IMG/VR virus record: IMGVR_UViG_3300029922_000001
Span: 1-64,000 of that record
Direction: 5' to 3' (one strand)
DNA length: 64,000 nt
The notes beneath the pieces were generated by a model. That model had not been told where the DNA came from and did no database searches. It worked only from the letters and a program-made list of their open reading frames with translations. Of the stretch, positions 1 through 64,000 are shown one piece after another. How positions within the stretch are numbered: position 1 is the stretch's first letter; the number at the start of each line of letters is the position of its first letter. Made by a program: the position numbers and the translations under genes.

Positions 1-1
1 T

Positions 2-112
2 TCCAATGGCGATCTATTTAAAGTCAAAATCCATCTCGATAATGTATTAGCCTTAGTTCATGATCATTATAAATTAAGATGTGATAAAATTTTTGTCGTG
101 GAAAAGGTATAA
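2..112 (+). CDS. 3' end of a gene paralogous to the C-terminal domain of 4869..5756 (partial)
   Basis: Frame 2 reads SNGDLFKVKIHLDNVLALVHDHYKLRCDKIFVVEKV*, which aligns with SRGDLYEVRIHLDDAVKVDSYHKIRCSKFTVVRKL in 4869..5756. Confidence 0.75.
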   Translation, partial: SNGDLFKVKIHLDNVLALVHDHYKLRCDKIFVVEKV

Positions 113-210
113 TGAACAATTACTCTAATGAATAATCTTGGTGAAGAGGAATTACAAATATCGCTTTTTAGAAAGCTGGGAGAAATATAAAATTGGGTTA
201 TAAAAGTACA

Positions 211-408
211 ATGGATGTCACAAGGGATCATGCTGAAAGTTTAATTAAGCATTATCTAGAACGTTTGAGTGACAAGGATCTATCTCTTATTCTGGATATA
301 GTTGCAGAAGCAACATTTGATCGACTATCTAATTTCTGTATTGTTCACGAAGATGGTCCAGATACTCGCTATTACATCATGGAACACGAAGAGTATGGAG
401 AAGTATAA
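211..408 (+). CDS. hypothetical protein
   Basis: ORF track 193..408; start moved to ATG 211, which lies 6 nt after TATAAA as in the window-wide pattern. Confidence 0.6.
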   Translation: MDVTRDHAESLIKHYLERLSDKDLSLILDIVAEATFDRLSNFCIVHEDGPDTRYYIMEHEEYGEV

Positions 409-414
409 TAAATC

Positions 415-1098
415 ATGACTTCAGATTATTATCTAGATAAGACGTTCACTGCTAGTGCAGGATATACCAGTAAAGAAGAAATTAAGAAAAATGCAAAAAC
501 GGTTGGTTTTTGGAAAGATGGACAAGATGTATCTAAATTAATTACCCCAGGTTGGAATGAAACTGATGAAGCTAAAAGTGTAGTTCGTTACATTGAAAAT
601 TCTCACAAGATTGAATGTTGGAAAGGATATGCTTGGGATAGAATGAAAGTTCGCAACCATTTAGGTGATGCCGATATGGTTACTCCAGATTTTAAATGGA
701 TTTTCCCAGAAATGCACGAATATTATATTCAAGAACATAGTATCCGTGTAGACAATGAAAATTTTATTAAAGATGCGGTGACATGGTGTAATCAATTAGA
801 TTACTGTTTAAGGAATAAAGATACGATCTTAGAGAGTGTAGTTAATAAAACCCTTTTGGAAAGACAAGGGAAACTTCATGAATACCGTTTACTGTGTAGT
901 AAACCTTATTTTAATGTAGATGTAGCAGAGTGCAAAAAGAAGCTTCAATATATTATTGAACTACTTGACACTGTGAAAGGCGGGTTATTTGCAGATGAAT
1001 ATCATATTTATGATAAAACCTCTATTACTGATACTGAAGAAGTTATTAAATATTTATTCAGATATAATCATCCATTATTGAAACTCATGAGGTTATAA
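415..1098 (+). CDS. hypothetical protein (paralog of 1105..1590)
   Basis: 227-aa ORF; shares TPDxxWIF, FIxDAxxW, LxNKDxI and EExIxxxFxYNxP with the next ORF. Confidence 0.75.
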   Translation: MTSDYYLDKTFTASAGYTSKEEIKKNAKTVGFWKDGQDVSKLITPGWNETDEAKSVVRYIENSHKIECWKGYAWDRMKVRNHLGDADMVTPDFKWIFPEMHEYYIQEHSIRVDNENFIKDAVTWCNQLDYCLRNKDTILESVVNKTLLERQGKLHEYRLLCSKPYFNVDVAECKKKLQYIIELLDTVKGGLFADEYHIYDKTSITDTEEVIKYLFRYNHPLLKLMRL

Positions 1099-1104
1099 TA
1101 AGTT

Positions 1105-1590
1105 ATGTTGCAATCTCTAGATATCAATTTGCATCAAAATTCGGATTTTGATGCAAATTCTTTAAAAACTGAAACCTTTCGAATGACTTTTCAAGAAGAA
1201 AAGTATGATATGGGTGAATGGCAAGCATATGATAAAGTAATTATGTATATGGATTATTCTAATGGTTTAATTTTTCATGATGGAAATGTTGATTTATTAA
1301 CACCTGATTGGAGTTGGATTTTTAATAATAAACAACGGTACAAAATGGAAACTGAATTCATAAAACCTAATCAAGAATTTATTGATGATGCTATAGCTTG
1401 GTTTGATGATTTGCAGTTTGTTTTAAACAATAAAGATGATATTTTTAATCATCCGCACAATCAGAAATTGTTTGCATTTTATCGTATATCTAAAGATGAT
1501 CAACTTATTGTGAATGCAGAAGAATTAATACACTTTATATTCAAATATAACTATCCTATTTTGGCTCAATTACAATTACCAAAACAATAA
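1105..1590 (+). CDS. hypothetical protein (paralog of 415..1098)
   Basis: 161-aa ORF; TATAAT-N5-ATG; motifs shared with the upstream ORF. Confidence 0.75.
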   Translation: MLQSLDINLHQNSDFDANSLKTETFRMTFQEEKYDMGEWQAYDKVIMYMDYSNGLIFHDGNVDLLTPDWSWIFNNKQRYKMETEFIKPNQEFIDDAIAWFDDLQFVLNNKDDIFNHPHNQKLFAFYRISKDDQLIVNAEELIHFIFKYNYPILAQLQLPKQ

Positions 1591-1626
1591 AGGATCTGTA
1601 ATCTTTCAGATAGTATATATTAAATT

Positions 1627-2079
1627 ATGTGGTATAGATTAGCAAAAGAAGAAAAAGAAAAGCTAAAACTTGGTGGACAAGAATTTCATGGTATTGATAT
1701 TTTTGTTGAGTTTCTAAAAGGCGACACCAGAACTAAAACCAATGAAGAAGGTAAAACCTGGAGTCGTGTTATGACTGCCGCATATGGCAGAATTTCTAAA
1801 ACAAAAGGCGCAGACGGTATGTGTATTGATATCTATGTTGGTGAAGACCTAGAAAGTAATAAAGTTTTCATTGTGGATCAAGTAGATAAAGAAGGTAAAT
1901 TTGATGAATGTAAAATAATGTTAGGTTGTTTTTCTCTTAAAAATGCTAAAGAAACATATTCTTCTAACTATCCCGATGATTTTAAAGTTGGAAAGATTTC
2001 AGAATGCACTATTGACGAATTTAAAGAATGGCTAAAAAAAGGCGATACTACAAAGCCAGGTGTTGAATATTTCAATTAA
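1627..2079 (+). CDS. phage inorganic-pyrophosphatase-like (InPase) domain protein
   Basis: YGxIxxTxGADGxxIDIYVG, VFIVDQ and FDExKxMLG motifs; N-terminal MWYRLAK. Confidence 0.7.
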   Translation: MWYRLAKEEKEKLKLGGQEFHGIDIFVEFLKGDTRTKTNEEGKTWSRVMTAAYGRISKTKGADGMCIDIYVGEDLESNKVFIVDQVDKEGKFDECKIMLGCFSLKNAKETYSSNYPDDFKVGKISECTIDEFKEWLKKGDTTKPGVEYFN

Positions 2080-2131
2080 TATTAAAGCATATCCAACTAT
2101 TTTTATTTTTGTAAGTGAATTATAATAACTC

Positions 2132-2512
2132 GTGGATATTATTGTCACAACTCCTAAAACAGAAATGGAATCTGCCGCAGCAGAGGCTGAATTTATTAAA
2201 ATAACGGGAAGTGGTTATTATTATAGATTTTTTAAAACACTCCCCAAAATTAAAGTTGGGGATAAGGTTTTTTACACAGAAAATGGATTCATTACTGGTT
2301 TTGCCACAGTTGTAGATACTAGTAATGATGATAATGATTTTGAATGTGAAGCTACACAAAAAGCATTTTCTGGAAAATACGTTTCAATGGACGCAACAAC
2401 ATGGAAATGGGTTAAGCCGATTCCATATAAAGGATTCCAAGGATTTAGATATGCCAAAGATTTAGATTATGAAGTGGTTGGTGATTGGCGTGATGCTAAA
2501 CCTAAATCATAA
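2132..2512 (+). CDS. ASCH/PUA-like domain protein
   Basis: PKIKVGDKVFY...ITGFATV...PIPYKGFQGFRY pattern; TATAAT-N5-GTG. Confidence 0.5.
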   Translation: MDIIVTTPKTEMESAAAEAEFIKITGSGYYYRFFKTLPKIKVGDKVFYTENGFITGFATVVDTSNDDNDFECEATQKAFSGKYVSMDATTWKWVKPIPYKGFQGFRYAKDLDYEVVGDWRDAKPKS

Positions 2513-3249
2513 ATAGTCTTTGGAAGTGGTTCGTTCCATTTAATTGTTTTAAGAGTGTATTCATGATTGATGGTTAATAGATAATCAAAATCTTCATCCT
2601 TTACTGGTGGAATAATATCTTTACTCCAATAATCTATTTGACCCAAATCAAATAATCTATTATCATTAGCTTTGCAACGATCAAATAAAGCGTAATGGAA
2701 ATGATATGCATACACATTTTTATAATTACTTAGTAGTCTATGATCAAACCATAAGGGAGCATGATTACCCTTTTCTTGCCATTGAGCATAATCCTTATGA
2801 AATAGTTTAATTACTGTATTGTCATACCATCTATTATCAGTTGGAACTGATACTCTAACCGTAGATAAGTCTTTCCACATAGTGATCCAAGGAAAACCAA
2901 AAACTCTAGGCTGAGATAAGTTAAGTGTATCCATGAAATTATCGGAAAACATTTCATCAGCATCTAAACTAATGACCCATTTGTTTTTTAATTTAGACAA
3001 TCCGTAATTTCTAACCTTGCCTTCTTCCCATGTGTAAGATACACCACCAGTATCATATCTATCTAATTTAATTAAATCTGGATACATGACTCTGTATTTT
3101 TCTATTTCATCTAATGTTCCATCAGTAGATCCTGTATCTAGTAAGAAAATTTCATCTACCTTGTCTTTAAGGTGTTCAATATACAATTTGATGAAATGAG
3201 CTTCGTTTTTCACTGGTGTATATGCGCTAATCATAGGTTTCTTATACAT
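2467..3249 (-). CDS. glycosyltransferase family 2
   Basis: ISAYTPVKNE, LLDTGSTDGT, RNxGL and LDADE (DxD) motifs. Confidence 0.85.
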   Translation of the reverse strand: MYKKPMISAYTPVKNEAHFIKLYIEHLKDKVDEIFLLDTGSTDGTLDEIEKYRVMYPDLIKLDRYDTGGVSYTWEEGKVRNYGLSKLKNKWVISLDADEMFSDNFMDTLNLSQPRVFGFPWITMWKDLSTVRVSVPTDNRWYDNTVIKLFHKDYAQWQEKGNHAPLWFDHRLLSNYKNVYAYHFHYALFDRCKANDNRLFDLGQIDYWSKDIIPPVKDEDFDYLLTINHEYTLKTIKWNEPLPKTIYDLGLASRQSPTTS

Positions 3250-3279
3250 CTTTTCTCAGTGTGCGGGTATAATAAACGC

Positions 3280-4872
3280 ATGATAAAGATCAAAGAATCA
3301 GCTTTGAAGCTGACAGGTTTAAAGAAATTTACACCCAAATCTGACAATAAGAACGTCATCACGTTTAACTCTACAATTGAATACGAAGGATATCGTCGTC
3401 AAAGAACTAGTTCCGTAAGTGTTTCTACTGCTTATGATAAAGCAATTCGCTTGGCAGAACCAATTGACAACAGTAGAGATGCTGGAGCCACAAAAGTTGA
3501 TGTTAAGTTGAAATCATCTTTAGTTGAAATTTCAGATAATGGACATGGTATTTCACCCTCTATTTTAAAGAAAACCTTACAAAAACAAGGTGCGCAAATC
3601 AAAACCCAAAATGATAAAATTGGACGTTATGGTTTTGGAATGAAAGATACTGCGATGTTGCTAGGTGCAACATTAATGGAAATTTACACCAATTATGAAA
3701 ACGAAATTCATATTGCTAATTATGATGTCGTAACTGGTAAAGTCCACATTTCTACCGTCGTTAATGGAAAACTTAATGGTACGACAGTGAACTTGGACAA
3801 ACTACCAAAGCAAGGTACAGTTGTCAAGTACCATTTACCTGTTCAGGATATTGGCAGAGACTTCTTCAACACTAATACAGTTAAGATGATTAGAGAGGAT
3901 TTGGAGTATATTTATCATCCGCTTAACGGCAAAATGACTATTGTTGTTAATGATATTACTTTAGATTTGAATAAGACAATTGCTGGTAAGCACCTAATGT
4001 CTAAAACATTGAATTTTGATAATGATGTTTTCAAATTCGATTTTTATATTTTAGATAAGACTGCTAGTGGCATTTGGAATGGTATGGAGACAGTTATTGA
4101 AGGTGAACGTGTTCTATCCTTTGGTGGCGATTTGGATAATATCTATAAGGTCAATTTTGCAAAAGGCAAATTCAAAGGTATTCTAAGTGTTCCAAAGACT
4201 ATGAATGTTGAAAATGTAACACCAAGCATTAATAAGGATCGTCTTTTGATTTCTAATCGCACCCTTAGAGGTAAAATGAGTGACATCATTGATGAAGCAT
4301 ATAAGCTGTTCCAGCAAGCCGAAAAGGAAGAAGAGGAAAACAAGATTTCTGCATTGGATAATCAAATTGTCAACATCTTAACTATGTTCGTTTCTAATAA
4401 TGTTCAGTTTTATGGTGGAAGCGGTGGTGGAAATGGATCTAAGAAGTCTAAGGACTCAACCGAAATTGAAGCTATGGTGGAAGGTGTTGAAACTGGTGAA
4501 AAGAAAGTTACAAATCCAAAGGGCAATCCAGATACATTAAAGCAAAATCTCAAGAAGATTCAAAATATTAATATTCAACCTATGTCATTGGGCATAGATG
4601 CTGAACCATATTATTTTGAGTATAACAATGAACAAAACAATGCGGCTATTATTCTTAATACCGATTCTTATATCTATCAATCTATTAAGATTAGAGAAAA
4701 GAAGAAAGAGTTCTCGGAATATTATGTTGTCATTGCTTCAGATTTCCAAGAAGAATTAAGTAACTTAATGATTAACAAGGAAACGCCAGCATATAAACAA
4801 ATTTTCAGACAGAACATGAATGCGATGGCTGGGAAAAGTATGACTGCAATTTCTAAGACACAGGAGCTATGA
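3280..4872 (+). CDS. GHKL (MORC/HATPase_c_3-like) ATPase
   Basis: EPIDNSRDA, DNGHG, GRYGFGMK and GT motifs; start moved to ATG 3280 (TATAAT-N6-ATG). Confidence 0.75.
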   Translation: MIKIKESALKLTGLKKFTPKSDNKNVITFNSTIEYEGYRRQRTSSVSVSTAYDKAIRLAEPIDNSRDAGATKVDVKLKSSLVEISDNGHGISPSILKKTLQKQGAQIKTQNDKIGRYGFGMKDTAMLLGATLMEIYTNYENEIHIANYDVVTGKVHISTVVNGKLNGTTVNLDKLPKQGTVVKYHLPVQDIGRDFFNTNTVKMIREDLEYIYHPLNGKMTIVVNDITLDLNKTIAGKHLMSKTLNFDNDVFKFDFYILDKTASGIWNGMETVIEGERVLSFGGDLDNIYKVNFAKGKFKGILSVPKTMNVENVTPSINKDRLLISNRTLRGKMSDIIDEAYKLFQQAEKEEEENKISALDNQIVNILTMFVSNNVQFYGGSGGGNGSKKSKDSTEIEAMVEGVETGEKKVTNPKGNPDTLKQNLKKIQNINIQPMSLGIDAEPYYFEYNNEQNNAAIILNTDSYIYQSIKIREKKKEFSEYYVVIASDFQEELSNLMINKETPAYKQIFRQNMNAMAGKSMTAISKTQEL

Positions 4873-5756
4873 TGAAAAGATTTATTAAAGGATTGTATAA
4901 ACCAAATTACCCATGTGTTTTGTCAAGGTATTTTACAAATTTCAGTAAACTCAGAAAGATGAAAATTCTTTCTGAGGACTTCATAGTAGATTTCGCTGAT
5001 GATTTAGATTGGTTTTACCTAAGTGAAGAACAGCCTTTGTCTGAAGACTTCATTCGAAGATTTCAGGATAAAGTTAATTGGCATAATATATCTGAATCTC
5101 AGAAGTTATCAGAAGACTTTATTAGAGAATTTAAAGAAAAAGTTGATTGGTATTATATTTCAATGTATCAGAAGTTATCAGAAGATTTTATGAGGGAATT
5201 TCAAGATGAAATACACTGGCACTATGCGTGTAAACATCAAAAAATGTCCGTAGATTTCATGAGAGAGTTTAAGGATAATATGCTATGGGATTATGTATCA
5301 AAATATCAGAATTTATCAGAAAGCTTTAAACTTGAATTTAGTAATTTCCTTTTCAAGAGAATGTTAAATCCACAAAATAATTGGCTTTATCGCTCTGTGT
5401 ATTCTAAACGTCAGCACCTTTTGGATTATTATGAATTGGATGGTGATTATATTATCGCCTATAAAACTACTCGTAAAAATGGATATTCAGTATTCAATTT
5501 CCAGCATAGATATGAAGTTGGAAAGGAATATGAAGCACATTGTGATTTTAATGCCGATAATGAGGCTAGTTTTGGATTAAGTGCTTGGACTAGAGAAAAT
5601 GCATTAAGATATCATAGTCGTGGTGATCTTTATGAAGTTCGAATTCACCTTGATGATGCTGTTAAAGTGGATAGCTATCACAAGATTCGATGTTCAAAAT
5701 TCACAGTCGTAAGAAAACTAAAGATTAAACGTAGAGAAAGAAAAGCTTCAGACTAA
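4869..5756 (+). CDS. 22-aa Trp-repeat protein (LSEDFIREFxDKVxW) with conserved phage C-terminal domain
   Basis: About six tandem repeats followed by a YKTTR...YEVGKEYE...FGLS domain. Confidence 0.75.
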   Translation: MMKRFIKGLYKPNYPCVLSRYFTNFSKLRKMKILSEDFIVDFADDLDWFYLSEEQPLSEDFIRRFQDKVNWHNISESQKLSEDFIREFKEKVDWYYISMYQKLSEDFMREFQDEIHWHYACKHQKMSVDFMREFKDNMLWDYVSKYQNLSESFKLEFSNFLFKRMLNPQNNWLYRSVYSKRQHLLDYYELDGDYIIAYKTTRKNGYSVFNFQHRYEVGKEYEAHCDFNADNEASFGLSAWTRENALRYHSRGDLYEVRIHLDDAVKVDSYHKIRCSKFTVVRKLKIKRRERKASD

Positions 5757-6553
5757 TTAGTTTGAAGCTTTTCTTTGAATCTTGATATTACATTGAGTAA
5801 ATGTACATTGAGTTTACTATCAATGTCGAGTTCGTCCCAGAGAGGTTGTACTGATTCTGGATACTTTGCTTCATAAAGTGAAGCCGCAATAGCCGCATTT
5901 GTGTCTGTGTCTCCACCAAAGCTAATTGCTAATCTAATTACCTCTTCAATGCTAGTGCCGTTGAAAAACGAATGTAGAATGACTGGCATACAAGCTTCAC
6001 AGCTTGCCATGTGTAATTTACTAATTTTCTTCTTGTTAACTGTTTTCCATTTATAATCGCTAGTTCTTTTAATGAAGTCATTAATATACTTTTTACTTTC
6101 ACCATTGCGAAGATAAAAAATGGCTGCTGCAATTGTATTACTAGCCATTAAAGATTCTTCATGTCTATGTGTATACATAATTGATTTAGTAACATTAAGA
6201 AGAGTTCGTTCAATGGTTTTTTCGGTGTGTCCGATTGGACTAATTCGCATAATACAGCCATTGCCATAACTATCTAATTTAGTCATTTTTTCATGTGATG
6301 GGGTTGATGCCCATGTTCTAAATGCTTTACCATATCCTAGCTTCGGATAGACTTCGTAATATGCTTTATAGTATTCAGCAAAATTTTCTGAAGTGGGTTT
6401 TGGAAATTCTAAAAGAACTTCGGCTGTAGCACAAGTAAGTGCTGTATCGTCTGTAAAGTGAATATTGGGTGTATTCATTTCGAAATTAATATCGACTTCT
6501 GGTTGTGCTTCGAATACACTACCGATAATATCGCCTAAAATAGCTCCGCGCAT
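5753..6553 (-). CDS. ADP-ribosylglycohydrolase (DraG/ARH family)
   Basis: GAILGDIIGS, FTDDT, GNGCIMRISP and GGDTDT motifs; start moved to ATG 6553 (TATAAT-N6-ATG on the minus strand). Confidence 0.9.
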   Translation of the reverse strand: MRGAILGDIIGSVFEAQPEVDINFEMNTPNIHFTDDTALTCATAEVLLEFPKPTSENFAEYYKAYYEVYPKLGYGKAFRTWASTPSHEKMTKLDSYGNGCIMRISPIGHTEKTIERTLLNVTKSIMYTHRHEESLMASNTIAAAIFYLRNGESKKYINDFIKRTSDYKWKTVNKKKISKLHMASCEACMPVILHSFFNGTSIEEVIRLAISFGGDTDTNAAIAASLYEAKYPESVQPLWDELDIDSKLNVHLLNVISRFKEKLQTN

Positions 6554-6590
6554 TATGCTATTATACCTCAATATAAGATATAATAGAGGA

Positions 6591-7055
6591 ATGGAAACTA
6601 AACAAGTCATAGTAGTAAGAACACAATACCCAGATGGGAAAGGTGGAACTAAAAAGCTTAGAACGGGAAAACTCATAGCTCAAGCGGCTCATGCTTCAAT
6701 GTCTTTTTTGACGCGAAGAATTAATGCTAGATTAAATAGTGTTTCATATAAAGATGTTGATGGTGAGCCAATTGCATATATTGTTGAAGGACCATTGTAT
6801 GCAAATTTTTGTTTAACTCCAGAAGAAGAACATTGGTTAGATAATTCTTTTAAGAAAATTTGTGTGTATGTTAATTCTGAAGAAGAATTATTAGATATTT
6901 ATAATAAAGCTAAAGAAGCTGGATTAGAAGTACATCTTGTTGAGGATTCAGGGCTTACGGAATTTCATGGAGAGAAAACTAATACTTGTCTTGCAATTGG
7001 TCCACATGAATCTTCTCGAATTGATGTAATTACTGGTCATTTACCTTTATACTAA
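6591..7055 (+). CDS. pth2: peptidyl-tRNA hydrolase, Pth2 type
   Basis: KQVIVVR, GKLIAQAAHAS, KKICV, DSGLTE, TCLAIGP and IDxITGHLPL; start moved to ATG 6591. Confidence 0.92.
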   Translation: METKQVIVVRTQYPDGKGGTKKLRTGKLIAQAAHASMSFLTRRINARLNSVSYKDVDGEPIAYIVEGPLYANFCLTPEEEHWLDNSFKKICVYVNSEEELLDIYNKAKEAGLEVHLVEDSGLTEFHGEKTNTCLAIGPHESSRIDVITGHLPLY

Positions 7056-7121
7056 TAATATGGATGAAAACATTTTAAAAGCAGAATACGATTTAATTAA
7101 CGAAAAAAGTCTCAAAAGACA

Positions 7122-7149
7122 TTGACAAAACCCAAAAAATGGGTATAAT
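7122..7149 (+). promoter_or_regulatory. sigma70-type promoter of the tRNA operon
   Basis: TTGACA (7122-7127), N16, TATAAT (7144-7149): both hexamers are consensus. Confidence 0.85.
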
Positions 7150-7170
7150 AGAACAGTAAGGTCGAAAAAT

Positions 7171-7296
7171 ATGAAAGCAATCAACACTAATATGAATAGC
7201 GAAATGAATGAAGTTAACGCAAATGTAAATACTACATCTGCTTACCCATATCATCCATACCCCTATCATCCTAAGTGGCGAAACACTTTGGTTTAA
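7171..7296 (+). CDS. putative attenuator leader peptide (41 aa, Tyr/Pro/His run)
   Basis: MKAINTNMNSEMNEVNANVNTTSAYPYHPYPYHPKWRNTLV*; AAGGT upstream; below the ORF-track size cutoff. Confidence 0.8.
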   Translation: MKAINTNMNSEMNEVNANVNTTSAYPYHPYPYHPKWRNTLV

Positions 7297-7323
7297 GACG
7301 ATTTACTAAAAATCAGATTCAAC

Positions 7324-7368
7324 GAAAAGGGTTCTCGCTAGAAAAAGTGAGAACCCTTTTCTGTTTTT
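7324..7368 (+). terminator. intrinsic terminator (attenuator) between leader peptide and tRNA array
   Basis: 16-bp stem GAAAAGGGTTCTCGCT/AGTGAGAACCCTTTTC, 6-nt loop, then TGTTTTT. Confidence 0.85.
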
Positions 7369-7384
7369 GAAAATCAAATAAAAT

Positions 7385-7447
7385 GGTAAAGTACATCCGG
7401 TGATGAACCCGTTCTGTGAAAACGGGTGTGGGGATCGGCTACCCCAC
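7385..7447 (+). pseudogene. truncated tRNA-His(GTG)-like element lacking the 3' acceptor strand
   Basis: D stem CATC/GATG, anticodon arm CCCGTT-CTGTGAA-AACGGG and a T-like hairpin; no complement to the 5' GGTAAAG before CGAGA. Confidence 0.55.
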
Positions 7448-7458
7448 GAGATAAAATA

Positions 7459-7530
7459 TCACAATATGGTGTTATGTTGACATACTTCCTGTGGTGGGAG
7501 AGATGTAAGTTCAATTCTTGCTGTTGTGAC
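7459..7530 (+). tRNA. tRNA-His(GTG)-like, irregular anticodon arm
   Basis: Acceptor TCACAATA/TGTTGTGA; T arm GTAAG-TTCAATT-CTTGC; anticodon region CTTCC-TGTGGT-GGGAG (TGG/Pro reading less likely). Confidence 0.6.
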
Positions 7531-7541
7531 CGAGATATATA

Positions 7542-7607
7542 CTAGGATGCCCAAGGTGGGAATTGCGGTTGTGACCCGCAATGACGGGATCGTTACCCGG
7601 TCCTAGA
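7542..7607 (+). tRNA. tRNA-His(GTG), compact
   Basis: Acceptor CTAGGAT/GTCCTAG; anticodon arm TTGCGG-TTGTGAC-CCGCAA; T arm CGGG-ATCGTTA-CCCG. Confidence 0.7.
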
Positions 7608-7619
7608 CGAGAAAAAAAT

Positions 7620-7701
7620 GGCGTAGCGATGCAGTTGGAGAGGCATGACGGTCTGTAAAATCGTTCCTTCGGGTGAATCGGTTCGAATCCGATATGCGCC
7701 A
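7620..7701 (+). tRNA. tRNA-Tyr(GTA)
   Basis: Anticodon loop CTGTAAA; long variable arm CCTTCGGG; T arm ATCGG-TTCGAAT-CCGAT. Confidence 0.85.
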
Positions 7702-7717
7702 CCGAGATAAAATAAAA

Positions 7718-7789
7718 CGGGATATAGCCAAGTGGTATGGCGCGAAGTTAGGGGCTTCGAGTTCTGGTGTTCGATTCACCATATCCCGA
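7718..7789 (+). tRNA. tRNA-Pro(AGG)
   Basis: Acceptor CGGGATA/TATCCCG plus A73; anticodon arm CGAAG-TTAGGGG-CTTCG; T arm TGGTG-TTCGATT-CACCA. Confidence 0.85.
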
Positions 7790-7800
7790 CGAGAATAAAT

Positions 7801-7880
7801 GGACGTATCGCATAGCGGCAATTGCGGAAGGCTGTAACCCTTCTCCTTCGGGTTCGTAAGTTCGAGTCTTACTGCGTCCA
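7801..7880 (+). tRNA. tRNA-Tyr(GTA)
   Basis: Acceptor GGACGTA/TGCGTCC; anticodon arm GAAGG-CTGTAAC-CCTTC; variable arm CCTTCGGG. Confidence 0.9.
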
Positions 7881-7890
7881 CGAGATAAAT

Positions 7891-7962
7891 CTAGTTGTAT
7901 ATCAATTGGTAGATTTCGCCGTTTGGATCGGTGAGGCTGGAGGTTCGAGTCCTCTCAACTAC
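7891..7962 (+). tRNA. tRNA-Pro(TGG), 3' end lacks G72/A73
   Basis: Anticodon arm CGCCG-TTTGGAT-CGGTG; T arm GGAGG-TTCGAGT-CCTCT; acceptor TAGTTG/CAACTA. Confidence 0.75.
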
Positions 7963-7974
7963 GAGATAAAATAT

Positions 7975-8085
7975 GGCGCGTATAGCAGTTACGGTTTTAC
8001 GGTTAGCTGCGCGGTCTGTTAAGTATGGGTATTTAACAAAACCGATGCCGAAAGGCTGATATGGATTCGACTTCCTCACGCGCCA
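7975..8085 (+). tRNA. type II tRNA-like RNA (probably Tyr) with an 18-nt insertion in the anticodon loop
   Basis: Acceptor GGCGCGT/ACGCGCC plus A; variable arm GCC-GAAA-GGC; anticodon region CGGT-CTGT[18 nt]AAA-ACCG. Confidence 0.6.
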
Positions 8086-8173
8086 CGAGATGTATGACGG
8101 TAATTGGCTGCCGCCTGGTTTTGGAAACCAGAGTTATAAAAATACACTGCAAGTTCGAATCTTGTCATCTCGC
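8086..8173 (+). tRNA. tRNA-Pro(TGG) with long variable region
   Basis: Acceptor CGAGATG/CATCTCG; anticodon arm CTGGT-TTTGGAA-ACCAG; T arm GCAAG-TTCGAAT-CTTGT. Confidence 0.75.
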
Positions 8174-8887
8174 GAGAATATTATTTGTTTTTCTTTGAAT
8201 TATTGTTTGAATTAAATCCACAACAATCTTTTTATATTTTTCCTTACTGTTAGTGTTTAAATACTTGCAAGACGATGAATCTATAATACATAATTCAATA
8301 TTTTGTTGATAACAATTTATTATTTTATTATTATCATTATTTTTAATTTTTTCAAATTTATTATTTCCATAAATTGGTTCATAGTGAAATATGCCATTTA
8401 GTTCAATAGCAAATTTAAGCTCTGGAAAATAAAAGTCTAATTCAGAATTAATAATAGATTTATCATTACATATTAATAATAAATCAGGGTATAAAATTTT
8501 AATTTGTTCTTCTAAGTATATTTCTAATTTGGATCTTCTAGTTCCATGAGTTTTATGTTTATTGTTATAAGTTGCTGAACATGATTTACTGCAAAATACA
8601 TTTTTTGTTTTACTTTTATTTAATTCTCCGTTATTTCTTTTTGTGTATTTATTACACTCTTTACAAAAAGTATTTATTGATCCATGACCACGATCTAAAT
8701 TATTTTTATTTGCTACACACTTCATACTACATACCATTGGTCTATTTAATTTATAACTTTCATTAATTTTTGACTTAGCTCTATTGAAAATATTATTACA
8801 CTGAGGACAAATTAATAAAACTAAGTCGTTTCCTCTTAAATTACATATATATTCATTAGGTATATTATTAGCATATGGTATATTCAT
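8165..8887 (-). CDS. free-standing putative homing endonuclease (Cys-rich Zn modules + Vsr/DUF559-like PD-(D/E)xK domain)
   Basis: CxxC...CSxxC repeats; ELDFYFPELKFAIELNGIFHY; start moved to ATG 8887. Confidence 0.7.
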   Translation of the reverse strand: MNIPYANNIPNEYICNLRGNDLVLLICPQCNNIFNRAKSKINESYKLNRPMVCSMKCVANKNNLDRGHGSINTFCKECNKYTKRNNGELNKSKTKNVFCSKSCSATYNNKHKTHGTRRSKLEIYLEEQIKILYPDLLLICNDKSIINSELDFYFPELKFAIELNGIFHYEPIYGNNKFEKIKNNDNNKIINCYQQNIELCIIDSSSCKYLNTNSKEKYKKIVVDLIQTIIQRKTNNILAR

Positions 8888-9006
8888 ACTATATATTTCG
8901 AATATACAATTTCGACTCCTGCTACATAGATTTAAATTACTCAATTAATAAACCACCGTGTGGTTATTGGGCAAAACAAAAAGCTTTATAGGAGTTATAA
9001 TAAGAC

Positions 9007-9306
9007 ATGGTTACAGCATTAAAAATCGAAAATGGTCAAATTATGGTTAAAACCCATCATTATCCAGAATGGCATTATCGTCGCCCTGTGACTTATGGTG
9101 AAATGAGTATGTATCCTGATAATATGAGTAAGGCTAAAAAAGATTGGTTAAAAGCTAAGGAATTTGAAAATTCTTTAGATAACCTTATAGAAGATTTAAA
9201 ATATACCATTCCTCAATTAAAGAAGGTATATTACACTTCAGATGACATATTAAAAAAAGGTGAAGCGGGTATTTTAAAGGCTAAATATTCCGAACCCACA
9301 ACTTAA
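9007..9306 (+). CDS. hypothetical protein
   Basis: ORF with TATAAT-N5-ATG. Confidence 0.65.
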   Translation: MVTALKIENGQIMVKTHHYPEWHYRRPVTYGEMSMYPDNMSKAKKDWLKAKEFENSLDNLIEDLKYTIPQLKKVYYTSDDILKKGEAGILKAKYSEPTT

Positions 9307-9322
9307 TATGCTATAATAAGGC

Positions 9323-9847
9323 ATGTCATTTATGTTACACAAACTGCATGAAGCAGAAGAAGAATTACCAGAATTACTTAAAGACTGGTCATCATGGAGT
9401 GGTCTAGATATTACTTATCATGAGCCAAGAGTTGAAAGAGTTTGGCGACAATGGGGTAATTACCGTATTAGTTTACATGTCATTCATCCAGCACTCAAAG
9501 TAGATTGTTTATATCATCCGCATCCTTGGGCATCAGCTATTCGTATTGTTCATGGTGGATATGAAATGGGAATTGGTTATGGTCAAGGTTTTGAACCACC
9601 AGAAGAAGCTTGTAAAATTATTTTGACTACTGGCAGTGAATATTCAATGGAAAATAAAGATGGTTGGCATTATGTTCGTCCAATTAATAATGCAAGTTTA
9701 TCAATAATGGTTTCTGGTCAACCTTGGGGTAGAGAAATGCCAATCGAACCAGATGATGCTATTAATCAAAAAATGCCAATAGCACGTCTTGCGGAAATCT
9801 TGAATATCTTTTCTTTGTTTTATCCAGAAAAAGAAGGCAGTAAATAA
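9323..9847 (+). CDS. cupin-like hypothetical protein
   Basis: HPHPW...GGYE...WHYV pattern; TGcTATAAT-N5-ATG. Confidence 0.55.
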   Translation: MSFMLHKLHEAEEELPELLKDWSSWSGLDITYHEPRVERVWRQWGNYRISLHVIHPALKVDCLYHPHPWASAIRIVHGGYEMGIGYGQGFEPPEEACKIILTTGSEYSMENKDGWHYVRPINNASLSIMVSGQPWGREMPIEPDDAINQKMPIARLAEILNIFSLFYPEKEGSK

Positions 9848-9857
9848 TACTGCCTTC
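9833..9857. terminator. hairpin between convergent genes (likely bidirectional terminator)
   Basis: GAAGGCAGTA-AATAA-TACTGCCTTC. Confidence 0.6.
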
Positions 9858-9860
9858 CTA

Positions 9861-10949
9861 TTAAAATTTAACTTTAATCTTCCTGACATATTGCGGATTA
9901 AGTAAAATAGGCATAGTTTCTGTTGATACTAAATATCCCATATGTGTAGGCGGTTTATCACAAGGAACTGAAGTAATCTTTCCCTTAATAGCATAAGCAC
10001 CAAGAAATTGGGCGGGAGGTAAAACATAAATTTCTCCATCTTCTATATCCGCAGAATAATGCATATCGGTCCATCCATAATGTCCAACAAGTCCTATCAT
10101 CATAATATCTCTCTGTGTACCTTGTTCAAAATCTTTTTCATTAAAGTATTGTTTGCACAACCTGAATGTTTTAGGAGTCATAATCATTTTTGCAGCAAGT
10201 AAATCGTTGTTTTCAATTTCATTAATACTATCTTGTATAGCTCTATCTACAGTTTCCACATAAGTATATATGGTTTGATCAAAATTGGCGGCTTCTTTAA
10301 TAAGTGAAAATATTGCTTGATTTTCTTGTTTTTGGATTGAATCTTTAGCTTCGCATTGCATTTGATCAAACAAATAATATCTTCTTTTATTAAATTCTTC
10401 TGTCGTGACTAATGGGTTGTCTTTAAAAAAAGTGAAATCTTTAATGATTTCTTCATCATTAGGAATATATGGTTTTATTTCACCATTTGAATAGTAAATT
10501 GATTTTGTTCCTTCTTTAATTTGATAAATAGGATCAACACCCGAAGGAAGTTCGTCTACCAGTAATATTTTCCTTGCAACTGATTGATATAGTAAAGATG
10601 CATTAATAGCATCAACCATAGAGTTTCCGAGAGAAATTCTACCTTCTTCAGTAGTGAGTATATGCGCTGTGCTATCACGATAAAATACTGATATTAATTG
10701 GTCTGATGTTAATTCTTTGTGAGATTCTGATAATGTTAGAATGTCATCAGTTAAATTCGTTTGCCAACCAACACTTTGATAAACAATAGAAACTTGTTTT
10801 TTTGCATTAGGGTCTGTGTTTTCGTTAAATCGAAAAGTGAATGGAGCTTCTTCGGAATATGTTTGAAGCTTTTTGTCGATAATGTCAATAAGTTTATTGA
10901 CGGCTGTTTCAACTCTCTTTTGAGAGATTTCTTGTGGTCCTATGGGCAT
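9861..10949 (-). CDS. divergent HK97-fold major-capsid paralog with extra N-terminal domain
   Basis: YQSVARKILLVDELPSG, NP...RRY...AKDSIQKQEN..IF, IExNDL..AK, TQRDI...GLVG and GEIYV..PAQFLG resemble jumbo-phage MCPs; AGGAG before ATG 10949. Confidence 0.65.
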   Translation of the reverse strand: MPIGPQEISQKRVETAVNKLIDIIDKKLQTYSEEAPFTFRFNENTDPNAKKQVSIVYQSVGWQTNLTDDILTLSESHKELTSDQLISVFYRDSTAHILTTEEGRISLGNSMVDAINASLLYQSVARKILLVDELPSGVDPIYQIKEGTKSIYYSNGEIKPYIPNDEEIIKDFTFFKDNPLVTTEEFNKRRYYLFDQMQCEAKDSIQKQENQAIFSLIKEAANFDQTIYTYVETVDRAIQDSINEIENNDLLAAKMIMTPKTFRLCKQYFNEKDFEQGTQRDIMMIGLVGHYGWTDMHYSADIEDGEIYVLPPAQFLGAYAIKGKITSVPCDKPPTHMGYLVSTETMPILLNPQYVRKIKVKF

Positions 10950-11036
10950 ATTTTTCTCCTTTGCACACTTCAATTCAAGATTGCAAGTGCTGCAACAATA
11001 TCTTTATACAAATTCTAAAACGACGTACAATAACTT

Positions 11037-11354
11037 ATGAGTAAAAAATACTGTGAATATTTGGTGCAACGATTAGCTAATAATCGAAAAGATCAAAAAA
11101 TTAAAGAGTTGCAAATACAAAATAGAAAATTACAAAGTCATTTAGATAATTATCATGCTATAATGGAATGTGATAGAAAATCACCAACTAGAGAAGAACT
11201 ACATTTAAGGGAATTAGTAGATAAAGGTGCTGATTATATTACTATTAATCATTATATGCGTGGATATGATCTTACAATTAAACGCGAAGATGGGGTAATC
11301 TATCGTATTAACAGAACAGGAAAGGACGAAAAATATGACGCCACAAACAATTGA
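11037..11354 (+). CDS. hypothetical protein
   Basis: ORF with TACAAT-N5-ATG. Confidence 0.6.
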   Translation: MSKKYCEYLVQRLANNRKDQKIKELQIQNRKLQSHLDNYHAIMECDRKSPTREELHLRELVDKGADYITINHYMRGYDLTIKREDGVIYRINRTGKDEKYDATNN

Positions 11355-11589
11355 TTCAGATGAATTTTATGATCCAGAACGTGATAAATATGATGCTCTT
11401 GCTGCACAAGGATGCAGAATTAGAAACCAAATCAAAGATAAAGATAGGGAAATTTTTAATTTAGAAGCACTTTCTGAGTGGTTAGTCGATAGGGACCATG
11501 CTGGACAATGGTATTGCTATGATCAAGAAGGGTGGGCAACTGCCTGTGATGATATTGGTAAAGCCTTAAAGACGATATCGGTGCTATGA
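11335..11589 (+). CDS. hypothetical protein
   Basis: ORF overlapping the upstream gene; AGGA upstream. Confidence 0.6.
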   Translation: MTPQTIDSDEFYDPERDKYDALAAQGCRIRNQIKDKDREIFNLEALSEWLVDRDHAGQWYCYDQEGWATACDDIGKALKTISVL

Positions 11590-11590
11590 A

Positions 11591-11636
11591 AAAGAATGGA
11601 ATTAGAGGGTAATGCCTTTGATTCCATTCTTTGTTT
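11591..11636 (+). terminator. intrinsic terminator
   Basis: AAAGAATGGAATTAGAGG...CCTTTGATTCCATTCTTT stem with T-rich tail. Confidence 0.7.
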
Positions 11637-11646
11637 ATAATAGGAC

Positions 11647-12102
11647 ATGAATAAGTCTTGGCTAACTGCTATAAGTAGAAAAAAACTTCCCGCTCCTACT
11701 AATTATCTGTTATCTAGTGGACTTTTAAAAGGTCGTGTTTTAGATTATGGCTGTGGAAGATGCCAAAACATAAACACTCAAAATGGTATCAAATATAATT
11801 ACGATCCTTATTACGTACCAGAAGGTAGACAAGGTAAGATGAATGTGATACTTTGCAATTACGTTTTAAATGTAGTGAATTTTGAAACTAGATTAGATAT
11901 ATTACAGGACTTATTTCATTTATTAGACAAAAATGGAGTAATATATTTAACAGTCAGAAGAGATATTACTTGTGATTACAACACCAAATTGGGGACTTTT
12001 CAGTATGTTGTGAAACTCCCATTTGAAACATTTCATAAAACAAAAACATATGAAACATATAAAATTTCTAAATATGACATACACGAGTATTTAACATCAT
12101 GA
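11647..12102 (+). CDS. class I SAM-dependent methyltransferase
   Basis: TAISRKKLPAP, VLDYGCG, YDPYY and CNYVLNV motifs. Confidence 0.8.
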   Translation: MNKSWLTAISRKKLPAPTNYLLSSGLLKGRVLDYGCGRCQNINTQNGIKYNYDPYYVPEGRQGKMNVILCNYVLNVVNFETRLDILQDLFHLLDKNGVIYLTVRRDITCDYNTKLGTFQYVVKLPFETFHKTKTYETYKISKYDIHEYLTS

Positions 12103-12305
12103 GTGAAGACGAAATTAAAACACGATATTTAAAATGGCTTAATGATCCATTAAAAGAAACATTACCTTATTTAGAAGAATGGGAACAGTGGCATTACAGT
12201 ATTAAACTATATGACGAAGAATTATATGGTGTGATTTGTTATTTGAGAATTAAATCAGGTGTTGATAAAAAAACGAACACAGTTGGTTTAGATTTTTTGT
12301 ATTAA
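12099..12305 (+). CDS. hypothetical protein
   Basis: ATGA overlap with the upstream stop. Confidence 0.55.
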   Translation: MSEDEIKTRYLKWLNDPLKETLPYLEEWEQWHYSIKLYDEELYGVICYLRIKSGVDKKTNTVGLDFLY

Positions 12306-12330
12306 ACAAAACAATGAATTATAATAAATA

Positions 12331-12651
12331 ATGGATTTAAGAATTATCTATTTACAAAATGATTATGCGGTTATGTATTGCAATAATGAATTAGTTCTCG
12401 AAGGTGATCCTCAAGAGTGGACCCTAGAATTAATACTTAAACAATTAAGTAATAATAGCAAAATTGTCAATTATACAATGGAAATGGAAGAATACACTTC
12501 TACATTGAACTATAAAATGCCAGATAAATTCGCTGATGTAGAATCTTTATTGGAATTGAAATTAGACTTTACAATGGATTCACTTAAAGATTTTTCCAAG
12601 ACGCAAAACTTAGTGAAAATATTGAAAGATAAGGTGTGGCAAGAAATATAA
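12331..12651 (+). CDS. hypothetical protein
   Basis: TATAAT-N5-ATG. Confidence 0.6.
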   Translation: MDLRIIYLQNDYAVMYCNNELVLEGDPQEWTLELILKQLSNNSKIVNYTMEMEEYTSTLNYKMPDKFADVESLLELKLDFTMDSLKDFSKTQNLVKILKDKVWQEI

Positions 12652-12671
12652 GTTTATGCTATAATGAGTGC

Positions 12672-13289
12672 ATGAAAACGTACCCATCTATTGTTACACT
12701 AAATAAAAATAAAAGCGAACCTATAGAAATGTGGGTATTTGATAAGTTGGATGGTTCTAACTTGCGTTTTGAATGGCATCGTAAGCGTGGATGGGGTAAA
12801 TTTGGCACTAGAACCCGTTTATTTGACCGTACAGACCCTACATTTGGTTGTGCCATTGATTTGTTCTTAAACAAATATAGTGAGGATTTAGAGAGGATTT
12901 TTAGAAAACAAAACTTCGAAGAAACTACAGTATTTTGTGAGTTCTGGGGACAGAGTTCTTTTGCTGGGCAGCACGTTGAAAGCGAACCTAAAAACGTCAC
13001 TTTGTTTGATGTTGATGTATTCAAAAAGTGTATTATTGGACCAAGACAATTTTTGGATTTATTCGGTCATTTAGATCATGCACCATATTTAGGAAAACAT
13101 ATATGGGATCAAGATTTTATTCAGGCAGTATACAATCAAGAAATTGAAGGTATGTCATTAGAAGGTGTTGTTGGCAAGGCTGGCGAAGGTCATCATTTGA
13201 AAATGTACAAGGCAAAAACAAAAGAATGGTTGGATTTGATTCGTGCTAGATACGATGAAGCTACTGCTAATCAGTTAATCAATAGTTGA
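12672..13289 (+). CDS. RNA ligase (Rnl2-like nucleotidyltransferase domain)
   Basis: Motif I KLDGSN, then EFWG, LFDV, EGVV and KAK; start moved to ATG 12672 (TGcTATAAT-N6-ATG). Confidence 0.75.
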   Translation: MKTYPSIVTLNKNKSEPIEMWVFDKLDGSNLRFEWHRKRGWGKFGTRTRLFDRTDPTFGCAIDLFLNKYSEDLERIFRKQNFEETTVFCEFWGQSSFAGQHVESEPKNVTLFDVDVFKKCIIGPRQFLDLFGHLDHAPYLGKHIWDQDFIQAVYNQEIEGMSLEGVVGKAGEGHHLKMYKAKTKEWLDLIRARYDEATANQLINS

Positions 13290-13317
13290 AAAAGGAATAG
13301 AAAATTGATTAATTGTA

Positions 13318-13626
13318 ATGTTGATTATGGATGTAAAACTTTATCGTTTAGATAATCGTATTGAGTCATTATGGCATACTTATAAGTTAGTTCATATGTT
13401 TTCTGATTATCCTATTGAATGGAAACTTACGGTTGATTATTTAGTTTCATTAGCAGAGTTGCTTCAAAAAGATAACGAAAAACAAGTACTGGAAACATTT
13501 TTCTTGGGTTTAGAAATTAAATTTAGTCCATGTAGTCCTGGTATTCAGGGATTAATGAAATTCTATCCTATTATACATACAAATGAAAATGACTCTGTTT
13601 TACCAGAATCTCTAAATATATTTTAG
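13318..13626 (+). CDS. hypothetical protein
   Basis: ORF; true start may be ATG 13327. Confidence 0.55.
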   Translation: MLIMDVKLYRLDNRIESLWHTYKLVHMFSDYPIEWKLTVDYLVSLAELLQKDNEKQVLETFFLGLEIKFSPCSPGIQGLMKFYPIIHTNENDSVLPESLNIF

Positions 13627-13722
13627 TTAACTTCATAAATGTTAAATGGTTTAGATATTTTGCGTATATTTTTTTGCATTGTTGTTGGATTATTTACGCA
13701 TATATAACTATAATTACTTGTT

Positions 13723-14049
13723 ATGGATAAAAATTTTAAAAAATACGTAAGTGATAATTATAGTGATAATTATAGGCAGTTTTACATTAAAGAGATTCTA
13801 AAATCTTCTGAAACAGAAAGTAGTCTTGAATCTTATGATATAATGTGTAATAGTAGTGAAGAGTTTATTTCAAAAATTTCTCAACCTCTAAGCTCATGGG
13901 TTAATCCTTCTAAATTATGTTTAATTGTGAAAAATGAAGATGGTTTTAAAGTAGCTATGAGATGTTTAGATGTAATTCACGATTTCGAAAATTTATGTAT
14001 TTTAACATTAAATAAATTAAATTTTCACCATGAATTATTTGGTATTTAA
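13723..14049 (+). CDS. hypothetical protein
   Basis: ORF preceded by TATAAT. Confidence 0.55.
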   Translation: MDKNFKKYVSDNYSDNYRQFYIKEILKSSETESSLESYDIMCNSSEEFISKISQPLSSWVNPSKLCLIVKNEDGFKVAMRCLDVIHDFENLCILTLNKLNFHHELFGI

Positions 14050-14163
14050 TATAATTTAATTGGCTACGCCAATTGATTCAACTTCTTCGTCAACTACACA
14101 AATGGGCTTCCTTGGAATAAGAAACGTGAATGTGAAAAAGAAGACAGTTATTTGAAGTAAGTA

Positions 14164-14192
14164 TTGACTTACACAAATGATTTAGGTATGAT
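14164..14192 (+). promoter_or_regulatory. sigma70-type promoter
   Basis: TTGACT-N17-TATGAT, 7 nt before ATG 14200. Confidence 0.7.
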
Positions 14193-14199
14193 TCTTCAC

Positions 14200-14502
14200 A
14201 TGGCTATTACAGAACAAGAAATACAAAATGCTTTATCAGAACAACAAATTCAAGATATTGGATATATCACCAGTGTATTGGATAAAAAATTAATTTCCAA
14301 TTATGGAAAATTAAAAAATGGCGAAGTGTTGAGATTTAGTTTAAATAAAAAATACAATCGAATTGTAACTGATGCAGTTTGTAAATCTTATGAACAAGCG
14401 GGTTGGGAATGTAGTGCTTACGATAATAAAGTTTATTATGGTATGTGGAGTAGTGGTCGTCCAATAAGTGAATTTGGTTTTCGTAAGCCAAAACAAAAAT
14501 GA
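14200..14502 (+). CDS. small hypothetical protein, homologous to the N-terminal domain of the capsid paralog
   Basis: MAITEQEI...LDKKL...RF...YEQAGW versus MPIGPQEI...IDKKL...RF...YQSVGW. Confidence 0.65.
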   Translation: MAITEQEIQNALSEQQIQDIGYITSVLDKKLISNYGKLKNGEVLRFSLNKKYNRIVTDAVCKSYEQAGWECSAYDNKVYYGMWSSGRPISEFGFRKPKQK

Positions 14503-14649
14503 CCCTGTTTAACCAGAGTCATTTAGCTACTGCAACCTTCGTTGTATAGGAACCAATATGTAATAATAGGAAAACAAAACCGTTTTATAACTATTTTGGA
14601 AAAAATCTTCGAAAGTTGGAAAAAACTAAGGAACATGGGTATAATATGA

Positions 14650-14720
14650 TTGTTAAGGGCTGTCGTCATTGGATTATCTAGGCTAAAAAAACTCCAAAGA
14701 CAAACAATTTGCTCTGATAA
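14650..14720 (+). ncRNA. candidate Y-like RNA 1 (Ro60-associated)
   Basis: 5' and 3' ends pair (AGGGC/GCTCT, TGT/ACA, internal loop with C, GTC/GAC, TTGGA/TCCAA); starts just after TATAAT 14640-14645; loop contains TTATCTA. Confidence 0.45.
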
Positions 14721-14725
14721 AGTTT

Positions 14726-14805
14726 AATATGGACTGATTGAATAGGTTTATCGCTTATCTAAAACGATCCTTCGGGATTTAACCTTTCAGACTTTTGTTC
14801 ATGTT
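14726..14805 (+). ncRNA. candidate Y-like RNA 2 (Ro60-associated)
   Basis: Terminal stem AATATGGAC/GTTCATGTT; inner stem AGGTT/AACCT; apical hairpins ATCG/CGAT (loop with TTATCTA) and ATCC-TTCG-GGAT. Confidence 0.5.
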
Positions 14806-14817
14806 TATTTTAAAAGG

Positions 14818-14857
14818 GCAAGTGCTTCACTGGATAGTGAGGAACTTGCTTTTTTTT
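14818..14857 (+). terminator. intrinsic terminator between candidate Y RNAs and ro60
   Basis: GCAAGT-GCTTCACT-GGAT-AGTGAGG-AACTTGC followed by T8. Confidence 0.75.
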
Positions 14858-14877
14858 CGAGTTAGGAGAATAAAATA

Positions 14878-16542
14878 ATGAGTAAAATCGCACAATACGT
14901 AGGAAATCGTAATAAAAACAAAAACAAGATCGTCAAACCATATATCTCTCAGGGACAACCTTATGACGAAACACAAGTTAAGAACTCCAATGGAGGATAC
15001 GTATATAAAGTCGGTAATTGGGATCAATTAGTAAGATTTCTCATTTTGGGAACAATTTCAGGAACTTACTACATCAAAGAAAGTGAACTAACTGTTCTAA
15101 ATTATGATGTCATCTTGGATTGTCTCAAAGAAGATGGCGTAAGAGTTGTAAATGAAATTTTGCGTGTGTCTGAAGGTGGATTGGCACCTAAAAATGATTT
15201 TGCAGTTTTTGCACTTGCAGTTGCTGCCGCACATGGTAATGAACAAACTAAACAACTAGCTTATGAAGTCTTGCCAAGAGTATGCCGTATTGCAACACAT
15301 TTATTCCAATTTTTGGAAGATTCTAAAGCATTTAGAGGACGTGGTAACGGTTTTAATCGTGCTATTCGTCGTTGGTACACTAATAAAACCATTGATCAAC
15401 AAGCTTATCAAATGGTTAAATATCGTTCACGAAACAGTTGGTCACACCGTGACGTGTTGAGAACAATACGTATCAAACCAGAAAACGTTGAAGCATCCGC
15501 TTTATATGGTTGGGCTGTTACTGGAGAATGGAAGCCAGGTAAGATTGAAATTAATGTTGATGGTCATGTACTATTACTATCAAATGGCTTTGATGTTGCT
15601 AAGCCAAAGATTATTGAAGGATTTGAAAAGTCCCAAGCTGCTACTTCTACTAGTGAACTAGTTAAGGTAATTAAGCAATATGATCTTACATGGGAAGCTG
15701 TGCCAACACAGTATCTTAAAGATAAGAGTGTATGGGAAGCTTTGCTATCCAACACTCCCCCAATTGCTTTGATGCGTAATCTTGGTAATATGTCTAGTGC
15801 CGGTGTCTTTGATGCTGGTGAGTGGGATAATACCAAATTAGCAATTGATACTTTAACTAATGTTGAAAAACTTAGAAAGAATCATTGTCACCCTATGCAG
15901 TCTGTAATTGCACAAATTACTTATGCTCATGGTGGAGGATTTAAGGGAAGTAACACTTGGGCTGTGAACCCCAAATTAGTCGATGCATTAAATGATTCGT
16001 TCTATGCATCAATGCAAGCAATTGTGCCAACTGGTAAGAAATTCCTAGTAGGTGTTGATGAATCTCAGTCTATGACTCAGGCTAGTGCTGTTTCAGGATT
16101 AAACTGTAAAGAAGCTGCGGCTATTATGGCATTAACTACTTACGTTGCGGAACCTAATTGTCAGGTTATCTTCTTCGATACCAAATATCGTGAAGAAGAA
16201 AAATTGAGTAAGCACATGAGTTTAAATGACGCTAAGAAACTCGCTCGTGATGGTGGAGGTACTAATTTGAACTTACCTATGCAATATGCATTGGATAAAA
16301 AGATTAAAGATATTGATGTCTTCGTTGTCTTCACTGACAATGAGACATATGGTAATGGACGACATACTCAAGACTTATTTAATGAATATCGTAATACATA
16401 TAATGCAAACGCCAAATTGATTGTATGTTCTATGATGGCTAATGTTTATACTGTAGGAGATATTAAAGATCCACAAATTCTTCAAGTAGTAGGTTTGGAT
16501 GCATCGCTCCCGAAAATAATTAGCTGTTTTGTTTTAGCGTAA
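14878..16542 (+). CDS. rsr: Ro60/Rsr TROVE-domain RNA-binding protein
   Basis: QVKNSNGGYVY, LVRFLILG..GTYY, KYRSRNSWSHRDVLR, ALMRNLG; vWA motifs DxSxSM, GGT, VFTDNET and VVGLD; AGGAG SD. Confidence 0.95.
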   Translation: MSKIAQYVGNRNKNKNKIVKPYISQGQPYDETQVKNSNGGYVYKVGNWDQLVRFLILGTISGTYYIKESELTVLNYDVILDCLKEDGVRVVNEILRVSEGGLAPKNDFAVFALAVAAAHGNEQTKQLAYEVLPRVCRIATHLFQFLEDSKAFRGRGNGFNRAIRRWYTNKTIDQQAYQMVKYRSRNSWSHRDVLRTIRIKPENVEASALYGWAVTGEWKPGKIEINVDGHVLLLSNGFDVAKPKIIEGFEKSQAATSTSELVKVIKQYDLTWEAVPTQYLKDKSVWEALLSNTPPIALMRNLGNMSSAGVFDAGEWDNTKLAIDTLTNVEKLRKNHCHPMQSVIAQITYAHGGGFKGSNTWAVNPKLVDALNDSFYASMQAIVPTGKKFLVGVDESQSMTQASAVSGLNCKEAAAIMALTTYVAEPNCQVIFFDTKYREEEKLSKHMSLNDAKKLARDGGGTNLNLPMQYALDKKIKDIDVFVVFTDNETYGNGRHTQDLFNEYRNTYNANAKLIVCSMMANVYTVGDIKDPQILQVVGLDASLPKIISCFVLA

Positions 16543-16578
16543 GTTGACAAAACACAGAATTTTAGGGCATAATATAAA

Positions 16579-16608
16579 AACGCAAGAAACTATTATGTTT
16601 CTTGCGTT
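16579..16608 (+). terminator. hairpin downstream of ro60
   Basis: AACGCAAGAAAC-TATTAT-GTTTCTTGCGTT. Confidence 0.6.
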
Positions 16609-16625
16609 AATCTAAAGGTGAAACA

Positions 16626-16811
16626 ATGAAATTATTAGATAAAAAAACCAAAGAATTGTTTAAGGTGGTACACATATCTGATGTAAAACCTTTATGCAAT
16701 AGCATCGTATTGACTTTACAATCTCTTACCAATCCAGATCATATTCGTAAAATTGCAAAACATCGTATTCATGATCATTTTGATGAACATGTTAATGATT
16801 CTGTGGCTTAA
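16626..16811 (+). CDS. hypothetical protein
   Basis: AAGGTG SD; short ORF. Confidence 0.55.
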   Translation: MKLLDKKTKELFKVVHISDVKPLCNSIVLTLQSLTNPDHIRKIAKHRIHDHFDEHVNDSVA

Positions 16812-17028
16812 CAAATTGATGCCACTTTTTACTAAATGTTTTATTCATTACTTTTAGTAAAACCGCTTGATCTGTTTCATTACAGAGATTAACAATGAAT
16901 TGTTGTAGGAGTTGCGGACTAATATGAAAATCCGCAACTCCCTTTTTCCCATCTTTTTCAATCTTAAAAGCCATTCTATAGCGTGAATTGCATTCTTCTT
17001 CGCTAATATCGCATCTAATTTCATCCAT
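16792..17028 (-). CDS. hypothetical protein
   Basis: TATACT-N5-ATG on the minus strand. Confidence 0.55.
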   Translation of the reverse strand: MDEIRCDISEEECNSRYRMAFKIEKDGKKGVADFHISPQLLQQFIVNLCNETDQAVLLKVMNKTFSKKWHQFVKPQNH

Positions 17029-17047
17029 AATATAGTATAATGTGAGT

Positions 17048-17347
17048 GTGTTAACTATTGCTTGCGAATATGCGGTAGAAGAAGAAAAACTAGTTGATCT
17101 TAAAGCTTGTTGTTTCTACCTGGTTGGTAAAAAAGAAAATAATTGGTATGATTTTGTCACCACAATGAAACATAAAGCATTATATGTGTTTATGTCTGAA
17201 GAAAACGCAAAAGACTTTTTGTATCTATCAGGTCTATATAAAGAAGGTTGCGAAGTCTTTCCCGTTAGTTTTGCCTACATTCAACGTTTATTGAGTCGTC
17301 ATAGTATTTCATATGTCATGGTTTCCCCACCATATGTGTTTCTTTGA
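17048..17347 (+). CDS. hypothetical protein
   Basis: Start moved to GTG 17048 (TATAAT-N6-GTG). Confidence 0.55.
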   Translation: MLTIACEYAVEEEKLVDLKACCFYLVGKKENNWYDFVTTMKHKALYVFMSEENAKDFLYLSGLYKEGCEVFPVSFAYIQRLLSRHSISYVMVSPPYVFL

Positions 17348-17384
17348 TGTATCATAAAATATTTCTTTGATGTATCATAAAATA
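17339..17384 (+). repeat. perfect 23-bp tandem duplication
   Basis: TTTCTTTGATGTATCATAAAATA at 17339-17361 and 17362-17384. Confidence 0.9.
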
Positions 17385-18028
17385 TGACCACAGAATTAGA
17401 ACAGGAAATCAACTCTATTACAAGTTGTTATTATGGTGAATTAAATTGGATTGATATTTCAGTTAATAAAAAATTAAGTGAAGATTTTATAAAAGAATTT
17501 AAAAATAAAGTGAAATGGTATTACATTTCACAATATCAAAAACTTAGTGAAAGTTTTATAAGAGAATTTCAAAATGAAGTATCGTGGGAATTAGGGATTT
17601 CACGTTACCAAAATCTTAGCGAAGATTTTATAAGAGAGTTTAAAGATAAAGTTTATTGGTATAATATTTCACGATATCAAAAACTTAGTGAAGATTTTAT
17701 TAGAGAATTTAAAAATAAGGTTGACTGGACATTTATTACGTCTTGTCAAAAACTCAGTGAGGATTTTATTAGAGAATTTCAAGATAGAATTTTTTGGTGT
17801 AATTTATATCAACCTTTAAGCGAAGATTTTATTAGAGAATTTCAAGACAAGGTTGACTGGTGTAAGGTTTCTAAAAATTCTATATTGAGTGAAGATTTTA
17901 TAAAAGAATTTAAAAATAAAGTGAAATGGTTTTACATTATGGAACACCAAAAACTTAGTGCAGAATTTATTGAACAAAATGTAGATAAATATTATTGGTT
18001 GTCATCATCTAAGCATCATGGACTTTAA
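17384..18028 (+). CDS. 22-aa Trp-repeat protein (LSEDFIREFxDKVxW)
   Basis: About eight tandem repeats, with ~66-nt periodicity in the DNA. Confidence 0.8.
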   Translation: MTTELEQEINSITSCYYGELNWIDISVNKKLSEDFIKEFKNKVKWYYISQYQKLSESFIREFQNEVSWELGISRYQNLSEDFIREFKDKVYWYNISRYQKLSEDFIREFKNKVDWTFITSCQKLSEDFIREFQDRIFWCNLYQPLSEDFIREFQDKVDWCKVSKNSILSEDFIKEFKNKVKWFYIMEHQKLSAEFIEQNVDKYYWLSSSKHHGL

Positions 18029-20223
18029 TATATTTCTGCAAGAATACCGTCAATAGCAGAAGCAATTTGTCCATAACCACACAAATCAAAGATGGTGCTT
18101 TTCATTTGTAGTTCTTTAACAGATGCTATAATTTGTCTTCCTAATCTACTAGCAGTTGTAGGTGGTTCTGGTGTTCCAACAGTATCAAACATTTGTCTCT
18201 TGTGGTGTGGTGAAACTGCTCCAGCATTTTGTGCTTGTTGGAATTTAGCTAACATTTTTTGCAATCTGTCTTCAGAGAGATTTTTCTTATGCTTATATCT
18301 ATTGTCAAACATGGTGTAAGGCTTGATTCCAGTGTTCCCACCAGTTTGAGAACGTGATAGATTATGTGCAAAATCATGTGTCCATGTATCAACATTACCA
18401 ACATCTTCAGAGTTGAGTTCAACCATAGTAGGATCGTATTGCCAACCAGATTTAACTTTGTTATTAGGTTTGTATTCAATACCACTCATGGCACCTAAAC
18501 CTCTATGACCGGGTGTAGCATAGAGTTGTTCTTTAAGATATTGTTGTACTTCCTCTGGAGATAAATCACTATAATTAACACCCTTTTCATTCTTTAATTT
18601 TCTTGTTGCAGCCATAGCTGGCGCAAAATAACCAAATGATTTTAAGGTGTCAATATTTGAGCTGGATAATTCATGCGCTTTAGCTGTTAATTGTGATTTT
18701 TCTTCAGGTAAAATGAAATCTGAAGAAGAAATATTAGAGTCTAATTGTGCAATAAAGTTTTGTCTAGCTTTACTTGGGTCTTCAGCAGTGAATTTAGACA
18801 ATGAAGCATCCATAGAAGTTTTAGCTAACATGAGACTCCATTTACCATTTACGCTAACGTTAGCATAATCTTGATTCATAATAGCTTGGTAATCTTCTGG
18901 TGAGATATTTCTTCTAATTTGTTCTGGTAATAATTCTAAATTTTCACCCAATCCAGCTTTTCCGTAACCACCAGCCGCAAACAAATGAGGTAATAATTCA
19001 TTATGTAAATCACTAGATTGTCCTTTAACCGCATGTTTCTCACCGAACTCACCTAATTTTTCTAAATGAGTCACACCTTGAATGAATTGCTGTTCTTTTT
19101 CACCAGGATTGTCAAAATCTAATTGTTGACTTAATGCATATAAATGTGGCATAGCTTCTTTAGCTGCCTTAGTAACTAATAGCATTTTATCAACATCTCT
19201 TGCGCTAACCGCTTTAAATTGTCCAACAACTTGTGTTAATACTTGTGTGAACTTATAAGGATCTGTATATAGTTCATTAATTAAATCAACTTCAGGGAAT
19301 TTAACTGGAGTCATGAAATTGTAATTATTGATTATTGAATTCAATTTTTCAACTGAGTTTAACAATACTTTATTTTGCATAGGGTTTGGTTGTTGTAATT
19401 GTTCTTTAATAACCGCAACGTATTGATCAATACGACTAAGTAAAGTATTTTGATTTTCTTGTGAACTTAATGTATTTTGCTTTCTAGCAATAAATTTAGC
19501 TTGTTGGTCAATAAGGCTATCTAGATAAGAAACATATTGTGTAGGAGCATTGACGATCTGTTGAACATGATCCATACCTTGACTTAAATCTCTTTCGCCA
19601 AAAGTTTCTGAGTTACCTCTTGATGCTTCGCCAGCACCAACTTGCATGTTCGTATAGTCTTCAAATTTATTAGAAACTGGCATTTGATCATCTAATGATA
19701 AATTACCTAAAGAATCTCTATTTTTTTGTTGTTGTAAAGCTGGTCCTAGAAATCCTTGAATTGAACCTTTAGGACCTTTATACTTCATAGTTAAAAAGCC
19801 TGTTAAACTACCTCTACCATCAAATTCCTGTAAATAATCAGGGATTTTAGATACTGTCTGCATTGTGGCTTTTGAAGCCGCTTCTTCTGCATTATAGTGA
19901 CTTGTGTTTTTATATGCTTCATCAGAACCAATTAAGTCTTTATTACCTGTGTCTAAAGCGACATTTAAGCCTGGATTATACATGAATAATTTCATTGCTA
20001 AATGAAAGAAATAAGGTGCAATAAGTTCTTGAATTTGTTGAGCAATTTCTGGTTTAAGTTCATCAGGTGCTTCTAACCATCTTGGGTATAAAAGGACATC
20101 AATCTTTTGTTTTAATGCTACTTGTTCTTCCTCTGAAAACTTAGTTTTAGGAACATTGACATCATTTGTAAGATCAATTGCTTTTTTTAATAATGCGGCT
20201 ATTTTGACTAAACCCATACCCAT
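18025..20223 (-). CDS. large Gln-rich helical hypothetical protein (possible virion protein)
   Basis: 732-aa ORF; weak sigma-region-2-like segment near the N terminus. Confidence 0.7.
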   Translation of the reverse strand: MGMGLVKIAALLKKAIDLTNDVNVPKTKFSEEEQVALKQKIDVLLYPRWLEAPDELKPEIAQQIQELIAPYFFHLAMKLFMYNPGLNVALDTGNKDLIGSDEAYKNTSHYNAEEAASKATMQTVSKIPDYLQEFDGRGSLTGFLTMKYKGPKGSIQGFLGPALQQQKNRDSLGNLSLDDQMPVSNKFEDYTNMQVGAGEASRGNSETFGERDLSQGMDHVQQIVNAPTQYVSYLDSLIDQQAKFIARKQNTLSSQENQNTLLSRIDQYVAVIKEQLQQPNPMQNKVLLNSVEKLNSIINNYNFMTPVKFPEVDLINELYTDPYKFTQVLTQVVGQFKAVSARDVDKMLLVTKAAKEAMPHLYALSQQLDFDNPGEKEQQFIQGVTHLEKLGEFGEKHAVKGQSSDLHNELLPHLFAAGGYGKAGLGENLELLPEQIRRNISPEDYQAIMNQDYANVSVNGKWSLMLAKTSMDASLSKFTAEDPSKARQNFIAQLDSNISSSDFILPEEKSQLTAKAHELSSSNIDTLKSFGYFAPAMAATRKLKNEKGVNYSDLSPEEVQQYLKEQLYATPGHRGLGAMSGIEYKPNNKVKSGWQYDPTMVELNSEDVGNVDTWTHDFAHNLSRSQTGGNTGIKPYTMFDNRYKHKKNLSEDRLQKMLAKFQQAQNAGAVSPHHKRQMFDTVGTPEPPTTASRLGRQIIASVKELQMKSTIFDLCGYGQIASAIDGILAEIY

Positions 20224-20277
20224 ATCTTTTGATTCTCAACTCAACTAATCCTTTCCTTCTTTGTGTATAATTTAAGC

Positions 20278-20856
20278 ATGGAAGAAACAAATTATGTTTA
20301 CAATGTTGATGCGCCAACTCTTAGTGAATTAAAAGAAAATCAATTTCATATTGGTGATATCATTACAGTTATTACAAATGTACTTTTGAGTCCGTATAAA
20401 GATAAAGCAGATGGTATTATTCGTTTATTATCTTATATGGTGGATGAAAACGTGTATGAATTTCAACTAATGAGAGTTGTTGAAGAGTGTCGTCCAGAAT
20501 TACTTAAACAATTCCCTGAATTTGCAGGTTTAGCTGAGATTTTTGGTGATAAGGTTAATTCTGATAATTGGTTTTTGGTTTTAAATGAATTAGTAGACGA
20601 ATTTGGTGGTTGGAGATTTGTAGAAAAGCTTGACCCTTCATTACACGTTAAACTTGATGCTACTGAGGAAGCTTGGCAAATTGCTAGAGAACAAGGTTTT
20701 GCAGGTGAAATTGAACCATTTATTGAGGAACAAAAAGCACTAATGTTGCTTAAAGAAGAAGAAAATCAAGAAGATGAAGATAATGATGATTATCCTGTAG
20801 AGGTTTATGATTCTTCGTGGTATGATAGATATAAGGCAAACAACTTTAAAGGATAA
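20278..20856 (+). CDS. hypothetical protein
   Basis: Start moved to ATG 20278 (TATAAT-N6-ATG). Confidence 0.7.
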   Translation: MEETNYVYNVDAPTLSELKENQFHIGDIITVITNVLLSPYKDKADGIIRLLSYMVDENVYEFQLMRVVEECRPELLKQFPEFAGLAEIFGDKVNSDNWFLVLNELVDEFGGWRFVEKLDPSLHVKLDATEEAWQIAREQGFAGEIEPFIEEQKALMLLKEEENQEDEDNDDYPVEVYDSSWYDRYKANNFKG

Positions 20857-20858
20857 CC

Positions 20859-21221
20859 ATGAATAAACCAAACGATCAAGAAACAGTAAAAATTAAAAAA
20901 AGTAAAATAACAAAAAAGAAAAAAGAAGTGGTTCCAGAAATGACTTCTTTTGATGTACCGGTGGAATATGAATATATTACTAGGCGTCCAATTACAGACT
21001 TACGAAAAGTAGTTCTTAAAATTATCAATGTGTGGATTCATCGTTATATTACTAAAGAGGTTTTGGTTTTTGAAGATCCATTGTCTAAAGAATTTGTTTT
21101 TTACACTAAGAGTCTCTTATTTTTAATTCGTATCGAACAGATGTTAGATCAAATCGCATTAAAAGGTTATGTTTCTAGATTTGATTGGATTTCACCTGAA
21201 GAATACTTCAGATTGATGTAG
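20859..21221 (+). CDS. hypothetical protein
   Basis: AGGA SD; ORF. Confidence 0.6.
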   Translation: MNKPNDQETVKIKKSKITKKKKEVVPEMTSFDVPVEYEYITRRPITDLRKVVLKIINVWIHRYITKEVLVFEDPLSKEFVFYTKSLLFLIRIEQMLDQIALKGYVSRFDWISPEEYFRLM

Positions 21222-22173
21222 TCTGAAATTTATAAAACATTGAAGGCAATTCCCATGCAGAAACATGTTCATCATTTTCTGATTCAATATTGCCTTCAAT
21301 TAATATGTTATTACCTTGTTTTGGATTCCTTGCTGCTACCTCGTGGCATATATTAATAAAGTCTTGTTGAGATAAATCCCATTTCATAGTATTGACTATT
21401 TTATGTACCCATTGAACATTGCCTTCTTCATAAATGCCCATAGAATCAATTCTGTCAATAGAAGCAGTCATTTCAGCTATATTTTGATTAGCTTCGCACA
21501 TGTTCAATCTAGCCCCTGTTAAAGCACAACGTCGATTTTGCTTTTCATATAAAGCTTCAAGGTATTCCACGGTTACAAGAAACTTAATACCTCTTAACAA
21601 CGCTGCGTGTTTTAAACTATTAATGTATGTAGACGGAATACTAGAAGCTGATAATGAACTTATTTCACAAAAACTACATTGGGTAGAAGCGCCAGATATT
21701 AATGTACTAGGTGTTAATCTCTTTGTTCTGCCACATACACATTTACATAAATAAGCTGTAATTGCACCGTTTTGTTTTTTAATATCTTTTTGATATAATA
21801 CTTTCCATTTACCAAAAGTATTACCAGTAAGGTTTTTATGATCAACTACATTAGGTGTTCTAATAGATAAACCAGATTCTTTTAATGCTTTATTGACTGC
21901 GTTATATGAACAACCAAGTTGAATGGCTATATCTAATGCTGTTTTTTTATTGTTGATATATTCAATCTGTAGAAACTCTTTAGTTAATTTTTCTTTGTGA
22001 CGTTTCATACTTTCTTTAGTTCGAATTTCAATATTGAAAGCCGAAAGCATTTTAATTACAGTTTTAGTGTCACACCCTAAATCATAACCAATTTCTTCTA
22101 AAGAACGCTGTTCTGTTACATAAGCACGAATTAAGTCGTCTCGTGTTGCTCCAATCCCGACATTATTATTCAT
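21208..22173 (-). CDS. free-standing HNH-type putative homing endonuclease with N-terminal HTH repeats
   Basis: Two IAxxLGC-type HTH repeats; CxCxCG; CALTG...SIDRIDS...YEEGNVQWVHKIVN.MK. Confidence 0.75.
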   Translation of the reverse strand: MNNNVGIGATRDDLIRAYVTEQRSLEEIGYDLGCDTKTVIKMLSAFNIEIRTKESMKRHKEKLTKEFLQIEYINNKKTALDIAIQLGCSYNAVNKALKESGLSIRTPNVVDHKNLTGNTFGKWKVLYQKDIKKQNGAITAYLCKCVCGRTKRLTPSTLISGASTQCSFCEISSLSASSIPSTYINSLKHAALLRGIKFLVTVEYLEALYEKQNRRCALTGARLNMCEANQNIAEMTASIDRIDSMGIYEEGNVQWVHKIVNTMKWDLSQQDFINICHEVAARNPKQGNNILIEGNIESENDEHVSAWELPSMFYKFQTTSI

Positions 22174-22323
22174 ATTTTATTATAAGAGAATGTGACATTA
22201 AATTAAAAACTGCTTATAATATTTAGGAGAGATTTCGAAATTTACAAAAGTTGAATAAAAAAAACAAGTTGGTACTTCGAAATGTTATTTAAAATGTATA
22301 ATAAAAACAGAGGCATTTAAAAC

Positions 22324-22680
22324 ATGAAACAAACAGATATCGAAAAAGACGGCGTAATTGACACTTCTGCGAAACTCGCACCTGAATACACAGATTCAAT
22401 CTCGGAAGAAGAATTTCGTGAATTAGCAACCTTGAGAACGCAACAACTCAACTTGAAAGATAAGGGTTACAACCTTTATGAATATTTAGAATCAATTAAG
22501 GCACAAACCACAGAAGCCGAACGACAACTTAAAGAAGTTCAAGATAACTTAGTGGAAGTTACAAACAGATTGAACACACGATTCAATGAAGTTCTAGAGC
22601 CTCTAGGTCTATCTGGTAATGTCACAATTGATGACAAGCCTGACGAAAATGGTCGTTATAAAGTAACTGTTGTTGCCTAA
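22324..22680 (+). CDS. coiled-coil hypothetical protein
   Basis: ORF with GAGG SD and upstream TATAAT. Confidence 0.65.
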   Translation: MKQTDIEKDGVIDTSAKLAPEYTDSISEEEFRELATLRTQQLNLKDKGYNLYEYLESIKAQTTEAERQLKEVQDNLVEVTNRLNTRFNEVLEPLGLSGNVTIDDKPDENGRYKVTVVA

Positions 22681-22710
22681 TGACTATACAACATTATGTT
22701 GTATACGAGA

Positions 22711-23358
22711 TTATTCCATCCACTCCAAATTAGTAAAAACATCTTCTGGATCGTTTTTAGGAGTGACCTTTCTTGGCTTTTTAGGTTTAGCTTCCTTTTC
22801 AGCTTTCTTAGCTTCTCTTTCGGCTTGTTTTTCGGCTAATTTAGTTTGCTTAGCTTCTTGACTTTCTAATCTCTTTTTCTTCTTTTCTGCAATTTCTTGC
22901 TCAAGTTTTTCTTGTGCTTCTGCGTGTTCTTCACATGGATGACGATAACGATACAATTTAATTTCCATTCTAGGATTGTCTTTGTCAATATTTATCATAT
23001 GAGTATCATCTGATAACCAATGTAAATACTTATCGTTAGCTATAATATCATAATGTTCAATGATATCAAATAATGCTTGTGCATAGCCCACTTCATCACC
23101 AATAACAAAACTATCTAAATAAACTTTAATATTGATTCCAACACCGAAATTCATAGGCTCAAATCCTTTGTTTTTCCAAGCATCTAAACATGGTGTTTTA
23201 CAATTTTTTTCGTATTTAAGATACAATGGAGAAGGTAATAATATATTTCTACCATATTTTGTGCGGATCATTTGTTGAGATGTTTTTTTAGTAGCTGGGC
23301 GTCCTGGTATAATAAACTCAAGAATTAATGTATTATCTGGTAAATCTTTTAAGCTCAT
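22711..23358 (-). CDS. RusA-like Holliday junction resolvase
   Basis: IPGRPATKK.SQ, D...ALFD.I...IIANDK and DKDNPRMEI; start moved to 23358. Confidence 0.65.
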   Translation of the reverse strand: MSLKDLPDNTLILEFIIPGRPATKKTSQQMIRTKYGRNILLPSPLYLKYEKNCKTPCLDAWKNKGFEPMNFGVGINIKVYLDSFVIGDEVGYAQALFDIIEHYDIIANDKYLHWLSDDTHMINIDKDNPRMEIKLYRYRHPCEEHAEAQEKLEQEIAEKKKKRLESQEAKQTKLAEKQAEREAKKAEKEAKPKKPRKVTPKNDPEDVFTNLEWME

Positions 23359-23375
23359 ATTGTATTTATACAATA

Positions 23376-24386
23376 TTAATTTATACCATTAGGTCTAGCA
23401 AAACAACTGAATTCAATAGTTACTTTACCAACGTCTCCACCATTTAATTGTTTAGTAATCTTAGTGGAAGCACTTTGAGAAGCTAAAATCAAGTTTCTAG
23501 AAGAATAAGTTCCAGTATTAACATCTGTCATAGTGTTATAGCTAACAACAATTGGAACATTATCTGCATAAAAAGTACCAGCAACTTGATTGAGAATTGT
23601 AGGATCAAAACCAGCATTAGGATTAGTACCAATAATATAATTCAGTTGTGTTGCATCTAGCAAAGCGGTGAGTTTTCCAGTAATATGATACCCTTTAACT
23701 GCAAAGAATGGAGTGGTTGACATTACTCCTGGGAACATAAACCAATGATCATCTATTACTAATTGGAAATTAGCAGTCATATCTATAATGCCTGGTACTG
23801 TAAAAGAACCAAGTTGAATGGTGACATCCCAAGGTTTCGCGGTTCTACCAATAAAGTCATCTGGAGCAATCAATGGATATCCCAACACTGGAGAAAATGG
23901 TCCTTTTCTATCGGATCTAAATTCCATTGACATTGTAGATCCCTGTTCATTTAATACTAGATTAGCATTCTGAATAACATACAGATTTAAGAAATCAGTA
24001 TTTAAATTATTGTAAAGCAAACTACCATCAGTAAATGACTGCCAATAATCTACAAATAAATCTAAAATTCCATATGGCGCGGCGGTATTACCGTCATAAA
24101 TACCAGGACTATCATCTTTAAAACCATAAGAAGGAGGTTGATAAGTGAAGTCTCCATTATTTGATGAAAAGTTTTCGAAAACAATAATCGGTGTATTAAT
24201 TGTCTGTGACCAAACGCTACCGCCAATGTTTTTAACGTGGGGTCCAATAGAACCTTGCATTAGCTCTAAATCTTGAGCGGGTTGATCTTGTGTTTCTGAC
24301 CACTCCTTCAAAATGAATTTACGTCCAGTGGTAAATTCCTCTAGATGAAACCAGTTTGAAACGTATTTATAAGATAAAGCAGGCAT
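23376..24386 (-). CDS. hypothetical protein, possibly tail-tube-like structural
   Basis: Beta-rich composition; function inferred only. Confidence 0.55.
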   Translation of the reverse strand: MPALSYKYVSNWFHLEEFTTGRKFILKEWSETQDQPAQDLELMQGSIGPHVKNIGGSVWSQTINTPIIVFENFSSNNGDFTYQPPSYGFKDDSPGIYDGNTAAPYGILDLFVDYWQSFTDGSLLYNNLNTDFLNLYVIQNANLVLNEQGSTMSMEFRSDRKGPFSPVLGYPLIAPDDFIGRTAKPWDVTIQLGSFTVPGIIDMTANFQLVIDDHWFMFPGVMSTTPFFAVKGYHITGKLTALLDATQLNYIIGTNPNAGFDPTILNQVAGTFYADNVPIVVSYNTMTDVNTGTYSSRNLILASQSASTKITKQLNGGDVGKVTIEFSCFARPNGIN

Positions 24387-24429
24387 AATTATTTTATACA
24401 TTATAAATACGTCAACAAAACCCTTTATA

Positions 24430-24514
24430 ATGAATTACTCTCACGAGTTTCTTGTTTCAATGACGCAACTATTGTTACAGTCTCCGCAAGCGTTTATTCG
24501 GATTATTCCAATCC
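24430..24514 (-). ncRNA. omegaRNA / right end of the TnpB element
   Basis: Minus strand reads GGATT-GGAAT-AATCC...AACGCTTGCGGAG...TGAAACAAGAA...GTAATTCAT, a typical IS200/IS605 3' end. Confidence 0.65.
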
Positions 24515-25627
24515 TATACATCTTATTAAATTTTGATATTGAAATGCCATCTTTTTAATATTAATTGATGCATTGATATCTCTATCGTGTTTAATCCCGC
24601 AAGGACAATTCCATTCACGATCTGATAATTTAAGTTCTTTATTGATCGTTCCACATGAATTACACATTTTAGAACTTGGTTCAAATCTTCCAATATCAAG
24701 CAGATTTTTACCATTCCAATCGCATTTGTATTTAAGAAAATCAAAAAACATTCCCCAAGATACGTCCGAGATTGATTTAGCTAAGCAATGATTTTTTAAC
24801 ATGTTTTTAATTGAAAGGTCTTCAATACAAAAAGTAGTAGCTTGACTCTCACTTACTAATTTTGTTGTAACCTTATGTAAAAAATCACGTCTTTGATTCG
24901 ATATATGCTCATGAATATGAGCAATTCTTTTCTTTTGTTTAGATCCGTTAGATCCTTTTTTCATTTTACTAAACTTATACTGTTCATAAGCTAATTTTTT
25001 TTGAGATTTCTTAAAAAATCTAGGATTATCTATAACCATTCCATCAGAAGTTGTTAAAAATCGAGATAATCCAACATCAATTCCAATTGCATTTTCTATT
25101 TTAAGTTCAGCTTTATTTGGAATGTCAATATTATTTTCAACAAGAACAGAAGCATAATAATGACCAATAGCATTTTTGCTAATAGTTATGGATTTAATGA
25201 TTCCTTCGAATTTTCTATCTATTTTTATTTTAATATGTTTAATTTTAGGTAAAAACAATGTTCGTGTATTCCAATTAATAGAACAAGACTGAGGACATTG
25301 AAATGATTGTTTAGAATTGTGTTTTGATTTAAATTTAGGAAAACCTTTCTTTTCTCTAAAAAATCTAGTATATGCATTATCTAAATTTCTTAATGAAGCT
25401 TGTAGTGATTGTGCATTAACTTCCTTTAACCAAACATTATCTTCCTTTAATTGCTTTAAATTATTTATTAAATCAAAACAAGATAGTGTTTTACTTTCTT
25501 GTTGATATGCTTTAATTTTATTTTCTAATCCCCAGTTGTAAATAAATCTACAAGCCCCAAAATGTTTATTAAACATTTCTTCTTGTTCTTTGTTTGGATA
25601 TATTCTATATTTAAAACCTTTTAACAC
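24503..25627 (-). mobile_element. tnpB: IS200/IS605-family TnpB RNA-guided nuclease (solo, no TnpA)
   Basis: KYRIYPNKEQ HTH; RuvC motifs GIDVG, IEDL and DRDINA intact; Cys-rich Zn finger. Confidence 0.93.
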
Positions 25628-25708
25628 ATAAATTATGTTATGATATTTTCTAAAGACTCCTTCTTTTTCTTTAGAAAATAATTAACAAATAATATGTATA
25701 ATAGAATT

Positions 25709-26572
25709 ATGAGTATAGACAATGTAGAAGAAAAACTACCTTATAATCAAGATAAGGGATTAAAGAATTTTTCTGGAGTTCTCAAACCAGCATTAGAAGA
25801 ATTTTCCAAAGAAGCCCCATTACGTTTTGCCCTGCTTGCTGCTTTTCAAGAAGCATTTAAACTTAAAGTGGGTGTTATGCCTGAATTCGAAACCACAGAT
25901 GCAGTGCTAGATGTTGAAGGTAATGAAGTATCACCAGAAATTGTAACTGAAGTTATTTTTGCTGGTAAGCGATTAGGTGAAGCTGCCTTAAAAACTGTTA
26001 CAGAAATTAATGATTTAAACATTGAATTTACTGCTTTTACAGATTTGGTTATGGCAAATTATCATTCACTTAAAAAATCCCCTGTTATTAATAGAACAGT
26101 AACACCTGAATATCAAGCGATGCAAGATAAACTATATCAAGAAATTCACAGTAATAGTGCTGAAGTTATTGTTGGTGGAGACGATACTGTTTTTGAAATG
26201 GTAGACTTGTTAGGCGAAGCACCACCTGAAGAACTTAATACTGAAGGTTTACGCTCACTTGGTTATATCCCTAGAGATTTTAATACCCTTATTGATAATG
26301 CTAGTAAGTTCTTAGGAGATAATCCTGATTATGGTATGGTAGATAAGTCTAAACCAGAAGGTATTATTAAGCATGAAAATAATACAGAAGAGTGGCAAAT
26401 TCTATGTCCAAAGTGTTTCTCCAAAATTCATGTTACAACTTCCTTTAATGAATTTATGTGTCTAGATTGTGATACAGAATTCACCTGTAAGTTAGGTCTT
26501 GGTGATTTGTATAGTACAGAAGAAGATGCCGAAGGCATGTTAAATAAATTCTTTAGTGAAACGGAAGGTTGA
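25709..26572 (+). CDS. hypothetical protein with C-terminal Zn ribbon
   Basis: CPKC...CLDC; start moved to 25709 (TATAAT-N6-ATG). Confidence 0.7.
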   Translation: MSIDNVEEKLPYNQDKGLKNFSGVLKPALEEFSKEAPLRFALLAAFQEAFKLKVGVMPEFETTDAVLDVEGNEVSPEIVTEVIFAGKRLGEAALKTVTEINDLNIEFTAFTDLVMANYHSLKKSPVINRTVTPEYQAMQDKLYQEIHSNSAEVIVGGDDTVFEMVDLLGEAPPEELNTEGLRSLGYIPRDFNTLIDNASKFLGDNPDYGMVDKSKPEGIIKHENNTEEWQILCPKCFSKIHVTTSFNEFMCLDCDTEFTCKLGLGDLYSTEEDAEGMLNKFFSETEG

Positions 26573-26573
26573 T

Positions 26574-26846
26574 ATGAGCGAACTTGAAAAACAAATAAAA
26601 AAACAAATCATAGAAGACGCTAATATAGATCAATACAAAATAATTGGAGACGATCTTTTACAAAAGGATGCTCATGAATTATTGAATGTAGTTTGTCATT
26701 TTACTCCAGATGCCGAATATTTAGAATATTACACTGCAAAACGTATGTGTGATGATTTGGATAAAGCAGTTGAATACGTTCATCAGCAATTACAAATACT
26801 AGCAGGTAAAGCTAAAGACCATTTATTAGCTTTACCTACTAATTAA
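26574..26846 (+). CDS. hypothetical protein
   Basis: ATG 26574 after GGAAGG. Confidence 0.6.
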   Translation: MSELEKQIKKQIIEDANIDQYKIIGDDLLQKDAHELLNVVCHFTPDAEYLEYYTAKRMCDDLDKAVEYVHQQLQILAGKAKDHLLALPTN

Positions 26847-27235
26847 TCTTCTGTTTCAAATTCAATTGGTGTGTCAGTGAAGTATCTAAACACTTTTTGT
26901 ATTACTTCATTGACCACAGGATCATCTGATTGAGAAATTACGAATTTAAGATAATCAAACAATTCATCTCTATCTTCTTGATTTTCATCAACCATTAATT
27001 GGTAAATAGGATTAATGGATTGTTTTTCCATTAAATTAAATCTTTGATCTAAGAGGTTGATTTTACGATTATTCTCTTTAATGGTGTTTTCTAAATCACT
27101 AATTTTACCTAGTAAACCAGTACTATGCTTGTGTAATGATAAGAATAAATCAGTTAAAATTTCAACTAATTCAACATTTACAGGTTTGTTTTCTTTGGCT
27201 AATGCCGCAATTTGTTCTAGTCTTTCAAGTGTCAT
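26843..27235 (-). CDS. coiled-coil hypothetical protein
   Basis: ORF coupled to the upstream gene. Confidence 0.6.
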   Translation of the reverse strand: MTLERLEQIAALAKENKPVNVELVEILTDLFLSLHKHSTGLLGKISDLENTIKENNRKINLLDQRFNLMEKQSINPIYQLMVDENQEDRDELFDYLKFVISQSDDPVVNEVIQKVFRYFTDTPIEFETED

Positions 27236-27570
27236 TGGTTGCCGTCCGTTGGTTGTAAGTTATACAGTTTAGTTTCTAAAGCTTTTAATCTTTGAAGTAT
27301 TACAGCGTGTTCATTATTGTTTTTTAAGACATGTCTTGCTAGTTGAGTATAGATTTGATTATCTGTAGGATCTATCAAATTAGTGGAAGATGGTCCACTG
27401 TCGTCTCCACCACCATCTTGAGGTTGTGGTGACTGTTGTTGAGGTTGCGTATCTACGGAAGGTTGTATGGCGCTTGCATCTTGTGCAATTCTTATTAGCT
27501 CCTGATCAAATTCATCAATGCTTTGAGCATGATTAAGATCCAATCTGTGTGCTAATTTTAACAGCCTCAT
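27232..27570 (-). CDS. hypothetical protein (MRLLKLAHRLD N terminus)
   Basis: AGGAG SD; low-complexity Q/P/G linker. Confidence 0.65.
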   Translation of the reverse strand: MRLLKLAHRLDLNHAQSIDEFDQELIRIAQDASAIQPSVDTQPQQQSPQPQDGGGDDSGPSSTNLIDPTDNQIYTQLARHVLKNNNEHAVILQRLKALETKLYNLQPTDGNQ

Positions 27571-27749
27571 TAACCCATTCTCCTACCATTAATACGTGGG
27601 AATTGAGATTCACCAGCAGGAGCGGTTTGAAAGAAGGAAACTAAATCCAAGAGATTCTTTTTTAAGTCTTCCTGTTCTGGCTGAAGCTGATAAATAATCG
27701 CATATAATTGGCTTACAACGTATTCTTTATCTATTTTTACTATTTGCAT
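27570..27749 (-). CDS. small hypothetical protein (59 aa, not in the ORF track)
   Basis: MQIVKIDKEYVVSQLYAIIYQLQPEQEDLKKNLLDLVSFFQTAPAGESQFPRINGRRMG*; TAATG coupling to the next gene. Confidence 0.55.
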   Translation of the reverse strand: MQIVKIDKEYVVSQLYAIIYQLQPEQEDLKKNLLDLVSFFQTAPAGESQFPRINGRRMG

Positions 27750-27768
27750 AAGTATAATTTAGATAGCT

Positions 27769-28326
27769 ATGCAAGACTTTCCTTGTTCTCGAATAGGCGA
27801 AATATATAAAAATCCAGAATACAATATTGCATATTTGGGGCATATCGGTATTGAATTCGGTGGTGGATTAGTTATGGCACAGCATATTCCATTATCAAAC
27901 AACCGTCAACCTGATATATATAAAGATAATATCGTAATTGGCAAAGTCAAACACACTAATTACTTAAAACGTAATAATCACATTTATGCATATACAAGTG
28001 CTTTTGATTTTGAGGATAATGATGACTTAGTACCTATTCTATTCCTGAAATCAGTTCAATGTATTACATGTGAAAGAATATTAACTTCTTTAGATCAACC
28101 TTGTAACTGCATATTTGAGGCTCCAATTTTAATATTGCAAGATTATCAACTAGTTGGTTGTGAACTTCGATCCGAATTGAATTATACTAGTATCAGTACA
28201 AATAAAGATAATATCTTAATTGACTTCTTTAAGGATGAATATTCCTTCTTAGAAATACATGGTGATTATTCTTTTAGTGATGGAGATAAATGGATTCAAA
28301 GAATCAGTCTAGACATAGATATATAA
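27769..28326 (+). CDS. hypothetical protein
   Basis: 185-aa ORF. Confidence 0.6.
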   Translation: MQDFPCSRIGEIYKNPEYNIAYLGHIGIEFGGGLVMAQHIPLSNNRQPDIYKDNIVIGKVKHTNYLKRNNHIYAYTSAFDFEDNDDLVPILFLKSVQCITCERILTSLDQPCNCIFEAPILILQDYQLVGCELRSELNYTSISTNKDNILIDFFKDEYSFLEIHGDYSFSDGDKWIQRISLDIDI

Positions 28327-29459
28327 AAGAATTAGAGATTATTAATTTTCAATCTCATGCTCATACTAAATTTGAGTTTCATCCTGGTATTAATTTCGTT
28401 ACTGGTACAACTAACCACGGTAAGAGTGCAGCTTTAAGAGCTATTAATTGGGTCTTATATAACGATCCTAGTGGTGATGAATTCATTCGTAAAAACGAAA
28501 CCCAAGCTACTGTAAAAATCACTTATAATGATGATGTCGTTGTTAGTCGCGTGAAAGATCGCAAAGACCTAAATCAATATATCATTAATGCTCCAGGTTG
28601 GTTAGAACCTATTATCAAAAACAAAGTTGGTAGTTTGGTGCCAGAAGAAGCACAAAAGGCAATGGGGTTTCCTCCTAAAGACACTTTTCATGGTTCATTA
28701 GCTTATGTGGATCAAATGTCTAGCCTATTTTTTGTTTCTTTGAGCGAAACCGATTTACCCAGATGCATTTCACAGTTAATTGGTATTTCTTCATTTGGAG
28801 AAGCTGCTGAAAATTTATTTTCAGAACAAAGAGATTTAACTAAAGCATTAAAAACTACAACTCAAAAAGTTGGTAGTTTGCAAGTAGAATTAAAGAAGTT
28901 TGAACACTTAGAAGAAGAACGATATCGACTTAATTATATTGCTAGTTTATTAGAAGAATCAGAATTAATATCTGATCAATTAGACTTAACTAATCAATAC
29001 ATTGATTCCTATTCCAATATATTATCTTTAGGACAACAAGCAATTGCAGCCATTCAAGTTGCAGATAAAGTATTAAAGCACGAAGAAGAACTAAATATAA
29101 TTCTTGACTGCAAAAAACAATATGAATTAGCAACTAAATACAAAGAGGACATTATTAAAATTTCTAAAGAAGAACGGTTGATTACACAAGAATGCGAAAA
29201 GCTTGATGTAATTATTTCTGCTTACTCTGACGATGATGCAGAAGCAATTGAAGACATTAAAAACAAACTCTTATTAGCTCAAAATTCAATTCAATCACTT
29301 AAATCCATGAAAGATATTTATGATAAAGTTACACAAGAAATAAATCAATACGATAACACAATTGAATTATTAGAAACAGAATTACAACAAGTTAAAGATG
29401 AAATTGAACAATCCGGTTTGATTTGCCCAACTTGTGAACAGGAGGTTCATTTTGCCTGA
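28290..29459 (+). CDS. SbcC/Rad50 N-terminal half (Walker A, coiled coil, Zn hook)
   Basis: IINFQSH, GTTNHGKS, Q-loop VDQ and terminal CPTC. Confidence 0.85.
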   Translation: MDSKNQSRHRYIKELEIINFQSHAHTKFEFHPGINFVTGTTNHGKSAALRAINWVLYNDPSGDEFIRKNETQATVKITYNDDVVVSRVKDRKDLNQYIINAPGWLEPIIKNKVGSLVPEEAQKAMGFPPKDTFHGSLAYVDQMSSLFFVSLSETDLPRCISQLIGISSFGEAAENLFSEQRDLTKALKTTTQKVGSLQVELKKFEHLEEERYRLNYIASLLEESELISDQLDLTNQYIDSYSNILSLGQQAIAAIQVADKVLKHEEELNIILDCKKQYELATKYKEDIIKISKEERLITQECEKLDVIISAYSDDDAEAIEDIKNKLLLAQNSIQSLKSMKDIYDKVTQEINQYDNTIELLETELQQVKDEIEQSGLICPTCEQEVHFA

Positions 29460-30429
29460 AAAATATAGAGGTCTATTTATACCCGATACGCATTTAGATA
29501 ATCGTACCCCAACTAGTCGTTTAGATGATTATTTATCTTCCTCTATGGACGAATTATATGAAATCCTCTATATGGCAAAGAAAACTAAGTGTGATTATGT
29601 TGTTCATTTGGGTGATATTTTTCATCGTGCTGATCCACTTGGTATTTGTCGTAATCAAGTGCTTGACGCTTTTCAAGGCGACAAAGAAGGTAATCCTTGG
29701 GGATTTGACTTGTTTGTTGTTGTTGGTAATCATGACACCAATAATTGCAAATATGATCTTCAATATTCAGCTTTAGGTACTTTAATTAAAGTTGGAGCTA
29801 TTAAAAAAGTTGAATATGATGAAAAATACGGTATTGGTTTTGGGCATTTTACCAACGAAATAGAACAGGAAATTAAAGATGGATTGTTACTGCAATATCC
29901 TGCTGTTATTTGGGCAACTCATGCTACTATCATTTTGCAAGACAAATGTTTTGATTCTGATAATTTTGTAACTTTCAAGAATATGGAATTCAATCCAGAA
30001 TGTCGTTTGTTAATTAATGGTCACGTTCATACTGCATATGAATCCATAAAGAATAATGTGACTTTTATTAACCCAGGAAGTGTTGCTAGAAATGACTTTA
30101 CTGCTGACAGTTTCCATAAAACACCCAAAGTTGTTATTGTAGATTATTACAGAGATGGCTCTAAAATGAGATGTTCTTATCAGGAACTAAAAAACTTTAA
30201 AGAAGGAAAAGATATATTCAATTACATTGAACTAAAAGCTGTGAAATCTGATAAAAAAGAAATGACAGAATACATGACTCAAATTGCAAAAATGACACAT
30301 TTGGGTATGTCTCAAAATGTATTTGAAAATTTGCGTTTAGATGGGATACAAAAAGGCATTGATGATAAAGTCATGGACAAAGCAATTGAAGCACTGAAAG
30401 CGGTTGAGAACGCTAAAAAATTCTTATAA
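29434..30429 (+). CDS. SbcD/Mre11 metallophosphoesterase nuclease
   Basis: DTH, GDIFH, GNHD, GHVH and NPGS motifs. Confidence 0.88.
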   Translation: MNRRFILPEKYRGLFIPDTHLDNRTPTSRLDDYLSSSMDELYEILYMAKKTKCDYVVHLGDIFHRADPLGICRNQVLDAFQGDKEGNPWGFDLFVVVGNHDTNNCKYDLQYSALGTLIKVGAIKKVEYDEKYGIGFGHFTNEIEQEIKDGLLLQYPAVIWATHATIILQDKCFDSDNFVTFKNMEFNPECRLLINGHVHTAYESIKNNVTFINPGSVARNDFTADSFHKTPKVVIVDYYRDGSKMRCSYQELKNFKEGKDIFNYIELKAVKSDKKEMTEYMTQIAKMTHLGMSQNVFENLRLDGIQKGIDDKVMDKAIEALKAVENAKKFL

Positions 30430-30439
30430 TGAGTAATAT

Positions 30440-30703
30440 ATGGAAGAACTACTAACTAAATTAAAAAATATTGAATCTAAAATCAATACAGCTAAAGCAC
30501 AAAAAACTGTTCGTAAAGAACAGCTTGCAGATATTACTCCTAAAAAGAAACAAATTGAAGCTGAAGTTAAAGAGAAACTTAATTGTTCTATTAAGGAATT
30601 ACCTGAATTGCAAAAAAGATTACAGTCTGAATTGTCAGTATTGATTACAAAAATTGAAACTAAAATGATTGACGAAAGCGAAACTACAGAAGAAAATGAC
30701 TAG
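30440..30703 (+). CDS. small coiled-coil protein within the SbcCD locus
   Basis: Heptad-rich 87-aa ORF. Confidence 0.65.
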   Translation: MEELLTKLKNIESKINTAKAQKTVRKEQLADITPKKKQIEAEVKEKLNCSIKELPELQKRLQSELSVLITKIETKMIDESETTEEND

Positions 30704-31397
30704 TGTTAAAGAACTTAGAAAAGTGTATCATGCTAATGATGTTAATCTGTCTCGTAGAGAGGGAGAAAAGGCTCAGCTACAACAATCATTACAGTCTGAA
30801 ATAGACAGGCAATTACAGCTAGAAACAGATAAAAATCTATCTGAAAAAGCTGGTATTTTTCTAATGAATGTATTGAACGAAAAGCGTAAAACAGGCATTG
30901 AAACTATTGAGAAAATCGTTACCGCTTCTCTTGAAATGGTTATTGGTCCTGGGCATCGTTTGTTTTTTGAAACCAACGAAGAAAAACGACAAGCTGGAAA
31001 GAAAAACTTCAAAATGTCTTTGAAGGTTGCTAGTCCATACGAGGATGATGGTGAAGAGTTGATAACTGGTTTGTCTGGTTCACTTGGTGGTGGACTACAA
31101 GAATTAGTAGCTTTTGCACTTTTATTTGCTGCTTTGGAATGGTTAGGTTATACAGGTCCTATTATATTAGATGAAGCTTTTCATTTTATGTCTAATGATG
31201 GCAAACTTGATTTAGTTGCTTCATTTTTACAGAAGTTTTCTCAACAAACAGGCAGACAAGTTATCTTTGCTACTCACAAAGGGGAACTTGAACAAATTGG
31301 TGATAAGATTTTTAGAGTCAACAAAGTAAAAGGTAAATCCGTAGTTATTACTTTGAAAACTGGCGAATTTTACCAAGCATCCATTGAGGGAGTTTAA
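30696..31397 (+). CDS. SbcC/Rad50 C-terminal half (signature, Walker B, H-loop)
   Basis: LGGG, IILDEAF and FATH motifs. Confidence 0.85.
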   Translation: MTSVKELRKVYHANDVNLSRREGEKAQLQQSLQSEIDRQLQLETDKNLSEKAGIFLMNVLNEKRKTGIETIEKIVTASLEMVIGPGHRLFFETNEEKRQAGKKNFKMSLKVASPYEDDGEELITGLSGSLGGGLQELVAFALLFAALEWLGYTGPIILDEAFHFMSNDGKLDLVASFLQKFSQQTGRQVIFATHKGELEQIGDKIFRVNKVKGKSVVITLKTGEFYQASIEGV

Positions 31398-31399
31398 TA

Positions 31400-31648
31400 A
31401 TGAGAATTACCAACATCAAACAAACATATTATCTAGCATATAAGGGTTCCATTGAAGACTCACGTAACGCTATTAGAACAATTCAAAAGAATCTCTCTAA
31501 ACAAAAAATTGACAATAAAATTTTTTATATTGACTCAGATACATTAGCTTTAGGGATTGATGTAACATATAAAGACAAGGCATTGGATTTACTTCAAGCT
31601 ATGAGTCTTACGAAAGGAAAAAATGGCAGCATCCCAAACATTAATTGA
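31400..31648 (+). CDS. hypothetical protein
   Basis: GAGGGAG SD; operonic. Confidence 0.6.
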   Translation: MRITNIKQTYYLAYKGSIEDSRNAIRTIQKNLSKQKIDNKIFYIDSDTLALGIDVTYKDKALDLLQAMSLTKGKNGSIPNIN

Positions 31649-32465
31649 ACGAATAATGGCAACACCTGTACCCGCTAAGGGTCAACTTGTTAACCCTTTG
31701 AGGGCTAACACAAAAACACGTCAAATTAGCCTGTCGGATTTCAAGAGCAATAAGAATTTACCTGATGATATTTCAGAATGGCAATCAAAGCATTTTGCTA
31801 TTTATTTTACTGACAAGTTTAAAGAAAAAACCAATGGCAATTATCATGTCAATTACAAGACAGACATTCCACCTATTCATGTGGTTTTGAAGCGTATGAA
31901 GTCACAAGGTTTAAATGCTAATGAATTTACTAAGAAATACATTGATTGGTTCTTTGATAACTTCTTACGCATTAAAAACAGAGTGTCTATTGTGACACCA
32001 GCTAGTTTGCCAGGATTCACGAATGAATATTACCAGTCTATTATTTTGCCTATGGTTGAGTCTAAGGCGGTTGTCCGTAACACAAATGATACATCTTTGT
32101 TAGATGAAATCAATGAGGCTCATACGGAAGGTAAGATTGGTGAAATTTTTGTTAGATTCGGTATTCCAGTAGCGTCTACATATTTCATTAGACATAAGAA
32201 GGTTAAACCAGAAGCTGTATTAAAAGCATTAGAAGAACGTTTTGCGAAACTTGCTGGCAATGGATTTTCAGGTAAAGAACAGCTTTCTAAAATCTTAATA
32301 TCTTCTATTTTAGGTAGCCCATATCCAAGTGATTTTGAATTATTGGACTGGAGAGATACTTTCGAAACGCAAATTGAAGCCTACCAATCTGAAGACTGGT
32401 GGAGAGATAATGACTATAAAGGCGTTCCATTGGATAAGTATTACATATTAGGTAAACATGAATAA
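31623..32465 (+). CDS. hypothetical replication-region protein
   Basis: 280-aa ORF in the replication operon. Confidence 0.65.
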   Translation: MAASQTLIERIMATPVPAKGQLVNPLRANTKTRQISLSDFKSNKNLPDDISEWQSKHFAIYFTDKFKEKTNGNYHVNYKTDIPPIHVVLKRMKSQGLNANEFTKKYIDWFFDNFLRIKNRVSIVTPASLPGFTNEYYQSIILPMVESKAVVRNTNDTSLLDEINEAHTEGKIGEIFVRFGIPVASTYFIRHKKVKPEAVLKALEERFAKLAGNGFSGKEQLSKILISSILGSPYPSDFELLDWRDTFETQIEAYQSEDWWRDNDYKGVPLDKYYILGKHE

Positions 32466-34176
32466 GAAAACAGATCACCAAAAAAACATAGAGGAATTAG
32501 ACTATCAAATTAGATCACGTCGCCCAATTATTTATATATGTACACACGAAGAAGAACGTATTATAAATGTATTATTGGAGTTGGCTAATCGTCCACACTT
32601 AGAACGCAAATGGAAAATTCATTCATGGGATTTAGCTTCTGGCGTTAAAGAAATCTTTAAAGATATTAGTAAAAAAAGCACTCCACAAGAAATAGATCAA
32701 GAATCGGTTTTAAAATGGTTCTTGGATCTTAATAAAGATGATGGAGATAAAAAAGAAACAAATATCTTAGTGTTAAAAGATTACCAAAGATTAATGGGTG
32801 CAAATGGTACTGGAGAAATTGAAACTATGATAGTTAGACAACTTCGTAACATGTGTACTCAATTTGCTTTTGAAAATAAAACCATTATCATTATTGGAAC
32901 ATCTTTGTATATTCCAGAAGATATTGAAAAAAACACATTTGTTATTGATTGGTCTTTACCTGAATATATTCATATTAAAGAATTACTTCAATTGGCAATG
33001 ACTAAAGCATCAAATAGTAAAATTAAAGATAAATTCAGATTAACATATACTGAAAATGAATTAGATGAAATTGTTCATGCTTTTCAAGGTTTAACTATTA
33101 GTGAGATTGAGTTATTAATTAAATATATGTTTCTTGTATCTGTAGAATTTGATGTATCAATTATTGCGTCTCGCAAAAGAGATATTATTAGGAAATCTGG
33201 ATTTGTTGAATGGGTTGAAAATGATATACAAATTGATCAAGTAGGTGGATTAGCAGGATTAAAAAATTGGTTAAATGCACGTAAAGATTCATTTTCCACA
33301 GATGCACACGAATATGGATTACCAGAATTTCCTAAAGGTATTTTATTACTAGGTATTCCAGGTACGGGAAAAAGTTTATGCGCAAAAGCAGTCGCTGACT
33401 TATGGAAACTACCATTGTTAAAATTCGATGTTGGTAAAATTTTTAGTTCTTCAGTAGGTTCATCTGAAGCTAATATGAGACAGGCTATTAAGATATCAGA
33501 GTCTATTGCTCCATGTTTATTGTGGGTTGATGAAATTGATAAAGGTTTTTCCGGTTTAGGATCAAGTAATTTTAGTGACGGAGGAACTGCTGCTAGAGTA
33601 TTTGGTTCGTTTTATACATGGATGCAGGAGAAATCTTCTCCTGTATATGTGATTGCAACAGCAAATGAAATTTCAAATCTTCCACCAGAATTATTAAGAA
33701 AAGGACGTTTTGATGAAATTTTTTGGGTTGATTTACCTGACGATGAAGAACGTGAGGAAATTTTTAAAATTCATATTAAAGAAAAAAAACGAAATGCGGA
33801 AAATTTTGATCTTAAATTGCTTTCCAAATATGCAAAAGGTTATAGTGGTGCAGAAATAGCCACAGCTATAAGTGACGGTCTACATGAGTCGTATAACGAC
33901 GGGAAACGTGCATTAAAGAATGAAGATATTGTACTTGCCTTAAAAAACACAATTCCTCTTTCTAAACTTATGGAAGAAAAATTGAATGCCGCTAGAGAAT
34001 GGTCACAAAACAGAACAAGAAGTGCGTCAAAGACAAAACATAAAATTACAAATCCCATTACAATTGAAGCAACAGATACTTTTATGGATTCAATAGAAAC
34101 CTTAAACACTGAAGAAATTATTGAAACACCAATAGTAGTTTCAGGAGATTCATTAGATAGGAAACAAGAATTATGA
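32458..34176 (+). CDS. AAA+ ATPase (Ycf46-like)
   Basis: VGGLxxLKxWL, [15 protein letters not shown] and [13 protein letters not shown]. Confidence 0.88.
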
Positions 34177-35006
34177 GAGAAGAAGAATTTTCTTTAGATG
34201 ATACAAATGATATCATAGAACAGTTACGTAATTTGCCATCTGAAACTCCTAGCAATAGACTTACATCCTGTCGTTATTGTCATGGTGTTGGTTTCATTGT
34301 TAAAGATGGTAAAGCCGTTATTTGTGAATGCGAAAAGCAAACCCGATACGCAAATATATTTTCATCCTGTGGAATTCCACCCAAATATCATTTCAAAAAT
34401 TTAGATGATAATGTTTGGTATCCACACCAAGATTTTCAACATAGAGATATAGATGAAAAATCTAAAAAGAAAAAGGCGATGATTAAAGCTTTTGCATTGA
34501 AATACATTAATGTAATTCCTGCATTATGCGCTATTACACCAATGCCTTTCAAACTGAGTAAAAACAATATGACAATTAGAGAAATCGTTAATGTCATATT
34601 TGTTGGTGGTAAGAACACTGGTAAATCGTTAATGGCTTTTATTGTAGCACAAGAAGTAATCCGCAAAGGTTTAAGAGTGCATTGCTATGATTGGTTAGAC
34701 CTTAAAGTAGTATTGAAAGATTTTGAACAAAAAGATATCCATTACGATATCATCCGTAAATTTGAAACATATGATCTAATCATTGTTGATAATGTTGGTG
34801 GTGACTCAGATGAAGAAAATGGCACGAAGAAAACTAGTGCTTATTTAACTGAAAAGATGGATCAGATTTTCAATGCAAGACGTAAAGCAAATAAACCAAC
34901 TATATTAGTTTGTGATGTCAACTATAAAGACATCAAATTAGGAAAATATTTCAAAGAATTTGAAGAAGATTGCTTTGTAATTGAATTTCCAAAGGGAGTA
35001 GAATAA
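34173..35006 (+). CDS. DnaC/IstB-like helicase loader
   Basis: CxxC/CEC Zn motif, GGKNTGKS, LIIVDNVG and R..ANKPTI. Confidence 0.75.
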   Translation: MREEEFSLDDTNDIIEQLRNLPSETPSNRLTSCRYCHGVGFIVKDGKAVICECEKQTRYANIFSSCGIPPKYHFKNLDDNVWYPHQDFQHRDIDEKSKKKKAMIKAFALKYINVIPALCAITPMPFKLSKNNMTIREIVNVIFVGGKNTGKSLMAFIVAQEVIRKGLRVHCYDWLDLKVVLKDFEQKDIHYDIIRKFETYDLIIVDNVGGDSDEENGTKKTSAYLTEKMDQIFNARRKANKPTILVCDVNYKDIKLGKYFKEFEEDCFVIEFPKGVE

Positions 35007-36574
35007 TGCGATTAGACACAGAAGTATTAGAATATAAAATTTTAAAGCATTTTCTTACCTATCCAGAAGCTATAATTAAGGCTCAAAATCTACGTATTAC
35101 ACCTGAGCATTTTACATTTGTTCCAGAAGGGTTTGAGAAATCATACGACAGTTTCTTATGTGATCTAGCGTATCGTTATTTCAATAAGAGTAATGGGTGT
35201 TTGGTGACTAAGACAACCTTAGATCAGTCTATTTTAGACTTTAAAATGAAGAAAAAGGCTATTCTTATTCTTGAACTTATTTGGTCCAACATTCAAGAAC
35301 AAGAATGTATTAAAGACGAATTGTTCGGTTTACTTGAACAACTCAAAGTTAGAAAGGTATTACGTATTTGGGAAGACACTTTAGTTAAGGGTCAAGAAAC
35401 CTTAGAAGAAGAAGGAATTGATAAGGGTATTGAATATATTTCTGCTGCTGTCAGTAAAATGTACAGCGAAAGAACACTATATGAATCACCTGTTCAAGAG
35501 TTTGACATTGCTGATCTTAAAGGATTCCGCAAGGAATACGAAAAGCGTAAGAATAATCCTGATAAGTATCGTGGTATTAAATGTGGTTATAGCGAAATTG
35601 ATAAGAGAACTCAAGGGTTCTTCCCAGGACAGATTGTTGCCTTTATTGGTGCATCTGGTGCTGGTAAGTCTACGCACTTATTGAATGTGGCTGTTAACGC
35701 TCACATGCAAGAAAAAAACGTTTTATACTTCTCGTTTGAAATGGATAGTTGGACTTGTAAGTTAAGACATATTAGCTTAATGCTAGATGTTGATTATGAC
35801 GCAATTAAAGGTCTTAATCTAACTGATGAACAGTTAGACGGTATTATGATTCGTTTGAATTCAATGTCTGGTGCGTATTTCCACTATGATACAAATTCCG
35901 AAGATCCTACACCCGAATATGTTGAATCTAAGATTAGAGAATTATCAGCTTCTAAGGGACATCCTGATGTAGTCGTTATTGACTATCTAGGAAACATGAC
36001 CACAAGAAATGCTAAGTCTAGTCAAAAACAGCATGAAAAGCAAGGTGACGCAATTCGTGAAATTCATAGATTTGCCAAGAATATGAATGTCTTAGTTTAC
36101 ACTGCTCAACAGATGAATCGTGGAACTATTACAGAACAACGAAAGACTAAAGCTGCTGGTAAGACTATTGAATTTCAACAAGATGCTGCGGCTGGAAGCC
36201 AAGAACTTATTAATGCGGCATGGTACATTATTGGTCTAGAATCTCATAAAGACAATGGTGAAAACATGGTTACATTCCATGCTGTTAAAATGAGAGACGT
36301 TTGGTTTCCACCATTTGGGGCAAAGGTACTTCAGAAGTTTAATAAGGTTCTCGAATTATCAGATGCGGAACAAATTGAATGGCGTATCAATCGTGGTGTT
36401 CTTGACCCAGATTCCTTCAAAAAGACAGATGAAAATGGTAAGACGAAAGGTAGTGATCATTATAATGTAGTAGAGTCTGACAAAGGTGAAAAGGTTGTTG
36501 ATTGGGGTACTGGCGAACAAGCCTATTCTGAAGATGACTTGAAATTCGATGTTGACGATTGGAATAATACATAA
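35006..36574 (+). CDS. dnaB: DnaB-family replicative helicase
   Basis: GASGAGKS, FSFEM, VVIDYL, AQQMNR and KMRD motifs. Confidence 0.88.
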   Translation: MRLDTEVLEYKILKHFLTYPEAIIKAQNLRITPEHFTFVPEGFEKSYDSFLCDLAYRYFNKSNGCLVTKTTLDQSILDFKMKKKAILILELIWSNIQEQECIKDELFGLLEQLKVRKVLRIWEDTLVKGQETLEEEGIDKGIEYISAAVSKMYSERTLYESPVQEFDIADLKGFRKEYEKRKNNPDKYRGIKCGYSEIDKRTQGFFPGQIVAFIGASGAGKSTHLLNVAVNAHMQEKNVLYFSFEMDSWTCKLRHISLMLDVDYDAIKGLNLTDEQLDGIMIRLNSMSGAYFHYDTNSEDPTPEYVESKIRELSASKGHPDVVVIDYLGNMTTRNAKSSQKQHEKQGDAIREIHRFAKNMNVLVYTAQQMNRGTITEQRKTKAAGKTIEFQQDAAAGSQELINAAWYIIGLESHKDNGENMVTFHAVKMRDVWFPPFGAKVLQKFNKVLELSDAEQIEWRINRGVLDPDSFKKTDENGKTKGSDHYNVVESDKGEKVVDWGTGEQAYSEDDLKFDVDDWNNT

Positions 36575-37239
36575 TGCTACTACAAGCTTCTACCAGTTCT
36601 AAATATAAAAATGAAATAGATCAGACATTACTTAAAGAGGTTTTGTCTGATCTAAACATTGTTGAAATTCTTGAAGCAGAATATGGCGTTGTTTTTGAAA
36701 CCGCATCTAAAGGATATTTTAAGGCTTGTTGTCCATTACCTGGACACTTAGATAATACTCCATCTTTTTACGCAAATCCAGAACAGGGTTTTTATAAGTG
36801 TTGGGGGTGTTCTCGTGCTGGAGATTTAATCAAGTTTATTCAGACAGTAGAAAATGTGAACTTCTATCAAGCCGTATTACGAGTTGCTGAAATTTCTGGT
36901 GAACCTTTAATGGCTCAATATACAAAAACTCACAAAAATATCCGCAACATTAAAAAGAGTATCGAAGAATATTTAAACAGATCCTTGCAAACAGATTTAC
37001 CCGGTGGATTGAGTGACACTGATTTTATGTTTTTATTATCAAAACGCCTTAGAAAATATGAACAGGAATATTTAGATGTTGAATGGGTGGATGAAATGTA
37101 TAAACACTTTGACAGTGTATTGCTTAATAAGAATTATAAATTAGTATCCAAAATGTGGGACGAATTAAGCTTAGATATCGCTGACAGAAAAAAGGAATTA
37201 AAAAATGGACATGTTACAGAAATCATCAGCAACGATTAA
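36574..37239 (+). CDS. primase CHC2 Zn-binding domain protein (N-terminal half of split DnaG)
   Basis: CPLPGHxDxTPSF...CWGC...GDLIKF; no TOPRIM domain. Confidence 0.8.
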   Translation: MLLQASTSSKYKNEIDQTLLKEVLSDLNIVEILEAEYGVVFETASKGYFKACCPLPGHLDNTPSFYANPEQGFYKCWGCSRAGDLIKFIQTVENVNFYQAVLRVAEISGEPLMAQYTKTHKNIRNIKKSIEEYLNRSLQTDLPGGLSDTDFMFLLSKRLRKYEQEYLDVEWVDEMYKHFDSVLLNKNYKLVSKMWDELSLDIADRKKELKNGHVTEIISND

Positions 37240-37468
37240 TGAATTGAAAGCTACAGCAGAAGAAGCATTAATGAATGCTCCAGCAGAATTACATATTGAC
37301 GTTACATTAACTGGTGTCGCGGCTTCAAGATTCTATTTTATGAAAGAAATTATTAAAACGTTTACTAAAAGATCAGATAAAGAAATTACTGAATATTTAG
37401 TCCAAGGTGGCGCGGAAAGAGAATTAGAACGATTTGCCTTTATGGGAGATGCAATTAGACAACAATGA
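37205..37468 (+). CDS. hypothetical protein
   Basis: Operonic ORF. Confidence 0.6.
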   Translation: MDMLQKSSATINELKATAEEALMNAPAELHIDVTLTGVAASRFYFMKEIIKTFTKRSDKEITEYLVQGGAERELERFAFMGDAIRQQ

Positions 37469-38430
37469 ACTTTAAAAATATTCCCATAACAATTTATCCT
37501 GAATTAATTGGTCCAGCAATTGCCAATAAAGAAGATGATTTACTAGTTGTTTATTCAATTTTAAAATCATTAGATGCTCATTATAACAATAATACAGGTC
37601 TTATTGAAGTCAAAGTACTCGTTAAGGCTTTTCAGGAAATTATGGATCTTAAAACTGCACAAGTTTACAAAAGAATTGAAAAGGGAATTGGCACTTTTTG
37701 GCAACAACCTGGAGGAAAAGATCCTCGAAATAAAAAAATAGTCTTAAAAAATATTAATTCCGTTTGGAACTATTTAAACCCAAGTATGATGCGTTCTAAA
37801 CCTTTTAGTATTTCATTGACAAACTTTCAGAATAATACTGAACATACAAATAGAACGTACATTAAAAGAATGCTTATTTCGTGTGTAGCTGCGCGTCATA
37901 GTGATTTTAGACCACAAAGTGTAGAAAGCATTAGTAAAGAAGCTAGAGTGTCACACAGAACCGCACAGAGGGCGTTAACAATGCCTCATATTGTCAAACA
38001 ACATAATTTTCAACAATATTATGTAGGTAACACATTGTATGATGCTATTGCGGCTAAAAACCAATTGTCATTAAATAATAATCGTGTTTTTTGGGTTTAT
38101 CAAGCTGACAAGCCTATGGTGTTGTCTCAAATTGGTAATTCATATTCTGTGTCTTTTGAAAGATTACCATTCAAAAAACGTCCAAAAGATGCTAAAATAT
38201 CTGATTTTGTGAATCAACCTGTAAATATTGATTTTAAATATGGAGATATTAAGTCTAATAAGAAACAAACTTCCACTAGTATAGTGCCATGTAATTATTT
38301 AAATTTCCCTAAGTTACAGAAAGTTAAAATTTGGCAACAATCCAATAATGATTTTCAACCTCAATTACCTGAGAAATTTGAAGTAACTTCTTTAACAGAC
38401 CTTTACAATCAAGTGTTTGCCACGATCTAA
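37465..38430 (+). CDS. hypothetical protein with HTH-like segment
   Basis: SVESISKEARVSHRTAQRAL. Confidence 0.6.
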   Translation: MNFKNIPITIYPELIGPAIANKEDDLLVVYSILKSLDAHYNNNTGLIEVKVLVKAFQEIMDLKTAQVYKRIEKGIGTFWQQPGGKDPRNKKIVLKNINSVWNYLNPSMMRSKPFSISLTNFQNNTEHTNRTYIKRMLISCVAARHSDFRPQSVESISKEARVSHRTAQRALTMPHIVKQHNFQQYYVGNTLYDAIAAKNQLSLNNNRVFWVYQADKPMVLSQIGNSYSVSFERLPFKKRPKDAKISDFVNQPVNIDFKYGDIKSNKKQTSTSIVPCNYLNFPKLQKVKIWQQSNNDFQPQLPEKFEVTSLTDLYNQVFATI

Positions 38431-38447
38431 ACTCATTATAATAACGC

Positions 38448-41400
38448 ATGTGCAAGCAGAACTTCGTTCATTTACACAACCACAGTTGTTATTCAGTGCA
38501 AGACGCCTTGGGACAACCCAATAAACTAGCTAAAAAAGCTAGGGAAATGGGATTCCCTGCGATTGCTCTAACCGATCATGGACATATGGGTGGATGTATT
38601 GACCTATATGAAGGTTGTGTATCGAAAAGTGAACACGATATTATTAAACCTATTTTTGGTATTGAAGCATATTATTGCAAAGATATCAATGTTAAAGAAC
38701 AAATCAAAAGACCAGACGGTAAGCCTGGTAAACCAAAGCATCCTCACATTACTCTTTTGGCGCAAAACCAAACAGGCTATCGTAATTTAATGAAAGCCTC
38801 TACCATTGCTTCAACAGAAGGTAAGTATTACGAACCTAGAATGGACTGGAATGTTATGTCTAATCATGCAGAAGGCGTTATTGCCTTATCTGGTTGTTTT
38901 GGTAGTGAAATGTCCGTACATCTACGTAATGATGATTATGACAGTGCCAAAGCCGTTGCAGAACGCTATAAAGACTTATATGGTGATAATTACCGCATTG
39001 AATTACATTATCACAATGCAGAAGAATCAAAAAATCTTTTGAAGTATCAAGTTAAAATCGCTAAGGAATTAGAGATTCCTCTCGTTATTAGTAATGACGT
39101 ACATTACATCAATAAAGAAGATGCAGATCCACATGAACTATTAATTAGAATGCGTGATCTTAAAGCAGATAAACTAGATGCTGTTGGAAAAAGAGACGCT
39201 TATAAGTCTAAGCAATTCTGGCTTAAATCTGAAGAAGAAATATTCAGAACCTTTAAACCAGTTATGCCAGAAGAATATATTCGTACAGCTATGACTAATA
39301 CAGTTATTCTAGCTGAAACAGTTGATAACTTCATGAAGTTGAATCAGTATAATCTATTGCCTCAATCGAAGATTCCAAATGATAATGCGGAATTTGATTC
39401 GTTCTGGACAAAACATTGTAAGTATTACACTGCCAGTCAAGCATTCTTATATTATTTAGCTGCTAAAGGTCTTAATCGTCTTGGACTTGCTAAAGATCCA
39501 ATTTATAGAAGTCGCTTGATGGAAGAAATCAAAACCATAAACAATATGGGTGTTGAAGATTATATCATCATGCAATACAAAACAGTTGCTTTCATGCGTT
39601 CAAAGAACATTAGTTCTTTGGCTCGTGGTAGCGCATCTGGTAGCTTAGTGCTTTATTGCTTAGGCGTTACTAATGTTGATCCCATTGAACATGGTTTACT
39701 ATTCCCAAGATTCTTAAACCCAGGAAGAGGTAAGCAATATGGCGTCAACTTTACAGAATATCCTGTATCAAAATGGCTTGAACAATATGATCAAACTCAA
39801 GAAGAGAAAGCCAATATATATTTGCATGACATTCTAGACAAAACTAGTAAAGACCCTGCACTTGAAGATATTTTACATAAAGTTGATCAAGAAGTTTGGG
39901 TTATTGAAAACCAAGACCTTGCTGGTTATTTCTATGATATGAAACAACAAGGTGTTAAGTTAGAGAATAATGACAGTCAATCATGGACAGCTTATTTAAT
40001 GGGACTAACTGACAAAAAACCAGTTGGTGATCTAGAAGTTGTTCAAGCAGCTTCATTACCTGATATTGATACTGACATTGAAGATGTACGTAGAATTGAG
40101 GTTTTCCAATATCTTAAAGATGAAAATGGTGAAGATAAAGTTGCGAACATCGGAACTTATAATACCTATCAAGCTAAGGGTGCAATTCAAAACGCTATTA
40201 AGGCTAATGAAGGATTGGTTGCTAAATATGGTGATCAAATTTCCGCTTATGCAATTGAAGTTAGTAAGACAATACCTTTCCGTGCTAATCCACCAATGAC
40301 TATTGATGATGCTATTGAATTATCGCCTCCCTTTAAAGCGTTTGCTGTTAAATATCCAGATATTATTAGGCAAGCCAGGGGTGTAGTTGGAGCTATTAAT
40401 AGCATGGGTGTTCATGCCGCTGGAATTTTGGTATCTAGTGAACCATTAACAGATCATACGCCTTTAGAAGTGTCTAAAGATGTTGTTTGTTCTGCATATG
40501 ATATGGCGTATGTTGAGAAAATTGGTTTAGTTAAATATGACTTACTTGGTTCCGCAACCTTGTCAACAGTTAAAAGAGCATTAGATTTTATTGAAGCAAG
40601 ACATGGTAGAAGACCAGATTTGTCTAAACTAAAGTTTGACGATCAAAATGTATTCAACATCTTCAAGAGAGGAAAATTGAGTTCAATATTCCAATTTTCA
40701 TCTTTTGGTATGAAAAGCACTATACAATCTATTAGCCCTGATGGTATTGAAGATTTAATTGCTATTAACGCTTTGTATCGACCAGGACCTATGGATTATA
40801 TTCCAGATTATGCAAAAGGTAAAAAGAATCCTAGTGCGATCAAATATAGTGATCCAATTTTAGAGAAGCATTTAGGACCAACATTCGGCATTATGATTTA
40901 TCAGGAACAAGCTATGTTCCTTGCTCGTGAATTGGGCAAGTTAACATGGACTGAAGTTGATAAACTCAGAAAGGGTATTGCCAAGAAAGACAGCAAGGAA
41001 TTTGAGAAAATCAGAGCATTGTTTAGAAAGAAGGCAATTAATAATGGTTGTAAAGAAGAATTAGTTGATGAAGTATTACATTTAATGGAAAAGTTTGGAG
41101 GTTACGCTTTTAATAAGGCTCACTCTGCCGCTTATTCTGTATTAGCTTATCAAACAGCATATTTGAGACATTATTATCCTGCTGAATGGCTTGCGGCTTC
41201 TATCGAAATGGATAGGGACAACAAGGCTAAGCTTAGTGAATATTTTGAAGAATGTCGTCAAGATGGTATTAAAATTGTTCAACCTAATGTCAATACTAGT
41301 GGCATGGTTACAGGTGTTAATGCGCAAGGTCACATTTTGTTACCGTTAACCATTTTGAATGGTGTTGGTAGTTCTGCTACCAGCATTGTAGACATGCAAC

Positions 41401-41738
41401 CTTATGAATCGTTTAGAGATTTCGTAATTAAAGCTGGACCAGACAAAGGAATGGTAGAAACATTTGCTGAAAATCTTGCCTTGAATTGCTTTGAAGATTG
41501 TTGTAAAAAGCATCCTGCTGAAATTATGGCTATGTTTGAAGCACACAATAAAGACAAGAAGATTCTAGATAAAATCAACAAAGAGAAGGAAAAGCAAAAA
41601 TACACTTCATTGGCTGAAGATATTTTTCAAGATAAGCCTGTGAAGGCAAAACCCACAGTGGCTAAACCAAAAGATAAATTCTTAAAAGGTGTTGGTGGTA
41701 AAAACAGTTGGTTTGATGGAGATGATGATGATGAATGA
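38448..41738 (+). CDS. dnaE: DNA polymerase III alpha subunit
   Basis: PHP motifs HLHNH and TDHG; RGSASGS, PDIDTD, HAAG, KYDLLG, YRPGP, IYQEQ and YAFNKAH. Confidence 0.95.
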   Translation: MCKQNFVHLHNHSCYSVQDALGQPNKLAKKAREMGFPAIALTDHGHMGGCIDLYEGCVSKSEHDIIKPIFGIEAYYCKDINVKEQIKRPDGKPGKPKHPHITLLAQNQTGYRNLMKASTIASTEGKYYEPRMDWNVMSNHAEGVIALSGCFGSEMSVHLRNDDYDSAKAVAERYKDLYGDNYRIELHYHNAEESKNLLKYQVKIAKELEIPLVISNDVHYINKEDADPHELLIRMRDLKADKLDAVGKRDAYKSKQFWLKSEEEIFRTFKPVMPEEYIRTAMTNTVILAETVDNFMKLNQYNLLPQSKIPNDNAEFDSFWTKHCKYYTASQAFLYYLAAKGLNRLGLAKDPIYRSRLMEEIKTINNMGVEDYIIMQYKTVAFMRSKNISSLARGSASGSLVLYCLGVTNVDPIEHGLLFPRFLNPGRGKQYGVNFTEYPVSKWLEQYDQTQEEKANIYLHDILDKTSKDPALEDILHKVDQEVWVIENQDLAGYFYDMKQQGVKLENNDSQSWTAYLMGLTDKKPVGDLEVVQAASLPDIDTDIEDVRRIEVFQYLKDENGEDKVANIGTYNTYQAKGAIQNAIKANEGLVAKYGDQISAYAIEVSKTIPFRANPPMTIDDAIELSPPFKAFAVKYPDIIRQARGVVGAINSMGVHAAGILVSSEPLTDHTPLEVSKDVVCSAYDMAYVEKIGLVKYDLLGSATLSTVKRALDFIEARHGRRPDLSKLKFDDQNVFNIFKRGKLSSIFQFSSFGMKSTIQSISPDGIEDLIAINALYRPGPMDYIPDYAKGKKNPSAIKYSDPILEKHLGPTFGIMIYQEQAMFLARELGKLTWTEVDKLRKGIAKKDSKEFEKIRALFRKKAINNGCKEELVDEVLHLMEKFGGYAFNKAHSAAYSVLAYQTAYLRHYYPAEWLAASIEMDRDNKAKLSEYFEECRQDGIKIVQPNVNTSGMVTGVNAQGHILLPLTILNGVGSSATSIVDMQPYESFRDFVIKAGPDKGMVETFAENLALNCFEDCCKKHPAEIMAMFEAHNKDKKILDKINKEKEKQKYTSLAEDIFQDKPVKAKPTVAKPKDKFLKGVGGKNSWFDGDDDDE

Positions 41739-42423
41739 TGATAGTTTTGACAATTTTTTTGATAATGAAGATACGGCATTTTTAGAAAACTTAGAGAAAG
41801 CCAAAGAGCCAGAAGTGGTTGAGGTTTCTCCGAAAGTTCAAAAAGCTTCAGGTTTACTTAAAGACTTGAAGCTTGATGCTAAGGACATTGAAAAATATAA
41901 AGATAGACAAGTTACTTTTGCTACACTACAAGAAAACATGGAATTGTGGCAACACTATTTTGATAAAGTCAAAGACATTCCTGACGATATCATTCAAGTA
42001 TTAGAAGATTTAGATTTGTCTATTCCTAATGTTGATGACTTAGAATTAGCTTCATGCTTTGAAGCTTACTATCGAATAAGCGATGCTCAAACTATGATTT
42101 ATAGATACATTAACAAGGTCAATACAAAGCATAAGTATCTTGACATGGCTAGAAAAGACTTTGCTTCTCAGGCATTTACTTTGATGCCTGGAAAATTAGC
42201 AGATGAAAAAACTGGTAAGGCTAATGATTTAGTCTTTAAATATACTTTGGCGCTTGTTGAGATTGAAACCATCAAGGAATCCCTAGAACAATATAAGTGG
42301 ATTGTGAAGTCTCGTCTTGAATCTCTTGACCAAATTGTATACGCTATTATTAGCGAAAGAAAGCAGAATGTTAACTGGAAAGACGAACACGTAACCAATA
42401 CCCAGAGCTATAATAAGCTGTAA
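41731..42423 (+). CDS. helical hypothetical protein (possible recombination mediator)
   Basis: ORF between dnaE and SSB; function inferred from context only. Confidence 0.6.
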   Translation: MNDDSFDNFFDNEDTAFLENLEKAKEPEVVEVSPKVQKASGLLKDLKLDAKDIEKYKDRQVTFATLQENMELWQHYFDKVKDIPDDIIQVLEDLDLSIPNVDDLELASCFEAYYRISDAQTMIYRYINKVNTKHKYLDMARKDFASQAFTLMPGKLADEKTGKANDLVFKYTLALVEIETIKESLEQYKWIVKSRLESLDQIVYAIISERKQNVNWKDEHVTNTQSYNKL

Positions 42424-42559
42424 GGTGAGCAAGAAAAAATACTCTTATAAAATATACAAAAAGAAAAGGAATTAATCCAACGCTTTTTGTATAATATAAG
42501 AGAGCGCAATGAATAATGCTTTTAAAGCGATAAATTCGATAGCTCAAGGAAAACATAAA

Positions 42560-43453
42560 ATGTCAAGAGTACAATTATTAAGTCAAGTTGAAATTCCAAC
42601 TAATTCTCGTCAATCTTCTTTCTTCGATCTTAAAGCTGGTGAATCAGCCGTAATCCGTATCGTAGGAGATTATCATATTTTTGTAGAGTATAACTCCAAG
42701 TTTGATAAGAGAACCCCACCTGTTGCCTTCCCTGATGTTGCTGAAGATCCTAAGATCACTCGTTATGGTTTAGTTGGCGTTGAAGACCAATATAGCAAAG
42801 CTGGCTTTGTTCCTAAAGTCCATGCCGCATTTAACATCTTAGTTAAGCAACCTGACGGAACTAACACCCATGCAATTTGGAACGTATCATCCACCATTAT
42901 CGACAAGCTAAAAGACATTGAAAAGACACTCTTTAAAGAAGATGATGTTGATGTCGCTTTGGGTTCTGTTAACTCTCGTTGGCTTGAAGTAAGTGCAGTA
43001 GGTAAGAAAGATAAGAACAACAAGATCGTAAGAGATTGGAGTGTTATTATCATGCCTATCAAGAAATCCCCTGCTTTAACTGCCGCTGATATTGCTGTGC
43101 TTAAAGAGGCTGGTGCGCCAAAAGATGAAGACCTAAAGAAACTAGTTGATTCTGATGATGAACCAGAATGGTACTACTTCGGTGCGCCATTACCTAGAAT
43201 CTTTGGTCCAAGAAAGCCAAAGACTGAAGGTGATGCTTCTTCTGATACAGAAATGTCTGTTGAAGAACTTTCATTAGGTGATGAAGAAACTGAAGAAGAA
43301 AAGAAAGCTAGATTAGCTAAAGAAGCTAGAAAAGCTAAAGCAGTTGCTGCCGCAAAAGCTGCTGAAGAAGCTGCAAAAGCCGCTGCTGAAGTAGATGGTG
43401 AAGAAGAAGAAGGTAGTGAAGATTTCCCAGATTTAACCGACTGGGACAAGTAA
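42560..43453 (+). CDS. putative single-stranded DNA-binding protein (gp32-like)
   Basis: LKAGES..IRIVG start, acidic tail ending DFPDLTDWDK, adjacent to recA; AAGGA before ATG 42560. Confidence 0.6.
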   Translation: MSRVQLLSQVEIPTNSRQSSFFDLKAGESAVIRIVGDYHIFVEYNSKFDKRTPPVAFPDVAEDPKITRYGLVGVEDQYSKAGFVPKVHAAFNILVKQPDGTNTHAIWNVSSTIIDKLKDIEKTLFKEDDVDVALGSVNSRWLEVSAVGKKDKNNKIVRDWSVIIMPIKKSPALTAADIAVLKEAGAPKDEDLKKLVDSDDEPEWYYFGAPLPRIFGPRKPKTEGDASSDTEMSVEELSLGDEETEEEKKARLAKEARKAKAVAAAKAAEEAAKAAAEVDGEEEEGSEDFPDLTDWDK

Positions 43454-43461
43454 TCGTTAGT

Positions 43462-43499
43462 AATTTAAGGGGTATCTCTATAGATACCCCTTAAATTTT
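43462..43499 (+). terminator. intrinsic terminator
   Basis: AATTTAAGGGGTATCT...AGATACCCCTTAAATT plus TT. Confidence 0.75.
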
Positions 43500-43512
43500 G
43501 GTGGAGAATTAT

Positions 43513-44913
43513 ATGGCAAAAAAGAATGAAAATTCAGAAATCCTTAAAAAAATGGCTGATATGCACGAAGACCGTACAAATAAAGCTATTGAAGGTATAA
43601 AGACTAAAGCAATTAAAGAGGGTACAGAAATTATTAACTCTGCACTTGAGGCTATAAACGCTAAAGAATTGCAAAAGAAAATTGAAGAACGTCGTAAGAA
43701 AACATCCGAAAGAGCCAAAAAGAGTGGTGGAAACCCTGAATACGTTTTAGTTGGTGGTGAAAAGGAAGAAACCATTTTCATCAAAACCCATATTTATGAA
43801 TTAGATTTAATCTTAACCGATGCCGCTTGTGAAGACAATGTTGGTATTCCAAGAGGTAAAGTTATTGAAATTTTGGGTCCTTCCATGTCTGGAAAGACTT
43901 GGTTGTGTACTCAGATCATGAAAGTATACCAAGAAATGGGCGAACGTGTATTGTACGTTGACGCTGAAAATACATTCTATGATATTCGTTTCAATCAATT
44001 AGGTGTTAACACTTCTAATCCAGACTTATGGGAGTATATTAACTTCCCATCTGCTGAACAAAATGGAATGTACATTCTTGAAGCTTTGGAATCAGGTGAA
44101 TATGGTGCTGTTATTCTCGACTCTATTACCGCATTGGTCCCTGAAGTTGAATTAACTAAAGATTTATCCGATAGTCAAAAGATTGGTGCCCATGCTATGT
44201 TTGTTAACCGCTTACTCAAGAGAGCATTACCTAAAGCCAAAAAGACTGGAACTTCATTCTTCTTCATTAATCAGAAGAGAGTTGGTGCTGGTGCAATGCC
44301 TGGAACAATGGTAGAAAAAGCTGGTGGTGGTGCTGGTGTTGATTACTTTACACATATTCGTCTTTGGGTTAAAGCACTTGGTGGTGCTGATGGTAGAGTA
44401 TTGGATGAAGAAACTGGTGAAGTTATTGCTGGTAGAAGTGAAGTCACAATTCGTAAGAGTCGTTATCATAAGAGTGGTGTTACCGCTGTTGTAACTATTC
44501 CATTCGTTGAAGGAACTTCTAGTGCAGTTAACGATTTCTGTAATCGCATTACCAATAATAAGAAGTTAGAAAGTCACGTTAGAATATTCCGTAAGGTTTA
44601 TCAATATAGTGATCCTAGCGAAGAAGGATTCAAAGAAATTTTAGCTCAGTCTAAAGATAAGGTTGAATTCATTAAGCAACTTCAAAAACTACCTGCTCCA
44701 ACTAAGCTAAAGAAAGGTGATACAAGTTCTGTAACAGCTTTTGATTATCTAGCTTATGTCTTACAAATGAATGAAAGAGATAGGAAGTTGTTGGATATTG
44801 AATTAGAAACAGGTGTTGAGGAACCTGTAGTTGTAGATGAAGTTCTTGTCACAGCAAATCCTTTTTATGACGATGATGACGCTGACACTGATATCGAAGT
44901 CGATATCGACTAA
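43513..44913 (+). CDS. recA: RecA/UvsX recombinase
   Basis: GIPRGKVIEILGPSMSGKT, YVDAE, LDSITAL, FINQ and GG motifs. Confidence 0.9.
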   Translation: MAKKNENSEILKKMADMHEDRTNKAIEGIKTKAIKEGTEIINSALEAINAKELQKKIEERRKKTSERAKKSGGNPEYVLVGGEKEETIFIKTHIYELDLILTDAACEDNVGIPRGKVIEILGPSMSGKTWLCTQIMKVYQEMGERVLYVDAENTFYDIRFNQLGVNTSNPDLWEYINFPSAEQNGMYILEALESGEYGAVILDSITALVPEVELTKDLSDSQKIGAHAMFVNRLLKRALPKAKKTGTSFFFINQKRVGAGAMPGTMVEKAGGGAGVDYFTHIRLWVKALGGADGRVLDEETGEVIAGRSEVTIRKSRYHKSGVTAVVTIPFVEGTSSAVNDFCNRITNNKKLESHVRIFRKVYQYSDPSEEGFKEILAQSKDKVEFIKQLQKLPAPTKLKKGDTSSVTAFDYLAYVLQMNERDRKLLDIELETGVEEPVVVDEVLVTANPFYDDDDADTDIEVDID

Positions 44914-44918
44914 GTAAC

Positions 44919-44950
44919 GAAAAGGGTGATTAGATCACCCTTTTCACTTT
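44919..44950 (+). terminator. intrinsic terminator
   Basis: GAAAAGGGTGAT-TAG-ATCACCCTTTTC. Confidence 0.75.
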
Positions 44951-44965
44951 ATAATAGGACACTCC

Positions 44966-45718
44966 ATGAACGACAGAACAAATCTACAAGAAGTTTTTAA
45001 ACAATATTTGCTTAGCAGTAAAGATGGTATTCAATATTGTAAAACAAGAGGAATCACTAAACAAAATGTTTGTGATGGTATTGTCGGTTTGTGTCCTCCG
45101 AGTTATCAATACGGTTATCCGTTAATGCAAGGTAGATTAACAGTCGCCATTCAAGATGTACATGGAACAATTATAGCATTTGCTGGTAGGCAAGCAGATT
45201 GGCTACATGAATTTGTAGATGATCAATTTGTTAAACAAATGGCATTAGAAGATGCACACAAGGCAATCAAATTTTGGGATAAGGCTAAATGGTATAACGA
45301 AGTCTATGATAAGCGTTATCATTTGTTCAATCTCAATAGAGCAAAAGAAAGCATACGTAAAAAGAATTACGCCATTGTTAATGAAGGTTATTTGGATACT
45401 CTCATTTTTAGCAATTACGAAATCGAAAACACTGTTGCAACTTGTGGCACCGCATTAACTGATCACCACATAGGTTTATTAAGTCGTTTTTGCGACAATA
45501 TTGTTGTTATGTACGATCCAGACGTTGCTGGTTCATTAGCTAATGATGAAGCAATTAAGAAGATTGAAAAACGTGGTTTAAAAGCTTTTAGTGTTCAATT
45601 ACCTAGTGGTTATGATCCTGACACTATTGTTATGAAATATGGTGGTGAAAAGATTGGCAAAGCAATTGATAATTTGGTTTACAACAACGAAAAGAAAGTA
45701 TTAAAGGTAAAAGAATGA
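44966..45718 (+). CDS. dnaG: DNA primase catalytic/TOPRIM half (split DnaG)
   Basis: AFAGR, KWYN, EGYLD, GTALT, YDPDVAG and DPD; no Zn finger. Confidence 0.85.
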   Translation: MNDRTNLQEVFKQYLLSSKDGIQYCKTRGITKQNVCDGIVGLCPPSYQYGYPLMQGRLTVAIQDVHGTIIAFAGRQADWLHEFVDDQFVKQMALEDAHKAIKFWDKAKWYNEVYDKRYHLFNLNRAKESIRKKNYAIVNEGYLDTLIFSNYEIENTVATCGTALTDHHIGLLSRFCDNIVVMYDPDVAGSLANDEAIKKIEKRGLKAFSVQLPSGYDPDTIVMKYGGEKIGKAIDNLVYNNEKKVLKVKE

Positions 45719-47451
45719 TTGAAACAAAATGGAATATTAAAGAAGTAGATAGAGAACTAGCAAGAGAATTAGCTTTTGATTTAAGTCTATCCGATGCAGT
45801 CTCTAGACTATGTTTAGTTAGAGGCATTGATTCCGTAGAAGAATTTAATGATTTTACTGATCTGTCATTAAATAAAATGCACAACCCTATGTTGTTGCCT
45901 GATATTAAGCCAGTCGTAAATAGGATCATTCAGGCTTTAGAAAATAAGGAAAAGATTTTTGTGCATGGAGATTATGATGTTGATGGTATAACATCAACTG
46001 CTGTAGTAATTTATACGCTTCGTAAATTAGGGGCTGATTTTAGTTATCATGTACCTCACCGTATAGATGATGGGTATGATATTAAAGAACCCTCAGTGGA
46101 CCGTGCAATACGTGCTGGCGCTAGTTTATTAATCTCTGTAGACTGTGGAATTTTAGCTTTTGGCGCTGCTGAACATGCTAAAGAAAAGGGAATTGATTTA
46201 ATTATCACAGACCATCATACTCCTAAAGATGATGGTAGTATTCCTGATTGTATTGGGGTTGTTAATCCATCTAGATTAGATTCAAAATATCCATTTGCAG
46301 GTTTGGCTGGTGTTGGTATTGCTTTTAAAGTTATGTGTGTATTAGCTGCTAAGTACAAGCAAATTACGCCAAAGGAAATGATTGAGGATCTTGGTGAATT
46401 TGTAGCATTGGGCACTGTTGCTGACGTTGCCCCAATGGTAGATGAAAATAGAATTTTAGTTAGTTATGGATGTAAAAAGTTAACTAACAGCAATAAGCCT
46501 GGTATTCAAGCCTTATTAAAGGTTGCTGGTGTGAAGTCAGTTGACACAACTAGTATTGGATTTCAATTAGGTCCTAGAATCAATGCTATTGGGCGTTTAG
46601 ATGACCCTATACACGCATTAGAGTTGTTATTGACTAGTTCTGAGACTACAGCAAAAAGATTAGCTAATCTATTAGATTCTGCCAATAAAGAACGACAAAA
46701 ACAATTACAACAAGGATTAGAAGAAGCAATAAGTATGGTTCCAACTGATCCAGAAATTTTAAAACAACATAAAATTATTGTTTTATCTGCTGCAAATTGG
46801 CATCCTGGTTTAATTGGTTTAATTGCTGGTAAGATCGCTGAAAAATATGGTAGACCCGCAATGGTTTGCGCCATATTAGCTGAAGGTATTGCAAAGGGTT
46901 CTTGTCGTTCAACTAGAGATTTCCATATTTTAAATGCAATGAAAAGTGAAAAAGTCGCTCCATTATTCAAGAAATTTGGAGGACACGCTTTTGCGGCTGG
47001 ATTTGAAATTCCTGTAAAACAACTTGAAGCGATGCGTTTGAATATTATTGATTATGCCAAAGATAAGTTAGGAGAAGAACACGAAAGCTGTAAAACGGTT
47101 TATGTAGATGCGGAAGTTCAATTTAGCAATATTGATAATCGCTTATATGATGATCTATTACGTTTAGCCCCTTTTGGTGCGCAACATGAAACTCCTGTCT
47201 TTTATACAAAAGGCTTAAAAGTAGCTAAAATTAGTACAGTTGGTACTGATGGTCAACATTTAAAGCTACGTTTAACAAATCAGCGTAATAATTCATATGT
47301 TAACGCTATTTGGTGGAGACACGGTTCATGGGAAGATACACTAAAAGAAGGGCAAACTATTGATATAGCCTATGTACTATCTAAAGAAAACTTCCAAGGG
47401 TTTGAAAATTTGTCATTAATTTTAGAAGATATTAAAATTCCTGTACAATAA
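45715..47451 (+). CDS. recJ: single-stranded DNA exonuclease RecJ
   Basis: GDYDVDG, DCG, TDHH, GTVADV, PRINAIGR, GSCRS and GGHAFAAG. Confidence 0.95.
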   Translation: MIETKWNIKEVDRELARELAFDLSLSDAVSRLCLVRGIDSVEEFNDFTDLSLNKMHNPMLLPDIKPVVNRIIQALENKEKIFVHGDYDVDGITSTAVVIYTLRKLGADFSYHVPHRIDDGYDIKEPSVDRAIRAGASLLISVDCGILAFGAAEHAKEKGIDLIITDHHTPKDDGSIPDCIGVVNPSRLDSKYPFAGLAGVGIAFKVMCVLAAKYKQITPKEMIEDLGEFVALGTVADVAPMVDENRILVSYGCKKLTNSNKPGIQALLKVAGVKSVDTTSIGFQLGPRINAIGRLDDPIHALELLLTSSETTAKRLANLLDSANKERQKQLQQGLEEAISMVPTDPEILKQHKIIVLSAANWHPGLIGLIAGKIAEKYGRPAMVCAILAEGIAKGSCRSTRDFHILNAMKSEKVAPLFKKFGGHAFAAGFEIPVKQLEAMRLNIIDYAKDKLGEEHESCKTVYVDAEVQFSNIDNRLYDDLLRLAPFGAQHETPVFYTKGLKVAKISTVGTDGQHLKLRLTNQRNNSYVNAIWWRHGSWEDTLKEGQTIDIAYVLSKENFQGFENLSLILEDIKIPVQ

Positions 47452-47523
47452 TGGTTAAGAAGTCCTGTTTGCAAAAAAACACAAATATAATAAATATATC
47501 AGTGAATAAAATATTTCAAGACG

Positions 47524-47558
47524 TATAATAATATTGTTATTGCCGAAAGGCGATAACA
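47524..47558 (+). promoter_or_regulatory. -10 box followed by GAAA-tetraloop hairpin
   Basis: TATAAT at 47524-47529; TGTTATTGCC-GAAA-GGCGATAACA. Confidence 0.55.
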
Positions 47559-47560
47559 TA

Positions 47561-47645
47561 GGGCTGGGATAGCCCAAATTAACGCCTTTGGAGTGTGTTC
47601 AACGGAACCACGATGAATTAGGAAGCCGCAATTGTGGTAGTTCAC
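47561..47645 (+). ncRNA. orphan IS200/IS605 omegaRNA/right-end-like element
   Basis: Aligns with the tnpB 3' element (24430-24514) with compensatory changes; ends GTAGTTCAC. Confidence 0.65.
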
Positions 47646-47692
47646 ATATATAATTATTGTGTAAACAATAATTTTGCTCGGAGGACTTTTAC

Positions 47693-48583
47693 ATGGTTAT
47701 ATGCCAAGACGACTTAGAATTAGCTATCATTAGATATCAAAATGCCCTTATAGAAAAAGATAAGCAAAGTATGAATGATTCATACAAGAAGATTTGTGAG
47801 ATTTACAAACCACAACTATATTTACAAACGTGGTTTAAAAAGTACGGTTGGCTTTACGACAGCATGGATGACTTTACACAAGAATATTTGGATGTTTTTT
47901 GCAAAGTCCTAAAAGAATGGAAGCCAAAAGAACAAAGAGGAAAGAGTCGATATAATGGCAAAGGACATTTTAAAAATTATTTCTGGGGATCATTATCAAA
48001 TTATTTTTCCAATGCTGTAAAAAAAGATTCAGCAGCCAAAAGAAATATTCCCTCTATTTGCCCATTATGTAGTGAATATGTTAATGTATTATCTACACAT
48101 TTAGTTGAAAAACATCATGAAATTTTATGGGGTAAATTACATGAACTTGGTATGGATATTAATGTAATTACGACTTGCCCATGTTGTAAATCATTCAAAC
48201 CCAGAAAGGCAGATTTAACCGTCAATGAACAATTAAGACATCATTTATTAAAATTCCACACTAATTTAATATTCGAAAAATTCAAAGAAGATTATCCAGG
48301 TCATGTGACTATTTCCCCAAGAATAACCTCTATTTTTATTGAGTCCGATAATGACGATGATAACATTTGTCTTTATGATGTCACTCCGAAAAGTAACAAT
48401 AAATTAGATTACCTATTGCAGCAAAATCTAAGCGACATACAAGTTAAAATTGTGGAAAAAATACTAAATGGTTCAACCAACATTAAAAAATATTATTTAG
48501 AACTCCAATGTAGTGAAGATGAATTTAATGATGCTTTAGATGGCTTGAAAGATGCATTAATGATCAGTGGTATTTATAATTGA
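47693..48583 (+). CDS. sigma-factor-like regulator with inserted C2H2 zinc fingers
   Basis: Region-2-like DDFTQE...FKNYFW..L.N; CPLC..H....H; CPCC..H....H; region-4-like LSDIQVKIV; GGAGG SD. Confidence 0.55.
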   Translation: MVICQDDLELAIIRYQNALIEKDKQSMNDSYKKICEIYKPQLYLQTWFKKYGWLYDSMDDFTQEYLDVFCKVLKEWKPKEQRGKSRYNGKGHFKNYFWGSLSNYFSNAVKKDSAAKRNIPSICPLCSEYVNVLSTHLVEKHHEILWGKLHELGMDINVITTCPCCKSFKPRKADLTVNEQLRHHLLKFHTNLIFEKFKEDYPGHVTISPRITSIFIESDNDDDNICLYDVTPKSNNKLDYLLQQNLSDIQVKIVEKILNGSTNIKKYYLELQCSEDEFNDALDGLKDALMISGIYN

Positions 48584-48593
48584 TAAGGAGAAC

Positions 48594-48926
48594 ATGGAAA
48601 ACGAAACAAACAATAATGAAAAAGCTGTAATTACCGCATTGAAAGTTAAAGGTGGCAGTGAAAACCCAACATCACCAGTAGGACTTTCTAGAAGTATGTT
48701 ACACGTCCTTAACGAACATGGGTTTGTTGAATTACTATCAGTCGGGGCTAAGTCTTTAGATATAGCAGTATCTGCATACAAATTAGCCAACATTGAAATT
48801 AAAAAAAGGCACTCTGGTATCGTGCTAGTTTGCGCACATACAGAAGATCAAGCTATGATCGGAGACGATAAAACTCGTAGAACTATTACTAGAGTATTTC
48901 CAATTAAAACAAAATATGTCGTTTAA
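48594..48926 (+). CDS. spoVS: SpoVS-like (Alba-fold) protein
   Basis: LKV...SPxGL...VL.EHG.VELLSVGA.SL..AV.A..LA...G..LVC matches the SpoVS pattern; AAGGAG before 48594. Confidence 0.7.
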   Translation: MENETNNNEKAVITALKVKGGSENPTSPVGLSRSMLHVLNEHGFVELLSVGAKSLDIAVSAYKLANIEIKKRHSGIVLVCAHTEDQAMIGDDKTRRTITRVFPIKTKYVV

Positions 48927-49380
48927 TTTTTTTAACAAAATAATCACAGAACAAAGACTCCAGAAAAATATGGTTAGGCAAAGTGTTAGTCAATTTTTTG
49001 CAGAACCATTTCGGGAGTCTTTTGGTCATTTGCCCGTCAGTAACTCTAGTTTTACTTGGCGTGAATTAGCGCAATATGCCGCACAAGAAACTGAACCGCT
49101 TAACTATAATAATAGCACAACTAATAGTGAAGTCGTTAATCACGCCTTAACAAAGAAAGCTAAATTATGTGCTGTCTGGGGGGATGAATCGGTTAATGCT
49201 ACTAAAAATATACTCATTGATAACATGCGTGGTCAAGGAATATATAGAAGTCCACAAGCTATCAGTTTCTTACGAGATTTAGAAAATGATTGGCTATTAA
49301 TCTGTGATGAATGCGGAACAACAAACTATCCAGATTGGGAACAATGTAAGAAATGTGAGTCCACAAATACCAAAAAGTAA
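48916..49380 (+). CDS. hypothetical protein with C-terminal Zn ribbon
   Basis: CDECG...CKKC. Confidence 0.6.
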   Translation: MSFNFFNKIITEQRLQKNMVRQSVSQFFAEPFRESFGHLPVSNSSFTWRELAQYAAQETEPLNYNNSTTNSEVVNHALTKKAKLCAVWGDESVNATKNILIDNMRGQGIYRSPQAISFLRDLENDWLLICDECGTTNYPDWEQCKKCESTNTKK

Positions 49381-49527
49381 TGAAAATTATGAAAAAAATT
49401 AAGTAAATATATAAAAATAGGTTCAATTTTACCACTATTTTTTATAAAAAATAAGTTTTTTTAGTTATAAGTTACAGGATAACATTTATTATATATTCAT
49501 CTAAGACATAAAAAAGGAGAAAAATTA

Positions 49528-52500
49528 ATGCAACATGATACGAAAAATAATAAGATGAAAACCATATTTGAAGATTCATTTTCGGAAGAAGTTTGGGCAT
49601 CTACATATAAAGACTATAGAGATAACAGTGTAGATGATACGTTTATGCGAGTAGCAACAGCTATCGCTTCAGTTGAAGAAACTAAAGAATTAAAAGAGTC
49701 TTGGGGAGATTCTTTTTTTGATTTGTTACAAAATTTTAAAGGTTCTGCTGGTGGTAGAATTTTATCAAATGCTGGAACTGAATGGGGTGGCACCACTTTA
49801 ATGAATTGTTTCGTAGGTCCAAAAGCAACTTACGATCAAGACTCTTTAGATGGCATTTTAAAAGTACTTAACAATCAATGTAAAACCTTAAAGTCCGAAG
49901 GTGGTTGGGGAATGAACTTTTCATTCATCCGTCCAAGAGGCGCTTTCATTAACGGAATTGGTGTTGAGTCACCTGGTTCTGTTACTTACATGGAACTTTT
50001 TGATAAGAGTTCAGCTTTAATCACTAGTGGTTCAGGCTTAGATACTAAAAATAAAAAAGCTAAAGGTAAAATCCGTAAAGGCGCTATGATGGGCGTTATG
50101 GATGTTTGGCATCCTGATATTGAAGAATTTATTTCAGCTAAATTAACACCTGGTAGATTATCTAAGTTTAATATTTCCGTAAACTGTTCTGATGAATTCA
50201 TGGAAAAGGTTATCTTCGTTAAGGAACTTAGACTAAGTAAGGCAGATCCTGCCCTTATCGCAGAATATGATAAATGGCATTTGGAATTTCCAGATACCAA
50301 ACATGAAAAATATAAAGAAATTTGGAATGGTGATATCAATTATTGGAAGTCTTTTGGCTACCCTGTTAATATCATAAAGACAGTTTCTGTTACAGAATTA
50401 TGGAATCAAATCATCAAATCCACATATACACGTAATGACCCAGGTGTTTTGTTCTTAGATAGAGCAAATGCAACACACTGTTGGAATTATGGAGGTATTG
50501 AAGCACTCATTAAGGCTACTAATCCATGCGTTACTGAGAATACTTGGATAAATACTTCTAATGGTGCCAAACAAGTAAAACAATTATTAAATGATCCATA
50601 TATTGCTATAGTAAATGGGTTACCATATAATGCAACTAGTTTTTGGGAAACTGGAACTAAAAAGGTTTTCAAATTAAATACAAAACATGGATTTAATATT
50701 GAAGTAACCGATAATCATGTTATCAAAACCACTAAAGGTGACAAGCAATTAAAAGACATAAATATTGGAGACAATATTTTGATATCAAATCATAGAAATC
50801 ACACATGGGTAGGGCAGGGAAATTTCAATAAAGGGTGGTTAATCGGTTCTTTAATTGGTGACGGTCACTTGCTTAGTAAAACATCTAAACTAGAATATTG
50901 GGGTCAAGAAAAAGATATAATGCTTCAATATGCATCACAGCTTATACATAAAGAATTTGACGTTAGAAGTGATTTGGGATCTGGTAATTTATCAGGTAAA
51001 ACGGCACAAGAAAGAGATATTACTTCTTTGAGTTGCACTAATTTATTGAATTATGCACATGAACTGAATATTGATAATGATAAATCGTTAAACAATAGTG
51101 ATATTGAAAAAACATCATATGATTTTTATTGTGGATTTTTATCTGGATGGTTTGATGCTGATGGATCAGTACAAGGCAATCACAAAAAAGGTGTTTCTGT
51201 TAGATTATCTTCATCAATTCAAGAAAACCTTTTAGTTGCACAACGTATGTTAAGCAGATTAGGAATTATTTCAAAAATTTCATTACGAAGAAGCGAACAA
51301 GAAAAATTATTGCCAAATGGCAAAAGTGGAAGTTCATATTATACGTGTAAAGCACAATATGAACTTATAATTAGCCAAGATAATATTTCGGTTTTTAGAA
51401 ATATTATTGGATTCAAGCAACCATCAAAACAAAATCACTTAAACATTTTATTGAATACATATACTAGGAATTTCAATAAACAAAAATTTTATAGTGAAGT
51501 TACTTCTATAGAATATATAGGAGAAGAAAAAGTTTATGATTGTACTGTTGATATTGTTCATGAGTTTTGTGCAAACGGTATAAGAGTTCATAATTGTGGT
51601 GAACAATGTTTACCTTTCGGTGCTGTTTGTAACTTATTCAGCTTTAACTTAACTCAGTTTATTGATGAAGTAAACAATTGCTTCGATCTAGAAAAGCTTC
51701 AAAGATATGTTGCTATTGCTGTTAGATTCTTGGATGATATTAATTCATATACTAACGCACCATTACCTGAATATATCGAATCAATTCGCAAGAGAAGAAG
51801 AATTGGATTGGGTGTTCTTGGTTGGGGAAGTGCATTATATATGCTTAAAACTAGATTTGGTTCTGAAAAGGCTGAAGCTATTAAAGAAAAATTAATGCGT
51901 ACATTCACACATGCTGCTGTTAAGGCATCTATTGATTTGGCTAAAGAAAGAGGTATGTTTGCTGGTTGTGATCCAGAAAAACATGCAAATCATCCATTCT
52001 GGCAACAGATCCAACTTGACGATGATACTCTTAGCGAAATGAGACAATACGGAATTAGAAACTCTGCTCTATTCTCTATTCAACCTACAGGTAATACTTC
52101 TGTTCTATGTAACATCGTTTCTGGTGGTCTAGAACCTGTGTTTATGCCTGAGTATATCAGAACAGTTATTGTCAACTCAGTGCCAAATCATATTAAAAAT
52201 GTAACACCCAAATATTGGGAAGGCGAATTCTTCGAAACATCTTTGTTCAAATTTACAAAAGAAGGTGGAGAACAAATTCTTAGAGGCGTTGATACTGGTG
52301 GAGTTGTTTATAAGATTGACAAAAATAGAGGTTTAACCAGAGAAGTATTATGTGAAGATTATGCTGTTAGACACCTTAAACTCAAGGGTGAATGGGATGC
52401 ATCAGCAGATTGGGCATGTACTACAGATAGTTTAACTGTTAATGACCATCTTACAGACATGAAGGGTTTTGGAAAGTGGATAGATTCATCAATGAGCAAG

Positions 52501-53163
52501 ACTGTTAATGTTCCAAATGATTATCCATTTGAAGATTTCGAAAATGTCTATCTAGATGCTTACAAAACAGGCTGTCTTAAAGGAATTACAACTTATCGTG
52601 CTGGTACAATGACTAATGTCTTGGCTGCAAAATCTGAGAAAGATGAAGAAATTGAATTTAAGACTTCTCCTATCATTAAGCGTCCTAAAGAATTAAAAGC
52701 GAAAGTATTCCATCCAACAGCTAAAGGTGGTAAATTCTACGTTGCAGTTGGGTTATTGAATGATAAACCTTTTGAAGTTTTCGTTGGATTAAACACCACA
52801 AATGTTATTCCAATTAAGATGGATGATGCCTCTATTGTGAAAAGATCCAAGGGAGTGTATGATTTATGTGCAAATTCCTTCTGCTATCCCTTAAATACAC
52901 ACTCTGACGCTAACGTTGATGCATTGACACGTATGGTAAGTTTATCTTTGCACTCTGGAGCTAGTTTAGCTCGTGTTGTCGAACAACTAGAAAGAACTAA
53001 TGGAGATATGTTTGTCTTTGCTAAAGTTCTTGCAAGAACTTTAAAGAGATTCATTCCAGATGGTACTACTTTATCTGAAGAATGTCCAGCTTGTGGTGAA
53101 GCGTTAATTCGCCAAGAAGGTTGTAAACGCTGTACTTCTTGTGATTATAGCGTCTGCGGTTAA
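49528..53163 (+). CDS. nrdJ: class II (B12-dependent) ribonucleotide reductase, intein-containing
   Basis: GGRIL, NCF, GGWG, RKGA, TNP|CGEQ, RRIGLG, QPTG, SKTVN and KGITTYR; C-terminal TSCPD-like domain and Zn ribbon. Confidence 0.92.
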   Translation: MQHDTKNNKMKTIFEDSFSEEVWASTYKDYRDNSVDDTFMRVATAIASVEETKELKESWGDSFFDLLQNFKGSAGGRILSNAGTEWGGTTLMNCFVGPKATYDQDSLDGILKVLNNQCKTLKSEGGWGMNFSFIRPRGAFINGIGVESPGSVTYMELFDKSSALITSGSGLDTKNKKAKGKIRKGAMMGVMDVWHPDIEEFISAKLTPGRLSKFNISVNCSDEFMEKVIFVKELRLSKADPALIAEYDKWHLEFPDTKHEKYKEIWNGDINYWKSFGYPVNIIKTVSVTELWNQIIKSTYTRNDPGVLFLDRANATHCWNYGGIEALIKATNPCVTENTWINTSNGAKQVKQLLNDPYIAIVNGLPYNATSFWETGTKKVFKLNTKHGFNIEVTDNHVIKTTKGDKQLKDINIGDNILISNHRNHTWVGQGNFNKGWLIGSLIGDGHLLSKTSKLEYWGQEKDIMLQYASQLIHKEFDVRSDLGSGNLSGKTAQERDITSLSCTNLLNYAHELNIDNDKSLNNSDIEKTSYDFYCGFLSGWFDADGSVQGNHKKGVSVRLSSSIQENLLVAQRMLSRLGIISKISLRRSEQEKLLPNGKSGSSYYTCKAQYELIISQDNISVFRNIIGFKQPSKQNHLNILLNTYTRNFNKQKFYSEVTSIEYIGEEKVYDCTVDIVHEFCANGIRVHNCGEQCLPFGAVCNLFSFNLTQFIDEVNNCFDLEKLQRYVAIAVRFLDDINSYTNAPLPEYIESIRKRRRIGLGVLGWGSALYMLKTRFGSEKAEAIKEKLMRTFTHAAVKASIDLAKERGMFAGCDPEKHANHPFWQQIQLDDDTLSEMRQYGIRNSALFSIQPTGNTSVLCNIVSGGLEPVFMPEYIRTVIVNSVPNHIKNVTPKYWEGEFFETSLFKFTKEGGEQILRGVDTGGVVYKIDKNRGLTREVLCEDYAVRHLKLKGEWDASADWACTTDSLTVNDHLTDMKGFGKWIDSSMSKTVNVPNDYPFEDFENVYLDAYKTGCLKGITTYRAGTMTNVLAAKSEKDEEIEFKTSPIIKRPKELKAKVFHPTAKGGKFYVAVGLLNDKPFEVFVGLNTTNVIPIKMDDASIVKRSKGVYDLCANSFCYPLNTHSDANVDALTRMVSLSLHSGASLARVVEQLERTNGDMFVFAKVLARTLKRFIPDGTTLSEECPACGEALIRQEGCKRCTSCDYSVCG
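50527..51594 (+). mobile_element. intein with LAGLIDADG endonuclease (356 aa)
   Basis: Begins CVTENT, has a block B TDNH, ends VHN before the catalytic Cys; LIGSLIGDG and FLSGWFDADG motifs. Confidence 0.93.
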
Positions 53164-53166
53164 TTG

Positions 53167-53201
53167 AAAACGCCTGGATTGTTTACAATCCAGGCGTTTT
53201 T
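53167..53201 (+). terminator. intrinsic terminator
   Basis: AAAACGCCTGGATTGT...ACAATCCAGGCGTTTTT. Confidence 0.8.
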
Positions 53202-53216
53202 GTATAATAAATTAAC

Positions 53217-53633
53217 ATGTCAAAATTAAAATCAGTCACTGTTCACATTCAAGATGTTGATTATATAGGTGAAGATATCACCCTAGCGGAAGATTCCCCC
53301 TACAATAATGTAATTTATCTATTATTAAAAGAAAAAGAAACTAGTAATTTATACGTTTGTATTTTAACTCCAACTGATGTTAAAGATTTAGCTAATCTTG
53401 AAGCAGATTTAAGTCCAAGAGAAATGAATTTCTTTGCAGATCAATTGAAACTAAGAAAATCTCCTATGACACTAGTTGTGTCTCCTGAAGATGAACTAGT
53501 TACAGCCGAAATGCTTCAAATGTCAGAAGAAGATTTAATACTACTTCAACAACAAGAAGAGTTATCTAATCAACAAACGCAAGCTATTAAAGCCAAGTTT
53601 GGATTTAAGAATTTTGGTGAGGTAAATGTTTAA
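53217..53633 (+). CDS. hypothetical protein
   Basis: ORF after TATAAT. Confidence 0.65.
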   Translation: MSKLKSVTVHIQDVDYIGEDITLAEDSPYNNVIYLLLKEKETSNLYVCILTPTDVKDLANLEADLSPREMNFFADQLKLRKSPMTLVVSPEDELVTAEMLQMSEEDLILLQQQEELSNQQTQAIKAKFGFKNFGEVNV

Positions 53634-54675
53634 TCTTCAATTAGCAAAATTCTGGTCTAAAGCTGTTGACGATTTCACCACAACAGATGCTTATGCGTTA
53701 GGTTATTTATTCAACTTCAAGTATTTAGAAGAAGTTGAATTTGGCACATTGCAATTGGTGAGTTCTAGTAGATTTGTGCTACAAGAAGTTGTTAGAACAT
53801 TGTTTTCCGCACAGGCAATGGCGAGTATTACGTCTTATGGTGGCGATTCAGAAAATCTTGTTTGGTGTGATTTTTTTGTAGATAATCTATTCATACAAAA
53901 TCGTGAAAAGAAACTTAATGAATTACTTGCCATAGCGAAGTTTGATGATGAATTATTTCGTGCGTTTTTAAGAGGCGTATTTGATGTTAATGGTTCTATT
54001 TCACTTCAAAATTCAGGTATCGAAGGTCAACCCACAGCACAATTATTATTAGATACTCGCTGTCGTGAGTTTATTAAGAAACTATTTAAATTAGGTTTTC
54101 CTTATAAAATGATTGGTGAATACATTGTTTGGGTTGGGGCAGATGTATTAGACTTTACTTCGTGGTTATATAAAGACGCATCTTTAATCCCAACACACAA
54201 AAAAGAAGAATTAATTAACTTAAACAGTTACATTCCAATCTTAAAAGGAATTCCTGAAAACTTACACTTTAAATATGGCTTATCTCAAGAGAATGCTGTA
54301 GCACCTTTTAAAATTAATGCATCAGATTCTGGATATTTTGTAACTATTACAGGGATTAAACATTGGAATGAAAATATTTATAGTTGCAATACCGGTTTAC
54401 ATGTGTCAACTCCATTTGGATGGTATTTTGATTTAGTACCAACCCCTGAATTAACAAATATGGGTTATATGTTAGTGAATAGTCCGATAGTTATTAACCA
54501 AACAAATTCAAATGAAATCACATTTTGTGTTATGAAAATTGATCCAAGTGTTCCAGATTTAACACCAGGTGTAATTGTAGGGCAATTAATTCCACGTCCA
54601 ATTATTCATTTAGGATGGAAGCAGTATGAAGAAGCACTAGTAGAGGAAAGTGATGGGCAAGAAACAACCAACTGA
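53626..54675 (+). CDS. LAGLIDADG-like domain fused to degenerate dUTPase domain
   Basis: AYALGYL and AFLRGVFDVNGSI; C-terminal SDSGY, NTGL...P.GWY and GQLIPR. Confidence 0.65.
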   Translation: MFNLQLAKFWSKAVDDFTTTDAYALGYLFNFKYLEEVEFGTLQLVSSSRFVLQEVVRTLFSAQAMASITSYGGDSENLVWCDFFVDNLFIQNREKKLNELLAIAKFDDELFRAFLRGVFDVNGSISLQNSGIEGQPTAQLLLDTRCREFIKKLFKLGFPYKMIGEYIVWVGADVLDFTSWLYKDASLIPTHKKEELINLNSYIPILKGIPENLHFKYGLSQENAVAPFKINASDSGYFVTITGIKHWNENIYSCNTGLHVSTPFGWYFDLVPTPELTNMGYMLVNSPIVINQTNSNEITFCVMKIDPSVPDLTPGVIVGQLIPRPIIHLGWKQYEEALVEESDGQETTN

Positions 54676-55150
54676 ATATTATGAATCCATAGAATTATTT
54701 AGACTAGCTGAAAAGTTAATTAGTCGTTATTCTACACATTTACACTATGTGGATATTGACAAGATTTATTTTTGTGTTCAAACTGGCGACAAACCACAAA
54801 AAGCACCTTTAGGGGAAATAAGTGGTGTTGGTGGATGGGTAAAAAACATTCTAAACGACGTTGGTAGTAAAAAGATATATTGTCTCAGAGTCTGGAATGA
54901 TGCTTGGGATTCTCTCATGGAAGAACAACAACAATGGTTTATGTTCTATTTGTTGTATAGTATTGGTGAAAATTGCAATGGATCAGTGCGGAAAGCGGAG
55001 ATTACAGATGAATATGGATTCATGTTGGAGTATTTAGGACCTTACTGGCGCAAACGTGGTGATTTACCAGATATGCTAGTAGATGACGATCCTATACCTT
55101 TACCACCACCTTATATGGATTTAGAATCTGAAAGCGATATCTATCTATAA
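54650..55150 (+). CDS. phage metallopeptidase-like protein, degenerate active site
   Basis: Family-like W..L.EEQQ..., but the HExxH position reads YLLYS. Confidence 0.5.
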   Translation: MMGKKQPTEYYESIELFRLAEKLISRYSTHLHYVDIDKIYFCVQTGDKPQKAPLGEISGVGGWVKNILNDVGSKKIYCLRVWNDAWDSLMEEQQQWFMFYLLYSIGENCNGSVRKAEITDEYGFMLEYLGPYWRKRGDLPDMLVDDDPIPLPPPYMDLESESDIYL

Positions 55151-55156
55151 TAGAGT

Positions 55157-56257
55157 ATGAATCAAGAACTAAGTTGGGCTAGAAAATATCGCGCCAAACA
55201 ATTCAAAGACGTTCCACAATCTCATGTGGTTCAAATTTTACAATCGCACATTGTACACAATCGTCATCAAAATGCTTATTTGTTTTTAGGACCTTCAGGC
55301 ACTGGAAAGACAACCTTAGCTAGAATTATGGCAATGGCAATGATGTGTGAATTAAGACAGGCATCAGATTCTGAACCTGTTCTTAATTCTGTTTCCAGTC
55401 AAGCCATTATTAGCGACAATCACAGAGATGTTGTGGAAATCAATTGTGGTGATCATAATGGCATTGATGATATTAGAGATTTAATTGCCAACAAAATGAT
55501 GATTTCACCTTCAATGGGTAAGTATAGAATTTTCATTTTAGATGAAGTTCACAACTTAACTAAAAACGCTCAAGATGGTTTACTTAAAATCGTTGAAGAA
55601 ACACCACCACATGTTAGATTCTTTTTCTGTACTACTGATGAACAAAAGCTATTAGCAACTTTTAAATCACGTTGTCAAATCTTTGTTTTACAAAAAGTTT
55701 CACAAGTTAAAATGACTAGTATTTTATCAGGCGTAGCTGATAAAGAAGGTGTTGAATACGAACAGGATGCACTAGAACTAATTGCTCAAGATGCTAATGG
55801 TAATATGCGAACAGCTTTAAATCTATTAGAACAAGTTTCATTAATTGGTGTTAAAGAAGATATCATTCGTGGCATTTTAGGTCGTGGTCCAAAGACTTTA
55901 TGCCTAGACTTAATTGATAATATCAAGAATCTTAATAGAGCAGAAATTATTAAAATCATTGAAGCTTGTCAATTGGAAGGTAGAGATTTAACTAAACTAT
56001 TAGATGATACTGTATTGTTGTTAATGAATTACGTCAAGGTGCGATTGCTTAAAACCCCTAAGAACCAAGTTGATCCTATTATTTTGAAATTGGCATTAAT
56101 CATAGAACCACCTATTGCTTTAGAGTTGAGTACAATGTTAATCGAAGCAAAGAGCAACTTGAAACAAAACACTGATGTAGATGTTATTATCACAGCTAAT
56201 TTATTAAAACTTGTCAATAAATTCAGTAAATTACTAAAAGCCACAGAAGAGAAATAG
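55157..56257 (+). CDS. dnaX: DNA polymerase III gamma/tau clamp loader
   Basis: ARKYR, GPSGTGKTT, ILDEVH, LLKIVEE, SRCQ and GNMR motifs. Confidence 0.92.
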   Translation: MNQELSWARKYRAKQFKDVPQSHVVQILQSHIVHNRHQNAYLFLGPSGTGKTTLARIMAMAMMCELRQASDSEPVLNSVSSQAIISDNHRDVVEINCGDHNGIDDIRDLIANKMMISPSMGKYRIFILDEVHNLTKNAQDGLLKIVEETPPHVRFFFCTTDEQKLLATFKSRCQIFVLQKVSQVKMTSILSGVADKEGVEYEQDALELIAQDANGNMRTALNLLEQVSLIGVKEDIIRGILGRGPKTLCLDLIDNIKNLNRAEIIKIIEACQLEGRDLTKLLDDTVLLLMNYVKVRLLKTPKNQVDPIILKLALIIEPPIALELSTMLIEAKSNLKQNTDVDVIITANLLKLVNKFSKLLKATEEK

Positions 56258-56283
56258 TTAACGCCCACTACATTAATATTTTA

Positions 56284-56937
56284 TTGTATAAAATGTTTTG
56301 TAGTGGGTGGTCTAATTTGAATTTATCCGAAGAAGAAGTTTTAGTTTACGTAAGACGTGTGAAAAAAGGCGATGGCGATGCATTTAGAAAGGTTGAACAT
56401 GCATTCAAACAAGAAATAGATAGAATGGCAAGAGAATTTTATCTGCAAGGTGCCAAAGAAGGAATTTTTGACGAAGACATAAAAGCAATCATATTGGGTG
56501 CCTTGTGGAAAGCCTGTATGGACTTTAAAGAAGAATATAAGTCTACCTTTAAAAGTTTTGCAAATTTATGTTTTAAGAGAAATGCGATTACTGCAATTAT
56601 TAATGCAAAATCCAGAAAACACGACATTTTAACTCGCGCTCATTCATTAGATAGAGCGTCACATATTGACGACGAAGGGGAACAATCTCTAGCAGAAATT
56701 TTACCAGATACTAGACCTAGTATCTTAGATGAAATTATAAGACAAGAAGAATTCGACACAAAATTTGAAGCATTAAGAAGCATTTGTACTCCATTAGAAA
56801 ACGATGTATTAACATTATATTCCGAATCTGAATCCTATAATAAAATAGCCAAAGACATTCAAAGAAACGCCAAAGCAGTAGATAATTCAATCACTAGAAT
56901 CAAGAAGAAAGCCTTACTGATTGAAGTCGAAGTATAA
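56284..56937 (+). CDS. SigH-like RNA polymerase sigma factor (start uncertain, possibly TTG 56317)
   Basis: GDxDAF, FKSFANLCFKRNAITAI..A.SRKH..L...SLD and SY..IA....RN.KAVDNSITRIKKK. Confidence 0.85.
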   Translation: MYKMFCSGWSNLNLSEEEVLVYVRRVKKGDGDAFRKVEHAFKQEIDRMAREFYLQGAKEGIFDEDIKAIILGALWKACMDFKEEYKSTFKSFANLCFKRNAITAIINAKSRKHDILTRAHSLDRASHIDDEGEQSLAEILPDTRPSILDEIIRQEEFDTKFEALRSICTPLENDVLTLYSESESYNKIAKDIQRNAKAVDNSITRIKKKALLIEVEV

Positions 56938-56943
56938 TGAAGT

Positions 56944-58113
56944 ATGATATTTCAGATCAACAGAATGGCAGCAAAGGCAACCTGTGAGCAAGCCTTTAAA
57001 ACTTGTAATGCTAAAGATAAAGCATCATTAGATTCATATATAATTTTCGACATTAAAAACGGCAAAGCCAAAATCAAAACTATCAATGGTATTGCTGAAC
57101 AAGAAATTGATTTAGTGATTGACCAACAAGATAAAGAAGATGGTGTTTTTGCTATTTCGGGACAAGTTCTTATTGAGTTTTTACGATCTTTTAAGTCACA
57201 AGATATTGTTTGCGATGTTAAGTTGAAGAAAAATGTTATTAACTTCATGTCTGTAGATAAGTCTAGAAAGTTTGCTAGACCTATCACAATTCCTGATTCT
57301 TCAACTTATGCTTCTTTAAATTACATTCCACTTGGAAGTAGTTTGGATTGCGATGGTCAAATCTTGGCTAATTCTTTTAAGGCAACATATTTTGCTGTAT
57401 CGGATGACCCTACATCTGGAGCAATGATGGCTGTTAATTTAAGAATTAAACCTTCAGGTATTACAGCGGAAGCAACAAACCAAAATCGAATCAATCAATA
57501 TTGTACCGCATGTCAATTTGATGATGATATGGGTGATTTTAACTTTTTAATTCCAGCAGAAATTGCCAGTATTCTCAGTGATTTATTAGGGGACGTTTCA
57601 GAAGTTACATTGGAACCTGGTGATAAGCATTTACGAATGAAATGGGATGGAACGATATTCACAACTAACGTTATTGAGGGAGCAGGTAAGCCATTCCCTA
57701 ATTTAACTAAGTTTATCAATGCGGTACCTGATGCCACAGTAAAAATTTCTCGTGGAGATTTGTTAGATGGTTTGAAGTTTGCTGGTTTGACTGTTAAAGA
57801 TTCTTGTGTTGGAATTGCCATCAATGATAAAGGATTGGCAATTTCCGCATCTGACACTGATATTGGTGCTAGTTCTGAAACATTACGATGCGAAGAAACT
57901 GAAGGCGAAAATCAAGCTTTATATTCTTGGAAATTGCTTAATAAGGGTGTGGAAGGCACATGTAGCCCATACATTTTCATTAAAATGTGCGAAATTAAAC
58001 CAGGTATCTCATTGTTACAGATCGTTGATAATGAGTATATTAGTGTTATGATTCCTGTTGTTATGAACGAAGATCAAGAAGAAGATGAAGAAACCACAGA
58101 AACAGAAGACTAG
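56944..58113 (+). CDS. dnaN: DNA polymerase III beta sliding clamp
   Basis: 389 aa; FAVS.D, ATN..RI, G.FPN and C-terminal VMIPV; located between dnaX and holA. Confidence 0.8.
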   Translation: MIFQINRMAAKATCEQAFKTCNAKDKASLDSYIIFDIKNGKAKIKTINGIAEQEIDLVIDQQDKEDGVFAISGQVLIEFLRSFKSQDIVCDVKLKKNVINFMSVDKSRKFARPITIPDSSTYASLNYIPLGSSLDCDGQILANSFKATYFAVSDDPTSGAMMAVNLRIKPSGITAEATNQNRINQYCTACQFDDDMGDFNFLIPAEIASILSDLLGDVSEVTLEPGDKHLRMKWDGTIFTTNVIEGAGKPFPNLTKFINAVPDATVKISRGDLLDGLKFAGLTVKDSCVGIAINDKGLAISASDTDIGASSETLRCEETEGENQALYSWKLLNKGVEGTCSPYIFIKMCEIKPGISLLQIVDNEYISVMIPVVMNEDQEEDEETTETED

Positions 58114-59179
58114 TTATGATCAAATCACCGTTTTATGCGGTGAACCAATGTCTTGTAAATTAACTTTACAAGACATTGGTCTAGATCAGTATGACATTAT
58201 TCGATTAGGTGAACAATCTAATCTAGATGCGCTACATTCAGCCTTTAATGGCTTATCACTTAGTGATAAGGATAACATTGTTGTTGTCAAAGATCCCACC
58301 ACAAAGGTAATCAAAAAGATAGAAAAATACTTAGAAAAGTATCGTTTTACCATTCCAGTATATATTGTGCTAATGGACGGTTACCCCGATTTAAGGTCGT
58401 CATTTTTTAATGCGCTTAGCAAGGAAGGGAAAATAAAAGAGTTCACATATATGATGAAAGGTGATACTAAGAATCTTGAAGCTTACATTAAAGAATGGTG
58501 TAAAGAAAATCCTCATGTGAAATTGAAACAAGAAAATCTTCAGTACATTGTGAATAATGCCCCAACTCGTATGGCGCAAGTTAAAACAAAGTCTGGGAAA
58601 TATGAGAATGCTGTTTACGATTTAATGGCATTAGAAAATGAATTGTCTAAAATAGATATTTACTTTTTAGACAATAAAGAGGTAAATGAAGACTGGTTAA
58701 GTTCCTGCTTCACTTCGTATGGTAATGTAGATAACGTTTGGGATTTCGTACAATATGCAATTAATGGTGATACAGCCAAGGCATTAAGCATGTTGGATAA
58801 TATGTCTAATGTGCAATCAACACTATTCTTGGTATTATCACAACTTAAATTTTTACTAAGTATGAAAGGCGCTAACAGTCATAATGTCAACGATATTTTA
58901 GAGTACATGAAAGAAAATCCATACATAGGACGTTATTTAGATGATTGGATTGAACCTGAAGAAAAACAACCAAGTCCAGCCAATTATTACAGGGTTCAAA
59001 AGGCGACTCAAGAATACAGTGATTTAACTATTGAAATGGTAGCTAAAAAATATTTAGCTACCATTTATGCAATACAGGATTTGAGACAAAGTGTACATCC
59101 TAATGTGGTTTTGACATATTACACATTAGCACTTGGAGACAAGTTAACATATAACCCAATTAATCCTTGGGTTATCTAA
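58085..59179 (+). CDS. holA: DNA polymerase III delta subunit-like
   Basis: LCGE, DL.ALENEL.KI and NVWDFV..AI.GD..KAL; context. Confidence 0.65.
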   Translation: MKKPQKQKTSYDQITVLCGEPMSCKLTLQDIGLDQYDIIRLGEQSNLDALHSAFNGLSLSDKDNIVVVKDPTTKVIKKIEKYLEKYRFTIPVYIVLMDGYPDLRSSFFNALSKEGKIKEFTYMMKGDTKNLEAYIKEWCKENPHVKLKQENLQYIVNNAPTRMAQVKTKSGKYENAVYDLMALENELSKIDIYFLDNKEVNEDWLSSCFTSYGNVDNVWDFVQYAINGDTAKALSMLDNMSNVQSTLFLVLSQLKFLLSMKGANSHNVNDILEYMKENPYIGRYLDDWIEPEEKQPSPANYYRVQKATQEYSDLTIEMVAKKYLATIYAIQDLRQSVHPNVVLTYYTLALGDKLTYNPINPWVI

Positions 59180-59270
59180 TACAAAAATTTTCACCAAACA
59201 TCTTACATGTTTCTATTATACCCGAAGTTATTTGCAAGATTCCTAAAAGAAAAATTTGTATAAATAGTGT

Positions 59271-59876
59271 ATGAGTAGTTACAGTGTGAATGAAAATTAT
59301 GAAAATATCCAAGAGCTAGTAACGAAAATACAATCAGGTGATAATTCCGCTTTATATGATGTTTTTAATTTTTATCAACCACTTATTAAAGCCTCAATTT
59401 ATAGATGTATCAAAAAGGAACCTCAACTACGCTCATACAGTGAAGATATGTTTGGTGAATCCTTATTGGTTATGCAAGACTTAATTAAAGATTATAATTC
59501 TGAACTATCGTATTTTTCTTATTACCTCACTGTTCGATTTGATTATTATTTATTGTCTAAATGTAAGAAAACATATCTTGGAATTAACACTTCCGGTAAT
59601 GGGATCATTGAATTACCTATCAATGAAGATGCTTTGCAAATTTCTCATGATCCTTTTAATCGTAATGAATTCAAAAGAGAAATAGAATCTTGTATAAGTA
59701 AATTAAGCCCAGATCAGCAGATGGTTATTGAATTATATTTTTACAGAGAGCTTACACAAGCGGAAGCTGCAAAGATAATGAACATAAGCCAAGCCGCATT
59801 TAGTAAAAAATTACAAAAAACCTTGAAGGATTTAAAGGAATTGTATGTAAAATTTTCAAATAATTTTTCAGATTAG
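59271..59876 (+). CDS. sigma-70 family sigma factor
   Basis: IQSGDNSA..YQPLI, FSYYL and region 4 LSPDQQ.VI.LYFY.ELTQAEAAK.MNISQ. Confidence 0.85.
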   Translation: MSSYSVNENYENIQELVTKIQSGDNSALYDVFNFYQPLIKASIYRCIKKEPQLRSYSEDMFGESLLVMQDLIKDYNSELSYFSYYLTVRFDYYLLSKCKKTYLGINTSGNGIIELPINEDALQISHDPFNRNEFKREIESCISKLSPDQQMVIELYFYRELTQAEAAKIMNISQAAFSKKLQKTLKDLKELYVKFSNNFSD

Positions 59877-59946
59877 TTATAATATCTTTTAATTAAGTTA
59901 TTCTAATTAATAGATTTAAAGAAATTACGCTTTAGGAGTAGCATAA

Positions 59947-60675
59947 ATGAATTTACAAGAGACTAACGCTAACGCCATTGAACATTGGTTAAATAAGATT
60001 AAGGACACCGATAACGGTAGCCGTTATGCTGCGCGTAAATATGCTGAGAAATATAGAACCGCTGGCTATTCACCTGACACCGCTTTAGATTTGCTTATTA
60101 GCAATGACTTCTCAATTGACGCTTCACAAGGCGCTATTGATGATATTTACGGAATACAACAAACACAAGAAAATGTTAGAACAGCTTCTGTTCAAAAACC
60201 ATTACTACCTTCCTCTTATAAAGATGTTGCTGGTGATGTCGAAAACACATTGAGAGCTTTGGGTTCCAATGAATTCATCAAGCGTTTGTGTAAAGCACAA
60301 AATCCAATTGTTAAATTATCTTCAAAGAGTTTAACCAGAGTAGCTAATTTAGCCGAAAACGCTTTATATGATCCAAATGCTATGAGAGAATTACATAATT
60401 CCCTAGAACCTTGGTTCGAAGAATCTATGTTAAATAGTTATTTATTAGCTGAAAAAATGAACGTCAAAGTATTGAAGTCCAAAACTGATTCTGACAAATT
60501 TAAAGTAGTCACTTCCAAAAACGAAGCTATTGTTAATATTAAGACCGCAGAATCCACAGGAAGTAGATACCAAGAAGGTAATTTTGGCGACTTTGGATTG
60601 GTTGATGAATACATGATTTGCGCCGTTGAAGAACTTTCTCCTGAATTTCATCTCAAGAGAGCATTGGATATTTAA
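59947..60675 (+). CDS. hypothetical protein
   Basis: AGGAG SD; 242-aa ORF. Confidence 0.7.
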   Translation: MNLQETNANAIEHWLNKIKDTDNGSRYAARKYAEKYRTAGYSPDTALDLLISNDFSIDASQGAIDDIYGIQQTQENVRTASVQKPLLPSSYKDVAGDVENTLRALGSNEFIKRLCKAQNPIVKLSSKSLTRVANLAENALYDPNAMRELHNSLEPWFEESMLNSYLLAEKMNVKVLKSKTDSDKFKVVTSKNEAIVNIKTAESTGSRYQEGNFGDFGLVDEYMICAVEELSPEFHLKRALDI

Positions 60676-60728
60676 GGGTTTAAATATTAAAAGCAGGAAA
60701 TTTAATACATCATTTTTAATGAGTATAT

Positions 60729-61523
60729 ATGACTGATGACAATTACGATTTTGACGACGATCTAGAAGACGATGATGAGGCTCTAGAAAATGATTATAAC
60801 CATATTGAAACTGTAGAAAGCACCGCTTTAGCAGTTGTGATTGAGAATGATAATACTTTAACAAGTATAGAACAAAGATTACCTCACTTCAGAACGTTAA
60901 CTGCCAAAAGTCAACCTATTGAACCTTATGAATTAGAAGATCATAGTGGTGAATCCTATTATTCTAGACCTGAAAGTAAGTGCGATGTTTGTAAAAGTCC
61001 CTTCAAAAAACTAGCTGAAACCGCATACCTACATTACGGTAAACGTCCTTGGAGAGTTGTTAAGTTTTTTGAACGTCATTATGGCGTAACCTTAACTCAT
61101 GAAAGCATTAAGCGTCACATGGAAATCCATTGCGACTTTAAGAATATTCAAAAACCGGGACTTGTGACCTATGGCTTAACAACTCCAGAAGTCGAAATGT
61201 GGCTTTTTAGAGAAAAACAATTAGCTATGATCATGGTTTTAGCTGAAATTGACTACATGAAAATGCTTGCCGATCAATGTGGTTCCGATAAAGATATGCG
61301 TTTGAGAATTAGTAATCAAATTATTAAACTACAAAGTGAGATGAATAAGCTTGCTAAAGAAAGAGATGATGAAACTAAAACTTTTAAAATTGGTGATTTC
61401 ATTGCCCATATTAAAATTGCATTAGAAAAACTCACAGATGAAGAATCAAAGAAGATCATGTATGAATCTATTATGGAATTCCAAAAAATGTTACTTGGAA
61501 GTACTACTGTTGGGAGTAAATAA
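60729..61523 (+). CDS. putative terminase small subunit
   Basis: CxxC...H...H N-terminal domain plus coiled coil, immediately upstream of terL. Confidence 0.5.
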   Translation: MTDDNYDFDDDLEDDDEALENDYNHIETVESTALAVVIENDNTLTSIEQRLPHFRTLTAKSQPIEPYELEDHSGESYYSRPESKCDVCKSPFKKLAETAYLHYGKRPWRVVKFFERHYGVTLTHESIKRHMEIHCDFKNIQKPGLVTYGLTTPEVEMWLFREKQLAMIMVLAEIDYMKMLADQCGSDKDMRLRISNQIIKLQSEMNKLAKERDDETKTFKIGDFIAHIKIALEKLTDEESKKIMYESIMEFQKMLLGSTTVGSK

Positions 61524-61525
61524 AG

Positions 61526-63688
61526 ATGGCAAGAGCAAGTAAAAATGCAGTTCACGGTAACAATAATCAAGAACAAGAATTAGTAAATGAAATTGGTGGA
61601 CTATTAGATGGTTTGAAAATTACTAGTTCAAATATTTTTGCGGACATGTTAGAGCAACCTGACATTCCTGAAAGAATTAACATTCAAGCACCATCAAAAC
61701 AACTTAAAGATAAATATAATCCAGATGGTATTGTAGATGTTATTACTTTTTGTGAACATCCATATTACTTAAATCAACCATTAACACCTTGGCAAAAAAT
61801 TATCTTAAAGATATTTTATGGTAATTCTGTTGGTAATCGCCATTTAAGATTGACACAAGATATGACTGATGATTGTTCTGGTTGTGTTTGGAATTTCAAT
61901 TTTGAATCCGAAAAAAGACATTGTGAATCCTTAATTAAAAAATCAATTCCAGTTATTGAACCTAAATTAAATGCTGCGAATTCACCCTGTTTAACCTGTA
62001 GTCGTTTCCCAGAGAACTATAAAAAAGCTAGATATGACTATCTAATTGACTTAATCTATCATGATGATGAATTAGAAGCAGAAGGTGGCGAAATCTCCAA
62101 TGAAGAATTAGAACTCCAAAAGCTTCAAGAACGTCACGTTTCAGATAAATTTGCTACTGAAATGGATTTAATTACTAAAGGTGATTTGCTTCCAGAAGTA
62201 AAAAAACAAATTTTAGATAAAATTAAAATGCGTAGAAGATTCTTTGAATTAGTTTTAGTTATGGGACGTAGAGGTAGCAAGAGTTTTATTGTTTGTATTA
62301 TTGCTCTATACGAAGCTTTTAAACTATTACAAATGGGACATCCACAAAGTAGAATTCCTTCTGCTATTGACTCAACCGTTTTTACTATCTGTAATGTTGC
62401 TGTTTCACAAAAACAGGCTGACTCTGCTATTTTCACTCCTTTGTCAAGTTATGTGAACTCTAGTCCATTCTTTACTCAGTGTATTGGTGGTCAAAATAGT
62501 CAAGAAATTCACTTATTAACAGAACATGATAAACAAGAAAATGTCCTTAGAAAGAAAAAAGGATTAGATCCTCTAACTGGAACTATTCAAATTATATGCG
62601 GACATAGTAACTCGTCTTCATTGGTTGGACGTTCTATGATCGTCGTTATCATTGACGAAATGGCTGAAATGGCTCAAGAAGGTGGGGCTGGTGTTGACTA
62701 TGAATTGTACGAAAAACTACTTCCTGCTATCTCAAGCTTTGGTTTGGAATATGGAAAAATGATTAGTATTTCCAACCCATTAGGTCCTCATGGTAAATTG
62801 TATGATCTATACAAAGATAGTTTTGATTCTAAAAGCAGTTTAATGTTTCAATTGTCAACTCATGAAGCTAACCCATTCATTCCATTAGACTTCCTTGAAG
62901 CGCAAAAAACTAGAAATCCAGTTACTTACGAAATGTTTTATGGAGCTAGGTTTGGAGATGCAGGTAGCTCACCTTGGATACAAGCAGAACATGTGGATAA
63001 AGCCTTTGAAAATGGATATTGTAGAAGTCGCTTAGAAATGGGTGAGCCTGGAGTATCTTATTATGCTCATTTAGATCCCGCTAGAAGTAATGACTATTAC
63101 GCATTAGCCATTGTACATCCTGAAATGACTGGTTATTACAATCCAGATGGTAGCCCTATTAATAAAATAATTGTAGATCATATTCACGTATGGAAGCCTT
63201 TGAATGATCACAAAATAGACAGTAACGAAGTAGATCAATACATCATTAATTTATCTCAAAAAATATTTTTAAAACAAGTTTCTTATGACCAATGGGAAAG
63301 TGAAAACTCAATTAAGAAATTACAAGGTTTCAATATCAATGCTGTATGTACTACGTTTAATCCAGACTACAAACGTTTAGCATATGGAGAATTATATGAA
63401 CTCTTTGTTAGTGGTAGAATTGAATTCTATGGTAAGAACACTATTATAGCACAGCCAAATGGCACAATTATGGAATTAAATGAAATTGATGAAGCTAAAA
63501 AACAATTCAAGTTATTGCAACAAAAATTCCAGGCTAATAAAAGAAAGATTTATACATTACCTAATGCTTTTGATGATATTCCTGACGCCTTAGCTGGTGC
63601 TTGTTATCAGGCATTACAAAAGCAAGTATACCAAACTTCATTTAGACCAAGAGCAGTGTATTTACCATATAGAGGGGGACGCTTCTAA
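61526..63688 (+). CDS. terL: terminase large subunit
   Basis: LTPWQ, MGRRGSKS, VIIDE, ISNP; nuclease motifs HLDPA, YDQW and DDIPDA. Confidence 0.88.
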   Translation: MARASKNAVHGNNNQEQELVNEIGGLLDGLKITSSNIFADMLEQPDIPERINIQAPSKQLKDKYNPDGIVDVITFCEHPYYLNQPLTPWQKIILKIFYGNSVGNRHLRLTQDMTDDCSGCVWNFNFESEKRHCESLIKKSIPVIEPKLNAANSPCLTCSRFPENYKKARYDYLIDLIYHDDELEAEGGEISNEELELQKLQERHVSDKFATEMDLITKGDLLPEVKKQILDKIKMRRRFFELVLVMGRRGSKSFIVCIIALYEAFKLLQMGHPQSRIPSAIDSTVFTICNVAVSQKQADSAIFTPLSSYVNSSPFFTQCIGGQNSQEIHLLTEHDKQENVLRKKKGLDPLTGTIQIICGHSNSSSLVGRSMIVVIIDEMAEMAQEGGAGVDYELYEKLLPAISSFGLEYGKMISISNPLGPHGKLYDLYKDSFDSKSSLMFQLSTHEANPFIPLDFLEAQKTRNPVTYEMFYGARFGDAGSSPWIQAEHVDKAFENGYCRSRLEMGEPGVSYYAHLDPARSNDYYALAIVHPEMTGYYNPDGSPINKIIVDHIHVWKPLNDHKIDSNEVDQYIINLSQKIFLKQVSYDQWESENSIKKLQGFNINAVCTTFNPDYKRLAYGELYELFVSGRIEFYGKNTIIAQPNGTIMELNEIDEAKKQFKLLQQKFQANKRKIYTLPNAFDDIPDALAGACYQALQKQVYQTSFRPRAVYLPYRGGRF

Positions 63689-63697
63689 GCCCCCTCT
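63671..63697. terminator. hairpin overlapping both convergent stop codons
   Basis: AGAGGGGG...CCCCCTCT. Confidence 0.55.
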
Positions 63698-63999
63698 GTA
63701 TCTGAAGTATATAATAAAGTGCGTTCTTTATCTATCAAACCAATTATTTCCCAACAACCTTGAATGATCCAATGTTCCTCTTTAGGATGCCATGCTAACA
63801 CTAAATCTAGATTTAGTTCTTTAATTTTTGGTGCATTAACACGACCAAGAACAATATGATACCAGTCATTGCGTTTAATATAGTTAGTAACAGCATATGC
63901 ACCAAATAAACGTTTTTTAGCACCCTTGTTTGCTTTAATTTCGTCAGGAGAAGCAATCCAATATATTTTCTTATTTAAGTTAGTGGCTTTGCTATATTC
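63685..63999 (-). CDS. 3' part of a hypothetical gene (partial)
   Basis: Open frame EYSKATNLNKKIYWIASP...TSDTEGA* running off the window edge. Confidence 0.65.
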   Translation of the reverse strand, partial: EYSKATNLNKKIYWIASPDEIKANKGAKKRLFGAYAVTNYIKRNDWYHIVLGRVNAPKIKELNLDLVLAWHPKEEHWIIQGCWEIIGLIDKERTLLYTSDTEGA

Positions 64000-64000
64000 T

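What the first reader, a model, noticed from the sequence alone, without database searches (positions are those of the whole stretch)
7122..8177. Leader-peptide attenuator controlling a phage tRNA array that matches the leader's own codons (Tyr/Pro/His)
Seen: a consensus sigma70 promoter (7122-7149) precedes a 41-codon ORF with ten consecutive codons TAC CCA TAT CAT CCA TAC CCC TAT CAT CCT (YPYHPYPYHP, 7243-7272). A strong intrinsic terminator (7324-7368) follows, then nine tRNA elements read as His x3, Tyr x3 and Pro x3; two assignments (7459 and 7975) are ambiguous. Just after the run, GCGAAACACTTT (7278-7289) is a near copy of the terminator 3' strand (GTGAGAACCCTTT), so it can pair with the 5' strand AAAGGGTTCTCGC as an antiterminator. 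Established: this is the logic of trp/his-type ribosome-mediated attenuation, normally used for amino-acid biosynthesis and aminoacyl-tRNA synthetase operons. Inference: a ribosome stalled on the Y/P/H run leaves 7278-7289 free and permits read-through, while translation to the stop masks it and allows termination. The phage would then make replacement tRNAs only when these tRNAs are depleted, for example by host anticodon nucleases or starvation. I do not know of a described attenuator whose output is the sensed tRNAs themselves.
Basis: partly seen in the sequence, partly recalled or inferred. Interest (0 to 1): 0.96.

Follow-up and report, generated by a model that had tools for sequence, protein, structure and literature searches.

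The report
Leader-peptide attenuators controlling phage tRNA arrays
A 441-kb uncultured peat phage places a short "sensor" reading frame and a transcription stop signal in front of its tRNA gene clusters. Each sensor is rich in exactly the codons its own cluster decodes, so the phage probably makes each tRNA set only when that tRNA runs short.

Summary
The window has a 12/12 sigma-70 promoter (7122-7149), a 41-codon ORF (7171-7296) with ten consecutive Tyr/Pro/His codons, a 15-bp terminator (7324-7361 plus T-run), and then nine tRNA-like elements carrying only His, Tyr and Pro anticodons.

The attenuation reading is strongly supported in silico.
- The same 441-kb genome has parallel leaders. 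One has a Leu run before an all-Leu array, one is Lys-rich before a Lys array, and one has a 14-codon Ser/Thr/Cys run upstream of the Ser/Thr and Cys arrays. A relative has an Asn leader before five tRNA-Asn genes.
- Leader-to-array matching is the best of 120 permutations.
- The Y/P/H and Lys leaders are conserved as reading frames in relatives whose neighbouring proteins are only 55-61% identical. Indels are in-frame, some changes are synonymous, and the terminator stems are rebuilt.
- In every leader, the 5' arm of a predicted antiterminator lies where a ribosome at the stop codon would cover it and one stalled on the run would not.

No expression data exist. The literature searches found no description of a leader-peptide attenuator whose output is tRNA. 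I class it as a new variant of classical ribosome-mediated attenuation.

The parts
6591..7055 (+). Upstream neighbour: PTH2-type peptidyl-tRNA hydrolase. Not part of the switch. Used as the anchor to find relatives.
   Evidence: Pfam PF01981, E 1e-27. Synteny with L136 and L149.
7122..7149 (+). Sigma-70-type promoter, TTGACA-16-TATAAT.
   Evidence: 12/12 match. Conserved in L149 and L136 (alignment A2).
7157..7161 (+). Shine-Dalgarno-like TAAGG, 9 nt before the ATG.
   Evidence: Sequence. An equivalent purine-rich box lies before the ATG in L136 and L149.
7171..7296 (+). Leader ORF, 41 codons, ending ...YPYHPYPYHPKWRNTLV*.
   Evidence: Conserved as an ORF of 36 codons in L149 and 38 codons in L136, with in-frame indels and synonymous changes.
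7243..7272 (+). Regulatory run: ten consecutive Tyr/Pro/His codons.
   Evidence: Such a run occurred in 0 of 300,000 random windows. Eight of the ten codons are kept in L136.
7276..7289 (+). 5' arm of the antiterminator. It pairs with 7326-7340 and lies within about 15 nt of the stop codon 7294-7296.
   Evidence: Nascent-transcript minimum-energy fold, -13 kcal/mol. The equivalent pairing in L136 is -24.9 kcal/mol. The core TGGCGA / TCGCTA is invariant.
7324..7369 (+). Intrinsic terminator: stem 7324-7361 plus T-run.
   Evidence: L136 has a 17-bp terminator with an unrelated stem sequence at the same place. L149 keeps the same terminator.
7394..7447 (+). Element 1: tRNA-His-like fragment with a GTG anticodon arm and a T-like arm but no acceptor stem.
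   Evidence: Fold. Not called by ARAGORN or Infernal. Phage D has a complete tRNA-His at this position.
7460..7529 (+). Element 2: tRNA with an irregular anticodon loop, reading GTG (His) or TGG (Pro).
   Evidence: Infernal tRNA model, 35.8 bits. Fold.
7542..7608 (+). Element 3: tRNA-His (GTG), short, with the unusual T-loop ATCGTTA.
   Evidence: ARAGORN. Fold. The same T-loop occurs in L136.
7620..7703 (+). Element 4: tRNA-Tyr (GTA).
   Evidence: ARAGORN.
7718..7790 (+). Element 5: tRNA-Pro (AGG).
   Evidence: ARAGORN. Infernal, 56.5 bits.
7801..7881 (+). Element 6: tRNA-Tyr (GTA).
   Evidence: ARAGORN. Infernal, 50.4 bits.
7890..7964 (+). Element 7: tRNA-Pro (TGG).
   Evidence: ARAGORN. Infernal, 45.9 bits.
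7975..8085 (+). Element 8: tRNA-Tyr (GTA) with an 18-nt hairpin insert (8020-8037) in the anticodon loop.
   Evidence: Cloverleaf fold, z = -3.2. A homologous element with a compensating insert hairpin occurs in L136. The insert is absent from L149.
8087..8173 (+). Element 9: tRNA-Pro (TGG) with a long variable arm.
   Evidence: Relaxed ARAGORN. Infernal matches it as tRNA-Sec-like at 24 bits, below threshold. Fold.

Best explanation
This is a classical ribosome-mediated (trp/his/leu-type) transcription attenuator whose regulated genes are tRNA genes.

Proposed mechanism: host RNA polymerase starts at the consensus promoter, and a ribosome translates the leader.
- If charged Tyr-, Pro- and His-tRNAs are plentiful, the ribosome runs to the stop codon at 7294-7296. 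There it covers 7276-7289, so the terminator 7324-7361 forms and transcription stops before the array.
- If any of these tRNAs is scarce, the ribosome stalls on the early or middle part of the Y/P/H run. That leaves 7276-7289 free to pair with 7326-7340 as an antiterminator, and polymerase reads through into the His/Tyr/Pro tRNA array. The new tRNAs relieve the stall, which closes a negative-feedback loop.

The device is one of a set. The phage sorts its tRNA genes into arrays by amino acid and gives several arrays their own cognate leader (Y/P/H, Lys, Leu and Ser/Thr/Cys in this genome; Asn in a relative).

Shown by computation: sequence anatomy, codon/anticodon matching, conservation, and predicted alternative folds. 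Inferred: leader translation, stalling, termination and read-through, and the physiological trigger.
For: Anatomy: see the observation check.

Codon/anticodon matching in independent units:
- Leu leader, G000 275832-275758 (minus strand). It has 8 Leu in 24 codons, four of them consecutive (p about 4e-4). A 15-bp terminator follows, and a predicted -20 kcal/mol antiterminator has its 5' arm in the last six codons. The array behind it is all Leu.
- Lys leader, 171887-171925, behind a 12/12 promoter, followed by the Lys array.
- Ser/Thr/Cys leader, 255263-255174. A run of 14 such codons occurred in 0 of 300,000 random windows. It has a terminator and an antiterminator that a ribosome at the stop codon would mask. 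It lies upstream of the Ser/Thr and Cys arrays.
- Asn leader in phage D, L149 2524-2592, followed by a terminator. The antiterminator is the equilibrium minimum-energy fold when a ribosome is placed on the Asn run, and the terminator is the fold when it is placed at the stop codon. Five tRNA-Asn genes follow.
- The leader-by-array enrichment matrix has the true pairing ranked best of 120 permutations.

Conservation:
- The Y/P/H leader is present in phage D (L149) and in phage B (L136, whose PTH2 is 61% identical). The run and the (K/R)WR(N/D)xL tail are kept, the N-terminal half has diverged, length differences are multiples of three, and there are synonymous TAC/TAT and CCA/CCC changes. The terminator stem sequence is entirely different but still 17 bp.
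- The Lys leader M(K/R)TM(D/G)LKLKRKR is kept in relatives whose neighbouring protein is 55-59% identical. It shows synonymous AAA>AAG and CTT>TTG changes. The cores of two mutually exclusive helices are conserved, including a G-U to A-U change and a G-U to G-C change.
- The Leu leader starts with GTG in G000 and with ATG at the same codon in phage D.

Other points:
- The window has no promoter-like site of 9/12 or better between the terminator and the first tRNA.
- Arrays without a leader (Met, amber suppressor, Arg) have a promoter directly abutting the tRNA. The long leaders are therefore a feature of particular arrays, not generic spacers.
- In 162 tRNA arrays from 154 other loci, the top-scoring matching leaders all come from this phage clade. 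The only comparable scores elsewhere are Leu-rich ORFs before mixed arrays in L028 and L031, which I did not follow up.
Against: - There are no expression data. No RNA run could be listed, and the DNA runs from other peat samples carry no variants.
- The window's antiterminator duplex is not stronger than shuffled sequence (p 0.24). At equilibrium the terminator always wins, so the switch must be kinetic.
- A stall on the last three codons of the run would cover the antiterminator arm.
- The Lys unit has only a weak hairpin (-9 kcal/mol) with a T-run. The simple scan does not call it a terminator, and it is unclear in L147.
- The Lys, Leu and Ile leaders lack a Shine-Dalgarno sequence. They start 6-9 nt after the -10 box, so they would have to be translated as leaderless mRNAs.
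- The Ser/Thr/Cys leader is separated from its arrays by a second promoter-like site and three protein genes.
- L136 has a 9/12 promoter-like match just after its terminator.
- Two of the nine window elements are not functional-looking tRNAs.
- The Ile(ATA) leader is statistically weak.
Confidence: 0.78

Rival explanations
1. The ORF with its terminator is an independent small gene encoding a micro-protein. The tRNA array is transcribed from its own unrecognised promoter, for example a phage-specific middle or late promoter. The codon match is then coincidental or reflects something other than regulation.
For: Phage-specific promoters would not be seen by a sigma-70 scan. L136 has a weak 9/12 site after its terminator. 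A TGGTAAAGT motif at 7384-7392 loosely resembles the TGGTATAAT boxes found at other tRNA promoters of this genome.
Against: The match between leader composition and array identity recurs in five or six independent units. The TGGTAAAGT motif is not conserved in phage D or phage B. The conserved part of each peptide is the codon run plus the segment that forms the antiterminator arm, while the rest diverges. Antiterminators sit in the same geometry in all units.
Confidence: 0.07
2. It is a translation-coupled attenuator, but it reports general translation capacity or amino-acid starvation (any slowing of ribosomes), or intrinsic slow Pro-containing peptide-bond formation. It does not report the supply of the specific tRNAs.
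For: Leader attenuators respond to charged tRNA, so amino-acid starvation would also give read-through. Pro-rich stretches are intrinsically slow to translate (established knowledge). The Ser/Thr/Cys unit also contains an IF3-like gene.
Against: Each leader uses the codons of its own array (Leu, Lys, Asn, Ser/Thr/Cys, Tyr/Pro/His) rather than a common slow motif. Making more tRNA would not relieve amino-acid starvation, whereas it would relieve tRNA shortage.
Confidence: 0.1
3. The leader RNA senses tRNA directly, without translation, as a T-box-like or other riboswitch. The codon run would serve as a specifier.
For: T-box leaders also end in terminator/antiterminator pairs and are matched to one tRNA (established knowledge).
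Against: No T-box or other cis-regulatory family matched in 7000-8400, even at E up to 10. The leaders are only 40-130 nt long. The reading frame, start codon (GTG to ATG), in-frame indels and synonymous changes are conserved. A run of ten codons for three different amino acids is not a single specifier.
Confidence: 0.03

Closest known systems
Leader-peptide transcription attenuators of enterobacterial amino-acid operons (trpL, hisL, leuL, thrL, pheL, ilvL) and of pheST (pheM)
   Same: Promoter, a short ORF with a run of regulatory codons, an intrinsic terminator, and an overlapping antiterminator whose 5' arm is masked by a ribosome that reaches the leader stop codon. The Leu leader here has four consecutive Leu codons, like leuL. 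The mixed Ser/Thr/Cys and Tyr/Pro/His runs recall the mixed Thr/Ile run of thrL.
   Different: The regulated products are tRNA genes, the sensed molecule itself, rather than biosynthetic enzymes or a synthetase. The devices sit in a phage, as a set of parallel units with one per amino-acid-specific tRNA array. Three leaders appear to be leaderless mRNAs. There is no sequence homology to the enterobacterial leaders.
T-box riboswitches
   Same: They sense the state of one tRNA species and switch between a terminator and an antiterminator to control translation-related genes.
   Different: T-boxes bind uncharged tRNA directly, need no translation, have a conserved 14-nt T-box sequence and specifier loop, and control synthetase, transporter or biosynthesis genes. 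None of these features is present here.
Phage tRNA arrays of T4, T5 and mycobacteriophages, discussed as codon compensation or as replacements for tRNAs cut by host anticodon nucleases (PMC10264068)
   Same: Clusters of phage tRNA genes, here including Lys and Tyr. From memory rather than from anything read here, Lys and Tyr are the tRNA species reported as targets of host anticodon nucleases.
   Different: In the searches made here, those arrays are not described as being under leader-peptide control or as sorted into amino-acid-pure, separately regulated units.
E. coli tRNA-Phe gene pheV (checked as a possible precedent)
   Same: A tRNA gene whose product takes part in pheA and pheST attenuation.
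   Different: In K-12 the promoter abuts the tRNA, with no leader ORF and no attenuator.

Membership tests
Ribosome-mediated (leader-peptide) transcription attenuator | A promoter followed by a short translatable ORF upstream of the regulated genes | tested here: met
   12/12 promoter, Shine-Dalgarno, 41-codon ORF. The ORF is conserved in two relatives, with in-frame indels and synonymous changes.
Ribosome-mediated (leader-peptide) transcription attenuator | A run or enrichment of codons cognate to the regulated pathway | tested here: met
   Ten consecutive Y/P/H codons before a His/Tyr/Pro array (0 of 300,000 random windows). The same logic holds for Leu, Lys, Asn and Ser/Thr/Cys. The true pairing is the best of 120 permutations.
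Ribosome-mediated (leader-peptide) transcription attenuator | A Rho-independent terminator between the leader ORF and the regulated genes | tested here: met
   Window 7324-7361 plus T-run. Also found for Leu, Asn, Ser/Thr/Cys, L136 and L149. For the Lys unit there is only a weak hairpin with a T-run.
Ribosome-mediated (leader-peptide) transcription attenuator | A mutually exclusive antiterminator whose 5' arm is covered by a ribosome at the leader stop codon but left free by a ribosome stalled on the regulatory codons | tested here: inconclusive
   Predicted in every unit with the right geometry, and thermodynamically clear for the Asn unit. The window's duplex alone is no better than shuffles, and these are folding predictions only.
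Ribosome-mediated (leader-peptide) transcription attenuator | Read-through increases when the cognate charged tRNA is limiting and depends on leader translation | not testable with these tools
   No RNA run could be listed. The phage is uncultured.
T-box riboswitch | Match to the T-box leader model (stem I specifier loop, conserved T-box sequence in the antiterminator) | tested here: not met
   No T-box hit in 7000-8400 at E up to 10.
tRNA genes (array members) | Cloverleaf recognised by ARAGORN or the Infernal tRNA model | tested here: met
   Seven of nine elements are recognised. 7975-8085 is a cloverleaf only if the 18-nt insert is set aside. 7394-7447 fails because it has no acceptor stem.

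The most novel reading that the evidence does not exclude
A clade of huge peat and freshwater phages runs a per-amino-acid 'tRNA regulon'. tRNA genes are sorted into isoacceptor-family arrays, and each array sits behind its own leader-peptide attenuator. The phage therefore measures, codon family by codon family, whether the infected cell can still decode, and it tops up only the tRNAs that are failing. Possible causes of failure are host anticodon nucleases, host shut-off, or a codon-usage mismatch. These would be the first attenuators whose output is the sensed tRNA itself, forming a closed homeostatic loop. They would also be direct genomic evidence that phage tRNAs are expressed on demand.
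Probability: 0.65. Interest if true: 0.92.

Novelty: new variant of a known kind. Interest (0 to 1): 0.88.

Why it matters
Why phages carry tRNA genes has been argued for about fifty years, with codon compensation set against replacement of tRNAs destroyed by host defences (PMC10264068). A demand sensor wired in front of each array says the phage treats its tRNAs as a conditional supply, switched on by failure to decode the matching codons. That turns the question into something measurable.

It also extends leader-peptide attenuation in three ways: to RNA genes as the output, to viruses, and to a multi-channel arrangement in one genome. The leaders are compact, natural, orthogonal sensors of individual tRNA pools and could be used as reporters. 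Finally, the leaders give an independent read-out of the amino-acid identity of odd tRNA-like elements, such as those with anticodon-loop inserts or irregular loops, that standard tools cannot assign.

Tried and rejected
- Degenerate DNA patterns for the Y/P/H run in viral contigs and genome contigs gave only unrelated repeat-protein frames with no tRNAs nearby, or nothing.
- A T-arm plus CGAGATAAA trailer pattern in viral contigs gave single chance hits and no relatives.
- PTH2-anchored loci from viral and metagenome collections are too distant, at 57% identity or less. They carry mixed arrays without leaders.
- No RNA-seq runs could be listed.
- Reads from four other peat samples are identical to the window, so there is no population variation to exploit.
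- The 59-aa ORF inside the Leu array has no homologues, and its exact-match look-up returned only an apparently identical copy of this locus, with the same gene order and TnpB insertion.
- The whole 295-kb record of phage D could not be searched.
- Column-wise covariation counting on the Y/P/H terminator was uninformative, because the L136 terminator is not positionally alignable.
- Relatives of the IF3-like protein in IMG/VR are 36-40% identical and lack a leader.
- E. coli pheV, checked as a possible precedent, has no leader.
- The Ile(ATA) leader (G000 239454-239380) has two ATA codons next to a hairpin and a C-rich tract. I considered it a sixth unit, possibly Rho-dependent, but it is statistically weak (p about 0.05-0.09) and was not found in relatives.
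Full report
**What the window is**

The window is the first 64 kb of a single 441,498-bp contig with 33.9% G+C. The contig is a JGI peat-metagenome assembly, Ga0302280_1000004. It is a huge phage. A major-head-protein homologue lies at 9861-10973, and a homing endonuclease and a Ro60/TROVE-like RNA-binding protein lie nearby. The genome also carries a tmRNA, two amber-suppressor tRNAs and about 25-40 tRNA genes.

**The observation**

- Promoter: a full-consensus site, TTGACA-16-TATAAT, at 7122-7149.
- Leader: an AAGG Shine-Dalgarno and a 41-codon ORF at 7171-7296. Codons 25-34 are TAC CCA TAT CAT CCA TAC CCC TAT CAT CCT.
- Terminator: a 15-16-bp stem at 7324-7361 followed by a T-run.
- Array: nine tRNA-like elements up to 8173, each followed by CGAGA.

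ARAGORN and Infernal recognise seven of the nine: His GTG, Tyr GTA twice, Pro AGG, Pro TGG twice, and one with an irregular anticodon loop. Element 7975-8085 is a tRNA-Tyr carrying an 18-nt hairpin inside its anticodon loop. Element 7394-7447 is a His-like fragment without an acceptor stem. Every readable anticodon in the array is His, Tyr or Pro. A run of ten Y/P/H codons never appeared in 300,000 random 41-codon windows of this genome's own coding sequence.

**The switch in the window**

At equilibrium the terminator always forms. I also folded the transcript as it exists before the terminator's 3' arm has been made. This duplex alone is not stronger than shuffled controls (p about 0.24), so it is not evidence on its own.

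The geometry fits a trp-type switch. A ribosome at the stop codon 7294-7296 would cover the antiterminator arm. A ribosome stalled on about the first seven codons of the run would not, but one stalled on the last three would. No promoter-like site of 9/12 or better lies between the terminator and the first tRNA. No T-box or other known cis-regulatory RNA matches.

**The decisive test: other arrays in the same genome**

The genome sorts its tRNA genes by amino acid, and several arrays have their own leader.
- **Leu** (275832-275758, minus strand). A -10 box is followed by a 24-codon ORF with eight Leu, including CTC CTA CTA TTA in a row (p about 4e-4). A 15-bp terminator follows. A predicted -20 kcal/mol antiterminator has its 5' arm in the last six codons of the ORF. 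An all-Leu array follows.
- **Lys** (171887-171925). A 12/12 promoter precedes the ORF MKTMDLKLKRKR. Behind it is a five-segment relay of alternative helices. With a ribosome placed on the Lys codons, the fold gives a helix that ties up the 5' arm of the final hairpin. With a ribosome at the stop codon, the fold gives the final hairpin and its T-run. That final hairpin is weak, and the simple scan does not call it a terminator.
- **Ser/Thr/Cys** (255263-255174, minus strand). A genome-wide screen of promoter-proximal short ORFs turned this up. It is a 29-codon ORF with a 14-codon run of Ser, Thr and Cys, which occurred in 0 of 300,000 random windows. It has a strong terminator and a -10.9 kcal/mol antiterminator that a ribosome at the stop codon would mask. 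It lies upstream of an IF3-like gene, a Tpt1/KptA-like gene and a third gene, and then the Ser/Thr array and two tRNA-Cys genes. A second promoter-like site lies after the terminator, so this link is looser.
- **Ile** (239454-239380). A leader with two ATA codons precedes tRNA-Ile(TAT), but it is only suggestive.
- **Arrays without leaders.** For Met, the amber suppressor and Arg, a promoter directly abuts the tRNA.

**Relatives**

No close relative exists in IMG/VR or in the phage collection. Protein-anchored look-ups in Logan and ENA assemblies found four.
- **Phage D** (ENA ERZ19399147; loci L149 and L153) is syntenic with the window.
  - It has the same Y/P/H leader with a 15-nt in-frame deletion, the same terminator, and an array of about twelve His/Pro/Tyr elements.
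  - Its Leu leader starts with ATG where G000 has GTG.
  - It has an extra unit that G000 lacks: a 22-codon leader with AAT AAT AAT and two further Asn codons, then a terminator, then five tRNA-Asn genes. In this unit the antiterminator is the equilibrium minimum-energy fold when the ribosome is placed on the Asn run. The terminator is the fold when it is placed at the stop codon.
- **Phage B** (Logan ERR10034876; loci L136 and L147) has neighbouring proteins only 55-61% identical.
  - It keeps the Y/P/H unit: promoter, Shine-Dalgarno, and a 38-codon ORF ending ...PYHPYPYHLRWRDALG.
  - Its 17-bp terminator has an unrelated stem sequence, and it has a -24.9 kcal/mol antiterminator.
  - The array behind it is His/Pro/Tyr.
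- **Phage B, phage C (L145) and a near-identical strain (L142)** all keep the Lys leader as M(K/R)TM(D/G)LKLKRKR. They show synonymous AAA>AAG and CTT>TTG changes. The helix cores are conserved, including a G-U to A-U change and a G-U to G-C change.

**Statistics across units**

I scored each leader's enrichment for the amino acids of each array. The true pairing is the best of all 120 permutations of five leaders and five arrays, which is the smallest p-value this test can give. A screen of 162 tRNA arrays in 154 fetched loci placed only this clade's leaders at the top. The only comparable scores elsewhere are Leu-rich ORFs before mixed arrays in L028 and L031, which I did not follow up.

**Interpretation**

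The best-supported explanation is classical leader-peptide attenuation applied to tRNA genes. Shortage of the cognate charged tRNA stalls the leader ribosome, the antiterminator forms, and the array is transcribed. Ample tRNA lets the ribosome reach the stop codon, the terminator forms, and transcription ends. Because the output is the sensed molecule, each unit is a closed feedback loop.

The physiological trigger remains an inference. Candidates are host anticodon nucleases, loss of host tRNA synthesis after shut-off, or a codon-usage mismatch. The genes near the arrays fit a phage heavily invested in tRNA upkeep but do not identify the trigger. They include PTH2 and Ro60-like genes in the window, IF3-like and Tpt1-like genes in the Ser/Thr/Cys unit, and Thg1 and an RNA ligase in relatives.

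**Weak points**

- Nothing here shows translation, termination or read-through, and no RNA data could be found.
- The Y/P/H antiterminator is modest.
- Three leaders would need leaderless initiation.
- The Lys terminator is weak.
- The Ser/Thr/Cys unit has an internal promoter-like site.
- The relatives are few and fall into one clade, so cross-genome covariation rests on five or six unit types.

**Comparison with what is known**

The device works like the trpL, hisL, leuL, thrL and pheL attenuators and meets their structural criteria. It is not homologous to them, and it differs in output (tRNA genes), in setting (a phage) and in being deployed as a parallel set. It is not a T-box.

Seven full-text searches found no description of a leader-peptide attenuator in front of tRNA genes. 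E. coli pheV, checked directly, has none. This means 'none found', not 'none exists'.

**Verdict**

This is a new variant of a known mechanism, of high interest.

Noticed in passing
window 7975-8085 (insert 8020-8037); L136 3040-3143; L149 12016-12100; L147 8733-8828; G000 about 275381-275484: Several tRNAs of this phage clade carry 14-22-nt hairpin inserts inside the anticodon loop. The Tyr insert sits at the same place in G000 and phage B, with a different but still self-complementary sequence. It is absent from the phage D copy. This looks like a mini-intron or a protective insert, not a group I intron.
   Followed up: partly
window 7447-8177 (nine sites) and all other arrays of G000: The tRNA genes of G000 do not encode CCA. 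Each is followed by CGAGA plus an A/T-rich spacer ending in AT just before the next tRNA, and the motif also precedes the first tRNA of promoter-proximal arrays. Phage B encodes CCA instead. This is probably a processing signal. A pattern search found no other phage that uses it systematically.
   Followed up: partly
window 7394-7447: The first element of the array has a tRNA-His-type anticodon arm and a T-like arm but no acceptor stem. Phage D has a complete tRNA-His at this position. It may be a decayed gene or a tRNA-like decoy.
   Followed up: partly
G000 172380-172700 (L138 2380-2700); also G000 316850-317180: RNA-sized stretches of unknown nature lie inside tRNA arrays and are bounded by the same CGAGA spacers. 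One is about 330 nt, between tRNA-Lys(CTT) and tRNA-Gln, and is conserved in L142. The other is two repeats of about 130 nt after tRNA-Met. The only Rfam signal is a weak (14 bits) match to part of the 23S rRNA model.
   Followed up: partly
G000 255263-253572 (L141): The unit headed by the Ser/Thr/Cys leader contains an IF3-like gene, a Tpt1/KptA-like RNA 2'-phosphotransferase gene and a DUF4326-like gene before the Ser/Thr tRNA array. These names are my reading of the translated sequences; no family search was run on them. If they hold, translation and RNA-repair proteins may share the attenuator.
   Followed up: no
window 5753-7055 and 14878-16542; L142 10024-10827; L149 17522-18139: tRNA and RNA maintenance genes cluster around the arrays: an ADP-ribosylglycohydrolase, PTH2 and a Ro60/TROVE-like protein in the window, and Thg1 (adds G-1 to tRNA-His) and an RNA ligase in relatives.
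   Followed up: no
G000 275929-277275; window 8165-8944; L136 4689-5627: Mobile genes sit right next to the arrays: IS605-type TnpB beside the Leu array and in L136, and HNH or homing endonucleases beside the Y/P/H and Leu arrays. L142 and L145 have an extra 41-codon ORF inserted between the Lys terminator and the first tRNA, which G000 lacks.
   Followed up: no
G000 239454-239345 (L140): The candidate Ile leader ends in TTC ATA AGT ATA CGC TAA. The last codons lie inside a 9-bp hairpin, which is followed by a C-rich, G-poor tract rather than a T-run. This could be a Rho-dependent variant of the same idea.
   Followed up: partly

Follow-up and report, generated by a model that had tools for sequence, protein, structure and literature searches.

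What does it mean when tRNA genes that have almost nothing else in common all end in the same five letters? The question is raised by a window of 64,000 nt (the whole stretch of DNA analysed here) from a giant phage of peat soil, the genome of which is at least 521 kb in length. An array near 7.4 kb in this window holds nine units, and each of them closes with CGAGA. We ask where else in the genome this motif occurs, where it is avoided, and which kind of signal would account for both, using computational evidence throughout.

Nine units of a tRNA array end in the same motif

The initial annotation of the window placed CGAGA after nine elements on the plus strand, and we find the motif at all nine of these positions (Table 1). 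This enrichment is local: over the whole window the two strands together have 34 sites, with 46.4 ± 6.4 expected, and show no enrichment, whereas the array has nine same-strand sites in 731 nt, where about 0.27 would be expected (Poisson P about 1e-11, with the rate taken from the whole-window expectation). Each of the nine sites is preceded by a tRNA or tRNA-like fold. ARAGORN detects units 3-7 with default settings, and units 2-7 together with unit 9 when its threshold is relaxed; the Rfam tRNA model matches units 2, 5, 6 and 7, and unit 9 weakly. Every tRNA caller that we used (ARAGORN with default and relaxed settings, the Rfam tRNA model) misses unit 8. Its fold combines a T arm and an acceptor stem of 7 bp with a long closed arm where the anticodon loop would be.

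Table 1. Features of the tRNA array and its immediate surroundings, numbered from the first letter of the window.
Feature	Position	Strand	Description	Basis
Promoter-like element	7384-7392	+	extended -10 element TGgTAAAGT	sequence read; role from consensus alone
Unit 1	7399-7451	+	half-tRNA; anticodon-like hairpin (loop CUGUGAA) and T-like hairpin, A, CGAGA 7447-7451	fold
Unit 2	7460-7535	+	tRNA-like, 8-nt anticodon loop; A73 (7529), C (7530), CGAGA 7531-7535	Rfam tRNA 35.8 bits; ARAGORN relaxed
Unit 3	7542-7612	+	tRNA-His(GUG), 66-67 nt, reduced D and T arms; A73, CGAGA 7608-7612	ARAGORN, fold
Unit 4	7620-7707	+	tRNA-Tyr(GUA); A73, C, CGAGA 7703-7707	ARAGORN
Unit 5	7718-7794	+	tRNA-Pro(AGG); A73, CGAGA 7790-7794	ARAGORN; Rfam 56.5 bits
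Unit 6	7801-7885	+	tRNA-Tyr(GUA); A73, CGAGA 7881-7885	ARAGORN; Rfam 50.4 bits
Unit 7	7890-7966	+	tRNA-Pro(UGG); CGAGA 7962-7966 overlaps body, C at 72 (C-C mismatch), G at 73	ARAGORN; Rfam 45.9 bits
Unit 8	7975-8090	+	111-nt tRNA-like cloverleaf; A73, CGAGA 8086-8090	fold -41.3 kcal/mol, z -3.15
Unit 9	8087-8177	+	tRNA-Pro(UGG)-like, long variable arm; G73, CGAGA 8173-8177	Rfam, ARAGORN relaxed, fold
DUF559/Vsr-type gene	8165-8887	-	homing-type DNA endonuclease-like gene, converging on array end	ESM Atlas

None of the nine units encodes CCA, as had been noted, and the variable junction described for them is mostly borne out. The motif follows N73 and a C in units 2 and 4 and follows N73 directly in units 3, 5, 6 and 8; the overlap with the body of unit 7 is confirmed by the Rfam tRNA model, and in unit 1 a single A separates the T-like hairpin from the motif. 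The exception is unit 9, for which a join after N72 had been reported. ARAGORN pairs GAGAUG (8087-8092) with CAUCUC, which leaves G73 and then CGAGA, and the junction of unit 9 is of the ordinary N73 type. The same GAGAUG, the 5' acceptor strand of unit 9, begins directly after C8086 of the unit 8 motif, so a cut deeper within that motif would destroy unit 9.

The spacers between units are only 4-15 nt long. Since the array has canonical sigma-70-type promoters and an intrinsic terminator at its borders, CGAGA need not be a terminator itself. The terminator lies at 7324-7361, just before the promoter-like element of Table 1, which is the probable start of the array transcript. At the other end, the gene converging on the array has an ESM Atlas feature score of 0.98 and a TM of 0.76 to viral DUF559/zf-FCS clusters and has no Pfam match; we regard it as context only and do not count it as a part of the CGAGA system.

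The motif follows tRNAs and hairpins throughout the genome

The initial annotation had proposed a search for CGAGA after other tRNAs. Over about 490 kb of the genome CGAG follows 38 of the 39 tRNAs called by ARAGORN, with CGAGA complete in 35 of these 38; chance would give a rate below 1% per tRNA. The marked tRNAs are scattered over at least eight separate loci. Array-final units and lone tRNAs also bear the motif, and nothing of the kind precedes the leading unit in the arrays at 7.4, 172, 253.6 and 275.7 kb; the motif is a feature of a unit's 3' end. Its consensus is CGAG-A-W-A-A-A-U: after CGAG, which is invariant by selection, we count A in 49 of 64 sites, W in 57 of 64, and then A in 40-41 of 64 at each of three positions.

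The motif is used outside tRNAs as well, where CGAGA stands 0-3 nt behind a hairpin and in many cases has TGnTATAAT after it. It punctuates a 1.5-kb non-coding locus and is borne by small RNAs of no known family, and a locus at 355 kb consists of tandem units of about 60 nt, of the form UUCUCG...CCGAGA, every one of which has a possible pseudoknot besides the motif. The helices that precede the motif are a mixture of unrelated tRNA acceptor stems and varied hairpins. At gathering scores, no Rfam family besides tRNA, RNase P RNA included, is found in about 424 kb (the 441-kb phage record minus its last 19 kb or so), and permissive Rfam scans of three loci returned tRNAs only.

The junction follows a rule across the genome: whatever separates the discriminator from CGAGA is nearly always a prefix of CCA (nothing at all, C or CCA). 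When the T loop is used to anchor the numbering, the motif has its C at position 74 in 28 cases, at 75 in 15 cases (with C74 in 14 of them) and at 77 in 7 cases (with CCA preceding in 6). Most units genome-wide are without an encoded CCA; in the six or seven units elsewhere in the genome that do encode it, CGAG follows the CCA. Essentially every unit has C74, and 14 units have C74-C75. The exceptions are 9 of about 60 units, six with the C of the motif at 73 and three with it at 71-72. No single cut position gives the correct end for every unit.

CGAG is depleted from the sense strand of open reading frames

On the sense strand of open reading frames, taken from a crude ORF call on which all of the purge statistics rest, CGAG is found 81 times against 287 expected from synonymous-codon shuffles (ratio 0.28, z -14.5), no other non-palindromic 4-mer being depleted as strongly. 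The ratio is 0.33 by an independent Markov estimate. The complement CTCG stands at 0.75-0.87; the antisense strand is unpurged, unlike the sense strand. Each of the three frames and each genome strand shows the depletion, and it holds for every NCGAG and CGAGN context and in all 20-kb bins. Even genes oriented against their neighbours have sense CGAG at 0.38-0.44, and the avoidance tracks each gene's own direction of transcription.

Several more ordinary causes can be set aside. An orientation bias of the Type III style is ruled out because minus-strand genes deplete their own sense CGAG, a replication-strand bias is ruled out by the counter-oriented genes, and codon-pair effects are ruled out because all three frames are affected. 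General loss of CpG does not apply, since CGAA, CGAT and CGAC remain at 0.8-0.98, and the palindromes TCGA and CTCGAG are a partial cause only, since ACGAG, CCGAG and GCGAG are depleted too. The 4-mers TGAG, AGAG and CGAA are not purged from messages, unlike CGAG. Many restriction sites are also purged in this phage; GGCC, for example, is found once where 203 are expected.

Trailer and purge are confined to one lineage

Both the trailer and the purge are lineage-specific, being absent from T4, from distant huge phages and from same-family relatives. The ratio for CGAG in ORFs is 1.18 in T4 (where GGAG is at 0.50), 1.04-1.18 in distant huge phages and 0.67-0.95 in same-family relatives, with one small sample at 0.43. 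Relatives found through TerL have neither trailer nor purge. None of their tRNAs ends in CGAGA; CCA with an A/T-rich stretch, or a U-rich trailer, is found instead, and four of these relatives (G008, G009, G011 and G012) have the usual U-rich trailers.

Further afield, three patterns run against viral contigs gave chance matches only, and a scan of 185,579 species genomes returned just 11 loci, each with one or two CGAGA tRNAs, which is about the number expected by chance. Metagenome contigs returned this genome and sporadic pairs only. An apparently independent phage with the same trailers (contigs L132 and L134) turned out to come from this genome: the window is identical to an ENA contig of 521,591 bp, the end of which is the contig of L132, and a 15-kb contig is joined to the genome through a 141-nt overlap and repeat genes. 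Because these extra contigs belong to it, all of the evidence on the motif comes from one genome. A comparison of array order, which had been suggested as a way of seeing gain or loss at CGAGA boundaries, gives no comparative information, because across the array the DNA contigs of four further peat samples show no difference, with no unit gained or lost.

Enzymes encoded by the phage

The initial annotation had hoped for a CCA-adding enzyme or an RNase in the full genome, and neither turned up in a search for nine families in a 441-kb record of the genome. This record has no match to PF01743 (PolyA_pol), PF01909 (NTP_transf_2), Lactamase_B_2, PemK/MazF (PF02452), PIN, RelE/ParE, RNase III or RNase E/G, nor to RegB (PF10715) even at E<=1. 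CCA addition would thus have to fall to the host enzyme. The phage does encode an Rv2179c-like 3'-5' exoribonuclease, directly upstream of the 172-kb array, and a protein of the RNase_T family; other arrays have TnpB genes and an HNH gene close by. A 206-aa protein at 354,369-354,986, beside the CGAGA-rich RNA locus, has a weak Atlas likeness to T4 endonuclease IV. We dropped it as a candidate reader; a homologue of 63% identity occurs in a relative with abundant sense CGAG and a CCA+UUUU trailer.

Discussion

A mark that ends stable RNAs and is at the same time avoided in messages is most likely a cutting signal, here for an RNA-cleaving enzyme of previously undescribed specificity. More exactly, CGAG(A) and the A/U-rich stretch behind it probably form a cleavage signal that acts at the level of RNA, at the 3' edge of stable RNAs; we infer the cleavage meaning, the cut position and the identity of the cutter from the sequence pattern. 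A dedicated 3'-processing signal was one of the two readings offered by the initial annotation, and it is supported indirectly by the 38 of 39 tRNAs, the hairpins, the purge and the CCA prefixes, although none of the nine enzyme families sought in the 441-kb record was found there.

In the pathway that we propose, every stable phage RNA would bear the mark in single-stranded form immediately behind its terminal helix, this helix being the acceptor stem with its discriminator in tRNAs and a plain hairpin in the others. A host-type RNA polymerase would make transcripts of many units, and a sequence-specific endoribonuclease would cut them at the 5' edge of the motif, on either side of the C, leaving tRNA ends of N73, N73-C(C) or N73-CCA. 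These ends would be completed by the host CCA-adding enzyme, with minor trimming by 3'-5' exonuclease, and the 5' ends would be made by RNase P. On this view the bare four-letter core would be harmful enough in a message that CGAG has been removed from the sense strand of phage ORFs.

Who would supply the enzyme is a separate matter, and a phage-encoded reader appears somewhat more likely than a host one. One tentative version is that a phage-encoded endoribonuclease of an undescribed family cuts CGAG and has two roles, shredding host messages and releasing phage tRNAs and small RNAs. Host messages would carry CGAG at ordinary frequency and be destroyed, the purged phage messages would survive, and the phage RNAs would be released with ends suited to CCA completion. 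For such a nuclease, the tandem units at 355 kb could be an RNA decoy or timer.

We think it rather unlikely that the reader is instead a host endoribonuclease, of housekeeping or of defence or toxin type, which reads CGAG so that the phage purges its messages and borrows the enzyme for tRNA release. Phages are known to purge sites attacked by host enzymes, as the missing restriction sites of this phage illustrate, and the absence of nine nuclease-related families from the 441-kb record also fits a reader from the host. However, a host using CGAGA should stand out among the 185,579 species genomes, which gave 11 loci at the level of chance; same-family phages from similar samples are without the purge; and a defence nuclease would leave the placement of its site after every tRNA unexplained.

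Two further readings dispense with a sequence-specific cutter, and to both we give little credence. In the first, the polymerase or a factor used by the phage reads CGAGA behind a helix as a signal to stop or pause transcription. Avoidance within ORFs would be expected here as well, and the motif follows hairpins without a U tract and often has a promoter-like TGnTATAAT next to it. Yet spacers of 4-15 nt are too short for one promoter per tRNA, ordinary sigma-70-type promoters and hairpin-plus-U terminators serve the same locus, and relatives have sigma-factor genes; the CCA-prefix rule would be meaningless for a terminator, and the motif of unit 8 doubles as 5' strand of unit 9. Nor does the motif look like an intrinsic terminator, since it is followed by A-rich sequence and not by a U tract, the true terminator being the one at 7324-7361. 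In the second, improbable to a similar degree, a general host RNase cuts the A/U-rich spacer and CGAGA serves 3'-5' exonucleases only as a mark at which to stop or land. Trimming of the RNase T kind is known to be blocked by C residues, which suits the invariant C just before GAGA, and the phage has both the Rv2179c-like enzyme and the RNase_T-family protein; what this leaves unexplained is why GAG is required after the C, and why CGAG is purged when TGAG, AGAG and CGAA are not.

The other reading of the initial annotation, a DNA-level scar or target of cassette-type recombination or homing that assembles tRNA arrays, we reject as highly improbable despite the DUF559/Vsr-like gene abutting this array and the TnpB and HNH genes close to others, because the avoidance follows gene sense on both strands, unlike that expected of an integron-like cassette site, because the motif follows lone tRNAs and plain hairpins, has no inverted-repeat partner and obeys a CCA-prefix rule that a scar would not explain, and because the array in other peat samples has the same units.

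If CGAG(A) is a cleavage signal, it can be placed beside several known systems. In T4 the RegB target is GGAG. The site used by RegB with S1 is 11 nt long, GGA with an A-rich tail (PMC1702504). Both sites would have an invariant short purine-rich core and a degenerate A-rich 3' stretch in single-stranded RNA, and both cores are under-represented in the phage's own ORFs, but the core here is CGAG, its purge is stronger than that of GGAG in T4, its place is the 3' end of a stable RNA instead of the ribosome-binding site of an early message, and the 441-kb record lacks a RegB homologue. In tRNA operons of the E. coli type, RNase E cuts 1-3 nt past the encoded CCA and exonucleases trim the rest (PMC2190699). 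The proposed cut just 3' of each tRNA, the A/U-rich spacers and the multi-tRNA transcript are similar; the fixed CGAG has no counterpart there, CCA is encoded there and missing from most units here, and no RNase E/G gene is present in the 441-kb record.

The lack of CCA, in all nine units of the window and in most genome-wide, recalls the substrates of RNase Z in the Bacillus-type pathway, in which ends would likewise be completed by a CCA-adding enzyme. RNase Z, however, needs no trailer motif and is disfavoured by C74 and C75, C74 being a known anti-determinant. Since C74 is the rule here, where substrates of RNase Z would have trailers without C74/C75 that usually start with U, the pattern fits a different nuclease, and the record has no Lactamase_B_2 gene; CCA-less tRNAs of relatives have U-rich trailers. 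Interferases of the MazF type cut single-stranded RNA sites of 3-7 nt anywhere, and transcripts free of the site escape. The sense-strand purge would fit this logic of sparing, with CGAG cleavage putative, although the record has no PemK/MazF homologue; we know of no MazF with CGAG specificity, and to our knowledge a MazF-type site that serves as a tRNA maturation signal has not been described. Cas6 of CRISPR systems and ToxN of type III toxin-antitoxin systems release tandem RNA units by a cut at a fixed point in each, which the 355-kb locus resembles, but the whole repeat is conserved there, whereas here unrelated tRNAs share just a mark of about 10 nt. In mitochondrial tRNA punctuation structured RNAs also mark the cut points of a polycistronic transcript; there RNase P and RNase Z recognise the tRNA fold itself as the signal, and here a sequence mark is added after the fold, and after plain hairpins too.

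If the mark is a cleavage site, an RNA-processing specificity of four to five letters awaits its matching enzyme. A small sequence-specific RNase with a defined site may also find use, like Csy4 and MazF today, in the multiplexed release of tRNAs or guide RNAs. Any genome can be screened, even where no RNA data exist, for a short motif that stable-RNA ends require and ORFs exclude. Giant phages carry dozens of tRNAs, and the strategy, if true, would make the maturation of phage tRNAs independent of the host's usual 3' pathway and the phage's own messages immune to the nuclease.

The CGAGA trailer marks 3' ends throughout the genome

We find CGAGA on the plus strand at the end of all nine elements of the window array, as the initial annotation had claimed, and tRNA callers and folding place a tRNA or tRNA-like fold ahead of each site. 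The window as a whole is not enriched for this word (34 sites vs 46.4 expected); the 731-nt array region holds nine same-strand copies compared with an expectation of about 0.27, and this local cluster is not chance. The elements themselves are diverse (see the table). Unit 2 has an anticodon loop of a form known from frameshift-suppressor tRNAs. Unit 8, tRNA-like and lacking an anticodon loop, is followed 7 kb downstream by a Ro60/TROVE gene, a pairing that recalls bacterial Ro proteins and their tRNA-like Y RNAs, although the topology of unit 8 differs from that of YrlA.

The pattern extends to other tRNAs genome-wide. In the 441-kb IMG/VR record, (C)GAGA follows 23 of 24 ARAGORN tRNAs at eight separate loci, and across the ~490 kb of sequence examined 39 tRNAs are called, with 3' CGAGA in 35, CGAGU in three and CCA-CGAAA in one. 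No motif precedes the first units of the arrays at 7.4, 172, 253.6 and 275.7 kb, and one does follow last units and lone tRNAs; it is therefore a feature of the unit's 3' end. Anchoring 64 sites on the T loop gives the consensus CGAG-A-W-A-A-A-U. Plain hairpins also bear the motif, 0-3 nt downstream, and a TGnTATAAT promoter-like element often lies a few bases beyond.

A non-coding 1.5-kb locus (genome 355.0-356.5 kb) is likewise punctuated by the motif. In its ~60-nt tandem units an invariant UUCUCG and CCGAGA are able to pair in each unit and a second stem co-varies between units; the arrangement resembles a pseudoknot and recalls type III antitoxin RNA repeats. Several other CGAGA-bounded non-coding stretches, 60-340 nt long, match no Rfam family; they probably represent unknown phage small RNAs. 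Among the tRNAs, two with a CUA anticodon would read the amber stop codon, a hint that during infection this codon is reassigned or suppressed; comparing ORF lengths under different genetic codes gives no clear answer. Three further tRNAs, each ~100 nt long, have possible introns, seen as insertions in or close to the anticodon arm or the variable region. One of these tRNAs (genome 245,891-245,993) is followed by CCA-CGAGU.

Features of the phage genome (L numbers in this table denote sequence pieces of the same genome)
Feature	Coordinates	Strand	Remarks
Unit 1			anticodon-like and T-like hairpins only
Unit 2	window 7460-7530		tRNA; 8-nt anticodon loop, anticodon read as GUGG
Units 3-7			clear tRNAs: His, Tyr, Pro, Tyr, Pro
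Unit 8	window 7975-8085		111-nt cloverleaf; closed arm in place of anticodon loop
Unit 9			Pro(UGG)-like tRNA, long variable arm
Promoter TTGACA-16-TATAAT	window 7122-7149		perfect
Hairpin-plus-U terminator	window 7324-7361		just ahead of array
DUF559/Vsr-like (homing-type) endonuclease	window 8165-8887	-	converges on array end
HK97-fold capsid-like gene	window 9864-10949	-	beside DUF559/Vsr-like gene; isolated, strand opposite to neighbours
Ro60/TROVE-vWA protein	window 14878-16542
PTH2, two RNA-ligase-like, Rv2179c-like, Tpt1, CYTH	window 6465-7055, 12672-13286; genome 171,321-171,836, 253,906-254,463; L175:6317-6835, 9985-10542		RNA-repair/end genes, coordinates for the set
CUA-anticodon tRNAs	genome 172,128-172,200; 353,602-353,673
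~100-nt tRNAs with insertions	genome 245,891-245,993 (-); 172,713-172,810; 275,383-275,484 (-)
Tandem units, four to five	L164:12540-12900; genome 355,040-355,400		behind TGgGTATAAT promoter
CGAGA-bounded non-coding stretches	L164:13000-14000 (genome 355.5-356.5 kb); genome 172,369-172,712; 316.8-317.2 kb; 389.3-389.6 kb
TnpB (OrfB_IS605 / Cas12f-like) genes	genome 276,283-277,272; L173:10739-11899		two, near tRNA arrays
69-nt tandem-repeat genes	genome 364,084-364,789; window 4968-5345, 17400-18025; ends of L132, L134, L175
Ribonucleotide reductase large subunit	window 49528-53163		split by intein with LAGLIDADG endonuclease domain

Genome and assembly

All results are sequence statistics on one genome, recovered from peat metagenomes. 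The IMG/VR record (441,498 bp, 34% G+C, with the window at its start) is rated 100% complete, yet it is only part of the genome: it is contained in a 521,591-bp ENA contig that matches the window exactly and has another 30 nt ahead of window position 1. In the same sample of peat, a JGI contig of 78 kb coincides with the final 18.6 kb of the ENA contig, and an additional 15-kb contig, flanked by repeat genes and probably part of the phage genome, connects via a 141-nt overlap and those genes. From these joins the genome is at least 521 kb and probably ~536 kb. Assemblies break at a gene family of 69-nt (23-residue) tandem repeats, present in several copies. Transcription signals are of the ordinary bacterial type.

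CGAG is avoided in messages

Using 500 crudely called, non-overlapping ORFs (87% of the 441-kb record) and synonymous-codon shuffles as expectation, we find CGAGA 29 times on the sense strand vs 99.7 +/- 9.4 expected, and 84 times vs 89 on the antisense strand. The core is CGAG (81 vs 287, ratio 0.28, z -14.5), the most depleted non-palindromic 4-mer. Apart from CGAG, strong depletion affects palindromic restriction sites and Shine-Dalgarno-like words: in the whole record GGCC occurs once vs 203 expected, and CAGCTG, ATCGAT, CTGCAG, CCATGG, GGATCC and CTCGAG are all absent. For the asymmetric pair GAGGAG/CTCCTC the value there is zero too.

What could remove one word from one strand? The depletion holds in all three frames, in each flanking context (0.09-0.46) and in each 20-kb bin; it is weaker or absent in related words (CGAA 0.94; CGAT and CGAC 0.8-0.86; TGAG and AGAG 1.0-1.1), and in a maximal-order Markov estimate the ratios are 0.33 (CGAG) and 0.87 (CTCG). 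Together with the strand difference, these results exclude codon-pair effects, general CpG loss and restriction avoidance. A Type III-style orientation bias or a replication-strand bias is excluded as well, since CGAG stands at 0.22 in plus-strand and 0.47 in minus-strand genes with CTCG at 0.75 in both, and genes pointing against their neighbours show 0.38-0.44 for CGAG vs 0.77-0.93 for CTCG. CGAG is 3.3x denser in non-coding than in coding DNA. These patterns point to avoidance acting at the transcript.

The junction rule and a predicted cut

The initial annotation had called the junction between tRNA and motif variable. It does vary across units, but follows a rule once positions are numbered from the T loop. 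The motif C falls at position 74 in 28 cases (directly after N73), at 75 in 15 (C74 before it in 14), at 77 in seven (CCA before it in six), at 73 in six (the C itself being the discriminator) and at 71-72 in three (overlapping the acceptor stem). Between discriminator and motif there is therefore a prefix of CCA: no nucleotide at all, C, or the whole of CCA.

A cut at the motif's 5' edge would leave ends that a CCA-adding enzyme could complete or that need nothing. The overlap of units 8 and 9 points the same way: the 5' acceptor strand of unit 9, GAGAUG, starts at the base that follows C8086 in the motif of unit 8, and a deeper cut would therefore destroy unit 9. Cutting before the motif C would suit the CCA class and cutting after it the position-73 class. 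The three units whose motif reaches into the acceptor stem fit neither option.

Candidate readers of the motif

Maturation had been proposed to depend on a specific nuclease and a CCA-adding enzyme, and neither turned up in the 441-kb record. The families of CCA-adding enzymes, PolyA_pol and NTP_transf_2, are unmatched, which would mean that a host enzyme must complete the CCA. No nuclease family searched is matched either: Lactamase_B_2 (RNase Z), PemK/MazF, RegB, PIN, ParE/RelE, RNase III and RNase E/G. An Rfam scan of ~424 kb of the record finds no RNase P RNA. The phage does carry many RNA-end enzymes, several directly beside tRNA arrays: PTH2 peptidyl-tRNA hydrolase directly before the window array, an Rv2179c-like 3'-5' exoribonuclease directly ahead of the array at 172 kb and, in the corresponding place at the 253-kb array, a Tpt1 2'-phosphotransferase. 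The set also includes an RNase_T-family protein, a CYTH protein, two RNA-ligase-like proteins and, 7 kb past the window array, the Ro60/TROVE protein. All of these would fit a part in trimming and repair rather than cutting at a specific sequence. Since the trailer shows up in no bacterial genome, the reader is somewhat more likely to be a nuclease of an unrecognised family encoded by the phage than one of the host.

Relatives and other phages

Same-family relatives (TerL profile, 37-50% identity) have CGAG at 0.67-0.95, and one same-family 13.5-kb sample has 0.43 with control words low too. CGAGA never stands at their tRNA ends: comparison phage G006 has CCA plus an A/T-rich stretch, and G008, G009, G011 and G012 have U-rich trailers. 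One neighbouring gene has a 63%-identical copy in a relative where CGAG is abundant on the sense strand and the trailer is CCA+UUUU. For two huge phages that are only distantly related (27-28% TerL identity) the ratios are 1.04 and 1.18, and their tRNAs end in CCA+AUUU or lack a common trailer. The first 50 kb of T4 give 1.18 for CGAG and 0.50 for GGAG, a ribosome-binding word that is at the same time the target of T4's nuclease RegB. Among the 2.9 million viral contigs and 185,579 species genomes scanned, systematic trailer use turns up in no other genome; within these collections the trait is therefore confined to this one phage, and no independent lineage serves as confirmation. An unrelated 448-kb huge phage, G002 (L116, L117), has its own stereotyped tRNA trailer, CCA then AUUU, and a fixed trailer may recur across the tRNA arrays of phages.

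Comparison with known systems

By analogy, the closest working counterpart of the putative CGAG system is T4 RegB, whose complete site, 11 nt in single-stranded form, combines an invariant GGA with a tail rich in A (PMC1702504). The site layout is that of the CGAG trailer; core, location (here the 3' ends of stable RNAs) and strength of the depletion differ, and the 441-kb record holds no RegB homologue. In E. coli, RNase E separates the tRNAs of an operon by cutting 1-3 nt downstream of CCA (PMC2190699), with no fixed word, unlike the trailer here. MazF-type interferases share the logic that motif-free transcripts escape. RNase Z processes CCA-less tRNAs, but is disfavoured by C74, which units here carry. 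Full-text literature searches return no description of a CGAGA trailer. Taken with these comparisons, the sequence patterns lead us to file the trailer as a putative sequence-specific RNA-processing signal: a known kind, whose specificity would be undescribed and whose double role would be unusual.

What the first reader, a model, noticed from the sequence alone, without database searches (positions are those of the whole stretch)
7975..8085. tRNA-like RNA with an 18-nt hairpin-forming insertion inside the anticodon loop
Seen: perfect acceptor stem, enlarged D arm and type II variable arm. The anticodon region reads CGGT-CTGT[TAAGTATGGGTATTTAAC]AAA-ACCG. Removing 8020-8037 restores CTGTAAA, the loop of tRNA-Tyr at 7620. 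Unspliced, the region forms a 9-bp hairpin (TGTTAAGTA/TATTTAACA) capped by TGGG that buries the anticodon. Alternative readings are Asn(GTT) (the leader has 8 Asn codons) or an extended arm presenting GGG (Pro). Inference: a protein-spliced mini-intron or a nuclease-protected stored tRNA; the RNA ligase at 12672 is a candidate for joining.
Basis: partly seen in the sequence, partly recalled or inferred. Interest (0 to 1): 0.62.

Follow-up and report, generated by a model that had tools for sequence, protein, structure and literature searches.

The report
Hairpin-split tRNA-Tyr gene in megaphage
A 441-kb peat phage carries a tRNA-Tyr gene copy whose anticodon is split by an 18-base hairpin, one of a recurring class of such split tRNA genes in huge phages that probably need an unknown cut-and-rejoin step, though this copy also carries other defects.

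Summary
Window 7975-8085 (+) is a tRNA-shaped unit in a phage tRNA array: a 7-bp acceptor stem, an oversized D arm, a class II variable arm, and an 18-nt insert (8020-8037) that extends the anticodon stem into a 9-bp hairpin.

- **Identity:** the 21 nt flanking the insert occur uninterrupted in tRNA-Tyr(GTA)-like genes of 6 other viral contigs and 6 bacterial MAG contigs. The gene is therefore a tRNA-Tyr split between U35 and A36. The Asn and Pro readings fail.
- **Not unique:** seven more tRNA genes in this 441-kb genome carry 14-31-nt hairpin inserts in the anticodon loop. An unrelated 350-kb phage has a tRNA-Trp built the same way; it has an insert-free homolog elsewhere and is that phage's only Trp gene.
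- **Shared geometry:** in every resolvable case the last two insert bases pair with the last two 5'-exon bases, which would give a 2-nt 3' stagger.
- **Enzymes:** the phage encodes Rnl1-like and other RNA ligases and Tpt1. No EndA, RtcB or RNase III was found.
- **Limits:** splicing is inferred, because no RNA data exist.
- **This copy:** it also has an 8-nt D-loop duplication and a 3-bp T stem, and is redundant with two intact tRNA-Tyr genes. It may be decaying.

Closest precedent: the "enigmatic introns" of Lak megaphage tRNAs.

The parts
7963..7974 (+). Spacer and leader carrying the array's trailer motif (GAGATAAAAT)
   Evidence: CGAGA[AT][AT]A[AT] occurs 37 times in the genome, 24 of them at tRNA unit ends. 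CGAGA is depleted overall, about 180 seen against about 516 expected.
7975..8085 (+). The tRNA-Tyr(GUA)-derived unit with the split anticodon (111 nt including discriminator A8085)
   Evidence: Cloverleaf minimum-energy fold with z = -3.15. Half-by-half alignment to uninterrupted phage tRNA-Tyr genes.
7989..8004 (+). Exact tandem duplication TTACGGTT x2 that enlarges the D loop to 18 nt
   Evidence: Read from the sequence. It appears as a 9-column gap against all homologs.
8011..8045 (+). Extended anticodon arm: stem GCGGT/ACCGA (27:43 is G.A, as in the homologs), bulged C32, 9-bp hairpin, unpaired A37 and A38
   Evidence: Fold results.
8020..8037 (+). 18-nt insert between U35 and A36 of the anticodon. 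Its last two bases (A8036, C8037) pair with U35 and G34.
   Evidence: The flanks GCGGTCTGT and AAAACCGATGCC are contiguous in 6 viral contigs and 6 bacterial MAG contigs.
8046..8060 (+). Class II variable arm (GCC-GAAA-GGC)
   Evidence: Sequence and fold. It aligns with the variable arms of the homologous Tyr genes.
8061..8077 (+). Weak T arm: loop TTCGACT, stem only GGA/TCC
   Evidence: Sequence. The homologs have 5-bp stems.
7620..7703 (+). Intact tRNA-Tyr(GTA) in the same array
   Evidence: ARAGORN.
7801..7881 (+). Second intact tRNA-Tyr(GTA) in the same array
   Evidence: ARAGORN and Rfam, 50.4 bits.
7890..7964 (+). tRNA-Pro(TGG) just upstream. The order Pro-Tyr-Asn is conserved in other phage arrays.
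12636..13289 (+). RNA ligase (PF09414 / phrog_548), one of three RNA ligases in the genome

Best explanation
**What it is (shown).** The locus is a copy of a phage-lineage tRNA-Tyr(GUA) gene, and it sits as a normal unit in a tRNA array. Its anticodon is split between U35 and A36 by an 18-nt insert. In the RNA, the insert and the flanking loop bases prolong the anticodon stem into a 9-bp hairpin that buries G34-U35-A36, so the unprocessed molecule could not decode.

**The class it belongs to (shown).** It is one of a recurring class of hairpin-split tRNA genes in huge phages.

**How it probably works (inferred).**
- The hairpin acts as a protein-dependent mini-intron.
- An endonuclease cuts both strands of the extension helix with a 2-nt 3' stagger, which is the geometry RNase III produces. 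The enzyme is unidentified; host RNase III or a phage nuclease are candidates.
- The cut would leave U35-3'OH and 5'P-A36, held together by the U33-A36 pair.
- A phage RNA ligase, most plausibly the Rnl1-type enzyme that seals anticodon loops, would then close the 7-nt loop CUGUAAA.

**This copy (shown lesions, inferred consequence).** It also carries a D-loop duplication and a 3-bp T stem, and it duplicates two intact tRNA-Tyr genes. It is probably a weakened or decaying member of the class.
For: **Identity as tRNA-Tyr**
- The 9 + 12 nt flanking the insert are contiguous in tRNA-Tyr(GTA)-like genes of 6 viral contigs and 6 bacterial MAG contigs.
- The two halves align with those genes separately.
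- The gene order Pro(TGG)-Tyr-Asn is shared.
- The body is class II with A73.

**Array membership**
- The trailer motif flanks the unit on both sides.

**The class**
- Seven more units in this genome carry 14-31-nt inserts in the anticodon loop. Four of them pass Rfam's tRNA threshold.
- All eight arms fold as long hairpins, z = -2.05 to -4.92 against loop shuffles.

**Geometry**
- The boundaries can be fixed independently in four cases: homolog alignment for Tyr and Trp, identity elements for Leu and Gly.
- In all four, exactly the last two 5'-exon bases pair with the last two insert bases.
- The rule also gives Cys, Thr and Lys readings that agree with each gene's discriminator base.

**Signs of function**
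- A tRNA-Trp in an unrelated 350-kb phage has the same architecture. It scores 41.4 bits in Rfam.
- It differs from a homolog in a 411-kb phage by a clean 28-nt insertion at 35|36.
- It is the only Trp gene among that phage's 57 tRNAs, which otherwise cover all other amino acids.

**Enzymes**
- The genome has an Rnl1-like ligase (PF09511), two PF09414 ligases (one fused to an HNH domain), and Tpt1 beside a tRNA array.

**Precedent**
- Lak megaphage tRNAs have 'enigmatic introns' (PMC6784885).
Against: - No RNA data exist for this phage, so neither transcription nor splicing has been shown.
- No endonuclease has been identified. The genome has no hit to tRNA_int_endo, RtcB, the RNase III family PF14622 or the 2H family PF13563.
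- The helices are short for RNase III: 3-6 bp lie above the proposed cuts.
- Two of the eight units in this genome do not fit the geometric rule.
- The candidate fails every tRNA detector, and it carries three lesions relative to its family.
- Two intact tRNA-Tyr genes make it dispensable.
- No close relative of this phage is available, so conservation or covariation of this particular insert could not be tested.
Confidence: 0.45

Rival explanations
1. It is a plain pseudogene. A redundant third tRNA-Tyr copy is accumulating insertions and substitutions, and the hairpin has no function in this copy.
For: - Relative to its family it carries three independent lesions: an 8-nt tandem duplication, an 18-nt insert, and T-stem mismatches at 49 and 50.
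- No tRNA detector accepts it.
- Two intact Tyr(GTA) genes lie in the same array.
- Its hairpin is the least significant of the eight: 29 of 1000 shuffles fold as well.
- A homing endonuclease gene lies next to it, which could drive error-prone repair.
Against: - The acceptor stem is perfect and both flanking trailer motifs are intact.
- The whole fold is far more stable than chance.
- The insert has the same position and geometry as inserts in otherwise well-formed tRNAs, here and in another phage.
- A random 18-nt insertion would rarely pair with the anticodon over 9 bp.
Confidence: 0.3
2. It works unspliced as a tRNA mimic. Processed at both ends like a tRNA but unable to decode, it could act as a decoy or sponge for host tRNA-targeting nucleases or tRNA-binding proteins, or as a partner RNA for the phage Ro60 protein.
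For: - tRNA-like ends and processing signals are present.
- The anticodon is buried.
- The weak T stem would disfavour use in translation.
- A Ro60/TROVE-vWA gene lies 6.8 kb downstream on the same strand.
- The variable arm contains GCCGAAAG, which matches the GNCGAAN0-1G motif of bacterial Y RNAs (PMC4201824).
- Phage tRNAs are known to counter anticodon nucleases (PMC10264068, PMC11555353; abstracts only, listed).
Against: - No Y RNA or YrlA match appears in Rfam.
- The topology is not that of YrlA, whose ends lie in the Ro-binding stem.
- The motif sits in a tetraloop and would occur by chance in about 3% of 111-nt sequences.
- Insert length and sequence differ widely among class members, so they do not present one common ligand.
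- The sole-Trp case in the 350-kb phage argues for a decoding role.
Confidence: 0.15
3. The insert is selected at the DNA level. It would break the recognition site of a homing endonuclease that targets tRNA genes, so the RNA hairpin is a by-product, tolerated either because it is removed or because the copy is spare.
For: - ORF 8165-8944 (-) is a zinc-finger homing-endonuclease-like protein (phrog_9084, phrog_3339, phrog_559).
- Its homologs always lie inside phage tRNA arrays.
- Free-standing homing endonucleases in phage tRNA clusters are known, for example T4 SegB (my own knowledge, not checked here).
Against: - No target site is known.
- The inserts lie in five different arrays of this genome, and most are far from this gene.
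- This idea does not explain why every insert pairs with its own anticodon.
Confidence: 0.1

Closest known systems
'Enigmatic introns' in Lak megaphage tRNAs (Devoto et al. 2019, PMC6784885)
   Same: Both occur in a huge phage. A tRNA gene, Tyr(GTA) among them, is interrupted in the anticodon loop by a sequence that is not a group I intron. Removal is unexplained, and several tRNAs per genome are affected.
   Different: The Lak inserts shown in that paper's Table S6 are 79-93 nt, were placed at 37/38 by a eukaryote-mode predictor, and contain a T-arm-like element. Here the inserts are 14-31 nt, are simple hairpins, lie inside the anticodon (35|36 or 36|37), and share a 2-nt stagger geometry.
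Archaeal and eukaryal pre-tRNA introns cut by the splicing endonuclease
   Same: Both are short, protein-dependent introns in the anticodon loop, and in both the anticodon pairs with the intron.
   Different: There is no bulge-helix-bulge motif, only a single bulged C32. The position is not 37/38. No endonuclease homolog was found. The host is bacterial: tRNA-Tyr is class II and the genome carries a tmRNA.
Group I introns in bacterial tRNA anticodon loops (e.g. tRNA-Leu UAA)
   Same: Both interrupt a bacterial-type tRNA gene inside or next to the anticodon.
   Different: 18 nt cannot hold a group I catalytic core, and no Rfam intron family matches.
T4-type anticodon-loop repair (Pnkp plus Rnl1) and Tpt1-dependent ligation
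   Same: The phage encodes an Rnl1-family ligase and Tpt1, enzymes that in other systems rejoin broken anticodon loops and finish tRNA splicing.
   Different: Those are repair systems for damage inflicted by the host. Here the break would be programmed by the gene itself. The 350-kb phage with the split Trp gene has no Tpt1.
Bacterial Y RNAs (YrlA), tRNA mimics bound by Ro60
   Same: Both are tRNA-like non-decoding RNAs in a genome that encodes Ro60.
   Different: The topology differs, no model matches, and the unit is 6.8 kb from the Ro60 gene.

Membership tests
Canonical tRNA (Rfam RF00005 / ARAGORN) | Recognised by covariance or heuristic tRNA models | tested here: not met
   No call by ARAGORN in any mode. 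No Rfam hit at E <= 10, even when searched alone. Relaxed ARAGORN settings give only a nonsensical Leu model.
Canonical tRNA (Rfam RF00005 / ARAGORN) | 7-bp acceptor stem, discriminator base, T loop TTCRANY | tested here: met
   GGCGCGT/ACGCGCC, A73, T loop TTCGACT.
Canonical tRNA (Rfam RF00005 / ARAGORN) | 7-nt anticodon loop, 5-bp T stem, D loop of about 7-11 nt | tested here: not met
   The loop is 25 nt, the T stem 3 bp, and the D loop 18 nt.
Phage-lineage tRNA-Tyr(GUA) with GCGGU/ACCGA anticodon stem | Shared anticodon stem, loop and variable-arm start; class II arm; A73; position after tRNA-Pro(TGG) | tested here: met
   The 21-nt flank is identical once the insert is set aside. The halves align. 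Gene order agrees.
Hairpin-split tRNA genes of huge phages (class defined here) | Insert within positions 35-37 that prolongs the anticodon stem; its last 2 nt pair with the last 2 nt of the 5' exon; removal leaves a 7-nt loop that fits the tRNA body | tested here: met
   Insert at 35|36; A8036 and C8037 pair with U35 and G34; removal leaves CTGTAAA. The same holds for five other units in this genome and for the Trp gene of the 350-kb phage.
Hairpin-split tRNA genes of huge phages (class defined here) | The insert is removed from the RNA | not testable with these tools
   No RNA run holds this phage.
Archaeal/eukaryal BHB-intron pre-tRNA | Bulge-helix-bulge motif (two 3-nt bulges separated by 4 bp) at the splice sites | tested here: not met
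   There is a single bulged C on the 5' side and AA on the 3' side.
Archaeal/eukaryal BHB-intron pre-tRNA | Splicing endonuclease (tRNA_int_endo) available | tested here: not met
   PF01974 has no hit in the 441-kb genome. The host's enzyme set is unknown.
Group I intron in a tRNA gene | Catalytic core P3-P9, usually more than 200 nt | tested here: not met
   The insert is 18 nt, and no Rfam intron family matches.
Lak-type megaphage tRNA introns | Huge phage, with an otherwise recognisable tRNA interrupted in the anticodon loop | tested here: met
   The record is a 441,498-bp virus, and the interruption is shown above.
Lak-type megaphage tRNA introns | Insert of about 80-90 nt with an internal T-arm-like element, conserved between genomes | tested here: not met
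   The insert is 18 nt and a simple hairpin. Conservation between genomes could not be tested.
YrlA / Y RNA | Within 4 kb of Ro60; matches a Y RNA model; 5' and 3' ends form the Ro-binding stem with GNCGAAN0-1G | tested here: not met
   The unit is 6.8 kb from Ro60 and matches no model. The motif is present, but in the variable-arm tetraloop (PMC4201824).

The most novel reading that the evidence does not exclude
Huge phages of bacteria may run a protein-only tRNA splicing pathway of their own. Short hairpin introns placed inside the anticodon would be cut with a 2-nt 3' stagger (RNase III-like) and resealed by a phage Rnl1-type ligase. That would give the phage tRNAs that stay inert, and invisible to anticodon nucleases and homing endonucleases, until they are processed. 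It would be a third kind of tRNA splicing and the first protein-dependent one in the bacterial world.
Probability: 0.33. Interest if true: 0.85.

Novelty: new variant of a known kind. Interest (0 to 1): 0.62.

Why it matters
Bacteria and their viruses are thought to have only self-splicing introns in tRNA genes. A class of 14-31-nt hairpins that split the anticodon cannot self-splice.

- **If they are removed:** there must be an unrecognised cut-and-seal pathway. Phage Rnl1 and Tpt1, so far seen only as repair enzymes, would gain a programmed substrate.
- **If they are not removed:** huge phages make sets of anticodon-masked tRNA look-alikes, and their use would need explaining.
- **Annotation:** such genes are missed or misnamed by standard annotation. 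Here Leu was called Arg, Gly was called Pro, Trp was called Pro, and Tyr was not called at all. Phage tRNA inventories and inferences about codon use are therefore biased.
- **Testability:** the shared 2-nt stagger rule makes the Lak 'enigmatic intron' problem directly testable.

Tried and rejected
- **Asn(GTT) and Pro(GGG) readings.** Rejected: they conflict with the class II body, with A73 and with the uninterrupted homologs.
- **Y RNA or another known RNA family.** Rfam gave nothing for the unit.
- **tmRNA.** Rejected for the region 7301-8300, which holds the unit.
- **Close relatives, to test conservation of the insert.** The DNA polymerase is at most 29% identical to anything found and PTH2 at most 51%. 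The neighbouring endonuclease is 48-70% identical, but no split tRNA lies beside its homologs. Exact patterns from the unit and its neighbour found nothing. A BLAST against cultured phages matched only the ordinary tRNAs.
- **Population variation.** None was seen in four peat runs.
- **RNA evidence.** No RNA run holds the phage.
- **Body similarity to tRNAs of the same genome by global alignment.** Uninformative.
- **Alternative genetic code.** The standard code already gives high coding density, so no other code was used.
- **Tpt1 as a marker of the class.** Rejected: the 350-kb phage with the split Trp gene lacks it. A search for Tpt1 neighbourhoods in other phages found no relatives.
- **Split versions in bacterial genomes.** Pattern hits with a gap greater than 0 were chance matches inside ORFs.
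- **Palindromic 'P-nucleotide' origin of the insert.** Rejected by inspection: the insert ends are not the reverse complement of the flanks.
- **Joined sequence.** The joined (spliced) sequence was never folded or searched. The exons were compared separately by reference, and the flanks were searched as a gapped pattern.

Full report
**Setting**

The window is the first 64 kb of a 441,498-bp virus record, 33% G+C, recovered from peat metagenomes. It encodes a phage DNA polymerase, terminase, helicase and RecJ. It also has a tmRNA and about 30 tRNA genes. Its tRNA-Tyr genes are class II, so the host is a bacterium. The standard genetic code already gives high coding density.

Positions 7460-8173 (+) form a tRNA array. 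Each unit is followed by N73, then C or CC, then GAGA[AT][AT]A[AT]. The motif CGAGA[AT][AT]A[AT] occurs 37 times in the genome, and 24 of those are at tRNA unit ends. CGAGA is otherwise depleted, about 180 seen against about 516 expected. The candidate has this signal on both sides, so it is a regular member of the array.

**Checking the observation**

- The acceptor stem is 7975-7981 with 8078-8084, and A73 is at 8085.
- The anticodon stem is 8012-8015 with 8041-8044.
- The loop reads CTGT, then an 18-nt insert (8020-8037), then AAA.
- The 9-bp hairpin is 8017-8025 with 8030-8038, capped by TGGG.
- The variable arm is GCC-GAAA-GGC.

The 111-nt minimum-energy fold is this cloverleaf. Its energy is -41.3 kcal/mol, against -30.5 +/- 3.4 for shuffles, so z = -3.15 and 0 of 200 shuffles do as well.

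Three points are new. The large D loop is an exact tandem duplication, TTACGGTT x2 (7989-8004). The T stem has only three pairs. No tRNA detector or Rfam family accepts the unit, even when it is searched alone at E <= 10. Contigs from two independent peat runs are identical over the unit, so this is real DNA.

**What gene it is**

A gapped pattern made from the nine bases before the insert and the twelve after it found those 21 bases contiguous in six other viral contigs and six bacterial MAG contigs. In each case they lie inside tRNA-Tyr(GTA)-like genes. These genes share the G27.A43 'mismatch' and the start of the variable arm with the candidate.

In three of the viral contigs the order is Pro(TGG), Tyr, Asn(GTT). 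In the window the order is Pro(TGG) 7890-7964, the candidate, then a second odd unit.

I aligned the two halves separately by reference. I did not fold or search the joined sequence. Relative to this family the candidate differs by three things: the D-loop duplication, the 18-nt insert, and two changes at positions 49 and 50 that unpair the T stem.

The insertion point is unique, between U35 and A36. The Asn and Pro readings are not supported.

**It is one of a class**

ARAGORN in intron mode, plus my own acceptor/T-arm scan over the whole genome, found seven more tRNA units with 14-31 extra bases in the anticodon loop, spread over five other arrays. Four of them pass Rfam's tRNA gathering score despite the insert. 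In all eight, the extra bases prolong the anticodon stem into a long hairpin. Against 1000 shuffles of each loop, z runs from -2.05 (the candidate) to -4.92, and 0 to 29 shuffles fold as well. In five of the eight, C32 is bulged and the helix starts at U33.

ARAGORN's names for these genes are mostly wrong. Using body class, discriminator base and the need for U33 and a purine at 37, the readings are:

| ARAGORN call | Position | Better reading | Basis |
|---|---|---|---|
| 'Arg' | 275383-275484 | Leu(UAG) | class II body, A73 |
| 'Pro' | 245891-245993 | Gly(GCC) | U73, G1-C72, C2-G71, G3-C70 |
| 'Val' | 253296-253394 | Thr(UGU) | U73, as in two of the phage's three other Thr genes |
| 'Gln' | 172713-172808 | Lys(UUU) | A73 |
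| 'Cys' | 251434-251524 | Cys(GCA) | U73 |

**A common geometry**

Boundaries can be fixed independently of the helix in four cases: Tyr here and Trp (below) by alignment to insert-free homologs, and Leu and Gly by identity elements. In all four:
- The last two bases of the insert pair with the last two bases of the 5' exon.
- The first base of the 3' exon is an A paired with U33 or U34.
- No 3'-exon base pairs with the insert.

Cutting at the two boundaries would therefore leave a 2-nt 3' overhang on each product, as RNase III does. The same rule gives the Cys, Thr and Lys readings above. Staggers of 0 or 4 give anticodons that contradict the bodies. Two units (389592-389680 and 247524-247620) do not fit cleanly.

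**Independent support from other phages**

I scanned the tRNA regions of five other 310-536-kb phages.
- A 350-kb phage with terminal repeats has a 102-nt tRNA with the same architecture as the candidate: CCGGU, bulged C, a helix starting at U33, AA, then ACCG. It has A1-U72, G73 and an encoded CCA end, and scores 41.4 bits in Rfam with a 30-nt gap in the anticodon loop.
- The rule reads it as tRNA-Trp(CCA).
- A 411-kb phage holds an uninterrupted homolog with the same D arm, anticodon stem and variable loop but co-varied acceptor and T stems. The two differ by one clean 28-nt insertion between CTCC and AAA, that is at 35|36.
- Among the 57 tRNAs of the 350-kb phage, every amino acid except Trp has an ordinary gene. 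The split gene is the only Trp gene.

That is hard to square with a dead gene, and it is the best indirect argument that such inserts are removed.

**Enzymes**

| Searched | Result |
|---|---|
| tRNA_int_endo (PF01974) | no hit |
| RtcB (PF01139) | no hit |
| RNase III family (PF14622) | no hit |
| 2H family (PF13563) | no hit |
| Rnl1-type ligase (PF09511) | present, 402770-403822 |
| HNH-PF09414 ligase fusion | present, 306286-307314 |
| Tpt1/KptA | present, 253942-254439, directly upstream of the Thr/Ser array that holds a split gene |

Tpt1 sits beside DUF4326, IF3, PARP and NADAR genes. Tpt1 in jumbo phages has been read as RNA repair (PMC9503650). The 350-kb phage has Rnl1-like and PF09414 ligases but no Tpt1, so Tpt1 is not required for the class. 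A cut leaving 5'-P and 3'-OH, sealed by an Rnl1-type enzyme, is the simplest scheme. The nuclease is unknown.

**Precedent**

Devoto et al. 2019 reported that Lak megaphages encode tRNAs 'with enigmatic introns', including Tyr(GTA), and suggested that these may be common in large phages (PMC6784885). The two Lak inserts shown there are 79 and 93 nt and carry a T-arm-like element. No mechanism has been published in the library I could search. The present inserts are a shorter and simpler variant with a definable geometry.

**Verdict on this copy**

I put the probability that it is a tRNA-Tyr-derived, hairpin-split unit of this class at about 0.9. I put the probability that the class is spliced at about 0.5, because no RNA evidence exists.

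This copy has extra lesions and two intact paralogs, so a decaying or re-purposed copy is a serious rival (about 0.3). An unspliced mimic or decoy role is less likely (about 0.15). It would draw on the nearby Ro60 gene and on a chance-level match to the Y RNA motif in the variable arm. Selection at the DNA level against the neighbouring homing endonuclease is an open side hypothesis (about 0.1).

Noticed in passing
window 8165-8944 (-): This is a zinc-finger plus homing-endonuclease-like protein (phrog_9084, phrog_3339, phrog_559) with no Pfam hit. It has the conserved motif ELDFYFP...AIELNG..HYEP. In all ten related contigs that extend beyond the gene, tRNA genes flank it. Its 3' end usually abuts tRNA-Asn(GTT). 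This recalls SegB in the T4 tRNA cluster.
   Followed up: partly
window 8086-8173 (+): This is a second odd tRNA-like unit. Its 5' acceptor strand CGAGATG is itself the trailer motif of the candidate. Its anticodon arm can form 7 bp with a 3-nt loop, or 5 bp with the loop UUUGGAA. It has a 17-nt variable region and a good T arm. Only relaxed ARAGORN calls it (as Pro TGG), and its only Rfam match is a weak one to tRNA-Sec (24 bits).
   Followed up: partly
whole genome; window 7447, 7608, 7703, 7790, 7881, 7962, 8173: The motif CGAGA[AT][AT]A[AT] follows nearly every tRNA unit (24 of its 37 occurrences). CGAGA is about threefold depleted elsewhere. It is probably a 3'-processing signal specific to this phage.
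   Followed up: partly
window 14878-16542 (+): A Ro60 homolog (TROVE plus vWA) is present, but Rfam finds no Y RNA nearby. A terminator-like hairpin lies at 14803-14866, just upstream.
   Followed up: partly
G000 253942-254439 (-) and neighbours (L104): Tpt1/KptA lies directly upstream of a tRNA array, in a cluster with DUF4326, IF3, a WGR-PARP protein and NADAR. In the window, an ADP-ribosylglycohydrolase (5753-6676) and PTH2 (6465-7055) lie upstream of the tRNA array that starts at 7460.
   Followed up: partly
G000 306286-307314 (+) (L111:856-1884): A single protein fuses an HNH nuclease domain to a PF09414 RNA ligase domain, so it could both cut and seal.
   Followed up: no
G000 172370-172703 and 389309-389483 (+): Two non-tRNA stretches, about 330 nt and 175 nt, sit inside tRNA arrays. 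The 175-nt one is bounded on both sides by the trailer motif. Neither matches any Rfam family at gathering score. They may be unknown structured RNAs.
   Followed up: partly
G000 172128-172200 and 353602-353673 (+): There are two tRNAs with anticodon CTA (amber suppressors). Reading TAG as sense lengthens ORFs mainly at 420-441 kb, which suggests local rather than genome-wide recoding.
   Followed up: partly
G000 274893-274973 and 274987-275068 (-): A pair of class I tRNA-like units has anticodon arms that can close to 6-8 bp with a 3-nt loop. Their possible anticodons, AAG and UAG, are Leu anticodons on a non-Leu body.
   Followed up: no
L126:1185-1327 (-) and L126:2562-2702 (-) (536-kb phage): These tRNAs have normal anticodon loops but carry inserts of about 60 nt in the variable region. 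This is another kind of oversized tRNA in huge phages, and ARAGORN mislabels the inserts as anticodon-loop introns.
   Followed up: no
L141, L142, L144, L145, L146, L152-L158, L163: A widespread phage lineage of tRNA-Tyr(GTA) genes has a G27.A43 pair and, in many members, a non-canonical T loop (ATCGTTA). ARAGORN misses most of them.
   Followed up: partly
window 7460-7529 (+): The first tRNA of the array scores 35.8 bits in Rfam, but ARAGORN does not call it, and its anticodon loop lacks U33.
   Followed up: no
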